This document shows, piece after piece, positions 1-64,000 of a stretch of DNA of 64,000 nt. This DNA comes from Octopus sinensis (lineage: Eukaryota), in the NCBI RefSeq assembly GCF_006345805.1, contig NC_043010.1, forward strand, positions 12,400,001 to 12,464,000. Direction: 5' to 3'. The number at the start of each line of letters is the position of its first letter. The stretch's first letter is position 1. Below the pieces are notes generated by a model. The model saw only the letters and a list, made by a program, of their open reading frames with translations, ran no database searches and was not told the DNA's origin. A program made the position numbers and the translations under genes.

Positions 1-199
1 GCTAAATATAATTAGGAGGAATATGGTAAGAATGAGAGATCAATAGAAGTGGCTCAAGAGAGAGGAAATGATGACTGACAGTACAGAAAGGGCAGAATGA
101 TACGATAAATAAGAGAGGGATGAAGCACAGGGAGATGATGGGTAAATATTGCAAGATTGTTGGTGAGAGTGAGAGATCTATAGATCTATAGTAATTGTC

Positions 200-310
200 T
201 CCTATCAAACTTTAATCTCCCAGCATCCTGTCCTTCCTATCAAACTTTAATCTCCCAGAATCCTTTGTCTCCTATCAAACTTTAATCTCCCAGCATCTTG
301 TCCCTCCTAT
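200..310. repeat. Short tandem repeat, about 3 x 34-36 bp (tcctatcaaactttaatctcccag...)
   Basis: Unit TCCTATCAAACTTTAATCTCCCAG occurs at ~200, ~235 and ~270; flanked by a duplicated gagtgagagatctata motif. Confidence 0.8.
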
Positions 311-455
311 CATAGAGTGAGAGATCTATAGTAATTGACATAGAGGTGGTCTAAATTATTTAAAGGTGAATATGGTGAGTAGAAAAAAATGCAGGGTGTT
401 GATCAATGGAAAATGTGTGGGGTGGAATGATTATATATAAATGTATGTATATACA

Positions 456-750
456 TCTATTATATAAAATCCGTTCAGTCTGTCTGTCTGTGTCTTCTAG
501 GGTCTCAGGAATCTTCCATCCGATTGAGATCAAATTTGATATGTAGATACCGATGGTATCAGGGCGTGTATAAGTCTTGAAAAAATTACAAAACTCGATT
601 CCAGGTGAGAATGCGATCAATAATGCCGTAGGAATGTGCATTTGTATGCACAAGTACATCAGCTGTTGTGTTCGATACTACACGTATGTGAGAAAAATGC
701 ACGTGCAGTTTGCGCAAAAAATGCCGGCTGGCTTGAAAAAATGCAGTATA
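456..750 (+). mobile_element. Possible non-autonomous Helitron/Helentron-like fragment
   Basis: Starts TCTATTATATAAAATCC followed by (GTCT)n and 'ccatccgattgagatcaaatttgatatgtagat', a layout typical of Helitron-like non-autonomous repeats; 3' hairpin/CTAG not clearly identified. Confidence 0.3.
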
Positions 751-1141
751 TTTAAGAGACCAAAGAAGTAAGATGCAAAAGAGATATTTTCTTCAAACTT
801 GGCATGAAGGAAGGAAAGACTATTTGGTTCCTCAAGAAGTTTTTTATTTTGCCTTAACTTTGTTTAACAAAACCAAAAATTTTATTGAAATAAAGGAATG
901 CTTAATTATTTTTTAATGAAAAGAAAACACTGATTGCTTTTTATTCAGCAGATATGATTCAGCACCGTCCATTGAACAGGGTGCATTTTACTCGTATGTA
1001 TATATAAACATATCTATACACACACACACACACACACACACATGCATATACATATGTATGCTATCAAATCTTTCTTTTGTAATATATGGGCTGCAACTGA
1101 GAAGTTCTCAGAATATCCGAAACAAATGATAATAAAAGAAT

Positions 1142-1359
1142 TAAATTCAGAAACAAAGTATAGGTCAATCAACAAATTCCTAGACGCAAAATTTTAAACA
1201 TATCTTTAAAAATATACATTTATTAATACATTTTAATAAAGATCAATAGATCTATTGATCTGTATTAAAATGTATTAATAAATGTATATTTTTAAAGATA
1301 TGTTTAAAATTTTGCGTCTAGGAATTTGTTGATTGACTTACACTTAGTTTCTAAATTTA
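1142..1359. repeat. Spacer-less ~109-bp-arm palindrome
   Basis: Centre gatcaataga|tctattgatc at 1250/1251; arms reverse-complementary with few mismatches. Confidence 0.92.
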
Positions 1360-1449
1360 CCTCTTCTCTTGTATGTATGTATGTATGTATGTATGTATGT
1401 ATGTATGTATGTATGTATGTATGCATGCATGCATATATGCATTAACAAC

Positions 1450-1625
1450 TTTATGGTGTCACGAGAAAAGCACCCCATATACACTGTAAAGTGGTTGACG
1501 TTAGGAAGGGCATCAAGTCATAGTAAATAAACCAAATAGACACTGGAGCAGGATGCAATTCTTGGGCCCATTGGACTCTGTCCAATTCATGCCAGCATAG
1601 AACATGGACTTTAAATGATGATGAT
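1450..1625 (+). mobile_element. RTE-3'-end-related short repeat (SINE-like or truncated LINE tail)
   Basis: aaagcaccc...gtggttgacgttaggaagggcatc...catgccagcatag...aaatgatgatga matches the 3' end of the RTE LINE at 4733-4930 (reverse complement). Confidence 0.7.
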
Positions 1626-1671
1626 AAGGAGGAGTGTGTATACATATATATATATGTGTGTGTGTGTGTTT

Positions 1672-1978
1672 GTGGAGGCGCAATGGCCCAGTGGTGAAGG
1701 CAGCGGACACACGGCCATAGGATCGCAGTTTCGATTCCCAGACCGGGCATTGTGAGTGTTTATTGAGCAAAAACACCTAAAGCTCCACAAGGCTCCGCCG
1801 GTGGGGTGGGGGAGCGATCCCTGCTGTACTCTTTCACCACAACTTTCTCTCACTCTTTCTTCTGTCGGCCTGCTTGCTTAGCCAGTGGGGTGGCATCAAT
1901 TGAAGGCTAAAAAAACAATACAAAGTGCATTGTGACCAGCGATGTGTAGCAACATCTGATTGCCTGGTTGGTCACGGT

Positions 1979-1980
<2 letters not shown>
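1672..1980 (+). mobile_element. tRNA-like SINE, family C
   Basis: 5' head ggaggcgcaatggcccagtggt...gtttcgattccc (A/B-box-like); related heads at 58738 and, reversed, at ~14626. Confidence 0.75.
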
Positions 1981-2014
<34 letters not shown>

Positions 2015-2078
2015 ATATATATATATATAAAATATATATATATATATATATTATAAAAATATATATATATATATATAA

Positions 2079-2142
<64 letters not shown>

Positions 2143-2489
2143 AAAAAGGGGGAGAGAGAGTGAGAAGCTTTTGTGTGCAAACAAAAAAATACAAAGTAGT
2201 CAGTATAGGGTGTAATTTTTTTCATTTATTAGAGGGCAGTTGATGACTCAGTCCATTCCAACTCAGGCCATCAGGTCATGTTCAATCAAACAACATTGAG
2301 ACTGAGAAAGCATCAATAGTTTATGCTGTTTTGTTATCAGCGTGTATTTCATGTATATGCATTCATGCATGTGTGTGTATGTATACGCACATGTGTATGT
2401 GTACATATGTACATAAGAATGCTCATCCTTTTTATTTCCTCTGAAGATCAAAAACTCTTTACAAATATTCCTCTACATGTAGCATCATG

Positions 2490-2677
2490 TATAGTGTCTT
2501 TCCCTCACTGACTTACTAGACGCACACACTCACTCATACTCTGTATCTGCATACTATCACTTCTACCACTTGGACCACTATTCTGACCCCCTGAAATAAC
2601 GAACCGTGTAGTAGAGATGTTCTGTCTGCCCTTCTTTTCATCCCTACTACGTTTTATTTTCCCAAATCTTATGATTC
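2490..2677. repeat. Dispersed ~190-bp repeat, copy 1
   Basis: tatagtgtctttccctcactga...tccctac...aaatcttatgattc is similar to 4293-4480. Confidence 0.75.
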
Positions 2678-2756
2678 CACCACATGTAGCCTGTTCTTAA
2701 TACTGGACATTTTGCCATAAACCATTTTAGAAACAACATTATCTAAAAGTGGTTTT

Positions 2757-3186
2757 GGATCTTTTCGGTTTGAACAGCAGTTTTTTAACATAATTTCTAG
2801 GTAACTAAACACTTTTAAACTTCGTATACTGGTAGAATGTGATTATAAAACATCTTTTTCTCTTGGCTTTATTGAGAACATTCTATAGTTTGTAAGATAT
2901 TTGTTGTTTTTTTTTTCTTCAAATTCTGCAATTTCAACCAATCAATGACGTCTATTGAGGTAAAAAAAAAACATTCTGTGCCATATGAATATGTCCCTCG
3001 TTTAAGAAACAGATTGGGTTTATTTACATTTGTGAAGAAAAAAAGATACCCTTCCCCCCACCCCTAACCCTAACCCTAACCCTAAAACAGATTGAAATGC
3101 AATAGATTGATACTAGGGTCGTAATTATGGGTGACAATTTCATATGACACCGCTAGAAAAAACTGCCGTTCAAACCGAAAAGATCC
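2757..3186. mobile_element. MITE with ~30-bp TIRs and 8-bp TSD (Merlin- or hAT-like) containing a (CCCTAA)n tract
   Basis: TIR ggatcttttcggtttgaacagcagtttttt / aaaaaactgccgttcaaaccgaaaagatcc; TSD GTGGTTTT at 2749-2756 and 3187-3194; CCCTAA x4 at ~3062-3085. Confidence 0.9.
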
Positions 3187-3714
3187 GTGGTTTTACTTCT
3201 GATGCAAAACTTCTCAATTTCAAATATTTATATCTAAATTAAATCACTTTTTCATAATTTTTTTGTCAGAAGTAATTACATCATGGGGAGTATTTATTAG
3301 CCATTCAAAAGCACACAAAATCTTTAGACAGGTACATTTAAAAATTCATGTAAGAAAATTTTTGTTAAATAATATTCTGAACACCTGCTAAATGATAAAC
3401 AATTTAATGTAAAGTCCAGAAACTGTTTCTGATACTCTGTAAAAATAAGACCACCTCTACATTAACAATTTGCTTACATATCTTGTATAGCACAGGTAAT
3501 ACATGCAGACATTTTGGGCTGCAAGCAGAAGCTATAACAAAACAGGTGTCATAAAAGTTTTAGTTAAATTTCAGAACTTCTTCCTTGTTAGACCAATTAA
3601 CCCCCAGGTCTACTGAATTTTCTTTTATTAAATTTCTAGAACAACTAGTCCACTGATACTCTGCATATTCACCTTACTATTTTACAAGAACTGTTTGTCA
3701 TCTACTGTGATATA

Positions 3715-3930
3715 CTCTTTTACTCTTTTACTTGTTTCAGTCATTTGACTGTGGCCATGCTGGAGCACATGCCTTTAGTTGAGCAAATCAACCCCAGATC
3801 TTATTCTTTGTTAGCCTAGTACTTATTCTATCAATCTCTTTTGCCAAACTGCTAAGTTACGGGGACGTAAACACACCAGCATCAGTTGTCAAGCGATACT
3901 GGGGGGACAAACACAGACACACAAACACAT

Positions 3931-3978
<48 letters not shown>

Positions 3979-4290
3979 CGGTGGTGTATCAGCATGGCTG
4001 CAGCTCTGAGCTGAAACGTGAGAAAAAAAAATATATACATATATATACATACATATACATATATATACATATACATATATATACATATACATATATATAT
4101 ATATATATATACATATATACATATTTATGACGAGCTTCTTTCATTTTCCGTCTACCAAATCCACTCACAAGGCTTTGGTTGGCTCAAGGCTATAGTAGAA
4201 GACACTTGCCCAAGGTGCCATACAGTGGGACTGAACCCAGAGCCATGTGGTTCATAAGCAAGCTTCTTACCACACAGCCACTCCTACACC
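3715..4290 (-). mobile_element. tRNA-like SINE, family A (abundant, with internal TA/CA microsatellite)
   Basis: Tail ctcttttactcttttacttgtttcagtcatttgac and head ...ttaccacacagccactcct; a short foreign SINE-tail-like piece is nested at ~3978-4030. Confidence 0.85.
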
Positions 4291-4292
4291 TA

Positions 4293-4480
4293 TATAGTGT
4301 CTTTCCCTCACTGATTTACTAGAAGCATACACTTGCTCATGCTCTGTATTTGCAAGCTGTCATTTCTACCACAATGGCAATAATTTTGACCCCCTGAAAT
4401 AATGAACTGTGCAGTAGAGATGCTCCTTCTGCCCTTCTTTTCATCCCTACTATGTTTTATTTTCCAAAATCTTATAATTC
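4293..4480. repeat. Dispersed ~190-bp repeat, copy 2
   Basis: Similar to 2490-2677. Confidence 0.75.
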
Positions 4481-4507
4481 TGGGAAACTAACAGTATTTA
4501 TATACAT

Positions 4508-4680
4508 AGGCGCAGACATGGATGTGTTGTAATAAGGTTGCTTCCCAGCCACATGGTTCTGGGTTCAGTCCCACTGTGTGGCACCTTGGGCAAGTATCTT
4601 CTACTATTGCTTCAGAGTGACCAAAGCCTTGTGAGTGGATTTGGTAAATAGAAACTGATAGAAGCCCGTAATATACATAC
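4508..4680 (+). mobile_element. SINE family A, 5' half
   Basis: ccacatggttctgggttcagtcccactg...ccttgggcaagt...gtgagtggatttggt; truncated next to the LINE tail. Confidence 0.8.
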
Positions 4681-4732
4681 ATATATATATAATATATACA
4701 TATATATATATATATACATATAAATATATATA

Positions 4733-7700
4733 CATCATCATCATCATCATCATCGTCGTTTAACGTCCGTTCTCCATGCTAGCATGGGTTGGACGGTTCG
4801 ACCGGGGTTCTGGGAAGCCAGAAGGCTGCACCAGGCTCCAGTCTAATCTGGCAATGTTTCTACAGCTGGATGCCCTTCCTAACGCCAACCACTCCGTGAG
4901 TGTAGTGGGTGCTTTTTACGTGCCACCTGCACAGGTGCCAGGCGGGGCTGGCAACGGCCACGGTCAGATTGGTGTATTTTATGTGCCACCGGCACGGAAG
5001 CCAGTCGAGGTGGTGCTGGCATCGGCCACGGGTCGGATAGTGCTTTTTACGTACCACCAGACAGGGATCCTGGCTGGTTCAATTCGATTTCGATTTCGCT
5101 TGCCCCAACATGTCTTCACAAGCAAAGGGGGTTGGCATGGGTGCCTGTCGTACGGTCGCATTGGAGTATTTTACGTGTCACGGCCACGAGTCGGATAGTG
5201 CTTTTTACGTACCACCAGACCAGGGATCCTGGCTGGTTCAATTCGATTTCGATTTCGCTTGCCCCAACATGTCTTCACAAGCAAAGGGGGTTGGCATGGG
5301 TGCCTGTCGTACGGTCGCATTGGAGTATTTTACGTGCCACGGCCACGAGTCGGATAGTGCTTTTTACGTACCACCAGGCCAGGGATCCTGGCTGGTTCAA
5401 TTCGGTTTCGATTTCGATTTCGCTTGCCCCAACATGTCTTCGCAAGCATGGGGGGTTGGGATGGGTGTCTGTCGTCGGATGAGGTTCTATATCGACTTCG
5501 CTTGCCTCAACCGGTCTTTGTGTCCAAGGGAGGAAAGGCATTCATAAGTGGGCTGGGCTCACTTGTCCTGCCTGGTCTTCTCACGTACAGAATATTTCCA
5601 AAGGTCTCGGTCTCTGGTCATTTCCTCAGTGAGGCCTAAAGTTCGAAGGTCGTGCTTCACCACCTTCCCAGGTTTTCCTGGTCTACCTCTTCCACGAGTT
5701 CCCTCAACTGCTAGGGATTGGCACTTTCTCACACACCTATCTTCATCCATTCTCGCCACATGACCATACCAGCGCAATCGTCTCTCTTGCACACCACAAC
5801 TGATGCTTCTTAGGTACAACATTTCTCTCAAGTGCTAACGCTCTGTCGAGTATGTACACTGACATTACACATCCATCGGAGCATACTGGTTTCATTCCTC
5901 ACGAGCTTACGCATGTCCTCAGCAGTCACAGCCCATGTTTCGCTGCCATGTAGCATGGCTGTTCATACACACGCATCATACAGTCTGCCTTTTACTCTGA
6001 GCGAGAGGCCTTTAGTCACCAGCAGAGTAAGAGCTCCCTAAACTTTGCCCAGGCTATTCTTATTCTAGCAGTTACACTTTCAGCGCACCCACCCCCACTA
6101 CTGACTTGGTCACCTAGATAACGGAAGCTATCAACTACTTCTAGTTTTTTCCCCTGGAAAGTGACGGAAGTTGTTTTCTGCAGATTTTCGGAGGTTAATG
6201 CTCCCGAGCATCTGCCACATACAAAAACTATCTTCCCAGTTAGCCTGCCTTTGACATTGCTGCACCTCTTATGTGTCCATAGCTTACACTGGGTACATCT
6301 TATAGAGTTTCTACCTACACCTTTTCTACAGATCGAGCAGGGCCATCTTCCTGAAGATATTTGTGGATTGTCTACCTTTCTACTTATTAGTACTTTGGTT
6401 TTAGCTAGGTTGACTCTAAGGCCCCTTGATTCTAAACCCTCCTTCCACACCTGGAACTTCTCCTCCAGTTCTGATAGTGACTCAGCAATAAGAGCAAGGT
6501 CATCAGCGTAGAGGAGCTCCCAGGGACAGCCTGTCTTGAATTCCTCCGTAATTGCCTGGAGTACTATGATAAATAGGAGGGGCTGAGTACTGAACCCTGG
6601 TGGACCCCAACCTCTACTTTGAATTCTTCTGTGTACATGTTGCCAACCCTAACCTTACTTACGGCATCTCTGTACATGGCTTGCACAGTCCTCACCAGCC
6701 ATTCATCTATCCCTAGTTTCCTCATTGACCACCAGTTAAGGGATCGGGGGACCCTATCAAAAGCTTTCTCCATGTCAACGAAAGCCAGGTACAGGGGCTT
6801 ATCTTTGGCTAGGTATTTCTCCTGCAGCTGCCTTACCAGGAATATAGCATCAGTGGTACTTTTCCCTGGCACGAACCCAAACTGCATCTCATCTAAACTA
6901 ACTCTCTCTCTAATTAGTTGGGCTATGACCCTCTCCGTAACCTTCATTACTTGATCCAACAGCTTGATACCTCTGTAATTATTTGTATCTAGGGCATCAC
7001 CTTTACCTTTGTAGCAGTTGACTAGTATGCTGCTGCACCAGTCATTGGGTATGACTCCTTCGTGTATCACCTGGTTGACTATACGGGTGACTAGGTTATA
7101 GCCGACACTGCCAGATATTTTGAGCATCTCTGCAGTAATTCCTGATGGGTCTGGGGCTTTCCCTGTCTTCATGCTTCTAATTGCCTTAGCTACCACGGAA
7201 CTATCGACTCGGATAGCTGGTCCCTCTGTAGGGTCAACATTCGGCAGACTCTCTTTATCCCACATCATTTTCCTCATTCAGTAACCTTTCATAGTGGCGT
7301 CTCCAGCTTCTCTCTTTGCATCCTCATTTAGCGCAAGTGAACCATCCTCCATGCGAACACATTTCTCTCCTACCACATCACGATTCTCTCTCACACACTG
7401 TCTTGCAACACGAAATACCTCAAGTCTTTCATCCTCACGGCGCAGGACATTGGCAAATTTTCTCTTATCTGCTTCCCCTCTGGCTAGATAGACCTGTCTC
7501 CTAGCTTCCCTTCTGGCAGTCTGATACCCTTCCCTGCTACCACCGTTCTTCCAGGCCTTCCAAGCCTGTTTCTTTTGTCTAATAGCCCTGTCAACAATAT
7601 TGTTCCACCACCACGTTATTTTGGGTCTTAAGGGGACTTTGCACCAGCCACAGATCTGGTCAGCGGCTTTCAGCAGGTTGTCCCTCAGAAACGTCCAGTT

Positions 7701-9260
7701 GTCTTCTACCCCATGTGTAGCTATACCCCCTTCCACTTCGTCAAAGGCTTCAAGTAACATATCTCTAAATCTCTGTCCATTCGCAGGGGCTTTAAGCTTC
7801 CAGACCCTTCTTCTCCATGTTGGTCGTCTTCTAGTCGCCCTCTTAGTCCTGATCCTAAAGTCACTAACTACCAGTCTATGTTGTGGGGTGCATTCTTCGC
7901 CTGGGAAGGTTTTGGCATTTATAAGCAGCCATCTTTCCCTTTTTCTGGCAAGGATGTAGTCGATTTGGCTAGTATGCCGGCCCGATCGGTAGGTGACCAG
8001 GTGGCTTGTTGGTTTCCTGAAGTTAGTGTTGCAGACCATAAGACTATTCGCATCGCAGAACTCCAGCAGCCTGGTTCCCTCCTCGTTGCGGGAACCATAA
8101 CCGTAGCCTCCATGTGCGCCATGGAAGCCCCCAGCATGTCGTCCAACATGCCCATTGAAATCACCAGCCACAAAGAGAAGGTCCCTGTCGTTCGTCGATG
8201 AGGCGGTCTGCAGTAGGGTGTCATAGAAACTGTCTTTCTGTCCATCGGGTAGCCCTGGCTGAGGGGCATAGCCGATATAATGGTTGCTAATCTATTATGA
8301 AGCACTATTCTAATCTTAAGTATTCTGTCACTTACTCTGATTACCTCAAGTACTCTATCTATCCATTTCTCAGCGATAAGTATACCACGCCACCAACCCC
8401 GTCAGTGTTCCCTGCCCAGAAAATCTTGTACCTGTGTTTCTTGCCTGTGAGGACCCTAGCAGATCCTCCTCTCCACCTTATTTCTTGCATACACATACAT
8501 CAACACGTCTCCGTTCAAGCATCTCGACTATCTCGCCAGACCTACCTTTCAATGTGCCAACGTTGAGGGTGCCCACCCTGAGGGTGTGGGAGGTGTGGGC
8601 CTCTGAGACCCTGGGATGAGGGACAGCAGTGTTATGTACCTGAAAAGAAAGCTTGCATTTGCCAGATATCATACTGAGACTCTAGACTACAACCTGCATA
8701 AATTTCACAGTTTTTGCGCTATATGATCACAATAAACCCTACATAGGGGTGCGGGGGGGTCAAGAAAGATAGAAAACAGAAACTTCCGGTTCTGTGGATG
8801 GTGGGTGGGTGGATGGGTGGGGGGTGGTGGATGGGTGGAGGGTGGGTGATGGGTGGGAGGGTGGGTGGGTGGATGGGTGGGAGGTGGATGGGGGAGGGTG
8901 GGTGGGCGGGGGGGGGGTGGGAAGGCGGGGTCACCTCGAAGGAACAACAGGTTTTAAATTAATACGTAGGGAATTTTCTGCAACAGAAATTACTGAACAT
9001 CTAGGAACTTCGGGGTTCGAGAAGAACGTAATATAAATAAGAGAGAGAGAAAAAATTTCGTAGGGAATTTAGGGTATCTTTGGGGAAAGGAATAACGACG
9101 AAGGAACAACAGGTTTTAAAGTAATACGTAGGGAATTTTCTGCCACAGAAATTACTGAACATCTAGAAACTTCGGGGTTCGAGTAAAACATAATATAAAT
9201 AGGAGAGAGAGAGAATATTGTAGTGAATTCTGGGGATGGAATAATAACAGGATGACACTG
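4733..9260 (-). mobile_element. Near full-length RTE-clade non-LTR retrotransposon (LINE)
   Basis: (GAT)n tail at 4733-4760, long 3' UTR, single ORF with APE and RT domains; 5' region with G-rich tract and a 161-bp duplication; 5' boundary uncertain. Confidence 0.92.
5559..8672 (-). pseudogene. RTE LINE polyprotein: APE endonuclease + reverse transcriptase + PHD-like zinc finger, split by frameshifts
   Basis: LRVGTLNVGTL, AGDFNGHVG, SQIDYIL, QHRLVV (APE); KAPDPSGI, NYRGIKLL, QFGFVPGKSTTDAIF, AFVDMEKAFDRVP, GVHQGSVLSP, LLYADDL, FRYLG (RT); RRLRWYGHVARM and RGRGRP (RTE C-terminus). Confidence 0.93.
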
Positions 9261-9349
9261 AGATTAAAGGAGGAATTTAAAATGCATGACAGACAGGAAG
9301 CCATGCATACAAGATGGCGAAATAAATAATAGAGAAACGGGATTTATGC

Positions 9350-9485
<136 letters not shown>

Positions 9486-9519
9486 ATATATATACATATA
9501 TATAGAAATAAATCTGTAT

Positions 9520-9760
9520 ATGCATGTATATATTTGTGTCTGTGTTTGTTCTCCAGCCATTGCTTGACAACCAATGCTGGTGTGTTTATGTCCCTGTAAC
9601 TTAGTGGTGCAGCAAAAGAGACTGATACAATAAGTACTAAGCTTAGAAAGAATAAGTCCTGGGGGGGGGATTTCTTTGACTAAAACTGTTTAAGGTGGTG
9701 CTCCAGCATGGTCGTAAATGACTGAAACAAGTAAAAGAATAAAGAAAAAGAATAAAGAAT
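9520..9760 (+). mobile_element. SINE family A, 3' half
   Basis: ttgcttgacaaccaatgctggtgtg...gactgaaacaagtaaaagaataaag. Confidence 0.8.
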
Positions 9761-10021
9761 AAATGATATAAAAATGTAATCACTGTTTTTCATATTGAGT
9801 GCACTATTTTCTGAATTATGAGCGACTAGCTGAATATATTGAGTCATCCCATAAATAATGCAGTTTTTTCAATTACGTGAATTAAAACTCAGAGGGGTAC
9901 AGGATAAAGTACCTGCATCAACTTACTATAAAAGCAAGTAGTAATTTTACTTTGGTCTTATTCTTAGTGCAAGTTTTGAAGACTGCAGTTTGATTTTAAC
10001 AGTTTTTTTTTCAAAACTATA

Positions 10022-11250
10022 ATGGAAGTGACAAAGGAGCACATCCAGCATATTTTGCTTAATGAGTTCAATAAAGGCAACAATGCAACAGAATGTGCGA
10101 GGAATATTAATGCAGCATATAGGGGTCAGACAATAAGTGTAAGCCAGTGTCAACAGTGGTTCCAGAAATTCCCAGCCAGAAACTACAGCCTAAAAGATGA
10201 GCCTTATCCTGGAAGAGCTGTAGAGCTTGAAAAGGACATCCTGCAAACCCTGCTGGAATAAAATCCCATCATAACTGTTGAGAAGCAAGCAGAGAAGTTT
10301 GAATTTGGTCATTCAACCATGCATCGATACTTGCATGCCATTGGAAATGTCAGCAAATTGCGTCAATGTTTTCTTCACAAATTTTCAGAGAGTGAATGTG
10401 TGGTCTTCTTTGCTATCACGTCTCATGAATGAATCCCTTTTGAACCAAATAGTGACTGGTGACAAGAAATGGGTTGTCTATGGCGGCAAGCTGGCAGAAA
10501 CGTTAGCACACCGGGCAAAATGCTCGGCGGTATTTCGTCTGCTGTTACGTTCGGAGTTCAAATTCCACCGAGGTCAACTTTGCCTTTCATCCTTTTGGGG
10601 TCGATAAATTAAGTACCAGTTATGCACTGGAATTGATGTAATCAACTTAATCCCTTTGTCTATCCTTGTTTGTTCCCTCTATGTTTAGCCCCTTGTGGGC
10701 AATAAAGAAATAAGAAATGGGTTGTCAAGCACGAATGACAGTGGGTAGGGAAAGGAGAAACACCAGCACACCAGGCTAAAGAAGTTCTTCACCCACATAA
10801 GGTGTTGTTATCTGTTTGGTGGGATATGAAAGGTTTAGTCCACTTTGAGCTTTTAAACTCAAACCAAATGATATCAACAGAGTTTTACTTTGAGCAGCTT
10901 AAGTCAGTACTAGAAGAAAGATGACCATCTTTGGTTTAAAGATAAAAGGTGTTCTTCCATCAGGATAATGCTTGGCCACATACAGTGTGGATGACATTCC
11001 AATGGCTGGAGCAGTTTGAATAGGAAATGATACCTCACCCACCATATTCACCAGACATTGCCCCATCTGATTATTATTTATTCTGCAGTCTTCAAAATCA
11101 TTTGGATGGAAAACTATGAATTCTGTAGATGAGGTTAGAACAGTACAGGAGGATTTTTCATCATGGACAAATGAATTTTGGAAAATGGGCCTTGCATGTC
11201 TACCAGATAGATGGAATAACATTGAAGAGAATGAAGGAAAGTATATTTTT
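10022..11250 (+). pseudogene. Mariner transposase pseudogene
   Basis: HTH (QQWFQKF..SLKDEPYPGR), IVTGDKKWV, KVLLSVWWDMKG, HQDNAWPH, HPPYSPDIAPSDYYLF; stops, frameshifts and a SINE insertion. Confidence 0.9.
10479..10711 (+). mobile_element. tRNA-like SINE family B inserted in the mariner, 15-bp TSD
   Basis: Head ggcggcaagctggcagaa...gagttcaaattcc; TSD AAGAAATGGGTTGTC at 10464-10478 and 10712-10726. Confidence 0.9.
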
Positions 11251-11494
11251 AGATTAAAAAAGAACTTTGTCTTAATTTTTTTAAATAAACGAAGAATAAA
11301 AAAGCCACATTATTTATGGATTGACCCAATATATATCAAAAAGGATCAAAGGTCTTTTCTGAGCCCTAACCTCATTTTTGCTAGGTGAGAGGACTGGAGC
11401 AATGTGAAATGAAGTGTTCTGCCCAGAATCATGATGCATTGCCTGATTTAGAAATCACAATCTTATGATCATGTGTGTACCACCCTAACCACAA

Positions 11495-11596
11495 AGACAT
11501 ATACCACAATATATATATACATATATATATATGTATGTGTGTGTATATATATATACACACACACACATATACATACGCATATATGTATATATATGT

Positions 11597-11668
<72 letters not shown>

Positions 11669-11909
11669 GTATACACACATAGCACACAAACACATACACA
11701 CACATGTACTCTACAAAAGTATGGAGTAACTCTTCAGATTAATGTAAAATCGTTTTTATTATAACTGAACATAAAAACAAACACACGCACACACACATAC
11801 ACACACACATATATATATGTATGTATTATGTATGTATGTATGTATGTATATATGTATGTATATATATGTATGTATACACACACACATATATAAATATATA
11901 TATAATATA

Positions 11910-11947
<38 letters not shown>

Positions 11948-11993
11948 ATATTTATATATATATTTATATATATACATGCATACATACATAAAA

Positions 11994-12024
<31 letters not shown>

Positions 12025-12087
12025 ACATACATAAATACATATATATGTGTGTGTATATATATATGTATGTGTGTATGAATGTATATA

Positions 12088-12124
<37 letters not shown>

Positions 12125-12140
12125 GCATATACACATACAT
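11495..12140. repeat. Compound (TA)/(CA)/(TATG) microsatellite block
   Basis: Direct inspection. Confidence 0.9.
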
Positions 12141-12906
12141 AGGAGTGTGCATGCTTGTATATGTATTGCAGCATGCATACGAGTGTACTTTAAAAACCTC
12201 TGCTTGCATTTTTTCTCATATACATACCCACCACCCTATCAATAGATTGGACGAAAAGGAGCAAAAATGAGTAAGCAATGAAAAAACAAAAAACAAAAAA
12301 AAAAAAAACACGATGTATGCATCATAGCCGAGGTGGCAAGTAATCCTTACTGCTCCTCCTCCTCCTCCCGCTCCTCATCCTCCTCCACCCTTCTCTCCAT
12401 TTATCTGCTTCGTCCCCTCTCCGCCGTTCCTTTGTACCACGTTTGCCACTGACATGCACAGCACAAGTTTTGTCCATGCAGTTGATTCTATAACTCTTAT
12501 AAGACTATTTATAGAAATGGCCAATCGGATTTTTATACAATATTGACTGACCAATGACTGTGTTCAAGAGTGTGATCAATAATGTTGGCACCGTACATCC
12601 CAGACTCTGTAGCATAAATTCTGACCAGTGTTATTATATTTTTCCTCTTTCGCCAGAACTACCACCCGCATTTTTTATTTTTTTGGTGGCCGTTGTTGTT
12701 GTTGTTCTTCTTCTTGTTGTTGTTGTCATTTTCTCTGTTGTGTCTTTTTTTTGCATTTATTTATTTATTTATTTATTTATCCATTTTTTTTTGTTTTTTG
12801 TTTTGTAAGAATTTGTTTGTGTTGAAAGAAAATAGATTGCCATCACACTCGCTATGTTATTAACACTGGCACCAAATGTCTAAAATGCTTTGGTTATGAT
12901 TGGATT

Positions 12907-13503
12907 ACATGCACACACACACACACACATCCTTGCACACATGCACACACTCATGCACATATGCACACACTCATGCACACATACACACACCAGGACCCAT
13001 GCATACATACTCACATATGCACACACAGAAACTCATGCACACATGCAAACATACATACACATACTCACAGATCCATGCATACACACACACATCCTTGCAC
13101 ACATGCACACACTCATGCACATATGCACACATACACACACCAGGACCCATGCACACATGCTCACATATGCACACACAGAAACTCATGCACACACATACTC
13201 ACAGATCCATGCATACACACACACACACACATCCTTGCACACATTCACACATGCACACATACACACACCAGGACCCATGCACACATGCTCACATATGCAC
13301 ACACATACTCACAGATCCATGCATACACACACACACACATCCTTGCACACATGCACACATACGCACACCAGGACCCATGCACACATACTCACATATGCAC
13401 ACACAGAAACTCATGCACACACGCAAACATACACACACATACTCACAGATCCATGCATACACACACACACACAGATCCACACACATACACAACATGCACA
13501 CTC
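12907..13503. repeat. CA-rich composite minisatellite with shuffled modules
   Basis: Recurring modules caggacccatgc, cacagaaactcatgc, ctcacagatccatgc, atccttgcacac. Confidence 0.9.
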
Positions 13504-14088
13504 ATAAAACAATGAAAACAAAAAGTTAAAAACTGATATAAAAATGAAGATGAAATATGCCAATTATTGTATACCCATCATAAATGAATAAATGTTTGTC
13601 AATATAAACAAATAGGCAAACTTTTGATCTGTGAAAAACTATATATAATATATCTATAAACAATTCTTAAGTAATGTATTCTCACTCAATTGACGATATT
13701 GACATCCTTTATAGATAAATAATATCACCATAAAATATATTATTGTTATGGACTGCTGTGGGTTTCATGATCCTGCAAATTTCATATCGCTATCAGCAGA
13801 TCTTTTATTTTGGATTGTTTCAGATGATCATATCAATGTTCTGCTCCATTGAACAATACATATCATTCAGGATGTAACTCACATTTTTATTGTCATTAAT
13901 AACTATATCAGACACGGTTGTGTGGTTAACAAGTTTGTTTTACAAATTTAGTGGTTTCGAGTTTGATTCCACCAGACAGCGCCTTAAACAAGTGTCTTCT
14001 ACTACAGACTTGCATCAACCAATACAAATACATCATACATTTATATTTGCTGGATAGAAAGTCACCAAAGGGATTGGTTTACGCTTAA

Positions 14089-14827
14089 TTCTTTAGTATT
14101 TAGATTTCTTTGACAAATGTTGTTTGTTCCTTCTTGAGCCACGCCTGGCTCATAGGGCCAGTTTCCCAGTTTCCTTGGTATGGCTGTTCGCCAGCCTCGT
14201 CTGGCACCTGTGTCGGTGGCACATAAAAAGCACCCACTACACTCACAGAGTGGTTGGCGTTAGGAAGGGCATCCAGCTATAGAAACACCGCCAGATATGA
14301 CTGGCCTGGTGCAGCCTTCGAGCTTCCCAGACCCCAGTTGAATCATCCAACCCATGCTAGCATGGAAAGCGGACGTTAAGCGATGATTCTGATGATAGGT
14401 TCCCCACCTGGATTATCTGTCGCAGGTGAGCTACAAGATGTAGGAGGAAAGAGCAAGAGAAAGTTGTGGCGAAAGACTCAGCAGAAGTTTGCCATTTCCT
14501 TCTGCCGGAGCCTCATGGAGCTTAGGTGTTTCACTCATAAACACACACATCGCACGGTCTGGGATTCAAACCCGTGATCCCTCGACCGCGATTCCACTGC
14601 TCTAACCTCTAGGCCATGTGCCTCCACTTTGACAAATGTAATGCTTATTTATTCACATTGTTTTGAATTAACTATGCATTATTTTGTAGCTTCAAGATTT
14701 CGAAGGTGTGTTTGTTTATTTTTAGAATGACATTGTAGGGTAGGTGTGACAGGTTGGATCTGGTCAGTTCTAACACAAAACAGGTAGAATATTTGGGGTG
14801 GATATGGTTGGTTTAAATGCTAAAGGG
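14089..14827. mobile_element. TTAA-flanked piggyBac-like MITE interrupted by nested SINEs
   Basis: ttaa|ttctttagtattta ... taaatgctaaaggg|ttaa; internal insertion bounded by a 13-bp TSD. Confidence 0.7.
14121..14626 (-). mobile_element. SINE family C-like with 13-bp TSD, itself interrupted by an RTE-tail element (~14181-14393, + strand)
   Basis: TSD CTTTGACAAATGT at 14108-14120 and 14627-14639; the internal segment matches the RTE 3' end and ends in gatgattctgatg. Confidence 0.85.
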
Positions 14828-14906
14828 TTAATTTCTCATCCTTTATAACACAGGTACTTTAGCTGAATCTGATTTGTTACAAGCCTTTGAATCAGGTACC
14901 TAGTCT

Positions 14907-15110
14907 CATCATCACCATCATCATTGTTTTAACATCCATTTTTTATATGCTTGCATGGGTTGGATGCAATTTGTCAAGGCGGATCTTTTATAATCAGATG
15001 TTCTTTCTGTTGCCAACCCTTATTTGGTTCGGAGTAAAGTAAATTTTTCCCTATGACCAGATATGTCTCCTTGTTTCCTTGGTAACGTTGAAACGAAGGG
15101 CATGCTCGTA
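14907..15110 (-). mobile_element. Old RTE-tail-related SINE fragment
   Basis: catcatcattgttttaacatcc...tgcttgcatgggttggatg; similar to 50110-50320 and 40200-40255. Confidence 0.6.
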
Positions 15111-15232
15111 TGACTGAGAATTGTTTGTAATTATCATACATGGAAGTAAAAATGAAGAAACCCCTTCACACACACACACACACACATGTATGTAAGTGTG
15201 TGTGTGTGTGTGTGTGTGTGTATACACATATA

Positions 15233-16012
15233 TATATTAGAAGAAATGAAGTACTCAGAAATTCGGATGGTTTTATATTTACAGATATTTATTTGTATGG
15301 GTAAAGACCCCCTTCGGTCATGAATGACCATGGGATTGCACCTAGAAAGTTACCCTCCTAGACACAAGTCCGGGCAAGGTTGTTTACGGAAGGCCAGCAG
15401 TCGCCCATGCATACCGGCCTCCCCTCTCCACGCCACCAGTGTTATCCAAGGGAAAGGCAAAGGTCGATACAGCTTGGCACCTGTGACGTCGCAACTCATT
15501 TCTACAGCTGAGTGAACTGGAGCAACGTGAAATAAAGTGCTTTGCTCAAGAACACAACACGCAGCCCAGACCGGGATTTGAGCTCACAACCTCACAATCG
15601 TAAGCTCGACGCTCTAACCACTGAGCCATGTATATTACATGTTTTTATACATCATATAACATATATCATATATCATATATTAGCACTTTTGCCCATTCTA
15701 GTGGCGTTTTCAAATTGAACTCAGTTCTTGGAGAAAATTTGACTATTTTTATAGTGTTATTGAGTGTGTAGTGGTGGGGAGAGATATAAGATAGTACAAG
15801 AGAGTGTACTCTTGTACTATCTTAACTATAAAAATAGTCAAATTTTCCCCAAGAACTTATTTCAATTTGAAAACTCCACTAGAATGGACGAAAGTGCTAA
15901 TATATGATATATGATATAAGTTATATGATGTATAAAAACATGTAATATACAAATAAATATCTGTAAATATAAAACCATCCAAATTTCTGAGTACCTCATT
16001 TCTTCTAATATA
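15233..16012. repeat. Foldback element (~200-bp arms) with a SINE inserted in its left arm
   Basis: tatattagaagaaatgaagtactcagaa... pairs with ...ttctgagtacctcatttcttctaatata; central hairpin aagatagtacaagag/ctcttgtactatctt. Confidence 0.88.
15299..15628 (-). mobile_element. tRNA-like SINE family D with 5-bp TSD
   Basis: Reverse head tggctcagtggttagagc...gagctcaaatccc; ttcttgagcaaagcacttt core; TGTAT duplicated at 15294-15298 and 15629-15633. Confidence 0.8.
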
Positions 16013-16043
16013 AAATACCTGTACATCATCTCCAAACCTTCAA

Positions 16044-16090
<47 letters not shown>

Positions 16091-16302
16091 TATATATTTG
16101 AAAGTCTTTGTGAAAATTACTTGATGCAGTTTTTAAGTATAAAGGGGGATTTTTTTCAATTTATATTTTTTTTTAAACTTATAAAATCATTTAACAGGAT
16201 GTGACTAACATTTTCGGAAGAAGTTTTTTTTTCCTAGTGTGTGTTAGTACTTTCAATTTATCTTTTCAAATATATATGCTCTCCTTGTTTTTTTCTGTGT
16301 CC

Positions 16303-16338
16303 CTTTCTGTAGAAGAGCGTAGGCTCAAAATGTAAAAG
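16303..16338 (+). ncRNA. Degenerate minimal hammerhead-ribozyme motif
   Basis: cttt-CTGTAGA-a-GAGC gtag GCTC-AAAA-tGTA-aaag; stems I and II intact, core changes partly explicable by CpG decay. Confidence 0.45.
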
Positions 16339-16664
16339 ACGTTTTCTATTCCTGAGCGTTATACTAATACATCTGCTTGTTTTGTACACCACCTGTCTTC
16401 GTCTTTTGTTTTTTTTGTAAACTCTCCCTGTAAATATATATATATAAATCCACTGTTATCCTTAATGTTGAACTGTTATACAACCACTTCAGTATAGCAG
16501 TATAGTTTTTAGACCAGTAAAGACACAACTAGTCTTGTGAGGGAGTTCAATAGACAGGAACTGAAAAAGCCTGTTGTGTGAGTTTATTTATTTATTTATG
16601 TATTTATGTATGTATGTATGTATATGTATGTATGTATGTATGTATGTATTTGCCTATGTATGTA

Positions 16665-17577
16665 TCAATAATATAATTTAAGAACACTGAATTCAGGTTA
16701 ACGAATAAGGATAGAGGCAGAGCTGTAAAAACCTGTAAATGCGGAGACCCTAAATTATGACCTTTGAAGGGATCATGTCTGACTACCAATGTGATTTATA
16801 AGTGTTTGAATAGGGTCTACATTAGTAGCACTGTTAATTTTAAGGCTAGATACTGGGCCCATATAAATTCATTTTCTAATGAGAAATACTGTAATTTGAC
16901 TACATTGGCCTCTTACATACATAGTTTTAAGAAGGACAAAAGAATTTACAATCTTGAATGGTCTGTGAGTTAAAAGCCCCCTTGTTTTAGTGCCAATATT
17001 AATAAATATGGGTTATGTATAAAGGAATCTCTCACCATTCTCAAAACTTTTGGACCTAAAACATCAAATAAGTTCACTGGGGTAATCCATTCCTATAACC
17101 ATAAATTTTCTTCAACATTTAAAAAAAATATACAGGAGAAAGATTAAAGGTGTTAAATAGTATTATATTACTAGATTTTGAAACCATATATTTAAATTCA
17201 TATGAATGGAAGCCCTGTAGTTTGTTTGCTATGTAATTAAATCTAAAAAATAAGTTGTTTTTGTTGTATTTTTGGACTAATTTGGTTACATTTTATTTTA
17301 TATACTTTTCATTTTAAATTTTTAGTTGATTTACTTACTGTAATAATCCTTTTTAGATAATCTTTAGTCGAGTTTTATATACATTTTCTGGGCAGTTCCT
17401 GTGTATTTTATATTCTTTTATATATGATTTTTGCTGGTGTTTGGGGTTTTTTTGGGGTTTTTTTTTTTTCACATTTGAAAGTCATGGTATCATTTATATT
17501 GTAATGAAGTGTAGAAGTGTGGATATATAAAGTTCATTAACCTGAATTCAATGTTTGTTCTTAAATTATATTATTGA
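16665..17577 (+). mobile_element. Penelope-like retroelement 3' fragment (GIY-YIG endonuclease remnant) with inverted terminal copy
   Basis: CKC..PLKGSCLTTNVIYKC..VYISST..FKARY..HINSF..TTLASYI..LEWSV..GLCIKE resembles the PLE GIY-YIG domain; 16665-16705 is an inverted copy of 17533-17577. Confidence 0.8.
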
Positions 17578-17581
17578 TTTG

Positions 17582-17729
17582 TACATACATACGTACGCAC
17601 ATACATACATACATATGTACATACATACATGCATACATACATACATACATACATGCATACATACATACATACATAAATACATACATGCATACATACATAC
17701 ATACATGCATACATACATACATACATACA

Positions 17730-17791
<62 letters not shown>

Positions 17792-17870
17792 CATACATAC
17801 ATACATATGTGCGTACATACACACATACATACATACATACATACATACATACATACATACACACACTCAC
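17582..17870. repeat. (CATA)n microsatellite
   Basis: Direct inspection. Confidence 0.95.
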
Positions 17871-18234
17871 ACAACAGGCTTTTTCAGTTCTTGTCTACTG
17901 AATTCGTTCATAAGACTTTGGTTATCCCACAGCTAAAGAAGACACTTGCCCAAGGTGTCATGCAGTTGGACTAAATCTGAAGCCAAATGGTTGAGAAGCA
18001 AACTTCTTTGCCACACAGTCATGCCTGCATCTCTTGTCTTATCTTTGGATAATAACTCTTCTCTTTCACTCCCTATTCGTAAAGGTCCTGAAAAAAGATT
18101 AATTTTCCTTTGACCAAACCATAAAGAAATAACACAAAAACTTTTCATTTCATTTCACTACTAATTAGAAATTATAAGACGATGTTAGACATAAATGCTA
18201 AAAGGGAGCACTGAACATAATGTAAAAATATGGG

Positions 18235-18660
18235 TTTCAAATTTTGGAACCAGGCCTACAATTTCAGCAGCAGGGATAAGTGAGTTACACTGACCCCTAT
18301 TCAACTGGTACTTATTTTACTGACTCTGAAAGGATGAAAGATAAAGTTGACCTCAGTGGAATTTGAACTCAAAAGTAATGCCAAATAAAATGTCTTTAAC
18401 CCTTTCGATACCAACCCGGCTGAAACCGGCTCTGGCTCTGTATTACAAATGTCTTGTTTTCATAAGTTTTGAACTAAAATCTTCCACCAAACCTTAGTCA
18501 CAATTTATGTTCCTAACACCAGCTTAATGATAACTAAGTTGTTTTACTAAATTCTTTGTTATATTTAAAATTAATTGAACGAAACACAGAGCATCTTAAA
18601 ATAAATACGGTAACAAAAGGGTTAAGCAATTTGTCTGGCCCAATTACAATTCTGCCATTT
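18235..18660 (-). mobile_element. SINE family B interrupted by a MITE
   Basis: ctggtacttattttac...aaggatgaaag...gaatttgaactc, continuing after 18625 (gcaatttgtctggccc...ttctgcca). Confidence 0.7.
18400..18621. mobile_element. piggyBac-like MITE (~222 bp)
   Basis: TTAA|CCCTTTCGATACC ... GGTAACAAAAGGG|TTAA; same family at 59140-59360 and 59385-59604, decayed copies at ~27455-27595 and ~58500-58710. Confidence 0.88.
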
Positions 18661-18999
18661 CAATATCTTACCATGAAGAAATAGTGCCATCAAATCAAAT
18701 TTGGTTTCAAAACTCACATCTTAGAGGTAGCTGTATATATATTTTTATGTACTACTTGACAAAAGAGGGAGCCCCTATGTGATTGCTTAATATGCTAGAA
18801 ATAGGAACCAAGTGAAAGTTTTCTCACATCATACACTAGTGTCTTTAAATGAATTAAAAACACATTGGATAATATTATCCTTGGGTATACCATCTCAAAA
18901 ACTGAATATTAATAGCTGATCATATCTCTGAACTTGGACATGTTTACTTGATAAAGGTGGTCTAGGGGCGAGACAGCTATATTAATAACTACAATAATA

Positions 19000-19215
19000 A
19001 GCCTTTCTACTATAGGCACAAGGCCTGCAATTTTGGGGGAGGGGTAAGTCAATCACATCAACCCCAGTACTTGACAGGTACTTAGAGTATTGACCCCAAG
19101 AGGATGAAAGGCAAAGTTGACCTCAGCTGAATTTGAACTCAGAACATAAAGACAAACGAAATACTGCTAAGCATTTCACCCAGCGTGCTTACAATTCTGC
19201 CAGCACACTGCCTTA
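19000..19215 (-). mobile_element. SINE family B
   Basis: cctttctactataggcacaaggcctg...aggatgaaaggcaaagttgacctc...ttctgccagc. Confidence 0.8.
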
Positions 19216-19307
19216 TACAACTACGATGATAATAACACAACAGCAACCACGTCTGTGACTAAAAGATTCAAGAAATTCATCATTCTCAAACAATCTAATC
19301 ATGATAG

Positions 19308-19960
19308 GCACAGGAGTAGCTGTGTGGTAAGTAGCTTGCTAACTAACCACATGGTTCCGGGTTCAGTCCACTCTTTTTACTCTTTTACTTGTTTCAGTCA
19401 TTTGACTGTGGCCATGCTGGAGCACCGCCTTTAGTCGAGCAAATCGACCCCAGGACTTATTCTTTGTTAGCCTAGTACTTATTCTATCGGTCCCTCTTGC
19501 CGAACCGCTAAGTTATGGGGATGTAAACACACCAGCATCGGTTGTCAAGCGATGTTGGGGGGGGGACAAATACAAACAGCAAAATTTAGATTCAGATGAA
19601 TATGGTACTTAAGTTAAAGGCACCCGAATTTTGTATGGTATTATCCATATAAATCAAATGGGGTGATTATAATCCAAATAAGCAACAAGGATATCCAAGG
19701 TAGAGTAGTACTATTCAACCTTGTATATACTTGGTGCTTATTTTGATTATATATATATATATATATATATACATATATATACATATTATATATACATGTA
19801 TACAATGGGCTTTTTTTAGTTTCCGCCTACCAAATCCACTCACAAGGCTTTGGTCGACACAAGGCTATAGTAGAATACACTTGCTCAAGGTGCCACGCAA
19901 TGGGACTGAACTTGGAACGATGTGGTTTGTAAGCAAGCTACTTACCACACAGCCACTCCA
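19308..19960. mobile_element. Rearranged SINE family A pieces: + strand head abutting a - strand copy split by a foreign insert
   Basis: Head 19308-19370 (+); tail 19371-19575 and body 19803-19960 (-); insert 19577-19750. Confidence 0.75.
19577..19750. repeat. Dispersed repeat ending in an 82-bp palindrome
   Basis: 19577-19668 matches 51015-51107 (reverse complement); palindrome 19669-19750 centred on AGTACT. Confidence 0.8.
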
Positions 19961-20324
19961 TATTTTTATATCACAATTTATAAACAATGACATCACTAGA
20001 TAAATTTTTCTTAGATATCATTCACTGCTTCACTCCATTCCTGATGGTGTTTGTACCTCAGCGCATAACAAATATCAGAAAATAGTTCCATCAAAGACCT
20101 CGAGTTTGTGTTTTCGAGCCAATGTTTACAATCTTTCATTTGCTTACTTTGGTAAAAACAATATACACGCAAACACACATATGTATATGTAATCGGGTAT
20201 TTATTCATTGTGGAGGGGTGTGTTTATATAGAGTTGATAAACAGGTGTAGATAGACAAATAAAGACAGGAGGATAAATAGACAGATACAGATAGTCAGAT
20301 ATCAAGAAGCAGACAGAAAGATAA

Positions 20325-21570
20325 AGACAGATATAGACTAGATTGACAGAAGAATAGACAGACAGATATAGACTAGATTGACAGAAGAATAGACAGACAG
20401 ATATAGACTAGATTGACAGAAGAATAGACAGGCAGATATAGACTAGATTGACAGAAGAATAGACAGACAGATATAGACTAGATTGACAGAAGAATAGACA
20501 GACAGATATAGACTAGATTGACAGAAGAATAGACAGACAGATATAGACTAGATTGACAGGAGAATAGACAGACAGATATAGACTAGATTGACAGAAGAAT
20601 AGACAGACAGATATAGACTAGATTGACAGAAGAATAGACAGACAGATATAGACTAGATTGACAGAAGAATAGACAGACAGATATAGACTAGATTGACAGG
20701 AGAATAGGCAGACAGATATAGATTAGATTGACGGAAGAATAGACAGACAGATATAGACTAGATTGACAGAAGAATAGACAGACAGATATAGACTAGATTG
20801 ACAGGAGAATAGACAGACAGATATAGACTAGATTGACGGAAGAATAGACAGACAGATATAGACTAGATTGACAGAAGAATAGACAGACAGATATAGACTA
20901 GATTGACAGAAGAATAGACAGACAGATATAGACTAGATTGACAGAAGAATAGACAGACAGATATAGACTAGATTGACAGAAGAATAGACAGACAGATATA
21001 GACTAGATTGACAGAAGATTAGACAGACAGATATATTGACTAGATTGACAGAAGAATAGATAGATATATTGACAGAAGAATAGACAGACAGATATAGACT
21101 AGATTGACAGAAGAATAGACAGACAGATATATTGACAGAAGAATAGACAGACAGATATATTGACAGAAGAATAGACAGACATATATGTTGACAGAAGAAT
21201 AGACAGACAGATATAGACCAGATTGACAGAAGAATAGACAGACAGATATAGAGTAGATTGACAGAAGAATAGACAGACAGATATAGACTAGATTGACAGA
21301 AGAATAGACAGACAGATATAGACTAGATTGACAGAAGATTAGACAGACAGATATATTGACTAGATTGACAGAAGAATAGATAGATATATTGACAGAAGAA
21401 TAGACAGACAGATATATTGACAGAAGAATAGACAGACAGATATATTGACAGAAGAATAGACAGACAGATATATTGACAGAAGAATAGACAGATATATATG
21501 TTGACAGAAGAATAGATAGACAGATATAGACCAGATTGACAGAAGAATAGACAGACAGATATAGACAGAT
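20325..21570. repeat. 35-bp minisatellite (agacagacagatatagactagattgacagaagaat), more than 30 units
   Basis: Period 35 (gattg at 20341, 20376...); shortened variants after ~21030. Confidence 0.95.
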
Positions 21571-22176
21571 AAAGTGATAAATGGCCTGTAGTGAAAGATA
21601 TTAGACCAAGGCACCATGCAGTGGGATTGAACCCAGAACCATGTTTTTGTGAAACAAATACCTTAACCAGAAAGTCGCGACCATGCTCCACGTCTTGCTC
21701 TTATGTAAGAAAATTGATATACTTTGATAGATTAAAAAAAAAAAAACTCAAGTTATATTAATAATAATATATTTTAATTAATGTCTTGGGAAGGTTACAT
21801 GATAACATGTCATAATAAAGAAAGTTTACAGCAGTTGCTAATGGAACCAATAGTTTTAGATATAGCAATCTCTCAAAGGTACAGAAAAGATATAAATATT
21901 TGCAAACATCTTGCCTGCAATTGGAATGTCCAACAATTCCTCTTCAATCTCATCAGCAACATGATTTCACTTTAGTATTTACCATATTTTGATGCTAAAA
22001 CACAGAAAACAACTGAAAGTTAAATATAAAGCTAAAAACAGCAGTTTAGTTACAAAATTGAATATGTACATAGATATATATATTATATAAATTATGTATT
22101 AAATAAATATATGCATGTATGTATGTATACAGTATACATGTGTAATAAATATCAATGTATATACATGCATATATAT

Positions 22177-22227
<51 letters not shown>

Positions 22228-22230
<3 letters not shown>

Positions 22231-22408
22231 TCGTCTGTCGTTACGTTCTGAGATCAAATTCCGCCGAGGTCGACTTTGCCTTTCATCCTTTCGTGGTCGA
22301 TTAAATAAAGTACCAGTTACACACTGGGATCAATGTAATCGACTTAATCCCTTTGTCTGTCCTTGTTCGTCCCCTATATGTTTAGCCCCTTGTGGGCAAT
22401 AAAGAAAT
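22228..22408 (+). mobile_element. SINE family B, 5'-truncated
   Basis: Matches 10530-10711. Confidence 0.85.
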
Positions 22409-22427
22409 ATATGTGTGTGTGTGTGTT

Positions 22428-22745
22428 AGGTGTAGGAGTAGCTTGCTTACCAGCCACATGGTTCCGGGTTCTGAAAGAAGCCCATTGTATATATGTATAT
22501 ATATGTATGTGTGTGTATATGTTTGTGTGTCTGTGTTTGCCCCCCCCCCCCCAACATCGCTTGACAACCGATGCTTGCGTGTTTATGTCCCCGTAACTTA
22601 GCGGTTTGGCAAAAGAGACTGATAGAATAAGTACTAGGCTTACAAAGAATAAGTCCTGGGGTCGATTTGCTTGCCTAAAGGCAGTGCTCCAGCATGGCCA
22701 CAGTCAAATGACTGAAACAAGTAAAGGAGTAAAAGAGTAAAAAAA
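22428..22745 (+). mobile_element. SINE family A with internal deletion
   Basis: Head joined directly to ctgaaagaagccc; full tail present. Confidence 0.85.
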
Positions 22746-22774
22746 GTATAGATATGTATATATATGTGTGTGTA

Positions 22775-22793
22775 TATAATATATTCATACATA

Positions 22794-22836
<43 letters not shown>

Positions 22837-22853
22837 TCATACATAATACATAT

Positions 22854-22899
<46 letters not shown>

Positions 22900-22905
22900 T
22901 ACATA

Positions 22906-22940
<35 letters not shown>

Positions 22941-22946
22941 TACATA

Positions 22947-22981
<35 letters not shown>

Positions 22982-23172
22982 TACATAATACATATAATAT
23001 ATATATATATATCATACATAATACATATATAATATATATTATATATATATATTATATATATATATTCATACATAATACATATATATATATATTCATACAT
23101 ATTCATACATATACATATATATATATATATATATATACATACATACATATATATATATATATATCATACATA

Positions 23173-23217
<45 letters not shown>

Positions 23218-23309
23218 TACATAATACATAGATATATATATATTATATATAATTCATACATAATACATATATATATTATATATATATATATAATATATTC
23301 ATACATATT

Positions 23310-23350
<41 letters not shown>

Positions 23351-23486
23351 TTCATACATAATACATATATATATATATATAGATATATATATATTATATA
23401 TATTCATACATAATACATATATATAATATATATATATATGGTATTATGTATGAATATATATATATATATATATATATTCATACATA

Positions 23487-23525
<39 letters not shown>

Positions 23526-23545
23526 TACATATTATATATATATAT

Positions 23546-23583
<38 letters not shown>

Positions 23584-23726
23584 CATACATAATACACATA
23601 TATATATATATATATATATATATTCATACATAATACATATATATATATATATATATAATATATATTCATACATAATACATATATATATATATATATATAA
23701 TATATATTCATACATATTACATATAT

Positions 23727-23763
<37 letters not shown>

Positions 23764-23825
23764 TCATACATAATACACATATAATATATATATATCTATA
23801 TATATATTCATACATGATACATATG
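22775..23825. repeat. (TA)n-based minisatellite punctuated by ttcatacataatacata
   Basis: Motif recurs about 20 times, separated by variable TA runs. Confidence 0.9.
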
Positions 23826-24203
23826 TATACATGACACTCACATATACTTATTTTGTAAGTGTATGCGTGTGTACTATCCATATATTTATTCCCTGTGTGT
23901 GTGTGTGTTTTCTAAAGTTGGCACATGGCCAGCAAACATTTTGGTGGAAGTTACTGTCAATCAAGTCAACCTAAGCATTTGATTGAGACTTAGAATATCG
24001 ACCATAGCGAAATGAAAGTTGAGCTCAAAAACCATTTGAAGTCAGAACATGATGATATGTAACCCGATATCTCAATGCATTTCATCCAGTATTGAATGAA
24101 ATCTGCTACCCACCGCATGCTTGCAAATATATATATGTGTGTGTGTGTGTGTGTATGTGTGTGTGTGTGGAGAGAGAAAGAGATAGAGAGGTAATATATA
24201 TAG

Positions 24204-24618
24204 AGGTGCAGGAGTGTCTGTGTGGTAAGTAGCTTGCTAACCAACCACATGGTTCCGGGTTCAGTCCCACTGCGTGGCATCTTGGGCAAGTGTCTTCTGC
24301 TATAGCCCCGGGCTGACCAATGCCTTGTGAGTGGATTTGATAGACGGAAACTGAAAGAAGCCTGTCGTATATATGTATTTATATATATATGTGTATGTGT
24401 GTGTGTTTGTGTGTCTGTGTTTGTCCCCCTAGCATTGCTTGACAACCGATGCTGGTGTGTTTACGTCCCCGTCACTTAGCGGTTTGGCAAAAGAGACCGA
24501 TAGAATAAGTACTGGGCTTACAAAGAATAAGTCCCGGGGTCGATTTGCTCGACTAAAGGCGGTGCTCCAGCATGGCCGCAGTCAAATGACTGAAACAAGT
24601 AAAAGAGTAAAAGAGTAG
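24204..24618 (+). mobile_element. SINE family A, full length
   Basis: Complete head, core and (gagtaaaa) tail. Confidence 0.92.
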
Positions 24619-24829
24619 AGGTGTATGTGTGTGAGTGTGCATGAATGCATATGGCCAAGTGGTTAGAGTGTTGGGCTCAGAATCGCATGATCATGGTTTC
24701 AATCCCAGACTGCCAGTGTATTGTTTTTTTTTTTGAGCAAAAAACACTTCGTTTTATGTTGCTCCAGTTCACTCAGCTGTAAATGCGCAATCCTTTGGCA
24801 GATTGGTATCATTTTGTGCAGCACGGAGA

Positions 24830-25385
24830 CAGGCAGGGGCGGAAGAGGCAGATGAGAGGAGGAGAGAATGGGGGAGAGGAGGAGGAGGAAATGAGGAAGG
24901 AGGAGGAGGAGAAGCAGCAGGAAGCAGAAGGAGCAGGAAGGAGGAGGAAGGGGAGAAGATGGAGGGAGAAGGAAATGGAGAAGATGAAGAGAAAAGGAGG
25001 AACAGGGAGAAGGAAGGAGCAGGGGAGGGGGTGAAGAGGAGGTGAAGGAGGTGGAGGAGGAGAAGCAGGAAGAAGGCGGAAGGGGGAGAAGATGGAGGGA
25101 GAAGGAAAGGGAGAAGATGGAGAGAAGAGGTGGAGGAGGAGGAATGAGGAGGAAGGGGAGAAGGTGGAAGGAGAAGGAAAGGGAGAAGATGGAGAAAAGA
25201 GGAAGAGGAGGGAGAAGGACAGAGGAGGGGAAGGGGAGGATGAGGAGGAGAAGGAGGTTAGGAGGAAGGCGAAAGAAGAAGAGAGGCAGAAGGGGTAGAG
25301 GGGAGGAAGAAGAGGTGGGGTAGAAGAGGAGGAAGGAGGAAGAGGGTAAGGCGTGGTCAGATGGGAGGGGCAGTGGAAAGGGAAC
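24830..25385. repeat. GA/GGA-rich low-complexity tract
   Basis: Polypurine with repeated aagggggagaagatggagggagaaggaaa; similar tracts at 26333-26550, 28283-28610 and 30478-30838. Confidence 0.85.
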
Positions 25386-25455
25386 AGGGTCAACAATGCT
25401 GTCATAGAAATTTCAATGAAAATAACAGCAAAAGCGTCTGTCATTGAATGAAGTA

Positions 25456-25681
25456 TACTCTTTATACTCTTTTACTCTTTTACTTGTTTCAGTCATTTGA
25501 CTGCGGCCATGCTGGAGCACCGCCTTTAGTCGAGCAAATCGACCCCGGGACTTATTCTTTATAAGCCCAGTACTTATTCAATCGGTCTCTTTTGCCGAAC
25601 CGCTAAGTGACGGGGACGTAAACACACCAGCATCGGTTGTCAAGCAATGCTAGAGGGACAAACACAGACACACAAACATAT

Positions 25682-25717
<36 letters not shown>

Positions 25718-25890
25718 ATATATACGACAGGCTTCTTTCAGTTTCCGTCTACCAAATCCACTCACAAGGCATTGGTCGGCCCGAGGCTATAGCAGAAGAC
25801 ACTTGCCCAAGTTGCCACGCAGTGGGACTGAACCCGGAACCATGTGGTTGGTAAGCAAGCTACTTACCACACAGCCACTCCTGCGCCTAT
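25456..25890 (-). mobile_element. SINE family A, full length
   Basis: Reverse complement of 24204-24618. Confidence 0.92.
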
Positions 25891-26164
25891 GTATAGGAAC
25901 ATTTGAATGCAAAAGATCACTTGTAAGCCTTATGGCAGGGTTTTACGCCAGTTCTTAACCCCAGTTGTTTTGTGTGAAACAGACAGAATTAATAATTCTT
26001 TGGACAGTCCAACACAAGATGTCAAATACTTTTTTTCTGTTATTTTTGCCTAGTGACAGTAGAAATTTTACTGGAACAGGAAAACCATTTTATCCATACA
26101 AGGTTTATGTGTATCAAATAACTTGGAAAAGGAGTAAAATGGGAAAAGGAAATTCTATACTACA

Positions 26165-26905
26165 TAGGGGGAGGTCTGACTATAGGGTTAAGAAGCTGGT
26201 TTTGCATCCATGTGGTTTCAGGTTCAGTCCCACTGCATGGTGCCTGAACAAGTGTCCTCTGTTATAGCCATGTGACAATCAATGACTTGTGAATGAATTT
26301 GATGGATAGAAACTGTGTGGAAGCCCATCGTAGGAGGAGGAGGGGGAAGATGGGCGGAGGAGGAAAATGAAGTGGAGGAGGGGAAGAAGAGAAGGAAGGG
26401 AAGAAGAGGAGGAAGAGAGGCAGTGGGGGAAGAGGAGGAAGGGAGGAGGTGGGGAAGGGGTGGAAGATAAGGCAGAAGGAGAGGAAGAAGCAAGGAAGAG
26501 GGGCAGGAGCAGGAAAAGGAAGAGGAGGAGGAGTGGCAGAAGAGGAGGAAGATTATGTGTGTGTATGTGCATGCATGTGTGTATGCATGTGTGCGTGCAT
26601 GTGTGTGTGCATGTGTGTCGGTATGTGTGTATGTGTGTGTGCGCATGTCTTTGTATGCATATGTGTGTGTGTGCCTGTGTTTGTTAGTGTGTTTGAGTCA
26701 GTGTTTTCCACCCCCCCCAACTTGACAACCAGTGTTGGTTTGTTTACGTCCCTTATAACTTAGTGGTTCAGCAAAAGGGACTGACGAAATAAGAACCACG
26801 CTTAAAAAATAAGTACAAGGAATGATTCTTTTGACTAAAACCCTTCAAGCTTGTGTGCCCCTGCATGACTGCAATCCAATGACTGAAACAAGTAGGAAAA
26901 GAAAA
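26165..26905 (+). mobile_element. Older SINE family A relative with expanded internal simple repeats
   Basis: Head, core and tail recognisable around GA- and TG-rich expansions. Confidence 0.65.
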
Positions 26906-27011
26906 AAAGGTAAGATAATTCCAGCTCCTATAAAATACTTATCATTGGGAAGAAAAACATATATACCAACCCACCTGTGACAAACCCTGCTTTTATGACA
27001 CAAACTTCCTA

Positions 27012-27233
27012 TACTCTTTACTCTTTACTCTTTTACTTGTTTCAGTCATTTGACTGCGGCCATGCTGGAGCACCGCCTTTAGTCGAGCAAATCGACCCCG
27101 GGACTTATTCTTTGTAAGCCCAGTACTTATTCTATCGGTCTCTTTTTGCCAAACTGCTAAGTTATGGGGGCGTAAACACACCAGCATCGGTTGTCAAGCA
27201 ATGCTAGGGGGACAAACACAGGGGGGAAAACAT

Positions 27234-27268
<35 letters not shown>

Positions 27269-27432
27269 TGACAGGCTTCTTTCAGTTTCCGTCTACCAAA
27301 TCCACTCACATGGCATTGGTCGGCCCGAGGCTATAGCAGAAGACACTTGCCCAAGATGCCATGCAGTGGGACTGAACCCGGAACCATGTGGTTGGTAAAC
27401 AAGCTATTTACCACACAGCCACTCCTGCGCCT
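27012..27432 (-). mobile_element. SINE family A, full length
   Basis: Same sequence family as above. Confidence 0.92.
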
Positions 27433-27595
27433 ATGTTAAATTGATATAAATTAAAACCGGCCACCTAATTATATGTTAATTTATGTTCCAAATACCAGCT
27501 TAACAATAATTTTATTTTCATTTTTTTTTAGAAATTTGTCTTAATTTTCAAAATTAATTAAAACAAAAGGCAGTGTTTTTAAGCTGAAACATGGT

Positions 27596-27998
27596 CAGGA
27601 GTGGCTGTATGGTAAGTAGCTTGCTAACCAACCACATGGTTCCGGGTTCAGTCCCACTGCGTGGCATCTTGGGCAAGTGTCTTCTGCTATAGCCCCAGGC
27701 CAACCAATGCCTTGTGAGTGGATTTGGTTGACGGAAACTGAAAGAAGCCTGTCGTATATATGTATGTATATATATATGTGTGCGTATGTGTGTGTGTTTG
27801 TCCCCCTAGCATTGTCTGACAACCGATGCTGGTGTGTTTACGTCCCCGTCACTTAGCGGTTCGGCAAAAGAGACCGATAGAATAAGTACTGGGCTTACAA
27901 AGAATAAGTCCCGGGGTCGATTTGCTCGTCTAAAGGCGGTGCTCCAGCATGGCTGCAGTCAAATGACTGAAACAAGTAAAAGAGAGTAAAATAGAGTA
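27596..27998 (+). mobile_element. SINE family A, near full length
   Basis: Same family; inverted relative to 27012-27432. Confidence 0.92.
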
Positions 27999-29025
27999 GT
28001 TACAAGACATTTTGGTGAAAAACATAGATTTATTGAACTGAATTCCTCCCACAAACAACCAAGCATTGATGAATAAATAATGCACAGATATAAATAATAG
28101 TTTTAATTAAATATTTAACCCAGTCAGGTGTAGACTTGTGATCATGGAACAGAACATCCTGCTTCAGTTTTCATGATTTGCAGTAACATATATCAAAGCA
28201 AACAGCTTAGGTATACAATGAGGATGATGTCGACGACGACAATGATGGTGATGTCGAGACGACGATGGTGATGATGATGATGCAGAAGAGGAAGGGGAGG
28301 AAGAGGAGGAGGAAAAGGAACAGGAGAGTGAAGAGGAGAAAGGGAGGAAGAGGAGGGGAGGAGGAGGAGGAAAAGGAACAGGAGAGTGAAGAGGAGAAAG
28401 GGAGGAAGAGGAGAGGAGAATGAGGAGGGGAGGAGGAAGGGGATGATGAAGATGAGGGGGAGAAGAAGAAAATGGGGGGAGGGGAGGAGGAGAGGAAGAG
28501 GGGGAGGAGGAGGGGAGAGGGGGAGGAAGGGGAGGAAGAAGAGCAGGAGTAGGAGCAGGAAAAGGAAGGGGAGCAGCAGGAGGAGGGAAGAAGAGAAGGA
28601 GGAGAAGAAGACACACACATATATAATAATGAACTCTCTCATTGTTAGATGACATATGAGGGTACAACAATTTCTTACCAAACAACCACACAGATGATTT
28701 GTTTATAGTGATCAAATGTTTGTGTAGACATAAGCCCTCTCCCTCCATCAGATCAACATTACCTGTACAGGTGCAACTGGGTGCCACATGTCATGTCAGA
28801 TATTGAAATGATTGCAGAGCACTCAGCTGGCAAAAATTAGTTGTACCTGTAATTCAAAGGGCCAGCCCTGTCCCATTCTGTGTCACAGTGAATCTCCCTC
28901 AGAACTACGTTAAGGGTATACATGTTTATGGAATGCTCAGCCACTTGTATGTTAATTTCATGAGCAAGCTGTGCCATTGACTGTATCAACTGGGACCTCC
29001 ATCATCATAACCAATGGAATGCTCC

Positions 29026-29079
<54 letters not shown>

Positions 29080-29214
29080 AAGGGATGACCTGTAAGTGGA
29101 CATCCATTATGCTAGAAGAAGATTGCTATGGTCCATGGTTTTAAATTGATATTAATCAAATTAATATTCAATTTTTCACCCTTATTATTTTAAATTTATA
29201 CACACACACACCAC

Positions 29215-29262
<48 letters not shown>

Positions 29263-29268
29263 CCAGAG

Positions 29269-29460
29269 TAAGCACATAAGCATGAAACAAGGTGGAAAAA
29301 ATCGTACTTGAATACCAGAGGTAGAGTAATATGCTTTATAAATAAAGTTGCAAAGACATCACAAAAGCTGTTACTCAGAGTTTCACGTTCCCATTTATCG
29401 ATAATAACTGATGAGGATTTGGCAACGTTCCGCATCTTGTTTTCCATTCGTTTGTGCTTA
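29269..29460. repeat. Internally deleted foldback element with hammerhead-core remnants
   Basis: taagcacataagcatgaaacaagg pairs with cttgtttccattcgtttgtgctta; GAAACTCTGAGTA on - strand (29372-29384); CTGATGA on + strand (29408-29414). Confidence 0.6.
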
Positions 29461-31463
29461 TACATATCGTGTTTTTTTTAAACTTATGATACACACACAC
29501 AGACACACATATTTGAGTGTGTGTGTGTGGTGGGGGGACGTTGTCATAAGTTTAAAAAAAAAACAATATATATATTTTCAAACCAATAGAAAATAAGAAT
29601 TGCCAAATTCTTACCAGTTATCATCCAAAGGATCTCTGCAATTTCCTGTATAAATGTTTGTGTATATGTGTTTATGTTTTTGCTAGCTATCCCCATCCCC
29701 CACTGCTTGACAACCAGTGTTGCTTTGTTTACATTCTCATAACTTAACAGTTCAGCAAAAGTGATTAACAGAATAAGTACCTGACTTAATCATTAGTGCA
29801 GAGTCAATCTGTTCAACTAAAACCCTTTAAAGGGTTTTCGTTGAATACAGTATGACTGCAGTCCAATGATTGAAGCAAGTAAAAGATTAAAAAAAATTTT
29901 TTTTTTCTTTTTGCTCTCTCGTAACAACATGTCCACTATTCAGAGGGAATACAAAAGGAAAAAAAATACAGTTTAGGGGCATCATGTTTGAAATTACATC
30001 CTGTCAATGTTGACTTAGGTTGTTGTATATAAAAAGAGCTACAAGTCTGGTAGGAGGACCAAATTATTGCATTGACAATATCTATACTTGCTACAAGAAC
30101 CCTTCAGTTCTTATCAAGCCTCCAATCTGTTTACATTAAAGAAAATCAGTAGAATCATTCCCATGAATAGACATTCTCAGCTTCAGTTAACAACCATAAA
30201 AATAAGACATTAAATGTTCCTAAAATATCTTCCAAATATTTCATTTGATGAAAGATTATCCCTTACAAAATTTTTCTGTATGTTATTATTCCTCCTAAAT
30301 TGTTGCCATTTACTTGCTAATGCTTCTTCCTATCTCTACATAGCCCTAGAAAAATGGCTGAAATATCTGCTTGGTTTCTTAGTTTTAATGACAATAAAAC
30401 TGGTGTCAACACATTTTATCATCAAAAACAAGAGAACGCCAAGTAAATAAGTGTAAGCTTTGCGAGAAATAAACATAAAGAGAAGGAGAGGAGAAGAGAG
30501 AAAGAAAGAAAGAAAGGAAAGAGACAAAGAGTGATAGAGAAAGTGCAAGAAAGTGTGCAGGAGAGAGAGAGAGGGTGTATAAGAGAGAGTAGAAAGAGAA
30601 AGAGAAAGAAAGAAAGGAAGAGACAAAGAGTGATAGAGAAAGTGCAAGAAAGTGTGCAGGAGAGAGAGAGGGTGGAGAGAGAGAGAGAGGGTGTATAAGA
30701 GAGAGTAGAAAGAGAAAGAGAAAGAAAGAAAGGAAAGAGACAAAGAGTGATAGAGAAAGTGCAAGAAAGTGTGCAGGAGAGAGAGAGGGTGAGAGAGAGA
30801 GAGAGAGAGAGAGAGTAGAAAGAGAAAGAGAAAGAAAATATCAGTTTATTTATTGGATATCTTTACACTTAATGATCAGTTCCATCTATTTACATGAAAG
30901 CACTGTATTTGAACATTTTCTTTTTAGATCTACGCACTTCATTTCCATTATATATATTTCTTCTCATCAGTTAGCATTAGCCAAAGACAATAAACAAACA
31001 GCTACAGACTAAATATAAAAATAAAACCTATACAATATCTCTAATCAATAACAGCCAATGATATGTAATGCATTTATTAAACAAATATAAAAACTATTTC
31101 TTGTCAATAACGTAGTGAAGAATGTAAAGAGAGGTTTTATTATATTCTTCGTCATCACCATAATAATTGCTATAATCACTATAATCATCATCATCATCAT
31201 CTCCACCTTAATACCAGCTCCCATCATTCCATACCTAACCATAAACCAACATTATCAGTCTTATTATTGTTGTTTCCTCTTACAGTTATTATCATAGTCC
31301 ACACCAGGAATGCTCCTGACACATTTTTTTTTGCAATATTTCACCCTCATTCATATTTCATATCTACCCACTGAAAATGTCCCTAAAGTCCTCATATAAA
31401 ACATAACAAAAAAAAATTTTATGCCTTAAGACCAAAACATCAGCTCAATATAACCATTCTACA

Positions 31464-31552
31464 AGGCAGCAAGTTGGCAGAAGCATTAGCACACCAGGCA
31501 AAATCCTTAGCAGCATTTCATCCGTCTTAATATTGTTGTTGCTGTTGCTATG

Positions 31553-31590
<38 letters not shown>

Positions 31591-31847
31591 CATTGTTATT
31601 ATTATCATCATCATTATTAAGGTGGCGAACTGGCAGAATGAAATCTCGTCAGAATGAAAGCACGTCAGGTGAAATGCTTAGCGATATTTTGTCTGCCGTT
31701 AAGTTCTGAGTTCAAATTCCTCCAAGGTTGACTTCGCCTTTCATCCTGTCAGGGTCGATAAAATAAGTACCAGTAGAACACTGGGGTCAATATAATCAAC
31801 TAATCTTCACCTCTGCTGAGCTGCCCTTGAGGCAAAAATTTGAAATG

Positions 31848-31895
<48 letters not shown>

Positions 31896-32330
31896 ATTAT
31901 TATTATTATAATTATTATTATTATTATTATTATTATTATCATCATCATCATCATTAAGGTGGCGAGCTGGCAGAATTGTTAGCCCACTGGACAAAATGCT
32001 TAGTCACTAAGTTCTGAGTTCAAATCTCGCCAAGGTTGACTTTGCCTTTCATTGTTTCAGGGGCCAATAAATTGAGTACCAGTGAATCACTGGGGTCAAT
32101 GTAATCAACTAATCTCCTCCCACCAAATTTCAGGCCTTGTGCCTATAACTGAAAGGATTATTATATCGACCCCGAAAGGATGAAAGGCAAAGTATTCCTC
32201 CAAGGTTGCTTTGCCTTCCATCCTTTTGAGGTGAATAAAATAAGGACCGGCTAAGAACTGGGATCGATGTAATCAACTTTCCGCTCCCACAAGTTTCAGA
32301 CCTTGTGCCTGTTGTAGAATGGATTATTAT
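31464..32330 (+). mobile_element. Cluster of 3-4 SINE family B copies separated by (ATT)n
   Basis: Heads aaggtggcgagctggcagaa at ~31464, 31619 and 31956; tails end in (att)n. Confidence 0.85.
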
Positions 32331-32939
32331 TACTATTTTTTACTTTCCCTCTGCATGTTTGTTATAGTTACTTGCCGAGACACACCCAGCATCCTAGGGA
32401 GAGTGAAGGCTAAGAGATGTTACAGCATGGCTGAAAGTTTGGGGAGGGGAAGTAGCAAAATATCTTCATGTAATACAACACAGACATTTAAATGGATAAG
32501 GTTTTTCTAAGGATGTGGTCTTTTTTACCAAACTGCTAAGTTACAGGAATGTAAACACACCAACACCGGTTGTCAAGCAGTGATGGGGGGATTGACACAT
32601 ACACACATAGTATAATCTTTTGGATTTCTCTGAGACATGGTTCTCCTGGGATCTTATTACTATTATTATTATTATTATTATTATTATCATTATTATTATT
32701 ATTATTATTATTATTCTATGTTTGACTTTTGCTTTATGTCTCCAGAGGGGTTGACTCTAAGTTCAAATTGCTTCCCAGATCAATCCTTCTGTAATCAGAC
32801 AGTGAGGTAATTTAACTGACTTATCCCTCAATTGCCTTTGGCTGATCCTTAGGGCAGTGAGTAGTAGAAACAGCAGTAGTAGTTTTGTAGCCTTATAGTC
32901 TTTTTTGATACCTTAGAGCCTTAGAATTTTACAGATGCC

Positions 32940-33715
32940 TAATAATCATCACATCAGAATTCTCTGTACAAGGACAGGAACTAGAAATAGTGCAGCTGTT
33001 CAAATAGCCGAAGGAAATTTTTGATGATAAAGGATCAAAGACCAGAAATCCTTACAAAAACTACTCAGAAAATGACTGCATTAAAATTAAATCAGTATGA
33101 GGAGATAGAAATATCAGAATGGAAATCAAAATCAGGCTCTTGCATGATGAGTTACTACTTCATCTTTCCATATACATGTGTGACATGGACAATCACTGCA
33201 GAGATAGAGAGAAAGATACAGACATTGGGAATGAGATGCTTTCTCAGCATCTTAAATAACACATACTTGCACCACATCACCTTCAAAGAACTATGGAGAA
33301 AGAGAAGAGGTGGAAGGAGAACAAAAATGGATGGTAAATCGCTATTTTGAAAATCAGTCTCTTTGACAAGATCAGGAATAAAGAGAACCTCTGGCACTCT
33401 GGTCTGCCTCCAATAATAATAAAAAAAAAACCCTCATTGATAGAAATTTACATTGGTTGGGACACGTACACAGGATGGACAACAGCAGAATGCCCAGACA
33501 AATCTTTTTCTCCTGACTATGCAAGGTGAAAAGAAACCATAGAAAACCTAGATTTAGATTCAAAGATATTGGACAAAGGAATATGAAGTGGAAAGGAATT
33601 GACCATGATAAATGTCAAACTCGAGCAAAGAACTAACCAGTATGGAGAAAACTCATCAAGTCATGCCAAAGCCATGCACAGTCATAATCATGACGACTGA
33701 CTGCAAATAATAATG
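32940..33715 (+). mobile_element. Decayed RTE-like LINE 3' fragment
   Basis: TWTITAEIERKIQTLGMRCFLSILN, W(L)GHVHRM and a KRNHRKPRFRFKD-like C-terminus. Confidence 0.7.
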
Positions 33716-33716
33716 A

Positions 33717-33762
<46 letters not shown>

Positions 33763-33789
33763 TAGTAGTTTTATTTTTATTTTTATAGC

Positions 33790-34020
33790 GTGCTTTCACT
33801 TCACTACCGAGCGCAGCTCTGTGTGCCTTGGGTATGTGCTGTGATTTGTTGTGATGCTCTGATGGTTATTGTATTGAAAGTGTTCTGCGTAGGATGTGTG
33901 CAGTGCCCAGTAGTGCAATTTTATGTATGTTATATGTGTTTGTAAGTCCTGGTGTTTTTGTTATGTATTTGTCTGAATATTTTTTATCATGCCTAATGCA
34001 CCTACTATGATAGGAATTGT
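33790..34020 (-). mobile_element. R4/Dong-like LINE 3' end in a (TAA)n array
   Basis: KYITKTPGLTNTYNIHKIALLGTAHILRRTLSIQ*, typical restriction-like-endonuclease LINE C-terminus; flanked by TAA repeats. Confidence 0.75.
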
Positions 34021-34030
34021 TATTATTATT

Positions 34031-34081
<51 letters not shown>

Positions 34082-34084
34082 TAG

Positions 34085-34399
34085 AATAAGCACCACATTA
34101 CAAAGGAGCAGGTCTGCAAAACAATCCAGCATGATATTGGCCCCCAGAAAGAGCTTCTCATAATGGTGAAGGAAAGAAAGCCGTGATAGTACAGACGTGT
34201 AACAAGGATCCAATACCCTTGTAAAGATCATTCTTCAAAGAACAATGCATAGTCATCTTCTTGTGTTTTTCCAATCCAAAGAATATTTTAATATCCAAGC
34301 TAAAATGATGGTACAGGGAGATTCTCCGGTGGGACCTTCTATGGCAAACAATTTAAGGTTGTCCATGAAGAGTAAATGGTAGATAAACTCTCACACTTC

Positions 34400-34443
<44 letters not shown>

Positions 34444-34760
34444 TTCCCTCTTTCTCTCTTTCTGTAGTACCATTAATAAGTTTTTTTTTTATTATTAACC
34501 AAGTGAAGAGCAACAAAGATAGGATGAAATGACGATCACTTTGAAACATCCCAGTAGATGTTCCTGTGACATTGGAGATAAAAACCATGGCATTGTTGAC
34601 TTCCATAAGAACTGTCTGCTACTTCTGCACTGCTTTCTTTAGTGAAGTTTATTCACCACAATATCTTAAAATCGATGCCCTTCTAGGTTTTGGTAAACCA
34701 GACCTATGGGACTGAATTAAAGATCTTGCATTCAATCCAGGCAGCACAAGACAGCTGGCT
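34085..34760 (-). pseudogene. Decayed RT fragment of an R4/Dong-like LINE
   Basis: AWIECKIFNSVP and HLLFMDNLKLFA motifs, interrupted by CT/CA microsatellite. Confidence 0.65.
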
Positions 34761-34829
34761 TCTTCATCATCATCATCATCGTCATCATCATCATCATCAC
34801 CACCACCACCAACACCACCACCCCACCAC

Positions 34830-34883
<54 letters not shown>

Positions 34884-36018
34884 CCTCTTCGTCATCACCA
34901 CTATTGTTAGTGGCAGCCATGGCAGGAGCAGCATCGTTATCGTCATCGTCATTGTTTCACCTTCATGTAAATAAAGACTGCGTCTTTGAATTCCCTTAGT
35001 GTGCCATTTTTCAGGCAATAATAAGATACTAATTCCTCTCAGAACACCTTTAACCAAAGCTACACCTCTTAAGTTAAAAACAGAAATTTCTCTGCTAGAA
35101 ATAAAGAAATGTTTCCAATGGGAATTGCCATCCATTTTATGGAACCCTAATTTCAAACTAATCTATAATTTATTTCTTTAAACTCTTCGCAGAATACAAT
35201 GGTCAACTCATTCTATTTATTTCAGACACTTAGAGTCAGTAGGGTTGTGTCATTGGCACAGAAAAAAAGCAAAATCAATAAACAGTTTTGCTAGAAGCAT
35301 ATAGATATTGTTATATTTCAGGATGGTCTTCTTTTTTTTCCGAATAACCACATGCACTATATACTCATTCTCATTTCTGCTTTATTATTATTTCATATTT
35401 TAGTGTCCTTTGCCTAAAATCTTTCATCACACATCCTGTGACCTCTTCAGCAACCCTCCATCCTATGTGTCTCCACCTGTGCTGTTTGGGCAATTTTGTG
35501 CGTGTGCATGTGTGTATTCATGTCTATGTGTTTAGTGTGTGTGTTTTGTGTGTGGGTGTGTGTATGATTTGTTTACTAAACTGTTTGTACCCATGTCTTT
35601 TATTCAGTTTTTTATTCATTTATCTATTTATTTGTTTCTCTATCATCTCCCATTCCATCTTAAGTATGTGTTTGTGTGTTTTGTGTGTATCATACTGTTT
35701 TTAGTCATCATGTTGTGTAAACATGAAATATAGAATTTAATGCATGCAAATACTAACAATGGTTACACTCATATCAGCATGAAAGTGCCTACTAGGATTA
35801 CACTTATCTCCGTATAAAGATGAGAGTGGCAACTGTTAGGCAGGCATTTGTAATCTTGATTACATGGGAATAATATTTCAGTTCCATTGTGCAGGTACCT
35901 ATACATACATATATATATATATAATTCATGTGTGTGTATCATCAATGGATCATATATAAATATATATACATACATACATGTGTATATATACATGTACCAA
36001 TATAAATATAAATGCATA

Positions 36019-36085
<67 letters not shown>

Positions 36086-37053
36086 CATATACATATACAT
36101 ACAAGCATACATGTGTATATATACATGTACCTATATAAATATAAATGCATATATATATACATGTGTGTGTGTATGTATGTATCTATGCATGTATCTATGA
36201 ACATATGTATGTATGGATGAAGGTATGTATGTATCATACAGAAGATAAAATATTCCTTACAACCTTACGCAGAAAAATAAAATAGATTGTATCTGTAGGT
36301 GGCCTTTTTTTCCTTTAATAACATCCCATACATCTCTATAACATAATACCTAGACATAGAATGATGGCTTGATGCATTATGTGCCATATTAGATGTTATA
36401 TAAGATGACTGATTCAGGGTCTTACAATTCTGATATCAAACATTTCCAAGCTTCAACCTGCTTCACAACTCCCTTGGAGATGATAAATTAGAGAGGGCCT
36501 TGAATATGCTGATTCTTGGCATTCAGTTAATCACCTATGCTCCCATTTCTTTAGAAAGGGGTTCTTGTTCTTTACTTCAAAATCTGTACTTGTGTGTTAT
36601 ATATCAATATGTGTCATAAAATACGTACGCATACGTACATGTACGCATATACATACGTGTGTGCATGTATGTATATGTATGTATGTATGTATGTATGTGT
36701 GTATGTATGTGTGTATGTATGTGTGTATGTATGTGTGTATGTATATGTATGTATGTAAGTATGTATGTATGTATGTATGTATGTATGTGTATGTATGTGT
36801 GTATGTATGTGTGTGTATGTGTGTGTTGTGTGTGTATGTGCCATATATCATTATTATCCTCCTCGTGCCAATGATACATGTGTGATGTGTGTGGCTGTGT
36901 GTGTGTATTCATCTACACACACACACACACACATATATTGATAGACAGATAGACATAAATATATATATTTACATATGTACATATATGTATATACATATCT
37001 ATCTATCAATCTATCATTGCATATAAATATATATGTATATATATAATATAAAT

Positions 37054-37097
<44 letters not shown>

Positions 37098-37419
37098 TCC
37101 ACTAAATGTTACTCATACATCATTGGTCAGTCAGCACATGTCTGAAGAATAAGTCACATACTGAAGATGGTATGCAGTGAAAATAAGCCAGAAGCCACAT
37201 ATTTGCTAAGTGAAATTTGTATCCACACTGCCTATATGCTATATGATTGCTTATGATATAGACATCTATATACAGAAAACACAGTCTACTTGAATGACTT
37301 ACAAGAAACAGTAAATAAATTATATCACTTAGTGACATTAATAGTACTGGAAGCAGACTGCAAGCAGAGCTGTATGTTTAAGAAGTTTACTTCCACAAAT
37401 TCATAGTCAGTAGGTTCAA

Positions 37420-37655
37420 TTGTGGACATGCCTACAAAGTCAGAAAACAGCTCCCATGACTTTCGGAAACATTTTTTCACGCTCAGAGTTGCTGAAGCAT
37501 GAAATAAACTGCCTGCGTCAGTTGTTGACTGCCATGACACTGCATCCTTTAAGGCCCTCATGCTTTCCAAAATCCGCCGAAACTACACCTGATTATATAT
37601 ACACTTTAGATGAGTTGTAGTGCACCTGAGCACTGTACACAATTATTATTATTAT
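37420..37655 (+). mobile_element. CR1-like LINE 3' tip
   Basis: Matches 37990-38310; (att)n tail. Confidence 0.75.
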
Positions 37656-37704
37656 TAATCTCATTCCATGGTACTTTAGGCAATTATTTTGTATCATAGC
37701 CTGA

Positions 37705-38312
37705 GAATTGACTAAGCTATGGTACGACCTCACCTGGAATTTGCATCACCGGTCTGGAACCCCTATCTTGCCCAGGATATTAATCGTCTGGAAGCCATTC
37801 AGTGACATGCAACCAAGAGAATACCCTCCATCAGGCATTTGCCATATTTTGAATGCCTTACTTCCCTGGACATGGATACATTGAAACTCCGATGTCTGGC
37901 AGCTGACTTGGCAGACACACATAAAATTATTAACCATCTTACAAACAATAACTCTGAGCACCTTTTCAAACTCCACCTGTCTAACACCCGTGGACATGTT
38001 TACAAAGTCAGATAACAACACAGCTCCCATGACTTTCGGAAACATTTTTTCATGCTAAGAGTTGCTGAAGCATGGAACAAACTGCCGGCATCAGTTGTTA
38101 GTTGTCGGAGCACTGCATCCTTCAAAACTTTCATGCTTCCTGAGATTCGCCAACACTACACCTGATTTTCTCCCCTCCATACACACACAAGCATGTATCT
38201 GACTCATACACTGTTCACTTTCCAGACATTTGTACATTACTGCATATGCTTTATACGCACTTTTGACAAGTTGTGGTGCACCTGAGCACTGTATACAATA
38301 ATTTCATTATAT
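37705..38312 (+). mobile_element. CR1-clade LINE 3' fragment
   Basis: MVRPHLEFASPVWNPYLAQDINRLEAIQ, RHLPY, TRGH..K, FFMLRVAEAWNKLP. Confidence 0.85.
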
Positions 38313-38667
38313 TAAATATTATATGAGTGGAATACAGAAGAAAGAAACTGTACAGAAGGCTGTTGTATATGTATATCCTTACAAGTAACCTTTTTAGTGC
38401 TGGTAGAATGATGAAATGCCCACTGTTTTGGTTGTGAATGGTTGGTGATAGGAAGGACAATCAGCCATAAATTAATGCATGACAAAAAGAAGATAGCCGT
38501 TAAAATAAATCAAAATGCAAAACTATAATTGCATATTCAGGACTCACAAAGTAAAGCAAGTCCCCTGTGGTATTTATTCTGCCAATGTTGTACAACAGGA
38601 GCTTCCTTGTTTCTCCCTATTGTAAATGCAGAAATGCAGTAAAACAATGTTGAAACTTGTAACCAAC

Positions 38668-38777
38668 AGGTTCAGTCCCACTGCGTGGCACCTTGGGCAA
38701 GTGTCTTCTACTATAGTCTCGGGCTGACCAAAGCCTTGTGAGTGGATTTGGTAGACGGAAACTGAAAAAAGCCCATC

Positions 38778-38829
<52 letters not shown>

Positions 38830-39050
38830 GTTTGTGTTTGTGTGTCTGTGTTTGTACCCCCAGCATTGCTTGACAACCGATGCTGGTATGTTTATGTCCC
38901 CGTCACTTAGCGGTTCAGCAAAAGAGACCGATAGAATAAGTACTAGGCTTACAAAGAATAAGTCCTGAGGGTTGATTTGCTCGACTAAATGTGGTGCTCC
39001 AGCATGGCCACAGTCAAATGACTGAAACAAGTAAAGGAGTAAAAGAGTAA
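38668..39050 (+). mobile_element. SINE family A, 5'-truncated
   Basis: Core and tail present. Confidence 0.88.
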
Positions 39051-39579
39051 ACAACACTGTTCTTCACAAAAATTGATGTGAATAAAAATAAATAAATTAA
39101 TAGTTCATAGAAAGATTAGGGTTTGATGAGATAGAAGTTTAGAGATATTGTATCTCTGTTGGCAATAGAAGAATTTCCTTGTTGTATGAAAATGCTGGTG
39201 ATATATAATATGTATTATTAATATAATGTTGTGTGATTGTCAATTATGAGTTATGAAACCTAAAGGTTTGCAGAAAGGGAAGGTGAACAAGTCAAGAATA
39301 AATTATTATATGTGTAAGGACAACCTGTAGGAAAGCAACTGCATATAAAAAGGCTTTATCTAACATCTACATGCAGAATGTAACTAGAGAAGTATGGATG
39401 TTTAACACTAATGATTGGTTGGTACATAGAAGGTACAATGTAACAAGGAAGGCATTTCAATAAGTAATTAAATAATACTTGGGAATTCAGGTAGCAAGCA
39501 GTACTCTAAGACCACAAAGACATAAACACAATACACACACGCATATACACATACACACACACACACATATATATATATA

Positions 39580-39975
39580 TTCTCTTTACTCTTTTACTTG
39601 TTTCAGTCATTTGACTGCGGCCATGCTGGAGCACCACCTTTAATCGAGCAACTTGACCCCTGGACTTATTCTTTTGTAAGCCCAGTACTTATTCTATCGG
39701 TTTCTTTTGCCGAACTGCTAAGTAACGGGGACATAAACACACCGGCATCGGCTGTCAAGCAATGCTAGGGGAATAAACACAGACACACACGCACACACAC
39801 ACACATATATATACATATATATGACGGGCTTCTTTCAGTTTTCTTCTACCAAATCCACTCACAAGGCTTTGGTCGGCCCGAGGCTATAGCAGAAGACACT
39901 TGCCCAAGGTGCCATGCAGTGGGACTGAACCCGGAACCATGTGGTTGGTAAACAAGCTGCTTACCACACAGCCAC
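39580..39975 (-). mobile_element. SINE family A
   Basis: Core and tail present. Confidence 0.88.
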
Positions 39976-40319
39976 ATATATATACATATAACAATTAAAA
40001 CCAGATGTACATTAATATATACATATATACCTATGTCTGTGCTTGTGCGAGTGTGTATGTGTATACCCGAGTGCTTATGTACAATTATACAAAAGTACCA
40101 CTCACATGTTTACACTCACAAAATATAAATGTGTGTGAATGTGTGTGTGGTATCATCATCATCCTCATCATCCTCATCATCATCATCGTCGTCATTGTCA
40201 TTATAATCGCTTCAATATTCACTTTTCCATGCTTGCACGGGTTGGATGGAATTTAGTTCACATACACTACATATATGTATGTGTGTATGTATGTATGTAT
40301 GTATGTATATATGTATGTA

Positions 40320-40625
40320 GTCATAAAGCGAGACAGATGAGTGACAACCTGGCCACTGGTGGTAGTGTAACACGCCATACTAATCATATCTGCCGGGCAT
40401 GTGGAAGAGAGTGTAATTCGGCAGGAGGACTTAAACGAAATGCAAAGGTACATGAAGCCCAGTTACAACTACAGCCGGCTATTACCGGTAAAGGTTTTAG
40501 TTGCCAATTCTGTACAAGACATTGTAGATCTTTAGCTGGGCTAAAAAGTCACATTCGATCACAGCACCAGTAACAGTTAAGCTTCGTGCAATGGCTATAC
40601 TCGATAACGAGGGTGCAACCATAAT
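40320..40625 (+). mobile_element. LINE (RTE-like) 3' end encoding two C2H2 zinc fingers, with (ATGT)n tail
   Basis: CRACGRECNSAGGLKRNAKVH and CQFCTRHCRSLAGLKSHIRSQH*, short 3' UTR, then (atgt)n; embedded in TATG microsatellite. Confidence 0.65.
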
Positions 40626-41365
40626 GTATGTATGCATGTATGTATGTATGTATGTATGTATGTATGCATGTATGTATGTATGTATGTATGTATGTATGTA
40701 TGTATCACATGATCATATATCAACTTGGAGAGAAAGAGTGAATATAATGTGTGTGCATGGTATTTGTGTACATGTAAAAGACAGCCATCAGTATAGATTC
40801 TCATAAAAATGTGTGATGATTGAATATGTATATAAATAATCTATTTAGCCTTGGACACTCTTGTGTGACTACCTAAGGTTTCATGCTTACACATTTTACC
40901 ATCCAGAACAACATGACAACACCTAAGATAGTAACTGCAAGGGTAAATTGATTTATACAGTCACTAATGCATGCACGGATATCATAACTACCATCTACAA
41001 CATCTCTGTCTATACCATTTGTTTCATTAACCAAACAGTTCCACAAGTTCGTTCAATTTACTAGAAATAGAAGCCAAATCTTCAATGTACACTCTAATGT
41101 CTTAAAACAGGAAGCATTGAGTAATGTAGTCTGGTCAGGTTTACATACATACATACACATATATATATGTGTGTGTATAATGGGTATAGTTCACTGGTGA
41201 TCTAAACGAATATGTATGCTGAATAAGTGCTATAATCGGTATATCTGTCTGTATATACACACACACACACACGTGTATGTACATACACACATACATATAT
41301 GTATGTATTTTTATGTCTGTATGTATGAATACACAGAGACACACATGGACATATATATATATATA

Positions 41366-41669
41366 TATATATATATGTCTATGTAAAAACCCACAAACTG
41401 GGACAAGAACGCAAAACATTTCGAAGACGATACAAAAAACACGGACGGGACATTCGAATCCTTCAATCTTCAGTCAAGAATCGGATCATCCTAGCAATTT
41501 CGGCTGATTAATCTTGAGATTGCTCTGACCTGGCCAGCCCCAAAGGAAAATCTAAGCCAAGCACATTAGATTCCTTGGAAGAAAGCCTCGAATGTATACA
41601 AAACAAGGACGGGAACGAATAAGAATATAAAAATACGTAAAAACAATAATGATAATAATAATAACAAAG

Positions 41670-41703
<34 letters not shown>

Positions 41704-42059
41704 GTATATATGATATATATAGACATGTATATATGTATATATATATATATATATATAATATATATATGTCTATGTAAAAACACACAAACTGGGACAAGAA
41801 CGCAAAACATTTCGAAGACGATACAAAAAACACGGACGGGACATTCGAATCCTTCAATCTTCAGTCAAGAATCGGATCATCCTAGCAATTTCGGCTGATT
41901 AATCTTGAGATTGCTCTGACCTGGCCAGCCCCAAAGGAAAATCTAAGCCAAGCACATTAGATTCCTTGGAAGAAAGCCTCGAATGTATACAAAACAAGGA
42001 CGGGAACGAATAAGAATATAAAAATACGTAAAAACAATAATGATAATAATAATAACAAA

Positions 42060-42111
<52 letters not shown>

Positions 42112-42147
42112 GATATATATAGACATGTATATATGTATATATATATA

Positions 42148-42150
<3 letters not shown>
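41366..42150. repeat. Head-to-tail duplication (period 391 bp) of a ~280-bp element plus TA tract
   Basis: ggacaagaac at 41401 and 41792; near-identical; a diverged family member lies at 48540-48790. Confidence 0.92.
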
Positions 42151-42195
<45 letters not shown>

Positions 42196-42213
42196 GATAT
42201 ATATAGACATGTA

Positions 42214-42250
<37 letters not shown>

Positions 42251-42989
42251 CATACACACACCACACACACGCATGCACATACACACACATACACATGCAC
42301 ATACACACACACATTATTCACCAAACACAATATGAAGTTTTTAAAGCTATGCATAAATAGAATTGAAACACTATTAATTGTTGTTGCTATTGTTGTTGCT
42401 GCCATTGTTGTTGTTTATCAATGGATCAGTCTTGATCAAGCAAATCTATGACGAAAAAGCACACCAGCTACGACTATACCATCTTCTTTTTCAAAGCGCT
42501 GAATGTGCTCCTCTCTTCATATATTTCAAGATGGCACAGTTTTAGTTGCGGCCGATAGATTCAGTTGCTATATCTAGCAAACCAAGTGACCACATAGAAG
42601 CTACTTCACCTTCATTGGCTCATATGCGATATCAGCTGCTAGTTAAGACAGGTGAGACAAATAGAGACATCTACTTCACCTGGAGGCGTAAAGATAATGG
42701 CTATATTTCAGTTTGAAATCTTAACTATTTTACCAGCAGCCTGATGCTCTAATTTTGCAGTTATTGTACCTTAATTATTACAATTATTTCCATTTCAAAG
42801 CAACATCCTATGACAGTTTCTCCTCTCTAACAATCTTTTTACAATCTTCCTCACCCGACCATCGACTTTAGGAAGTATGCAATTTTCAATAAATCTATTA
42901 ATACTGAATCCTCTTGGTGAATTTTTTTCTCTTTCCTTTTATTGCTTTCAGCATCCTTTCTCTCTCCTTCTCTTTCTCTTTCTCCACCT

Positions 42990-43296
42990 ATCTCTCTTCC
43001 CCTCTTTCTCTCTCTCCATCTATCTGTCCATCTATCAACCCCCCACCTTCATTATCTCTCTTTCTATCTCTCTCTGTTCTTATACACTTGATCTCTCTTC
43101 CCCTCTTTCTCTCTCTCCATCTATCTGTCCATCTATCAACCCCCCACCTTCATTATCTCTCTTTCTATCTCTCTCTGTTCTTATACACTTGATCTCTCTT
43201 CCCCTCTTTCTCTCTCTCCATCTATCTGTCCATCTATCAACCCCGCTTCGTTATCTCTCTCTCTCTATCTCCCTCTCTCTGTTCTTATACACTTGA
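42990..43296. repeat. CT-rich tandem repeat, 3 x ~100 bp
   Basis: tctctcttcccctctttctc...ctgttcttatacacttga repeated three times. Confidence 0.9.
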
Positions 43297-43597
43297 TTTT
43301 CTTAAACACATTCACTTACGTACATTCCATTTGCCTAAGTTATAGATAGATCTCACTTGTAAAAATCTATGACTTCATTATGCCACCATACATAGAGACC
43401 ATTCTCCTAAGCATATACAGAAGTACGATGCTGGTGAGTTACCTACATACAATCAGTCAATAATTCTTGCCAATTTGCAAGCTACATTTTGTTGGATAAA
43501 GGATTGGCAGAGTGGTAAAAGTGCATGCTTTAGAATCACGTAGTTCTGAGTTGGATTCCACAGTATAACACTAAGAGAAAAAGGTTTTCTACAAATA

Positions 43598-43761
43598 GGC
43601 ATAGGAGTGGCTGTGTGGTAAGTAGCTTGCTTACAAACCACATGGTTCCGGGTTCAGTCTCACTGTGTGGCACCTCGGGCAAGTGTCTTCTACTATAGCC
43701 TCAGGCTGACCAAAGCCTTGTGAGTGGATTTGGTAGATGGAAACTGGAAGAAGCCCGTCAA

Positions 43762-43822
<61 letters not shown>

Positions 43823-44038
43823 TGTGTATGTATATGTTTGTGTGTGTGTGTCCCCAACATTGCTTGACAACCGATGCTGGTGTGTTTACGTCCCCGTATC
43901 TTAGTGGTTCAGCAAAAGAGACTGATAGAATAAGTACTAGGCTTACAAAGAATATGTCCTGGGGTCGATTTGCTCGACTAAAAGGCAGTGCTCCAGCATG
44001 GCCGCAGTCAAAATGACTGAAACAAGTAAAAGAATAAA
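43598..44038 (+). mobile_element. SINE family A, full length
   Basis: Complete head, core and tail. Confidence 0.9.
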
Positions 44039-44149
44039 TGCCACGAGCTGACCAATGACTTGTGAATAGGATTTAGTAGACAGAAACTGGACAGCTGAAA
44101 TCTACATACATACATACATACATACATACATACATACATACATAAAGGT

Positions 44150-44465
44150 ATATAAATAGAATAGCTGCTTTCTCATATAAGAGCAAAGCTATTGCTAGAA
44201 AGAATCTGGCTGGCAGAGGGAACAGGTCACAAAGCATGAAGTCTCTTTAGCATGCCTTTTCAATCCTCCAACTAGCAGGCATACCTTTCTACAGGTCGCA
44301 CATATTCTGTTGTAAACAATTTACAAGGAGTTGATTCTTGTGAGTTCTCTGATGGCTGACCAGGCCTGCATACCTCAAGCATTTCCCTCACCGCCCATAA
44401 ATTACACATAAAAAGTCACACTCGCATTTTCCACAGGTTCATACTTTCTATGCCTTCTCTTGATA
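44150..44465 (-). mobile_element. Decayed zinc-finger-type LINE 3' fragment within (CATA)n
   Basis: GKCLRYAGLVSHQRTH and GGLKRHAK-like remnants; same context as 40320-40625. Confidence 0.45.
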
Positions 44466-44789
44466 CATACATGCAGGCATACATACATACATACATACAT
44501 ACATACATACATACATACATACATACATACATACATACATACATACATGCATACATACATGCATGCATACATACATACATACATACATACATGCATGCAT
44601 ACATACATACATGCATACATACATAGGAGCACAATGCAGTCCTTGGAGTCAGTTGATCTTGGCAAACCATCCAATCCATACTAGCATAGAACACAGACGA
44701 TCCTAGGCTTTTGTGTCCTGATTTTTTTTGTAACTTTATGTCTAGCACTGACTATTATTCTTTCTTACTCCCCCAAGGTTTTTTTCTTT

Positions 44790-44823
44790 CTTGTGATGAA
44801 GGACTAATGTCCAAAATGTTAAG
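44790..44823 (+). ncRNA. Degenerate minimal hammerhead motif
   Basis: ctt-GTGATGA-a-GGAC taat GTCC-AAAA-tGTT-aag; same layout as 16303-16338. Confidence 0.4.
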
Positions 44824-45063
44824 CATCTTTTTCTTCTAGTTAAAGTGTGAAGCTAATACCATATTTTTTTACCTTATCCCTTCTTTTTGCCCTTTTTTAT
44901 TACTATCCATCGCATTTACAATGTGTGTGTTACATATGTGTGTGTATGTGTGTGTGTGTGTGTGTGTGTAAATAGATAGACTATGAAAATATGTGTATAT
45001 ACATACACATTTTTATTGATATATTTGTCTATATATATATATATATTTGCCTGTCTGTCTCTG

Positions 45064-45107
<44 letters not shown>

Positions 45108-45191
45108 CAAATTGAGATAGGGGTTGTAAATGCAACCCTCCACGTATGTATGTGTGTGTATATATATATATATAATATGTATATATATGTA

Positions 45192-45238
<47 letters not shown>

Positions 45239-47471
45239 ATATATATTTATATATACACACACATACATGTGTGTATCTGTGTGTTTGCATGTTTGCATAT
45301 ATATATATATATGTGTGCATATGTTTGCATCTTTGACCTATATATTTCAGCAAAAGATTGCCAACATTGAAGAGAAAACTGAAATGCAGGCACTTCTGCA
45401 TAACATACATTTCAAAATATAATATATTTGTTGCATGCCTAGTTGTGCAGACATCTCCCTTGCCACTCTGGCTGTCACGAATGCAGTGAACTCGAGATTG
45501 ACCCATTGGAAAACCTGTAACAAACGACACTGCTGTTCCCCCCGATTGTCATATAAAATAAACAAACAAGTAAGCAAATAAATAAATAGATAAATACACA
45601 GATAAATAAATAAATAAATAAATAAATAAATGAATAAATAAATAAATAGATAGATAGGCTAAATGTAATTTGAATTGAGAAATTAAGACAACTCTAGTTT
45701 CATGTCCAACAACTCATTTCAAGCTAATATTTCTAATACTTAAAGCTTTATTTCTAATGCAATTCTAATTTAGCTGTTTTCCCTGCTGAATTCATTCCAC
45801 TAGCATGAATTATTCTCTTTTCTCATTTAATAGAAACTTTCTTCCTTTTATTCCTTCAACAAATTACATTTTCCCACTTTTGTGGTGGGGGTCGTGTTTT
45901 TTTGTTTTTTTTTTATGCTGGTTGTTAAATCAGGAAGAAATTTTGTTTCATGTAATTTTTTTTTTTGTTGCTATCCTTAATTTTATCATGGTGGACTTAA
46001 GCTTACTTAGATTTTCTTAACAACAGACCACATGCTACTATCAACGTAAATTTGATTTAAAAAAAAAACATAAACATCGCTTTTAAAGGCTCTGTTGTGT
46101 CATGCTTAGTTCTTGAATGTTTTCTATTAGAAGAAAGCAACCTGTTTTTGTAGAATCCTCTCTGTAATGATCAAAATATAAATTCCATTCTATTGACAAC
46201 TGTTTCAATGTATAGAAAAAAGGTAGTGAGCTGGCAGAATTGTTAGCATGCTGGACAAAATGCTAAACTGCAATCCTTCTTCTTTTTACATCCTGATTTC
46301 AAATTCTGCCGAGGTTCACTTTGCCATTCATCATTTCAGGGTCAGTGAAATAAGGAGGGAACAGTTGAGCACTGGGGGCAAAATATAATCAATTATTTCC
46401 CTTCCTTAAAAATTATGGCCTTATGAGAAGCTGTAAGAGAAAGAATTAAATGCTAGAAATAGCACCCAAATAGCACCCAAATTTCTCTCAAATTCACACC
46501 CTATAAGATATGTGTGCATGAGGGGTGAGCATTGTGTGTGTGTGTGGAGGGGTGAGCATTTGTGTGTGTCAGTGTGTGTGTATGTGTGTGTACATGTGTG
46601 CCACTGTTTCCTTTCAACTAGAAATTTCATATTCCCTTTCAACTAAAAATTTCAAAATTCTTAACCATGTCCGCATAACTTAGCTGTTCAGTAATGGGGA
46701 TTGCTAGAATAAGTACCAGACCTATAAAAAAATTAAGTACCGAATGCAATCTGTTCTACTTAATCCTCCAACGATGTGCTCCAGCATGGCTGTAATTCAA
46801 TGACAAACAAATAAAAGAACAAGTGAATAAAAGGATATATGATATATATATATCAACTACATCAGCAGTTGATATCGCCTTGCATATAATCCTGTTTATT
46901 TTCTCTACATAAACAAAAACTGATAAACCACCTTCACTGGCTTGTGTAGCTTACATGAACAAAGTTTGAGTCAATTGAACTAGTGCCATATATCCTAAGT
47001 AACTAACGACCTTCTTGGCAGCCAAAACTTTATTCTGATTGTGTTACATCAAATCTGATTAAAACACCCAATGGGATCCCTTCTATCCCATTTGTTTGAG
47101 TGTTAATTATTTTGCTAACAGTCTTTCCTTTCACAACTTCACAACAGACAACCTTGTACATGATTTGATGGTGTATGTCAATCTTACCAAAAGGTAAAGT
47201 ACATAAATAGGTTCAGGAGTAGCTGTGTGGTTAAGTAACCCTCTTTGCAACCACAAGGCTTCAGGTTCAGTCCCACTCTGAGTTATCGTGGGCAAATGTC
47301 TTATAATAATTTGGTTGACAGAAACTCTGTAGAAGCTAAGGCAAAAACTGACTGAGAGTCAAACACACATATATAAATAGATAAAATACACATACACACA
47401 TATATATTTGCATACATATATATCTGTATGCATGTGTGTGTATATATATATTATTTATATATATATATATC

Positions 47472-47504
<33 letters not shown>

Positions 47505-47509
<5 letters not shown>

Positions 47510-48165
47510 CACTCGACAACTGCGTGCGTCCACCGATTATCGGTGAGCCAGGCGATGTGTCCAGCCCATCTATACTTGCTGCGTGTATACTCTGCGATGA
47601 CATCTCTCACGCCGGACTTCTTTCTGATGATCTTGCTACTTATGTGCTCTCTCAATGAGATACCAAGCATTGACCTTTCCATGGCTCTTTGAGCCGTTAC
47701 CAGTCTTTGCTCTTCTCTCTTTGTGGTAGCCCATGTTTCACTACCATATAACATTGCAGGCAGAACTGCACTGTTAATGAGGTTGGCGCGGGTGGTCCTG
47801 TCCAACCTTCCCTTGAGCACATCCCTTATGCCATTGAACGCCTTCCATCCGGCCCTTACTCTCCGTGAGATCTCCTTTTTGATATCCCGGCACATCAGGT
47901 AGACATATTCCCTCACCTCCTCTATTTCATCACTGCTGATCACCATTCGACCTGTTGGTACATTGTCTGACCGCATTGATGAGTGGTACTCGCGTGAGCG
48001 GAAAAGACCACCCGGAAGATCTCCACGACGGTGGAGTTATGATTTCAGGAGGACGATTGGGATCACGTGGATGAGAAAAGCGTGATCCAGAGAGGAGTGG
48101 ACAGCATGCTGTGACCAGCGGTGTCAAATGGACGCCTGACGGACTGGTCGGTCAAGGTGAAGGTG
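47505..48165. mobile_element. 5'-truncated, 5'-inverted RTE LINE insertion
   Basis: - strand 47505-47976 (EISRRVRAGW, LPAMLYGSETW, RWAGHI, VVEWY) continues on + strand 47981-48140 (EWYSRERKRPPGRSPRRW...). Confidence 0.88.
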
Positions 48166-48258
48166 ATATATATATAGTATTAAATATCCATCATGGCTGA
48201 TCTTACCAATCAGTTTCACATAAAGAATATAATAGAGTGCTAGGTAACAATCTGGGAT

Positions 48259-48400
48259 CAAAACAGTTTGATTCAAATTTGTTGATACTCTGAGTTTTAA
48301 GCATGATGCTAATCTTCAGTCATTGGGAATTCCCAATAGCTGAAGATTAGCATCAAGCTTGAAACTCAGAGTACCAATGAATTTGAATAAAACTGTTTTG
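48259..48400. repeat. 142-bp spacer-less palindrome with a hammerhead-like core in each arm
   Basis: Centre GAATTC 48327-48332; CTGAAGA 48340-48346 ... GAAACTCAGAGTA 48361-48373. Confidence 0.85.
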
Positions 48401-48539
48401 GCCCATACATGTACCTCCCAATAAATGTGTTGAGTGCTCTTCTTTCGTTTGTCCACTCACTTGTGTATATATATATATATATATATATAAGAGACCAAAG
48501 TGTATATACGCCACTATATATTTATATATAAAAAATACA

Positions 48540-48790
48540 AAAATGGGACAACAATACAAAACATCCAGACAGACGATACAAAGAAAACAAGGATGGGTCA
48601 TTTGGATTTTTCTTTCCTCAGTTGAGTTTCAGATTATATTTGCAATTTCGTCGGGAAGATATTCAAGATTGCTCCAATCTGGTCAGCCCCAAGGAAAAAG
48701 TAAGCTAAGAGCATTAGATTCCTCTGAAGAAAGCAGTAAATGTATACGAAAACAAGGACAGAAAAAACGGAGAATGTTACACAAATATAA
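48540..48790. repeat. Diverged copy of the 41.4-kb element family
   Basis: gggacaa...gcaatttcg...agattgctc...cagcccca.ggaaaa...cattagattcc...aaaacaaggac. Confidence 0.8.
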
Positions 48791-48884
48791 ATGACACATG
48801 TTTCAAGAAGTCAACTTTTATTATTACGTAAGCCACATTCTTATATTTATTCTGCCAGCTCACCTTAAAAATTGATAATAATAA

Positions 48885-49090
48885 ATTGTTTCAAATTTTG
48901 TCACAAGGGCAGCAATTTTGGAGGGAGAGGATAAGGTGATATCATTGACCCCAGTTCTCATCTGGTAGTTATTTTATCGACTCCAAAAGGATGGAAGGCA
49001 AAGTCAACCACGGCAGAATTTGAACTCAGAATGTAAAGACAGACAAAATGCTGCTAAACCAGTGAGCTAATTATTTTGCTAGCTTGCTAT
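48885..49090 (-). mobile_element. SINE family B
   Basis: aaaggatggaaggcaaagtcaacc...gaatttgaactcaga. Confidence 0.75.
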
Positions 49091-49898
49091 TACATCCCTG
49101 TCACTGTTCAGTTTCAATTCAAAACTATTTGAGGTGGTACCCCAGCATGGCCGTGACCCAATGACGGAAACAAGTAAAAGAAATAGCTGACAAAACACAA
49201 TTCAGTCATTCAATCTTTTACATCTTTCAGTCATGGGTCATCACTGTCACTGCTCAGTTTCAATTCTTAATCAAAGACACTTCAATTTCTTACATCACGT
49301 CACGCAAATTCCCCTCAAAGAAAGGCATGAATCTCACATAATCTTATTTCCTTTTGCTTAACAAATTTGAAACTATATACCTTTGTAAGAAATCAATTTA
49401 TTTTCCATTTCTCTTCTTTGCTTTTTTTGTCTTTAAAAAATTATTCTACACTATCTTTACTTCTTGAACATATTTTCTAAACTATTCTATGTCTTGCCCA
49501 TGTTATGGAACTTAAATTCAACATTTCCACCTAAAAGGCTTATCTCTTATGTTTCTCTGTACTAAAACATATTCCAATAAAATAGAGCTAAGAATTTCTA
49601 TTCATGCCATTTTCTGCACTTTTAAAACCATATTCAATGGATGGTATGTCATATCTGAATGCTTTAATTCTCATTCATAATTGGAAATGTCGTAACCTAG
49701 GGGACCAAAGAGTTTGATTAATATTTTCTTTAATATTGCTGAAAAAACCTACATTGTACGGTATTCAAATTGAAAAATAAATCTATTCAATATAATCCGT
49801 CTATTTACATCTTTTCTTCTTTCTCTTACAGAGATTGAGTATGTGTGTATGTGTGTAAGTGTGCATGTATGTGTGATGTATGAGCTTCTGTAAATGTA

Positions 49899-49966
<68 letters not shown>

Positions 49967-50521
49967 TACATATATACTACATACACTCACACATACATAT
50001 ACACACACATATATATACATATATACACAAACACATACATGTTTATGTTTTTCTCCTTTTTTCTCTTACACCAACACTCTCTTTCTCTCTCTCTCACTGC
50101 ATATGCCATCTTCATCAACATCATCATTATCATCATCTAATGTCCACTTTTCCATGCTTGCATGACAGATATAATTAGTTGAGGAAGATTTTCTATGGAT
50201 GGATGCCCTTCCTGTTGCCAACCCACAACTGTGTTAAAGTAAGGTAATATTCCCCATTACCAGACATGTTTCCAGAGAAGACTGGAAATGAAGGATGCCA
50301 GAGACATTCACTTACAAGAATTGCAAGAAGTCAAAGTGATTAGACAGTAACACACAAACACATATATGCATATATGTATATAGATATCTACAAATATATA
50401 TATATATATATATAGAAATTCGGGGTGAGTACTTGATAATTATAAGCACCTGTGTATACCGTTTGGTGGTGTAGGTGGTGGAGTAAATTGATCAAAATAA
50501 AAACATGATGCCAAGGATTCA

Positions 50522-50599
50522 GCGTTACATATGTTTCGGGCCTTTATTAGACAGATTTATAACAATGCATAATGTATGTCTGTGGCCTTCTTCAGCCGC
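50522..50599 (-). ncRNA. Type I hammerhead ribozyme-like motif (left arm copy)
   Basis: GCGG-CTGAAGA-a-GGCC...GGCC-c-GAAA-CATATG-TA-ACGC; one stem I mismatch. Confidence 0.5.
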
Positions 50600-50868
50600 G
50601 CACAACAACTTCCACAAGGACATGTGTACATCAAAAATCTTGGTTAGGGATGCAAATCCTCTCATTCGCGTACGACATAATGCGGCAACAGCATAGAATT
50701 GAAGCATCCATCTCTTTCTTCTCTCTTTCTTCTCTACATTGAGAGAAGAAAGAGATGGACGCTTCAATTCTATGCTGTTGCCGCATTATGTCGTACGCGA
50801 ATGAGAGGATTTGCATCCCCAACCAAGAATTTTTGATGTAACACATGTCCTTGTGGAAGTTGTTGTGC

Positions 50869-50946
50869 GCGGCTGAAGAAGGCCACAGACATACATTATG
50901 CATTGTTATAAATCTGTCTAATAAAGGCCCGAAACATATGTACCGC
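50869..50946 (+). ncRNA. Type I hammerhead ribozyme-like motif with extended stem II
   Basis: Stem I GCGG/CCGC, core CTGAAGA (50873-50879) and GAAA (50931-50934), palindromic stem III ACATATGT, GUA site at 50940-50942. Confidence 0.62.
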
Positions 50947-51107
50947 TGAATCCTTGGCATCATGTTTTTATTTTGATCAATTTACTATATATATATAATA
51001 TATATATATATAATTAACACCCCATGGATTTATATGGATAACACCATACAACATTCTGGTGCATCTAACTTAAGTACCATATTCAGTTGAATCTAAATTT
51101 TGCTGAA

Positions 51108-51152
<45 letters not shown>

Positions 51153-51155
<3 letters not shown>

Positions 51156-51350
51156 CACAGGAGTGGCTGTGTGGTAAGTAGGTTGCTTGCCAACCACATG
51201 GTTTCGAGTTCAGGCCCACTGAGTGGAAACTTGGGCTAGTGTCTTCTACTATAGCCTTGGGCCGACCAAAGCCTTGGGATCGATTTGTTCAACTAAAGGC
51301 GGTGCTCCAGCATGGCTGCAGTCAAATGACTAAAACAAATAAATGAATAA
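51153..51350 (+). mobile_element. SINE family A with central deletion
   Basis: Head fused to tail at ccttgggatcgatttg. Confidence 0.8.
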
Positions 51351-52784
51351 AATACTATATGCATTCATTTCTTCCGGTGAACAGCAGTTCTGTGTGTATT
51401 TGGTGAGGAAGAGCAAAAGGTGACGATAAAAGAGAAAGGAATGGTAGTTATAAGGAGTTGGAGATGTGTGTGATGATGTTAAATTTATTCTGATATTTGA
51501 GCTTGCAGATGTCAAGATGAGTATTATAGTTGTTTGGCTTGACCTTAGTCACAGCAGGCACCCACCTCAATGAACTCAGAAGTAGTGGGGACAATATGTA
51601 CAGCTATCAGAGTTCAAATTCTGCTGCAGATGACTTTACCTTTGTTGTGGCAAATACACCCAAGTGAGAAGTGGGCTGTTCCCCTACTGATAGATAGTGG
51701 ACAGGCACAGCAAACAGGGGAGACATATCAGCCTTTCATCCTTCTGTGGTTGATAAGTTGAGTACCAGTGGAGTACTGGGGTCGATGTAATCGACTTAAC
51801 TTTTCCTGCCCAAATTTCAGGCCTTCTTCCTATAGCAGAAAGGATTATTATTTAGGGATATACCAATTTGCATAAATGTTGCACTCTTGTCAGGCAGTAA
51901 AAATAATAAATCATTGATGGATTAGTAGTGTTTGCTTTCTGATACTATAATATTAATATATCTTATTAAAAAAGAACTTCTGAAACAGCATACATTACAT
52001 CCAATCATGAAAAAATATAAGCAAACAGAATATATATGTGTTGTGTGTGTGTGACTGTGTTTGTGTATACATGTATTACATGTATATATGTGTATATATG
52101 TAAATACATATACATATACATATTGTCGCATACATACAAATACACACATATGTATGTATACATTTGTCTAAATATACATACATTTATACTCATATATATA
52201 TATATATATATACAAATATATGTAAACAATACTTATAAATACATATATATGTAGGTATGTATGTATATATATGTGCATGTATATATTTATGAATCTTTAT
52301 ATATATGTAGGTATATATATATATATATACAAATATATATAAACAATACTTATAAATACATATATATATGTAGGTATGTATATATATGTGCATGTATATA
52401 TTTATGAATCTTTATATATATGTAGGTATATATATATATATATATAAACTTCTAAATGATGATATCTCTTTTTTGCCAATCATTACTAACATAAGACACA
52501 ATCCCAGAAATTTGGAGGATGGAGTATATAATCAATTAAATCCACTACAATACATGCTAAGCAATCTAGTTTACCCATCCTAAAAGGATGAAAGATAAAA
52601 GGCAAAGTTAATCTGAGATTGATTTGAACTCAGAACACAAAGAGTGAGAGCAAATAGTGCAGGAGGTATTTTATCCATTGCTGTAAAGAACAGATGAATA
52701 AAAGGATATATGATATACATCAACTACATCAGCAGTTGATATCGCCTTGCATATAATCAATAATGATGATAACGATAATGTTCT

Positions 52785-53180
52785 TTTCTAGTCTAGGCAC
52801 AAGGCCCGAAATTTTGGGGAGGGGTCAGTCGATTAGATCAACCCCAGTATGCTATTGGTATTTAATTTCTCACCCCCAAAAGAATGAATGGCAAAGTGGA
52901 TCTCAGCGGAATTTGAACTCAGAATGTAAAGAGAGACGAAATACCTATTTCTTTACTACCCACAAGGGGCTAAACACAGAGGGGACAAATAAAGACAGAT
53001 AAAGGGATTAAATAGATTATATCGACCCCAGTGTGTAACAGGCACTTAATTTATCAACCTTGAAAGAATGAAAGGCAAAGTTGACCTCAGCATAATTTGA
53101 ACTCACAACTCAACGGCAGATGAAATACGGCTAAGCATTTTGCCCGGCGTGCTAATGTTTCTGCCAGCTCACTGCCTTTG
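52785..53180 (-). mobile_element. Two adjacent/nested SINE family B copies
   Basis: Two gaatttgaactc cores; tail variant cccacaaggggctaaac. Confidence 0.8.
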
Positions 53181-53248
53181 ATAATAATAATGTTAATCCT
53201 GAATTTCTAGGAGAGGGTTTGCTTGATCACATTGTATGCAGTGTTCAA

Positions 53249-53607
53249 CTGGTACTTAATTTATCAACCCCAGAAGGATAAAAGATAAATTCAACCTTGG
53301 CAGAATTTGAACTTGCCACCTAAAGCTAAGCATGTTGTTTGGCATTCTAAGGCATTCTAATGACTCTGCCAGTTTGTTGCCTTAATGATGAAACTAAATA
53401 ATTCTTTCGCATTTTGGCACAAGGCCAGCAACTTTGAGTGGGGGTGGAGAAGTCAGCTGGTACTTATTTTATCCACCCTAAAGGGATGAAAGGCTAAGTC
53501 CACCTTGGCAGAATTTGAACTGTAATGCATTTTGTGCAGTATGCTAACAATTCTGCTAGCTGGCCACATTATAAAATAATAATAATAATATAATAATAAT
53601 AATAATA

Positions 53608-53688
<81 letters not shown>

Positions 53689-53887
53689 GTAGTAGTAGTA
53701 GTATTCAGACAAATACATAACAAAAACACCAGGACTAACAAATATATATAACATACAAAAAATAGCACTACTAGGCACTGCACACATCCTACGTAAAACA
53801 CTTTCAGTACAGTAACAATAAACCACAGCACATACCCAAGGCACACAGAGCTGCACTTGGTAGTGCAGTGAAAGCATGGAATAAAAA

Positions 53888-53939
<52 letters not shown>

Positions 53940-54748
53940 GAGAAATATCAAGATCTAGCCAGAGCCACAAAGAGATTGTAGAAGCCTAAGGTGACATTTA
54001 TTCCTGGTGTAGTTGGGGCACCAAGGATATGGGAACCAAGACTTGTATTGTTGACCTGCCATTCTATTATCTGCAAGAAACCTAGGAAAGATTCTTGAGA
54101 TTCAAGGAGACTTAATTACCACCAAACCTCAAGACAATATTCCTGTAAACTAATAATAAAACATGTAATAGTCATATTATATTATTATTATTAACAACAA
54201 CAACAACAACAACGACGACGACAACAACAACGACGACAACAACAACGACAACAACAACGACAACGACAACAACAACAACAGTGATAATAATAATAATGCT
54301 ATTCTCAGAGAGAAAGAGAGAGTAATTTCTATATTAACAATTATATTAAGAGTAATAATCCTCTCTCCTGACGGCACAAAGCCTGAAGATTAGGGGGAGG
54401 AGACCAGTCGATTTCATCGATCCCCAACGTTTCACTGGTACTTAATTATCAACCCCAGAAGGATAAAAGATAAATTCAACCTTGGCAGAATTTGAACTTG
54501 CCACCTAAAGCTAAGCATGTTGTTTGGCATTCTAAGGCATTCTAATGACTCTGCCAGTTTGTTGCCTTAATGATGAAACTAAATAATTCTTTCGCATTTT
54601 GGCACAAGGCCAGCAACTTTGAGTGGGGGTGGAGAAGTCAGCTGGTACTTATTTTATCCACCCTAAAGGGATGAAAGGCTAAGTCCACCTTGGCAGAATT
54701 GAACTGTAATGCATTTTGTGCAGTATGCTAACAATTCTGCTAGCTGGC

Positions 54749-54796
<48 letters not shown>

Positions 54797-54861
54797 CATA
54801 ATAATAATATAATAATAATAATATAATAATAATAATAATAAGAAGACAGAAGAAGAAGAAG

Positions 54862-54893
<32 letters not shown>

Positions 54894-55082
54894 GTAGTAG
54901 TATTCAGACAAATACATAACAAAAACACCAGGACTAACAAATATATATAACATACAAAAAATAGCACTACTAGGCACTGCACACATCCTACGTAAAACAC
55001 TTTCAGTACAGTAACAATAAACCACAGCACATACCCAAGGCACACAGAGCTGCACTGGTAGTGCAGTGAAAGCATGGAATAA

Positions 55083-55113
<31 letters not shown>

Positions 55114-55657
55114 TAATAATAATAATAATAATAGAGAAATATCAAGATCTAGCCAGAGCACAAAGAGATTGTAGAAGCCTAAGGTGACATTTATTCCTGG
55201 TGTAGTTGGGGCACCAAGGATATGGGAACCAAGACTTGTATTGTTGACCTGCCATTCTATTATCTGCAAGAAACCTAGGAAAGATTCTTGAGATTCAAGG
55301 AGACTTAATTACCACCAAACCTCAAGACAATATTCCTGTAAACTAATAATAAAACATGTAATAGTCATATTATATTATTATTATTAACAACAACAACAAC
55401 AACGACGACGACAACAACAACGACGACGACAACAACAACGACGACAACAACAACGACAACAACAACGACAACGACAACAACAACAACAGTGATAATAATA
55501 ATAATGCTATTCTCAGAGAGAAAGAGAGAGTAATTTCTATATTAACAATTATATTAAGAGTAATAATCCTCTCTCCTGACGGCACAAAGCCTGAAGATTA
55601 GGGGGAGGAGACCAGTCGATTTCATCGATCCCCAACGTTTCACTGGTACTTAATTTA
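53249..55657. repeat. ~1.2-kb tandem duplication (53249-54434 and 54435-55642)
   Basis: Identical order of SINE B pieces, TAA/GAA/GTA/CAA microsatellites and R4-like fragments; junction motif ctggtacttaatt. Confidence 0.93.
53700..53890 (+). mobile_element. R4/Dong-like LINE 3' end in (TAA)n (duplicated at 54900-55085)
   Basis: KYITKTPGLTNIYNIQKIALLGTAHILRKTLSVQ*; same family as 33790-34020. Confidence 0.75.
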
Positions 55658-56097
55658 TTGACCCCGAAAGGATGAAAGGCAGAGTCAACCTCAGCAGTAT
55701 TTGAACTCGGAACGTAGCGGCAGACGAAATACCGATAAGCATTTCTCCCAGTGTGCTAATGATTCTGCCAGCTCACCGCCTTATATATATATATATTAAG
55801 AGTAATAATAATAATAGTAATTATATATATGAGTATGTGTTTATGAGTGTGTGTATACAGGTATATACAGGTATATACAGGTATATCGATGAACACCAGA
55901 TGTGATTCAGAAGTGTACTACTATCACCACTAAACAGATTAGCTGTCTTGTTAGTTGAAGGAAATCAATAATATATATATATTTTTAAAGAACTTTTTAA
56001 AGAACTTTCAGCAGGTTTTCTTCTGGTTCATGACTGATGCATTATAATCTGTTGTTCAGAAAGCCATGAATGATTAATGAAAATCTCTAAGACTCAC

Positions 56098-56248
56098 CAG
56101 GAATTTCTTCATAAGGACTCATATCCTTTTTATTCTGACTGCTATTTTGCAGTTTATGAGGAGATACATTGCTGCCATAGTGATCAGGAGTTGCAATGAA
56201 CCTTCTTTCGTGTCTTCCAGATGTCATTCCAACTTCTTGAATACAAGC
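56098..56248 (-). CDS. Candidate host coding exon (151 bp), product unknown
   Basis: Acceptor tcttcttag|G, donor CTG|gtgagt, open frame ACIQEVGMTSGRHERRFIATPDHYGSNVSPHKLQNSSQNKKDMSPYEEIP in non-repetitive sequence. Confidence 0.35.
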
Positions 56249-57180
56249 CTAAGAAGACAGATATCAAACATGTAGCTTTTTTACAATTGAAATATATTCA
56301 TAAATAGCTAAGGTATGTATTTGTATTCTTAGGTGTGCTTGGTGCACATCACACACCCACAAATGTCATGAAATGATTGATGATTTAATAAATTTGTTGT
56401 AAGTAAATTGCATATTTGCAATTTATTACAACTTTTGCATAATGTTTAGAAAGATGCTATTCATAATCCATGAATAGATGCTAATATTTATTGAAATCTC
56501 CTGCATTATAATATAATATAATATAATATAATATAATATATAATTTGCTGTCATTACCAGAAGTACCATAGTTTCGTGGTAAACTCTCACAGTGTGCTTA
56601 ATTTCCATTGTGAGATCAATTCCTGGTTGAGCCACTCCCCTTCAAGTACTCTGCAATTTCTTACGGTGATCAATAGCTTGGAAATGTTAAAACATGATAT
56701 GATGTTTTTATAAATACATTTGAGAATACCACTCATCACACCCAGTTTATTTCCCAAGGTACTATATCTACAGAATATTAATTATAATCATGGAAATTAG
56801 GAGCTCACAGCCAGGCATGCTTTTTCTAAGATTATTGGTAAAGTGAATGAAATAGCAATGACTTTTACCACCACCACAACTCTGGAAGCAGCACTTGAAT
56901 TACTTGAATGGCAAATTGCTAGTTTATCACTTAAGTTAAATACCCTTATCACCTAATATTTTTGTATAATAGTGACCTTAAATTTTGACTTAGAACAATG
57001 ATAGAAACTTCTTATATTTGAAGGGTGCATTGGTTTAAATGTAATCTAATATGGTTCATTAAAAGTTTAATCAAATATATAGAAAAAAATACAAAAAAAC
57101 ACATACAATAGGAATACAAAATACAAAATGGCTGACCGTTAGTAAGGAGAGACACACAAATAAGAAAGAAGAAAGCAAAG

Positions 57181-57224
57181 GACCACTGATGAGGTCACGG
57201 GAGTGTGACGAAAGAACTCTGGCC
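57181..57224 (+). ncRNA. Minimal type I hammerhead ribozyme motif with intact core
   Basis: GACCA-CTGATGA-g-GTCAC gggagt GTGAC-GAAA-GaaC-TC-TGGCC; predicted cleavage after C57219. Confidence 0.65.
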
Positions 57225-57572
57225 GAAATAAGATTAAGATTAATGTAAAAAATGAATAACGCTGAAGCAAAGTAACACCATATATATAGTGCGTGTGTTT
57301 TTATTGGCTAAACTGGCAAAATGACCATTCCTAAATAAAACACAAAAATATATTTGTTGTGAAAATGTATTTACAAATACTTTTAAAGTAAGACACAAAA
57401 AATGTAAACCAATAGGCTTATACACACACATACACACTCATAATGAATAATATAATACAAAAATATTTTTACTATAGACACAGGGCCTGAAATAAATATA
57501 CTACAATAAAGGTAAAGACCCTTTTTAGAATAAAGTTGTGGAAGGTAACTTCTACCATTCCTTCCACAACTT

Positions 57573-57966
57573 TATTCTTTTATTTGTTTTAGTCATTTGA
57601 CTGTGGCCATGCTGGAGCATCACCTTTAGTTGAACAAATCAACCCCAGGACTTATTCTTTGTAAGCCTAGTACTTATTTTATCGGTATATTTTGCCAAAC
57701 TGCTAAGTTATGGGGACATAAACACACTAGCATCGATTGTCAAGTGATATTGGGGGACAAACACAGATACACAAACATATACATATGTATGTGTGTGTAT
57801 ATATGACGGGCTTCTTTCAGTTTCCGTCTACCAAATCCACTCACAGGCTTTGGTCGGCCTGAGGTTATAGTAGAAGACACTTGCCTGAAGTGCCACGCAG
57901 TAGGACTGAACCCGGAACAATGTGGTTGGTAAGCAAGCTACTTACCACACACAGCCACTCCTGCAC
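57573..57966 (-). mobile_element. SINE family A
   Basis: Complete head to tail. Confidence 0.88.
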
Positions 57967-58109
57967 CAGGACCTGTAAGAGGTCCTGAAAAGAGTAATGG
58001 GTGCACCATTCCTCCTCTGACTAAACCATAAGAAAACAAGTAAAAAGATCAAAAAGAAATCACATCCTTCTTAACTCTATATCAATTGTATGTATTTAGA
58101 GTATATTAA

Positions 58110-58320
58110 CTGTTGTGTCTGGGGAGAGTTATTTTCTCTTTTTCTTTTTGTGCCTTATAATATAACACACTCACCGGTAAAATCTCCACTTTTTAATTTT
58201 TTAAAATTAAAAATTTTTTTTAATTTTTTAATTTTATATTATATTTTTATTTTATATTTTATTTTTATGTTATAAGGCACAAAAAGAAAAAGGGAAAATG
58301 ACTCTCCCCAGACACAACAG
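58110..58320. repeat. Foldback with ~50-bp arms and AT-rich spacer
   Basis: ctgttgtgtctggggagag...ttgtgccttataa pairs with ttataaggcacaa...ctctccccagacacaacag. Confidence 0.85.
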
Positions 58321-58737
58321 AATATGCTTCAACACACGAACTCACATAAAGAATCTTGCAAACCAAATCCAAAAACGAAGTATATTAACTGATATCCATT
58401 TACATTACTTGAATCTTATTTATTATTTATAAATAGTGTTTAAACAAAGACAGGCCATGCTCTGTGTATGTAACACTAGACAGACATTTCATATAACCTA
58501 ACCCACTTTAGACAACCTCCAGTTCTAAGGTATAAATTCACTGTCTTAAAGTGTTATAAATCAAAACTTTCCATCAAAATTTCATGTTAATCTATCTTCC
58601 AAATACCAGCTTAATAATGCCAAAGTTATTTAACTAAACTTCTTATTTCTTTAAAATCTAACTGAAACAATGACAATGTATTTTAACATACATATTGTAA
58701 CAAAAGTGTTTTCTGGTTCAGTACTCATAAGTCATGT

Positions 58738-59045
58738 CGAGGCGCAATGGCCCAGTGGTTAGGGCAGCGGACTCATGGTCGGAGGATCGCAGTTTTGATT
58801 CCCAGACTGTGCGTTGTGTGTGTTTATTGAGCCAAAACACCTAAAGCTCTATGAGGCTCTGGCAGGGGCTGGTGGCGACCCCTGTTGTACTCTTTTGCCC
58901 CAACTTTCTCTCACTCTCTCTTCCTGTTTCTTGAGTAATGCTGCGATGGACTGGCGTCCCATCAAACTGGGAGGAACACATACGCCACAGAAACTGGGAA
59001 ACCGGGCCCATGAGCCTGGCTAGGTTTGAAAAAGGTGCATAAGTA
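58738..59045 (+). mobile_element. SINE family C
   Basis: Head shared with 1672; tail shared with 14121-14180 (reverse complement). Confidence 0.8.
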
Positions 59046-59139
59046 AATAAATAAACTTATAAGTCACATGTTGTTGCTGTTTTTGTTGGTGTTGGTGGTC
59101 CTATTGATTTTTAGCACTAATTCACTTTAACCACATTAA

Positions 59140-59604
59140 CCCTTTCGTTACAGTATTTATTTTAAGATGCTCTGTGTTTCTTTCAGTTACTTTAAATATA
59201 ACAAAGAATTTAGTAAAATAACTTAGTTATCATTCAGCTAGTGTTAGGAACGTAAATTGTGACTAAGGTTTGGTGGAAGATTTTAAATCAGAACTTTTGG
59301 AAACAAGACATCTGTACTAAAGAGCCAGAGTCAGTTTCAGTCAAGTTGGTAACGAAAGGGTTAAAAATATTATGGTGACTTTAACCTTTTTGTTCCATAT
59401 TTCTGTTGAGATGTTCTGTGTTTCTTTCAATTACTTTAAATATAACAAAAAATTTAGTAAAATAACTTGGTTATCATTAAGCTAGTGTTAGGAACATAAA
59501 TTGTGACTAAGGTTTGGTGGAAGATTTTAATTCAAAACTTATGAAAACAAGACATCTGTACTAAAGAGCCAAGGCCGGTTTCAGCTGGGTTGGTAACGAA
59601 AGGG
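59140..59604. mobile_element. Two adjacent piggyBac-like MITE copies
   Basis: 59140-59360 and 59385-59604, each TTAA-flanked with CCCTTT/AAAGGG-type ends. Confidence 0.88.
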
Positions 59605-60126
59605 TTAAAAAACAGTAACATACTATTTCTTTCTTTTTTTTTTTTTTCTAGGGAATGGGGGCAACAGAGTAGCCAAAATATGCTAAAATATAACACCCTA
59701 CTGTTTTAAAAGGAATGACTCATTGGATGAAATAGTCAGAAAACCAAAAGATAAGATAGTTTGTGACCAGAATGCTTTTGATCACAGGTCTTTTCATTCA
59801 AGATTGAACTGGGGCCAAAGAACAAAAGCAAGTAAAAAGTTACCTTTGGGTAAATACGTATTCTTTGATATATTAGCGACTAATGTCAAACTTATTTCTG
59901 GCTATATAAACCTATTAATTCTTCATTTCAGTCTTACATGCCATATTCTCCGTTTTTCACATATTTTCCACATCAAAGTCAAATTTTTCAAACCAAAATT
60001 TACATCTAAAAAGTGTAAATAAACTTATTCCTGAAGACTGAAGATGGCTTTGGAAGACCAAACACTCCATTTGAAATGTAGCATGATTTTAAAAGATAGT
60101 GATAATATTTGAATATATATATACAT

Positions 60127-60167
<41 letters not shown>

Positions 60168-60337
60168 TATTATATATATACATATATGTATATATACATA
60201 TATGTGTGTATAATATATATATATATGTATATGTATATATATGTATATATATACATATATATATGTGTATATATATATAAATATATATATATATAACTTA
60301 TATATATTTATAAATACATATATGTGGTGTGTGTATA

Positions 60338-60377
<40 letters not shown>

Positions 60378-60419
60378 TATATATGCATATATACATATAT
60401 ATGTATATATACATAAAGA

Positions 60420-60735
60420 CCATTCATGCCTGAGTCGCTGCCAGTGCCGCCTGACTGACTCCCCATGCCAGTGGCACATAAAAAGCACCATCCAAACCTG
60501 GTTGATGTCTGTCCCCCACCTCACTGCCCCAACTGGGTCCCATGCCTGTGGCACATAAAAAGCACCCACTACACTCTCGGAGTGGTTGGCATTAGGAAGG
60601 GCATCCAGCTGTAGAAACATTGCCAGATCTGATCGGAGCCTGGTGCAGTCTCCTGGCTTGCCAGTCCCCAGTCAAACTGTCCAACCCATGCCAGCATGAA
60701 AAACAGACGTTAAACTTTGATGATAATGATGACAT
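60420..60735 (+). mobile_element. RTE 3'-end fragment / RTE-tail SINE
   Basis: gtggcacataaaaagcacc twice, ggagtggttggcattaggaagggcatccagctgtagaaac, (gat)n tail. Confidence 0.8.
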
Positions 60736-61216
60736 GTATGCTGGTAAATATGGTAAGTGCTTCCAGGGGAATTATAACATTCACATCTTATTTTGGATGA
60801 TATCTACTTGCTTATCAATAATCATCCAGAGTCTAGAGACAATGAAGAAAATTCTACAAAGTTATTTGACCTTCTAGAAATAGCAACCAAATCTCCCTCA
60901 AACCACAGACTACTAGCTTAAAAAAAGGACACATTGGATTATGTAGACCAGATTATACAATTTATGAAAAAGGAAAGACAATATTCTTTTATGCTTTTAA
61001 TTGTTTCAGTTACTTGGCAGTGGCCATGCTGGAGTACTACCTTTAGTTAAACAAATCAACCCAAGGACTTATTCTTTGTAAGCTTAGTGCTTATTCCATC
61101 AGTCTCTTTTGCCAAACCACTAAGTTACTGGGACTTAAACACACCAACATCGGATGTCAAGTGATGGGTGGGGGGGACAAACATAGACACACATGCATAT
61201 ATATATATATGCATAT

Positions 61217-61248
<32 letters not shown>

Positions 61249-61264
61249 TATATATATATAATAT

Positions 61265-61315
<51 letters not shown>

Positions 61316-61593
61316 TATACATATACATATACATATATATATATATATTATATAAATATATATATACACACACATATACATATACATATATATATATATA
61401 GAATGGTTGTATACTGTCAATCTAACAAGAACGTGACAGTAAGGGGTACACCACCGTTGTATAGCCCTAGGAGGCATCGAACGCCTCCTGACAGCTTCGA
61501 CACATTTTTTTCCTGTGTCCTTATATATATATAGGAAGGGGAGACAAACACCCCCAACCGCCAGAACTGCATCTAGGGACACCGTGTTTCAGG

Positions 61594-62230
61594 ATCATCA
61601 TCATTGAGGTCGTCATCGTCAATCACCCTCATCACCACCACCACCACCATCACCATCACCACCATCATCATCACCCTCATCATCATCATCATCACCATCA
61701 TGCTCATCATCACTACTACCACCACTACCACCACTACTATCATCATTGAGGTCATCATCGTCATCATCCATCACCCTCATCACCACCAACCACCACCATC
61801 ATCATCATCATCGTCATCATCACCATCACGCTCATCATCACAACCACCACCACTACCACCACCACTATCATCATCATTGAGATCGTCATCGTCATTGTCA
61901 TCGTCCATCACCCTCATCACCACCACCACCACCACCACCACCACCACCACCATCATCATCACCCTCATCATCATCATCATCTTCATCATCACCATCACGC
62001 TCATCATCACTACCATCACCACTATCATCATCATTGAAATCGTCATCATCATCGTCCATCACCCTCATCACCACCACCACCACCACCACCATCACCCTCA
62101 TCATCATCATCATCATCACGCTCATCATTGAGGTCGTCATCGTCATCGTCCATCACCCCACCACCACCACCACCACTATCACCACCACCACCACCACTAC
62201 CACCATCATCATCATTAACACCATCATCAT
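61594..62230. repeat. (CAT)/(CAC) compound trinucleotide minisatellite
   Basis: Repeating module attgaggtcgtcatcgtc...catcaccctcatcaccacc. Confidence 0.9.
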
Positions 62231-62681
62231 TAAGAATCAGTATTAAAATAAAGGAAATATGCATGAATTCAAGGAAGCAGAAATCCATTCCCTTGATAGC
62301 GAGTTTGCCACCCAAAATAGTTTTGATGAAGAACACCCACTTCATTAGAAAGAGAATGAAACAGTATATTCTAAGCATCCTAATTGTATTACAATTTGCT
62401 CATTTGTAAGGAAACTTCCAGAAAGTTTATGAATGCCACTAAATTGGAAGTGTAAAAATATCAAGTGCTGTATCATCAGACTTAATAACATCAGCAAAAA
62501 TTCACCTGCATCCTCAATGCAGAGTCAAAAAAGTTTCTACAAAAACGACTAATGAAACAGAATAATTTTGCAAACATACTTCAGATATAAGGTATTCCTC
62601 TTCGTTATGATATTATTTGGAAAATATTGTTGGGACTTTCAAACAGTTATCAAATATACTAAATATTTTAATTGAAATAGT

Positions 62682-63362
62682 CTCTCTTTTACTCTTTTAC
62701 TCTTTTACTTGTTTCAGTCATTTGACTGCGGCCAGCCATGCTAGAGCACCGCCTTTAATCGAGCAACTCCACCCCGGGACTTATTCTTTTGTAAGCCCAG
62801 CACTTATTCTATCGGTCTCTTTTGCCGAACCGCTAAGTGACGGGGGACGTAAACACACCAGCATCGGTTGTCGAGCAATGCTAGGGGGACAAACACAGAC
62901 ACACAAACACATATATATATATATATATATATATACTTTTTTTTTATTTACTCTTTTTACTTGTTTCAGTCATTTGACTGCGGCCATGCTGGAGCACCAC
63001 CTTTAGTCGAGCAAATCGACCCCGGACTTATACTTTTGTAAGCCCAGTACTTATTCTATCGGTCTCTTTTGCTGAACCGCTAAGTGACGGGGAACGTAAA
63101 CACACCAGCATCAGTTATCAAGCAATACTAGGGGGACAAACACACACACACAAACACATACACAGACACACACATATATATATATATATACATATATACG
63201 ACAGGCTTCTTTCAGTTTCCGTCTACCAAATCCACTCACAAGGCATTGGTCAGCCCGGGGCTATAGCAGAAGACACTTGCCCAAGGTGCCACGCAGTGGG
63301 ACTGAACCTGGAACCATGTGGTTGGTTAGCAAGCTACTTACCACACAGCCACTCCTGCGCCT
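62682..63362 (-). mobile_element. Tandem/nested SINE family A copies
   Basis: 3' half at 62682-62915 followed by a full copy at 62945-63362. Confidence 0.88.
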
Positions 63363-64000
63363 ATTAAAAAAAAATTTTTTTTTTCAACGTGATGGAAAAT
63401 AGAGTTTTACCAACTTAAATTTTAATTTCTTTCTGCTTATTGATTGACCATGAGTCTACAGTGTCCTGCTGTTGTTGTTATTGTTGTTGTTGTTGACGTT
63501 GTTGTTATTATTACTGTTGTTGTGGTATAATTATTTTACATGAATAAATACAATGGTTAATGCCACTAAATTCTTTTACAGTAATTATGGTTGAGGGGTA
63601 GAAACTTACAGAGGAAGACAATAGATCACATTAGACATGAATTTCAAAGGAGTTTTATGTGTATCTATATATAGCAGGGCTTGGCTCATCAGCTCCTGAC
63701 TCACCAGCTCTGGTCAAACTGTCCGGCCCATGGATGTTGATAATTATATATATAACCATATAAGAAAAGGCATAGATAATAGGTTTTACTTATTTATTTG
63801 TGCATTTATTAATGTTTTGTGTGTGTGTAATATATATAGACCAATATAGACCAATAGAATAAATACCAGGTTTAACAAAAATTAAGTATTGGGGTTGATT
63901 CATTCGACTAAAAATTCTCAAGGCAGTGCCCCAACATGGCCACAGTTTAATCACAAAAACAAGTAAAAGGTAAAAGATGTATATACTCTTTTACTTGTTT

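Follow-up and report, generated by a model that had tools for sequence, protein, structure and literature searches.

How does a short inverted repeat with a hammerhead ribozyme in each arm arise, and is it an element in its own right or the product of one? The window analyzed here, 64,000 nucleotides of the Octopus sinensis genome (NC_043010.1, positions 12,400,001 to 12,464,000, forward strand), contains such a foldback, which an earlier note had read as a young, non-coding, Penelope-mobilized hairpin element at 50482..50986. The right end of that interval holds, but its left end overlooked a 67-nt tail (50415-50481). From the sequence and comparison of the arms with sister copies, the foldback spans 50415-50986 (572 bp) and is placed within (TA)n. 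Almost certainly, a young Penelope-like element (PLE) with RT and endonuclease left two 5'-truncated copies of its terminal repeat here, placed head-to-head and inserted in (TA)n. Signed positions are counted from the first G of a 21-nt hammerhead anchor, which is window position 50871 in the right arm. In this numbering the hammerhead cut falls between +71 and +72 and the ATG of the parent element lies near +263. The features are as follows.

50394..50414, no strand: (TA)n target, left flank, read from the sequence; the last 4 nt are common to the element end
50415..50481, minus strand: 67-nt tail on the left arm only, between two putative reverse transcription starts (~+114 and +183/187)
50415..50725, minus strand: left arm, a 5'-truncated terminal-repeat copy with the long 3' end; 5' stop at -130
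50522..50599, minus strand: left hammerhead, type I, with a private C>A at 50525 in the first stem I pair; putative cut after 50526
50726..50732, no strand: 7-nt junction filler, part of an 11-nt tandem repeat of the bases that close the left arm
50733..50986, plus strand: right arm, a 5'-truncated copy of the same terminal repeat with the short 3' end (+115); 5' stop at -138
50757..50761, plus strand: DPE-like GGACG by sequence likeness, 27 nt after the -140 hotspot base
50869..50946, plus strand: right hammerhead, type I, family-typical, with a 4-bp stem I and a GUA site; predicted cut after 50942
50987..51012, no strand: (TA)n target, right flank, read from the sequence

The two inverted arms described earlier are present (50482-50725 against 50741-50986), and the right arm begins earlier than 50741, reaching back to 50733. 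They differ at five places (three substitutions and two single-base gaps), as few as had been noticed, and all five are rare alleles carried by the left arm. The filler is followed by 3 nt common to the right arm, whose 5' stop is 2 nt short of the family's 5'-end hotspot at -140. No target-site duplication is discernible at the foldback flanks. A microsatellite, (TA)n or similar, adjoins the 3' end of sister copies too.

Sister copies confirm the link to Penelope, as they lead upstream into an RT-endonuclease ORF. In a search of the 2.72-Gb genome, the arm matched 1,615 candidate places with best identities of 99-100%, in agreement with the young age claimed for the foldback. A 21-mer of the hammerhead core has 1,134 exact genome occurrences, against 0 for the reversed control. 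The earlier note had proposed a genome-wide search for partners coding for GIY-YIG and RT, and this search led to a parent with an 836-aa RT and GIY-YIG ORF, reached in sister copies by walking upstream through a ~2-kb microsatellite-rich region. The full-length parent at locus L081 is composed of (TA)n, an inverted truncated copy, a 2.2-kb repeat, the 836-aa ORF and again the 2.2-kb repeat. Its pseudo-LTRs (1282-3529, repeated at 6062-8299) are 98% identical, and locus L083 is built likewise. The hammerhead is located in the pseudo-LTR on the strand that is sense to the parent ORF, and the inverted 5'-truncated copy has a one-sided tail. The parent unit is ~4.8 kb long, and three loci of the family have 842-codon open frames. 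The 836-aa ORF carries YRDD and a C-terminal VIY..YIG motif. Searches of Pfam and PDB with the parent ORF gave no significant match, and its homologs P0003 and P0049 pass the Pfam GIY-YIG cut-off. Of 7,996 candidates scored, 1,374 are homologs of the parent protein, and identity is ~30-39% among the 120 matches listed; the few named homologs among the matches listed come from molluscs and a bryozoan. With its RT/GIY-YIG ORF, pseudo-LTR, inverted copy and hammerhead, the parent of the foldback is an EN+ Penelope-like element. The family is a useful one, being young and abundant with intact ORFs.

The motifs of the parent fit the Hydra clade as PMC8557442 defines it, except for RWA and length, in a motif-based assignment rather than one from an RT tree with reference proteins. 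The protein contains the C-terminal EN, DKT, the CxCx5C linker, CxxC and CxH (positions 126, 696, 793, 823), is without CCHH and GxKF/Y, and has a single Cys in the first EN strand. The shared set, as far as PMC8557442 describes Hydra-clade PLEs, comprises the C-terminal GIY-YIG, DKT, the linker, CxxC, CxH, the missing CCHH, the (TA)n target that counts among the features of the clade, and a sense-strand hammerhead near the 3' end. Hydra hammerheads listed in the supplement of PMC8557442 also have the extra base flanking stem II and the self-complementary helix III. Differences concern the RWA at residue 39 in place of RWK (aligned homologs have RWK, RWR or RWQ), an Asn-rich RT-EN linker (15% N), and a stem-loop II of 51 nt against loops of 3-10 nt in the Hydra motifs listed in PMC8557442. 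The ~4.8-kb unit with its 2.2-kb microsatellite-rich repeat also exceeds the length of under ~3 kb given for the Hydra clade, which PMC8557442 treats as a tendency and not as diagnostic. Compared by eye with Hydra-1_Obim in PMC8557442, both the protein and the hammerhead differ, and homolog P0019 resembles Hydra-1_Amil by eye. A first guess of the Naiad or Nematis clade was dropped on domain order and motifs. Naiad elements are expected to have an N-terminal GIY-YIG and no canonical hammerhead, whereas here the EN is C-terminal and a hammerhead is present.

At least six other Hydra-type families occur in the genome (L221-L240), several of them with 700-950-codon open frames. Most of those examined have a long stem-loop II (<=85 nt between core boxes) and different 8-12-nt palindromes; a hammerhead was not found for L221-L223, L236 or L237. 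The Hydra-type families of the genome together contribute a group of hammerheads whose stem-loop II is long, and Rfam missed the one that was searched. A compact two-hammerhead foldback flanked by (TA)n at L238 (2690-3350) belongs to another family and likewise pairs a short end with a longer one. The insertion at L094 (2150-3400; G000:C24:17985500+) is a chimera: another Hydra-type family contributes its endonuclease end and 3' region, which are folded back and then joined to the ORF of the foldback family near the ORF start. Such a structure hints at a template switch from one family to the other.

The right-arm hammerhead reads as the earlier note had claimed. Stem I (50869-72/50943-46) is followed by the core (50873-79), an extra A (50880), stem II (50881-84/50926-29) with its extension (50885-89/50913-17), GAA (50931-33) and the 8-nt palindrome (50934-41), and the cut is expected after A50942. 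An extra base stands on each side of stem II, stem-loop II is long and helix III is an 8-nt palindrome. The elements of a type I hammerhead (CUGANGA, GAAA, an NUH core and three covarying helices) are all found. The stem I mismatch reported for the left copy is likewise there, at 50525, and its allele was seen in 1 of 177 arms. Our own hammerhead descriptor matches the right copy, at a background of 0.05 matches per shuffled 64-kb window (20 shuffles). A comparison with Rfam, as the note had proposed, gave no hammerhead family at E<=10; the scan of the foldback returned only a microRNA-like hairpin and simple-repeat noise. This miss is likely due to the long stem-loop II.

Folding predictions bear on what the two ribozymes could do. 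The unconstrained minimum free energy structure of the 78-nt monomer is the hammerhead fold (-11.8 kcal/mol), with a helix III of only 2 bp, and with 6-nt flanks the hammerhead fold is not favored (z +0.97). Two copies together adopt the dimeric hammerhead as their unconstrained minimum (-35.4 vs 2 x -11.8 kcal/mol), a prediction that agrees with the dimer-type hammerhead assigned to the terminal repeat. The ribozymes of the foldback lie on opposite strands and are unable to form such a dimer in cis. As the arms are head-to-head, the antisense arm is transcribed first on either strand. In the full foldback transcript of either strand, >99.8% of the hammerhead core is predicted to be paired. 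A transcript was earlier thought able either to self-cleave or to be locked into double-stranded RNA. The folding supports the lock and speaks against a free choice: in a read-through transcript of the foldback the hammerhead would be held in dsRNA.

Covariation, whose absence among family copies the earlier note had listed as a refuting result, is seen across eight aligned loci of related families. The covarying parts are stem I and the palindromic helix III. In total, 88.6% of cells are paired, against 32-54% in slid controls, and 21 cells are changed on both sides, a value reached by 0 of 500 shuffles; the eight loci were first picked by a stem-requiring scan and some are close relatives. 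These substitutions point to selection on the hammerhead across families. Within the family, a 94-nt stretch is the same in 94 of 181 arms, which speaks for youth rather than selection because the sample was partly selected on the core. A core-only scan located the motif 3' of the ORF, in sense orientation, at 11 of 17 long-ORF loci. At the remaining six no hammerhead was found within 4 kb downstream of the ORF, and two of these six have one upstream.

The hammerhead shares with the minimal and dimeric PLE hammerheads described in PMC4209133 the type I topology, an unpaired base after A9, a short stem I, a palindromic helix III and a predicted dimer. Unlike those described there, it has an 8-nt perfect palindrome, a long stem-loop II and an A-C mismatch at the usual G10.1-C11.1, unless stem II is drawn with a bulge. 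The A-C is found in the PLE family of the arm, and the position is paired in the other seven of the eight aligned loci. Elsewhere in the window, hammerhead-like motifs at 57184-57223 (plus strand) and ~35413-35453 (minus strand) have a short stem-loop II, are alike and are unrelated to the foldback family. They are probably remnants of another PLE-type end.

The 3' ends of the copies are informative about how the arms were made. Among arms on contig C1, 3' ends are bimodal, with 55/101 at +101..115, 41/101 at +184..197 and 5/101 elsewhere, so the two sites are ~70 nt apart. Adjacent opposite copies stand head-to-head in 64 pairs and tail-to-tail in two. One long and one short end are combined in 51 of 55 inverted pairs from both samples. 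The C1 sample was drawn irrespective of end type; 29 of its 33 pair loci were classified, giving 27 long with short and two long with intermediate; all 27 pairs with both ends classifiable follow the rule (p=1.5e-8). The sample from C2-C4 comprised 60 loci selected on a long end, 26 of them with a classifiable partner, which was short in 24, intermediate in one and a read-through into the ORF in one. Some long ends enter (CT)n before or instead of (TA)n (L002, L017, L020, L023, L167, L190), and one enters (AGAT)n (L012); mixed targets or slippage at priming are alternative explanations. Telomerase-like stutter at the short end was rejected, since the extra T-rich unit is a subfamily allele present in 29/69 long and 25/68 short arms.

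Both arms appear to derive from one source. The arms of one insertion mismatch at 21 of 1,726 polymorphic cells (1.2%; 31 columns) against 17.8% when shuffled, with a minimum of 13.0% in 2,000 shuffles, and 12 private alleles are common to both arms of an insertion. One pair is discordant, the arms of L181 differing at 7/31 polymorphic sites. These allele patterns indicate that the arms of one insertion come from one source; gene conversion after insertion could also have produced shared alleles.

The 5' ends have a sharp peak. The junction search at -140 gave 30 genome-wide matches, all of them true 5' ends (26 independent ends once a fourfold duplicate and a mirrored pair are each counted as one), and the control one base upstream, -141, gave four matches. 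Other controls yielded three true ends at -108, two at +68, five at +72 and three at +77, none of the controls beginning with AT; a control at -147 was left out as the site is polymorphic (349 matches). The hammerhead cut site (+72) has no clear excess of ends, with five against two and three at the neighboring controls. In the C2-C4 sample, only a weaker and broader excess is seen, near -120..-147. The -140 base is the A of TCATTC, which we take to fit the initiator consensus. GGACG downstream is one base off the textbook DPE spacing. It resembles RGACGTGY, quoted in PMC2377424 as the DPE of D. virilis Penelope. A G precedes -140 in 14/18 independent non-(TA)n junctions compared to 2/11 controls (p=0.003); in 8 of the 14 the G may come from the partner arm, and the other six alone give p=0.08. 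For L1 and SVA, an untemplated 5' G is the accepted sign that a cap has been copied (PMC4859970). At eight of the -140 ends the element abuts (TA)n, and AT microhomology there favors that position. Some junctions nearby are explained by a 4-bp inverted repeat at -143/-131. Since 73 of the 111 arms extend beyond -170, the majority of copies require a longer template, tandem or circular. Both putative RT starts lie 3' of the hammerhead cut site, and the RNA behind hammerhead-bearing copies must therefore have been left uncut, or been re-ligated, at that site. The insertions at L131, L160, L163, L167 and L183 switch orientation two or three times, and several of these copies break near -1050..-1165 in the repeat, possibly at another stop hotspot or as a microsatellite alignment effect.

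Several processes could have produced these patterns. Under self-priming by fold-back, a single cDNA forms a hairpin at its end and copies itself (for Adineta Penelopes, PMC3846280 proposes antisense RNA in the role of template), and the endonuclease trims the second arm at the short site. The fold-back has a precedent in PMC3846280, and PMC8557442 ascribes the tail to endonuclease resolution. Source and private alleles common to both arms would follow from such copying, and the use of the 4-bp local inverted repeat at some junctions would suit it as well. As a self-folded cDNA cannot add a tail that is absent from its template, the tail should then always be on the arm reaching further 5', yet of 31 asymmetric pairs the further-reaching arm is long-ended in 15 and short-ended in 16. 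The short-ended arm of the window foldback also reaches 8 nt further 5', and the -140 peak recurs in arms joined straight to host DNA. The 16:15 split largely refutes fold-back, which we consider improbable, and together with the one-long-one-short rule it argues for two primings. Dual priming itself is highly probable. It would hold equally if the -140 peak were a pause or joining hotspot, caused by a purine run, AT microhomology and a local hairpin on a long or circular template. Most arms do run past -140, the preceding G is partner-templated in 8/14 junctions and the peak is weaker in the second sample, all in favor of a hotspot. The single-base sharpness (30 vs 4), the initiator-like sequence with its DPE-like motif and the six junctions with a G unexplained by the partner arm speak against it, and we regard the hotspot as a possible but weaker candidate. 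From these sequence patterns we lean slightly towards a capped RNA start at -140.

The foldback could also be a separate, non-autonomous hairpin (MITE-like or retrozyme-like) with transcription and mobilization of its own as a 500-bp unit, close to what the earlier note proposed. Compact foldbacks of similar size are indeed common, with both arms ending at -105..-143 in 8 of 27 C1 pairs, and one identical junction occurs at four places (L353, L354, L356 and L359, on unplaced contigs). Those four places share their flanks, however, and represent one duplicated insertion, either by assembly redundancy or segmental duplication. Other junctions vary between copies, no tandem arrays are seen, the tail may be on either side, and sizes grade continuously, from a few hundred bases to ~7 kb, into copies bearing the RT-EN ORF. 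The differing junctions and lengths, with long copies running into the ORF, mean that each hairpin was made anew at insertion. A mobile hairpin unit is accordingly very unlikely, although the inverted terminal copies recognized earlier are real, as head-to-head truncated terminal repeats. An assembly or chimeric-read artefact is the least credible source. One apparent case exists elsewhere (L351/L352, G000:C18:5679579-5679622), with mirrored flanks and both ends short, and this large palindrome is a probable assembly foldback artefact centered on an element junction; the two 1-bp gaps in the left arm of the window foldback may be sequencing errors. But the window flanks differ from each other, the arm end points differ and are family-typical, and dozens of unrelated loci share the architecture, as does another family (L238). 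That the foldback is no read artefact, as the earlier reading requires, is supported.

We suggest two separate primings on opposite target strands in one event as the origin of the foldback, an explanation that is probable as a whole. The PLE protein would nick both strands of the (TA)n target, and reverse transcription would start within the 5' leader of the RNA, at ~+185 on one strand and ~+115 on the other. Synthesis of each cDNA may then continue across the uncut hammerhead and stop by early release or at the capped 5' end of the RNA, at -140, and the two cDNAs would be joined by microhomology. The maximum double run-off product of this kind is ~580 bp, and the window foldback measures 572 bp, its arms being 2 and 10 nt short. 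The in vitro behavior of PAc, with two internal starts bounding the tail, extension of both strands and use of uncut RNA, provides a precedent (PMC11167929). Taken with the family counts, it makes a history of dual nicking and priming, with arms copied to within 10 and 2 nt of the RNA start, the likeliest one by analogy. The chances are about even that compact PLE foldbacks in general arise by double run-off on a sense transcript, both arms being copied from its capped 5' leader. The same holds for the details, namely cDNAs ending at the transcription start with a cap-derived G and one complex using the same source RNA. The hammerhead would be inherited cargo in the stump, and in the tandem transcript of the parent it likely cuts as a dimer via its palindromic helix III. 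The foldback itself is ordinary PLE debris, presumably a dead copy.

Much of this architecture is already known for PLEs, namely inverted copies, one-sided tails and hammerheads on opposite strands. An inverted 5'-truncated copy with a one-sided tail is presented as standard for EN+ PLEs (PMC8557442, PMC3846280), Penelope-13_HM is listed with such a copy and hammerheads on both strands (PMC8557442), and opposite-strand hammerhead pairs 100-700 bp apart are reported for Schistosoma (PMC4209133). The octopus copies agree with the descriptions in PMC8557442, PMC3846280 and PMC2377424 in the head-to-head arrangement, the tail at one end and the AT-rich target, but their tail measures ~70 nt compared to 30-40 nt there. 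They are unlike described EN+ PLEs in the near-strict one-long-one-short rule, which is independent of the longer arm, and in the single-base 5'-end peak. PAc, a Poseidon element of Anolis, has the same two adjacent internal RT starts bounding a tail 3' of the hammerhead (PMC11167929), and the extension of both target strands from an uncut RNA template is presumably shared. The start sites lie inside the ORF in PAc as described in PMC11167929 and 75-150 nt before the ATG in the octopus family. Animal non-LTR retrozymes (bioRxiv 10.64898/2026.07.22.740005) are similarly non-coding and PLE-related with a type I hammerhead. As described there they form head-to-tail tandem units, whereas the foldback is head-to-head, single and not propagated as a unit.

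What is new is the family-wide evidence on the mechanism of PLE inverted insertion. In a literature search that covered sources other than most subscription journals and Repbase, neither the parent family nor a count of the pairing rule was found, and no source searched showed inverted PLE copies with a cap-derived G or a peak at a start site. The counts bear on the formation of tandem and inverted PLE insertions, a question left open in the accounts of PMC8557442 and PMC11167929. If true, our reading would settle that PLE inverted repeats are built by dual priming and not by self-priming on an antisense template, and a PLE promoter would have been mapped from genomic copies alone. The -140 peak predicts, to the base, where CAGE or 5'-RACE should place the RNA start. 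With its hundreds of near-perfect inverted repeats, the family would probably also supply long dsRNA to editing or small-RNA pathways.

Other repeats are found in the window. A frameshifted remnant of a LINE-type endonuclease and RT lies at 6016-8401 (minus strand). A SINE-like repeat of ~420 bp is present in many copies and both orientations (24200-24620, 25465-25895, 27020-27990 and 38670-39975), with further copies at 43595-44040, 57570-57970 and 62947-63365.
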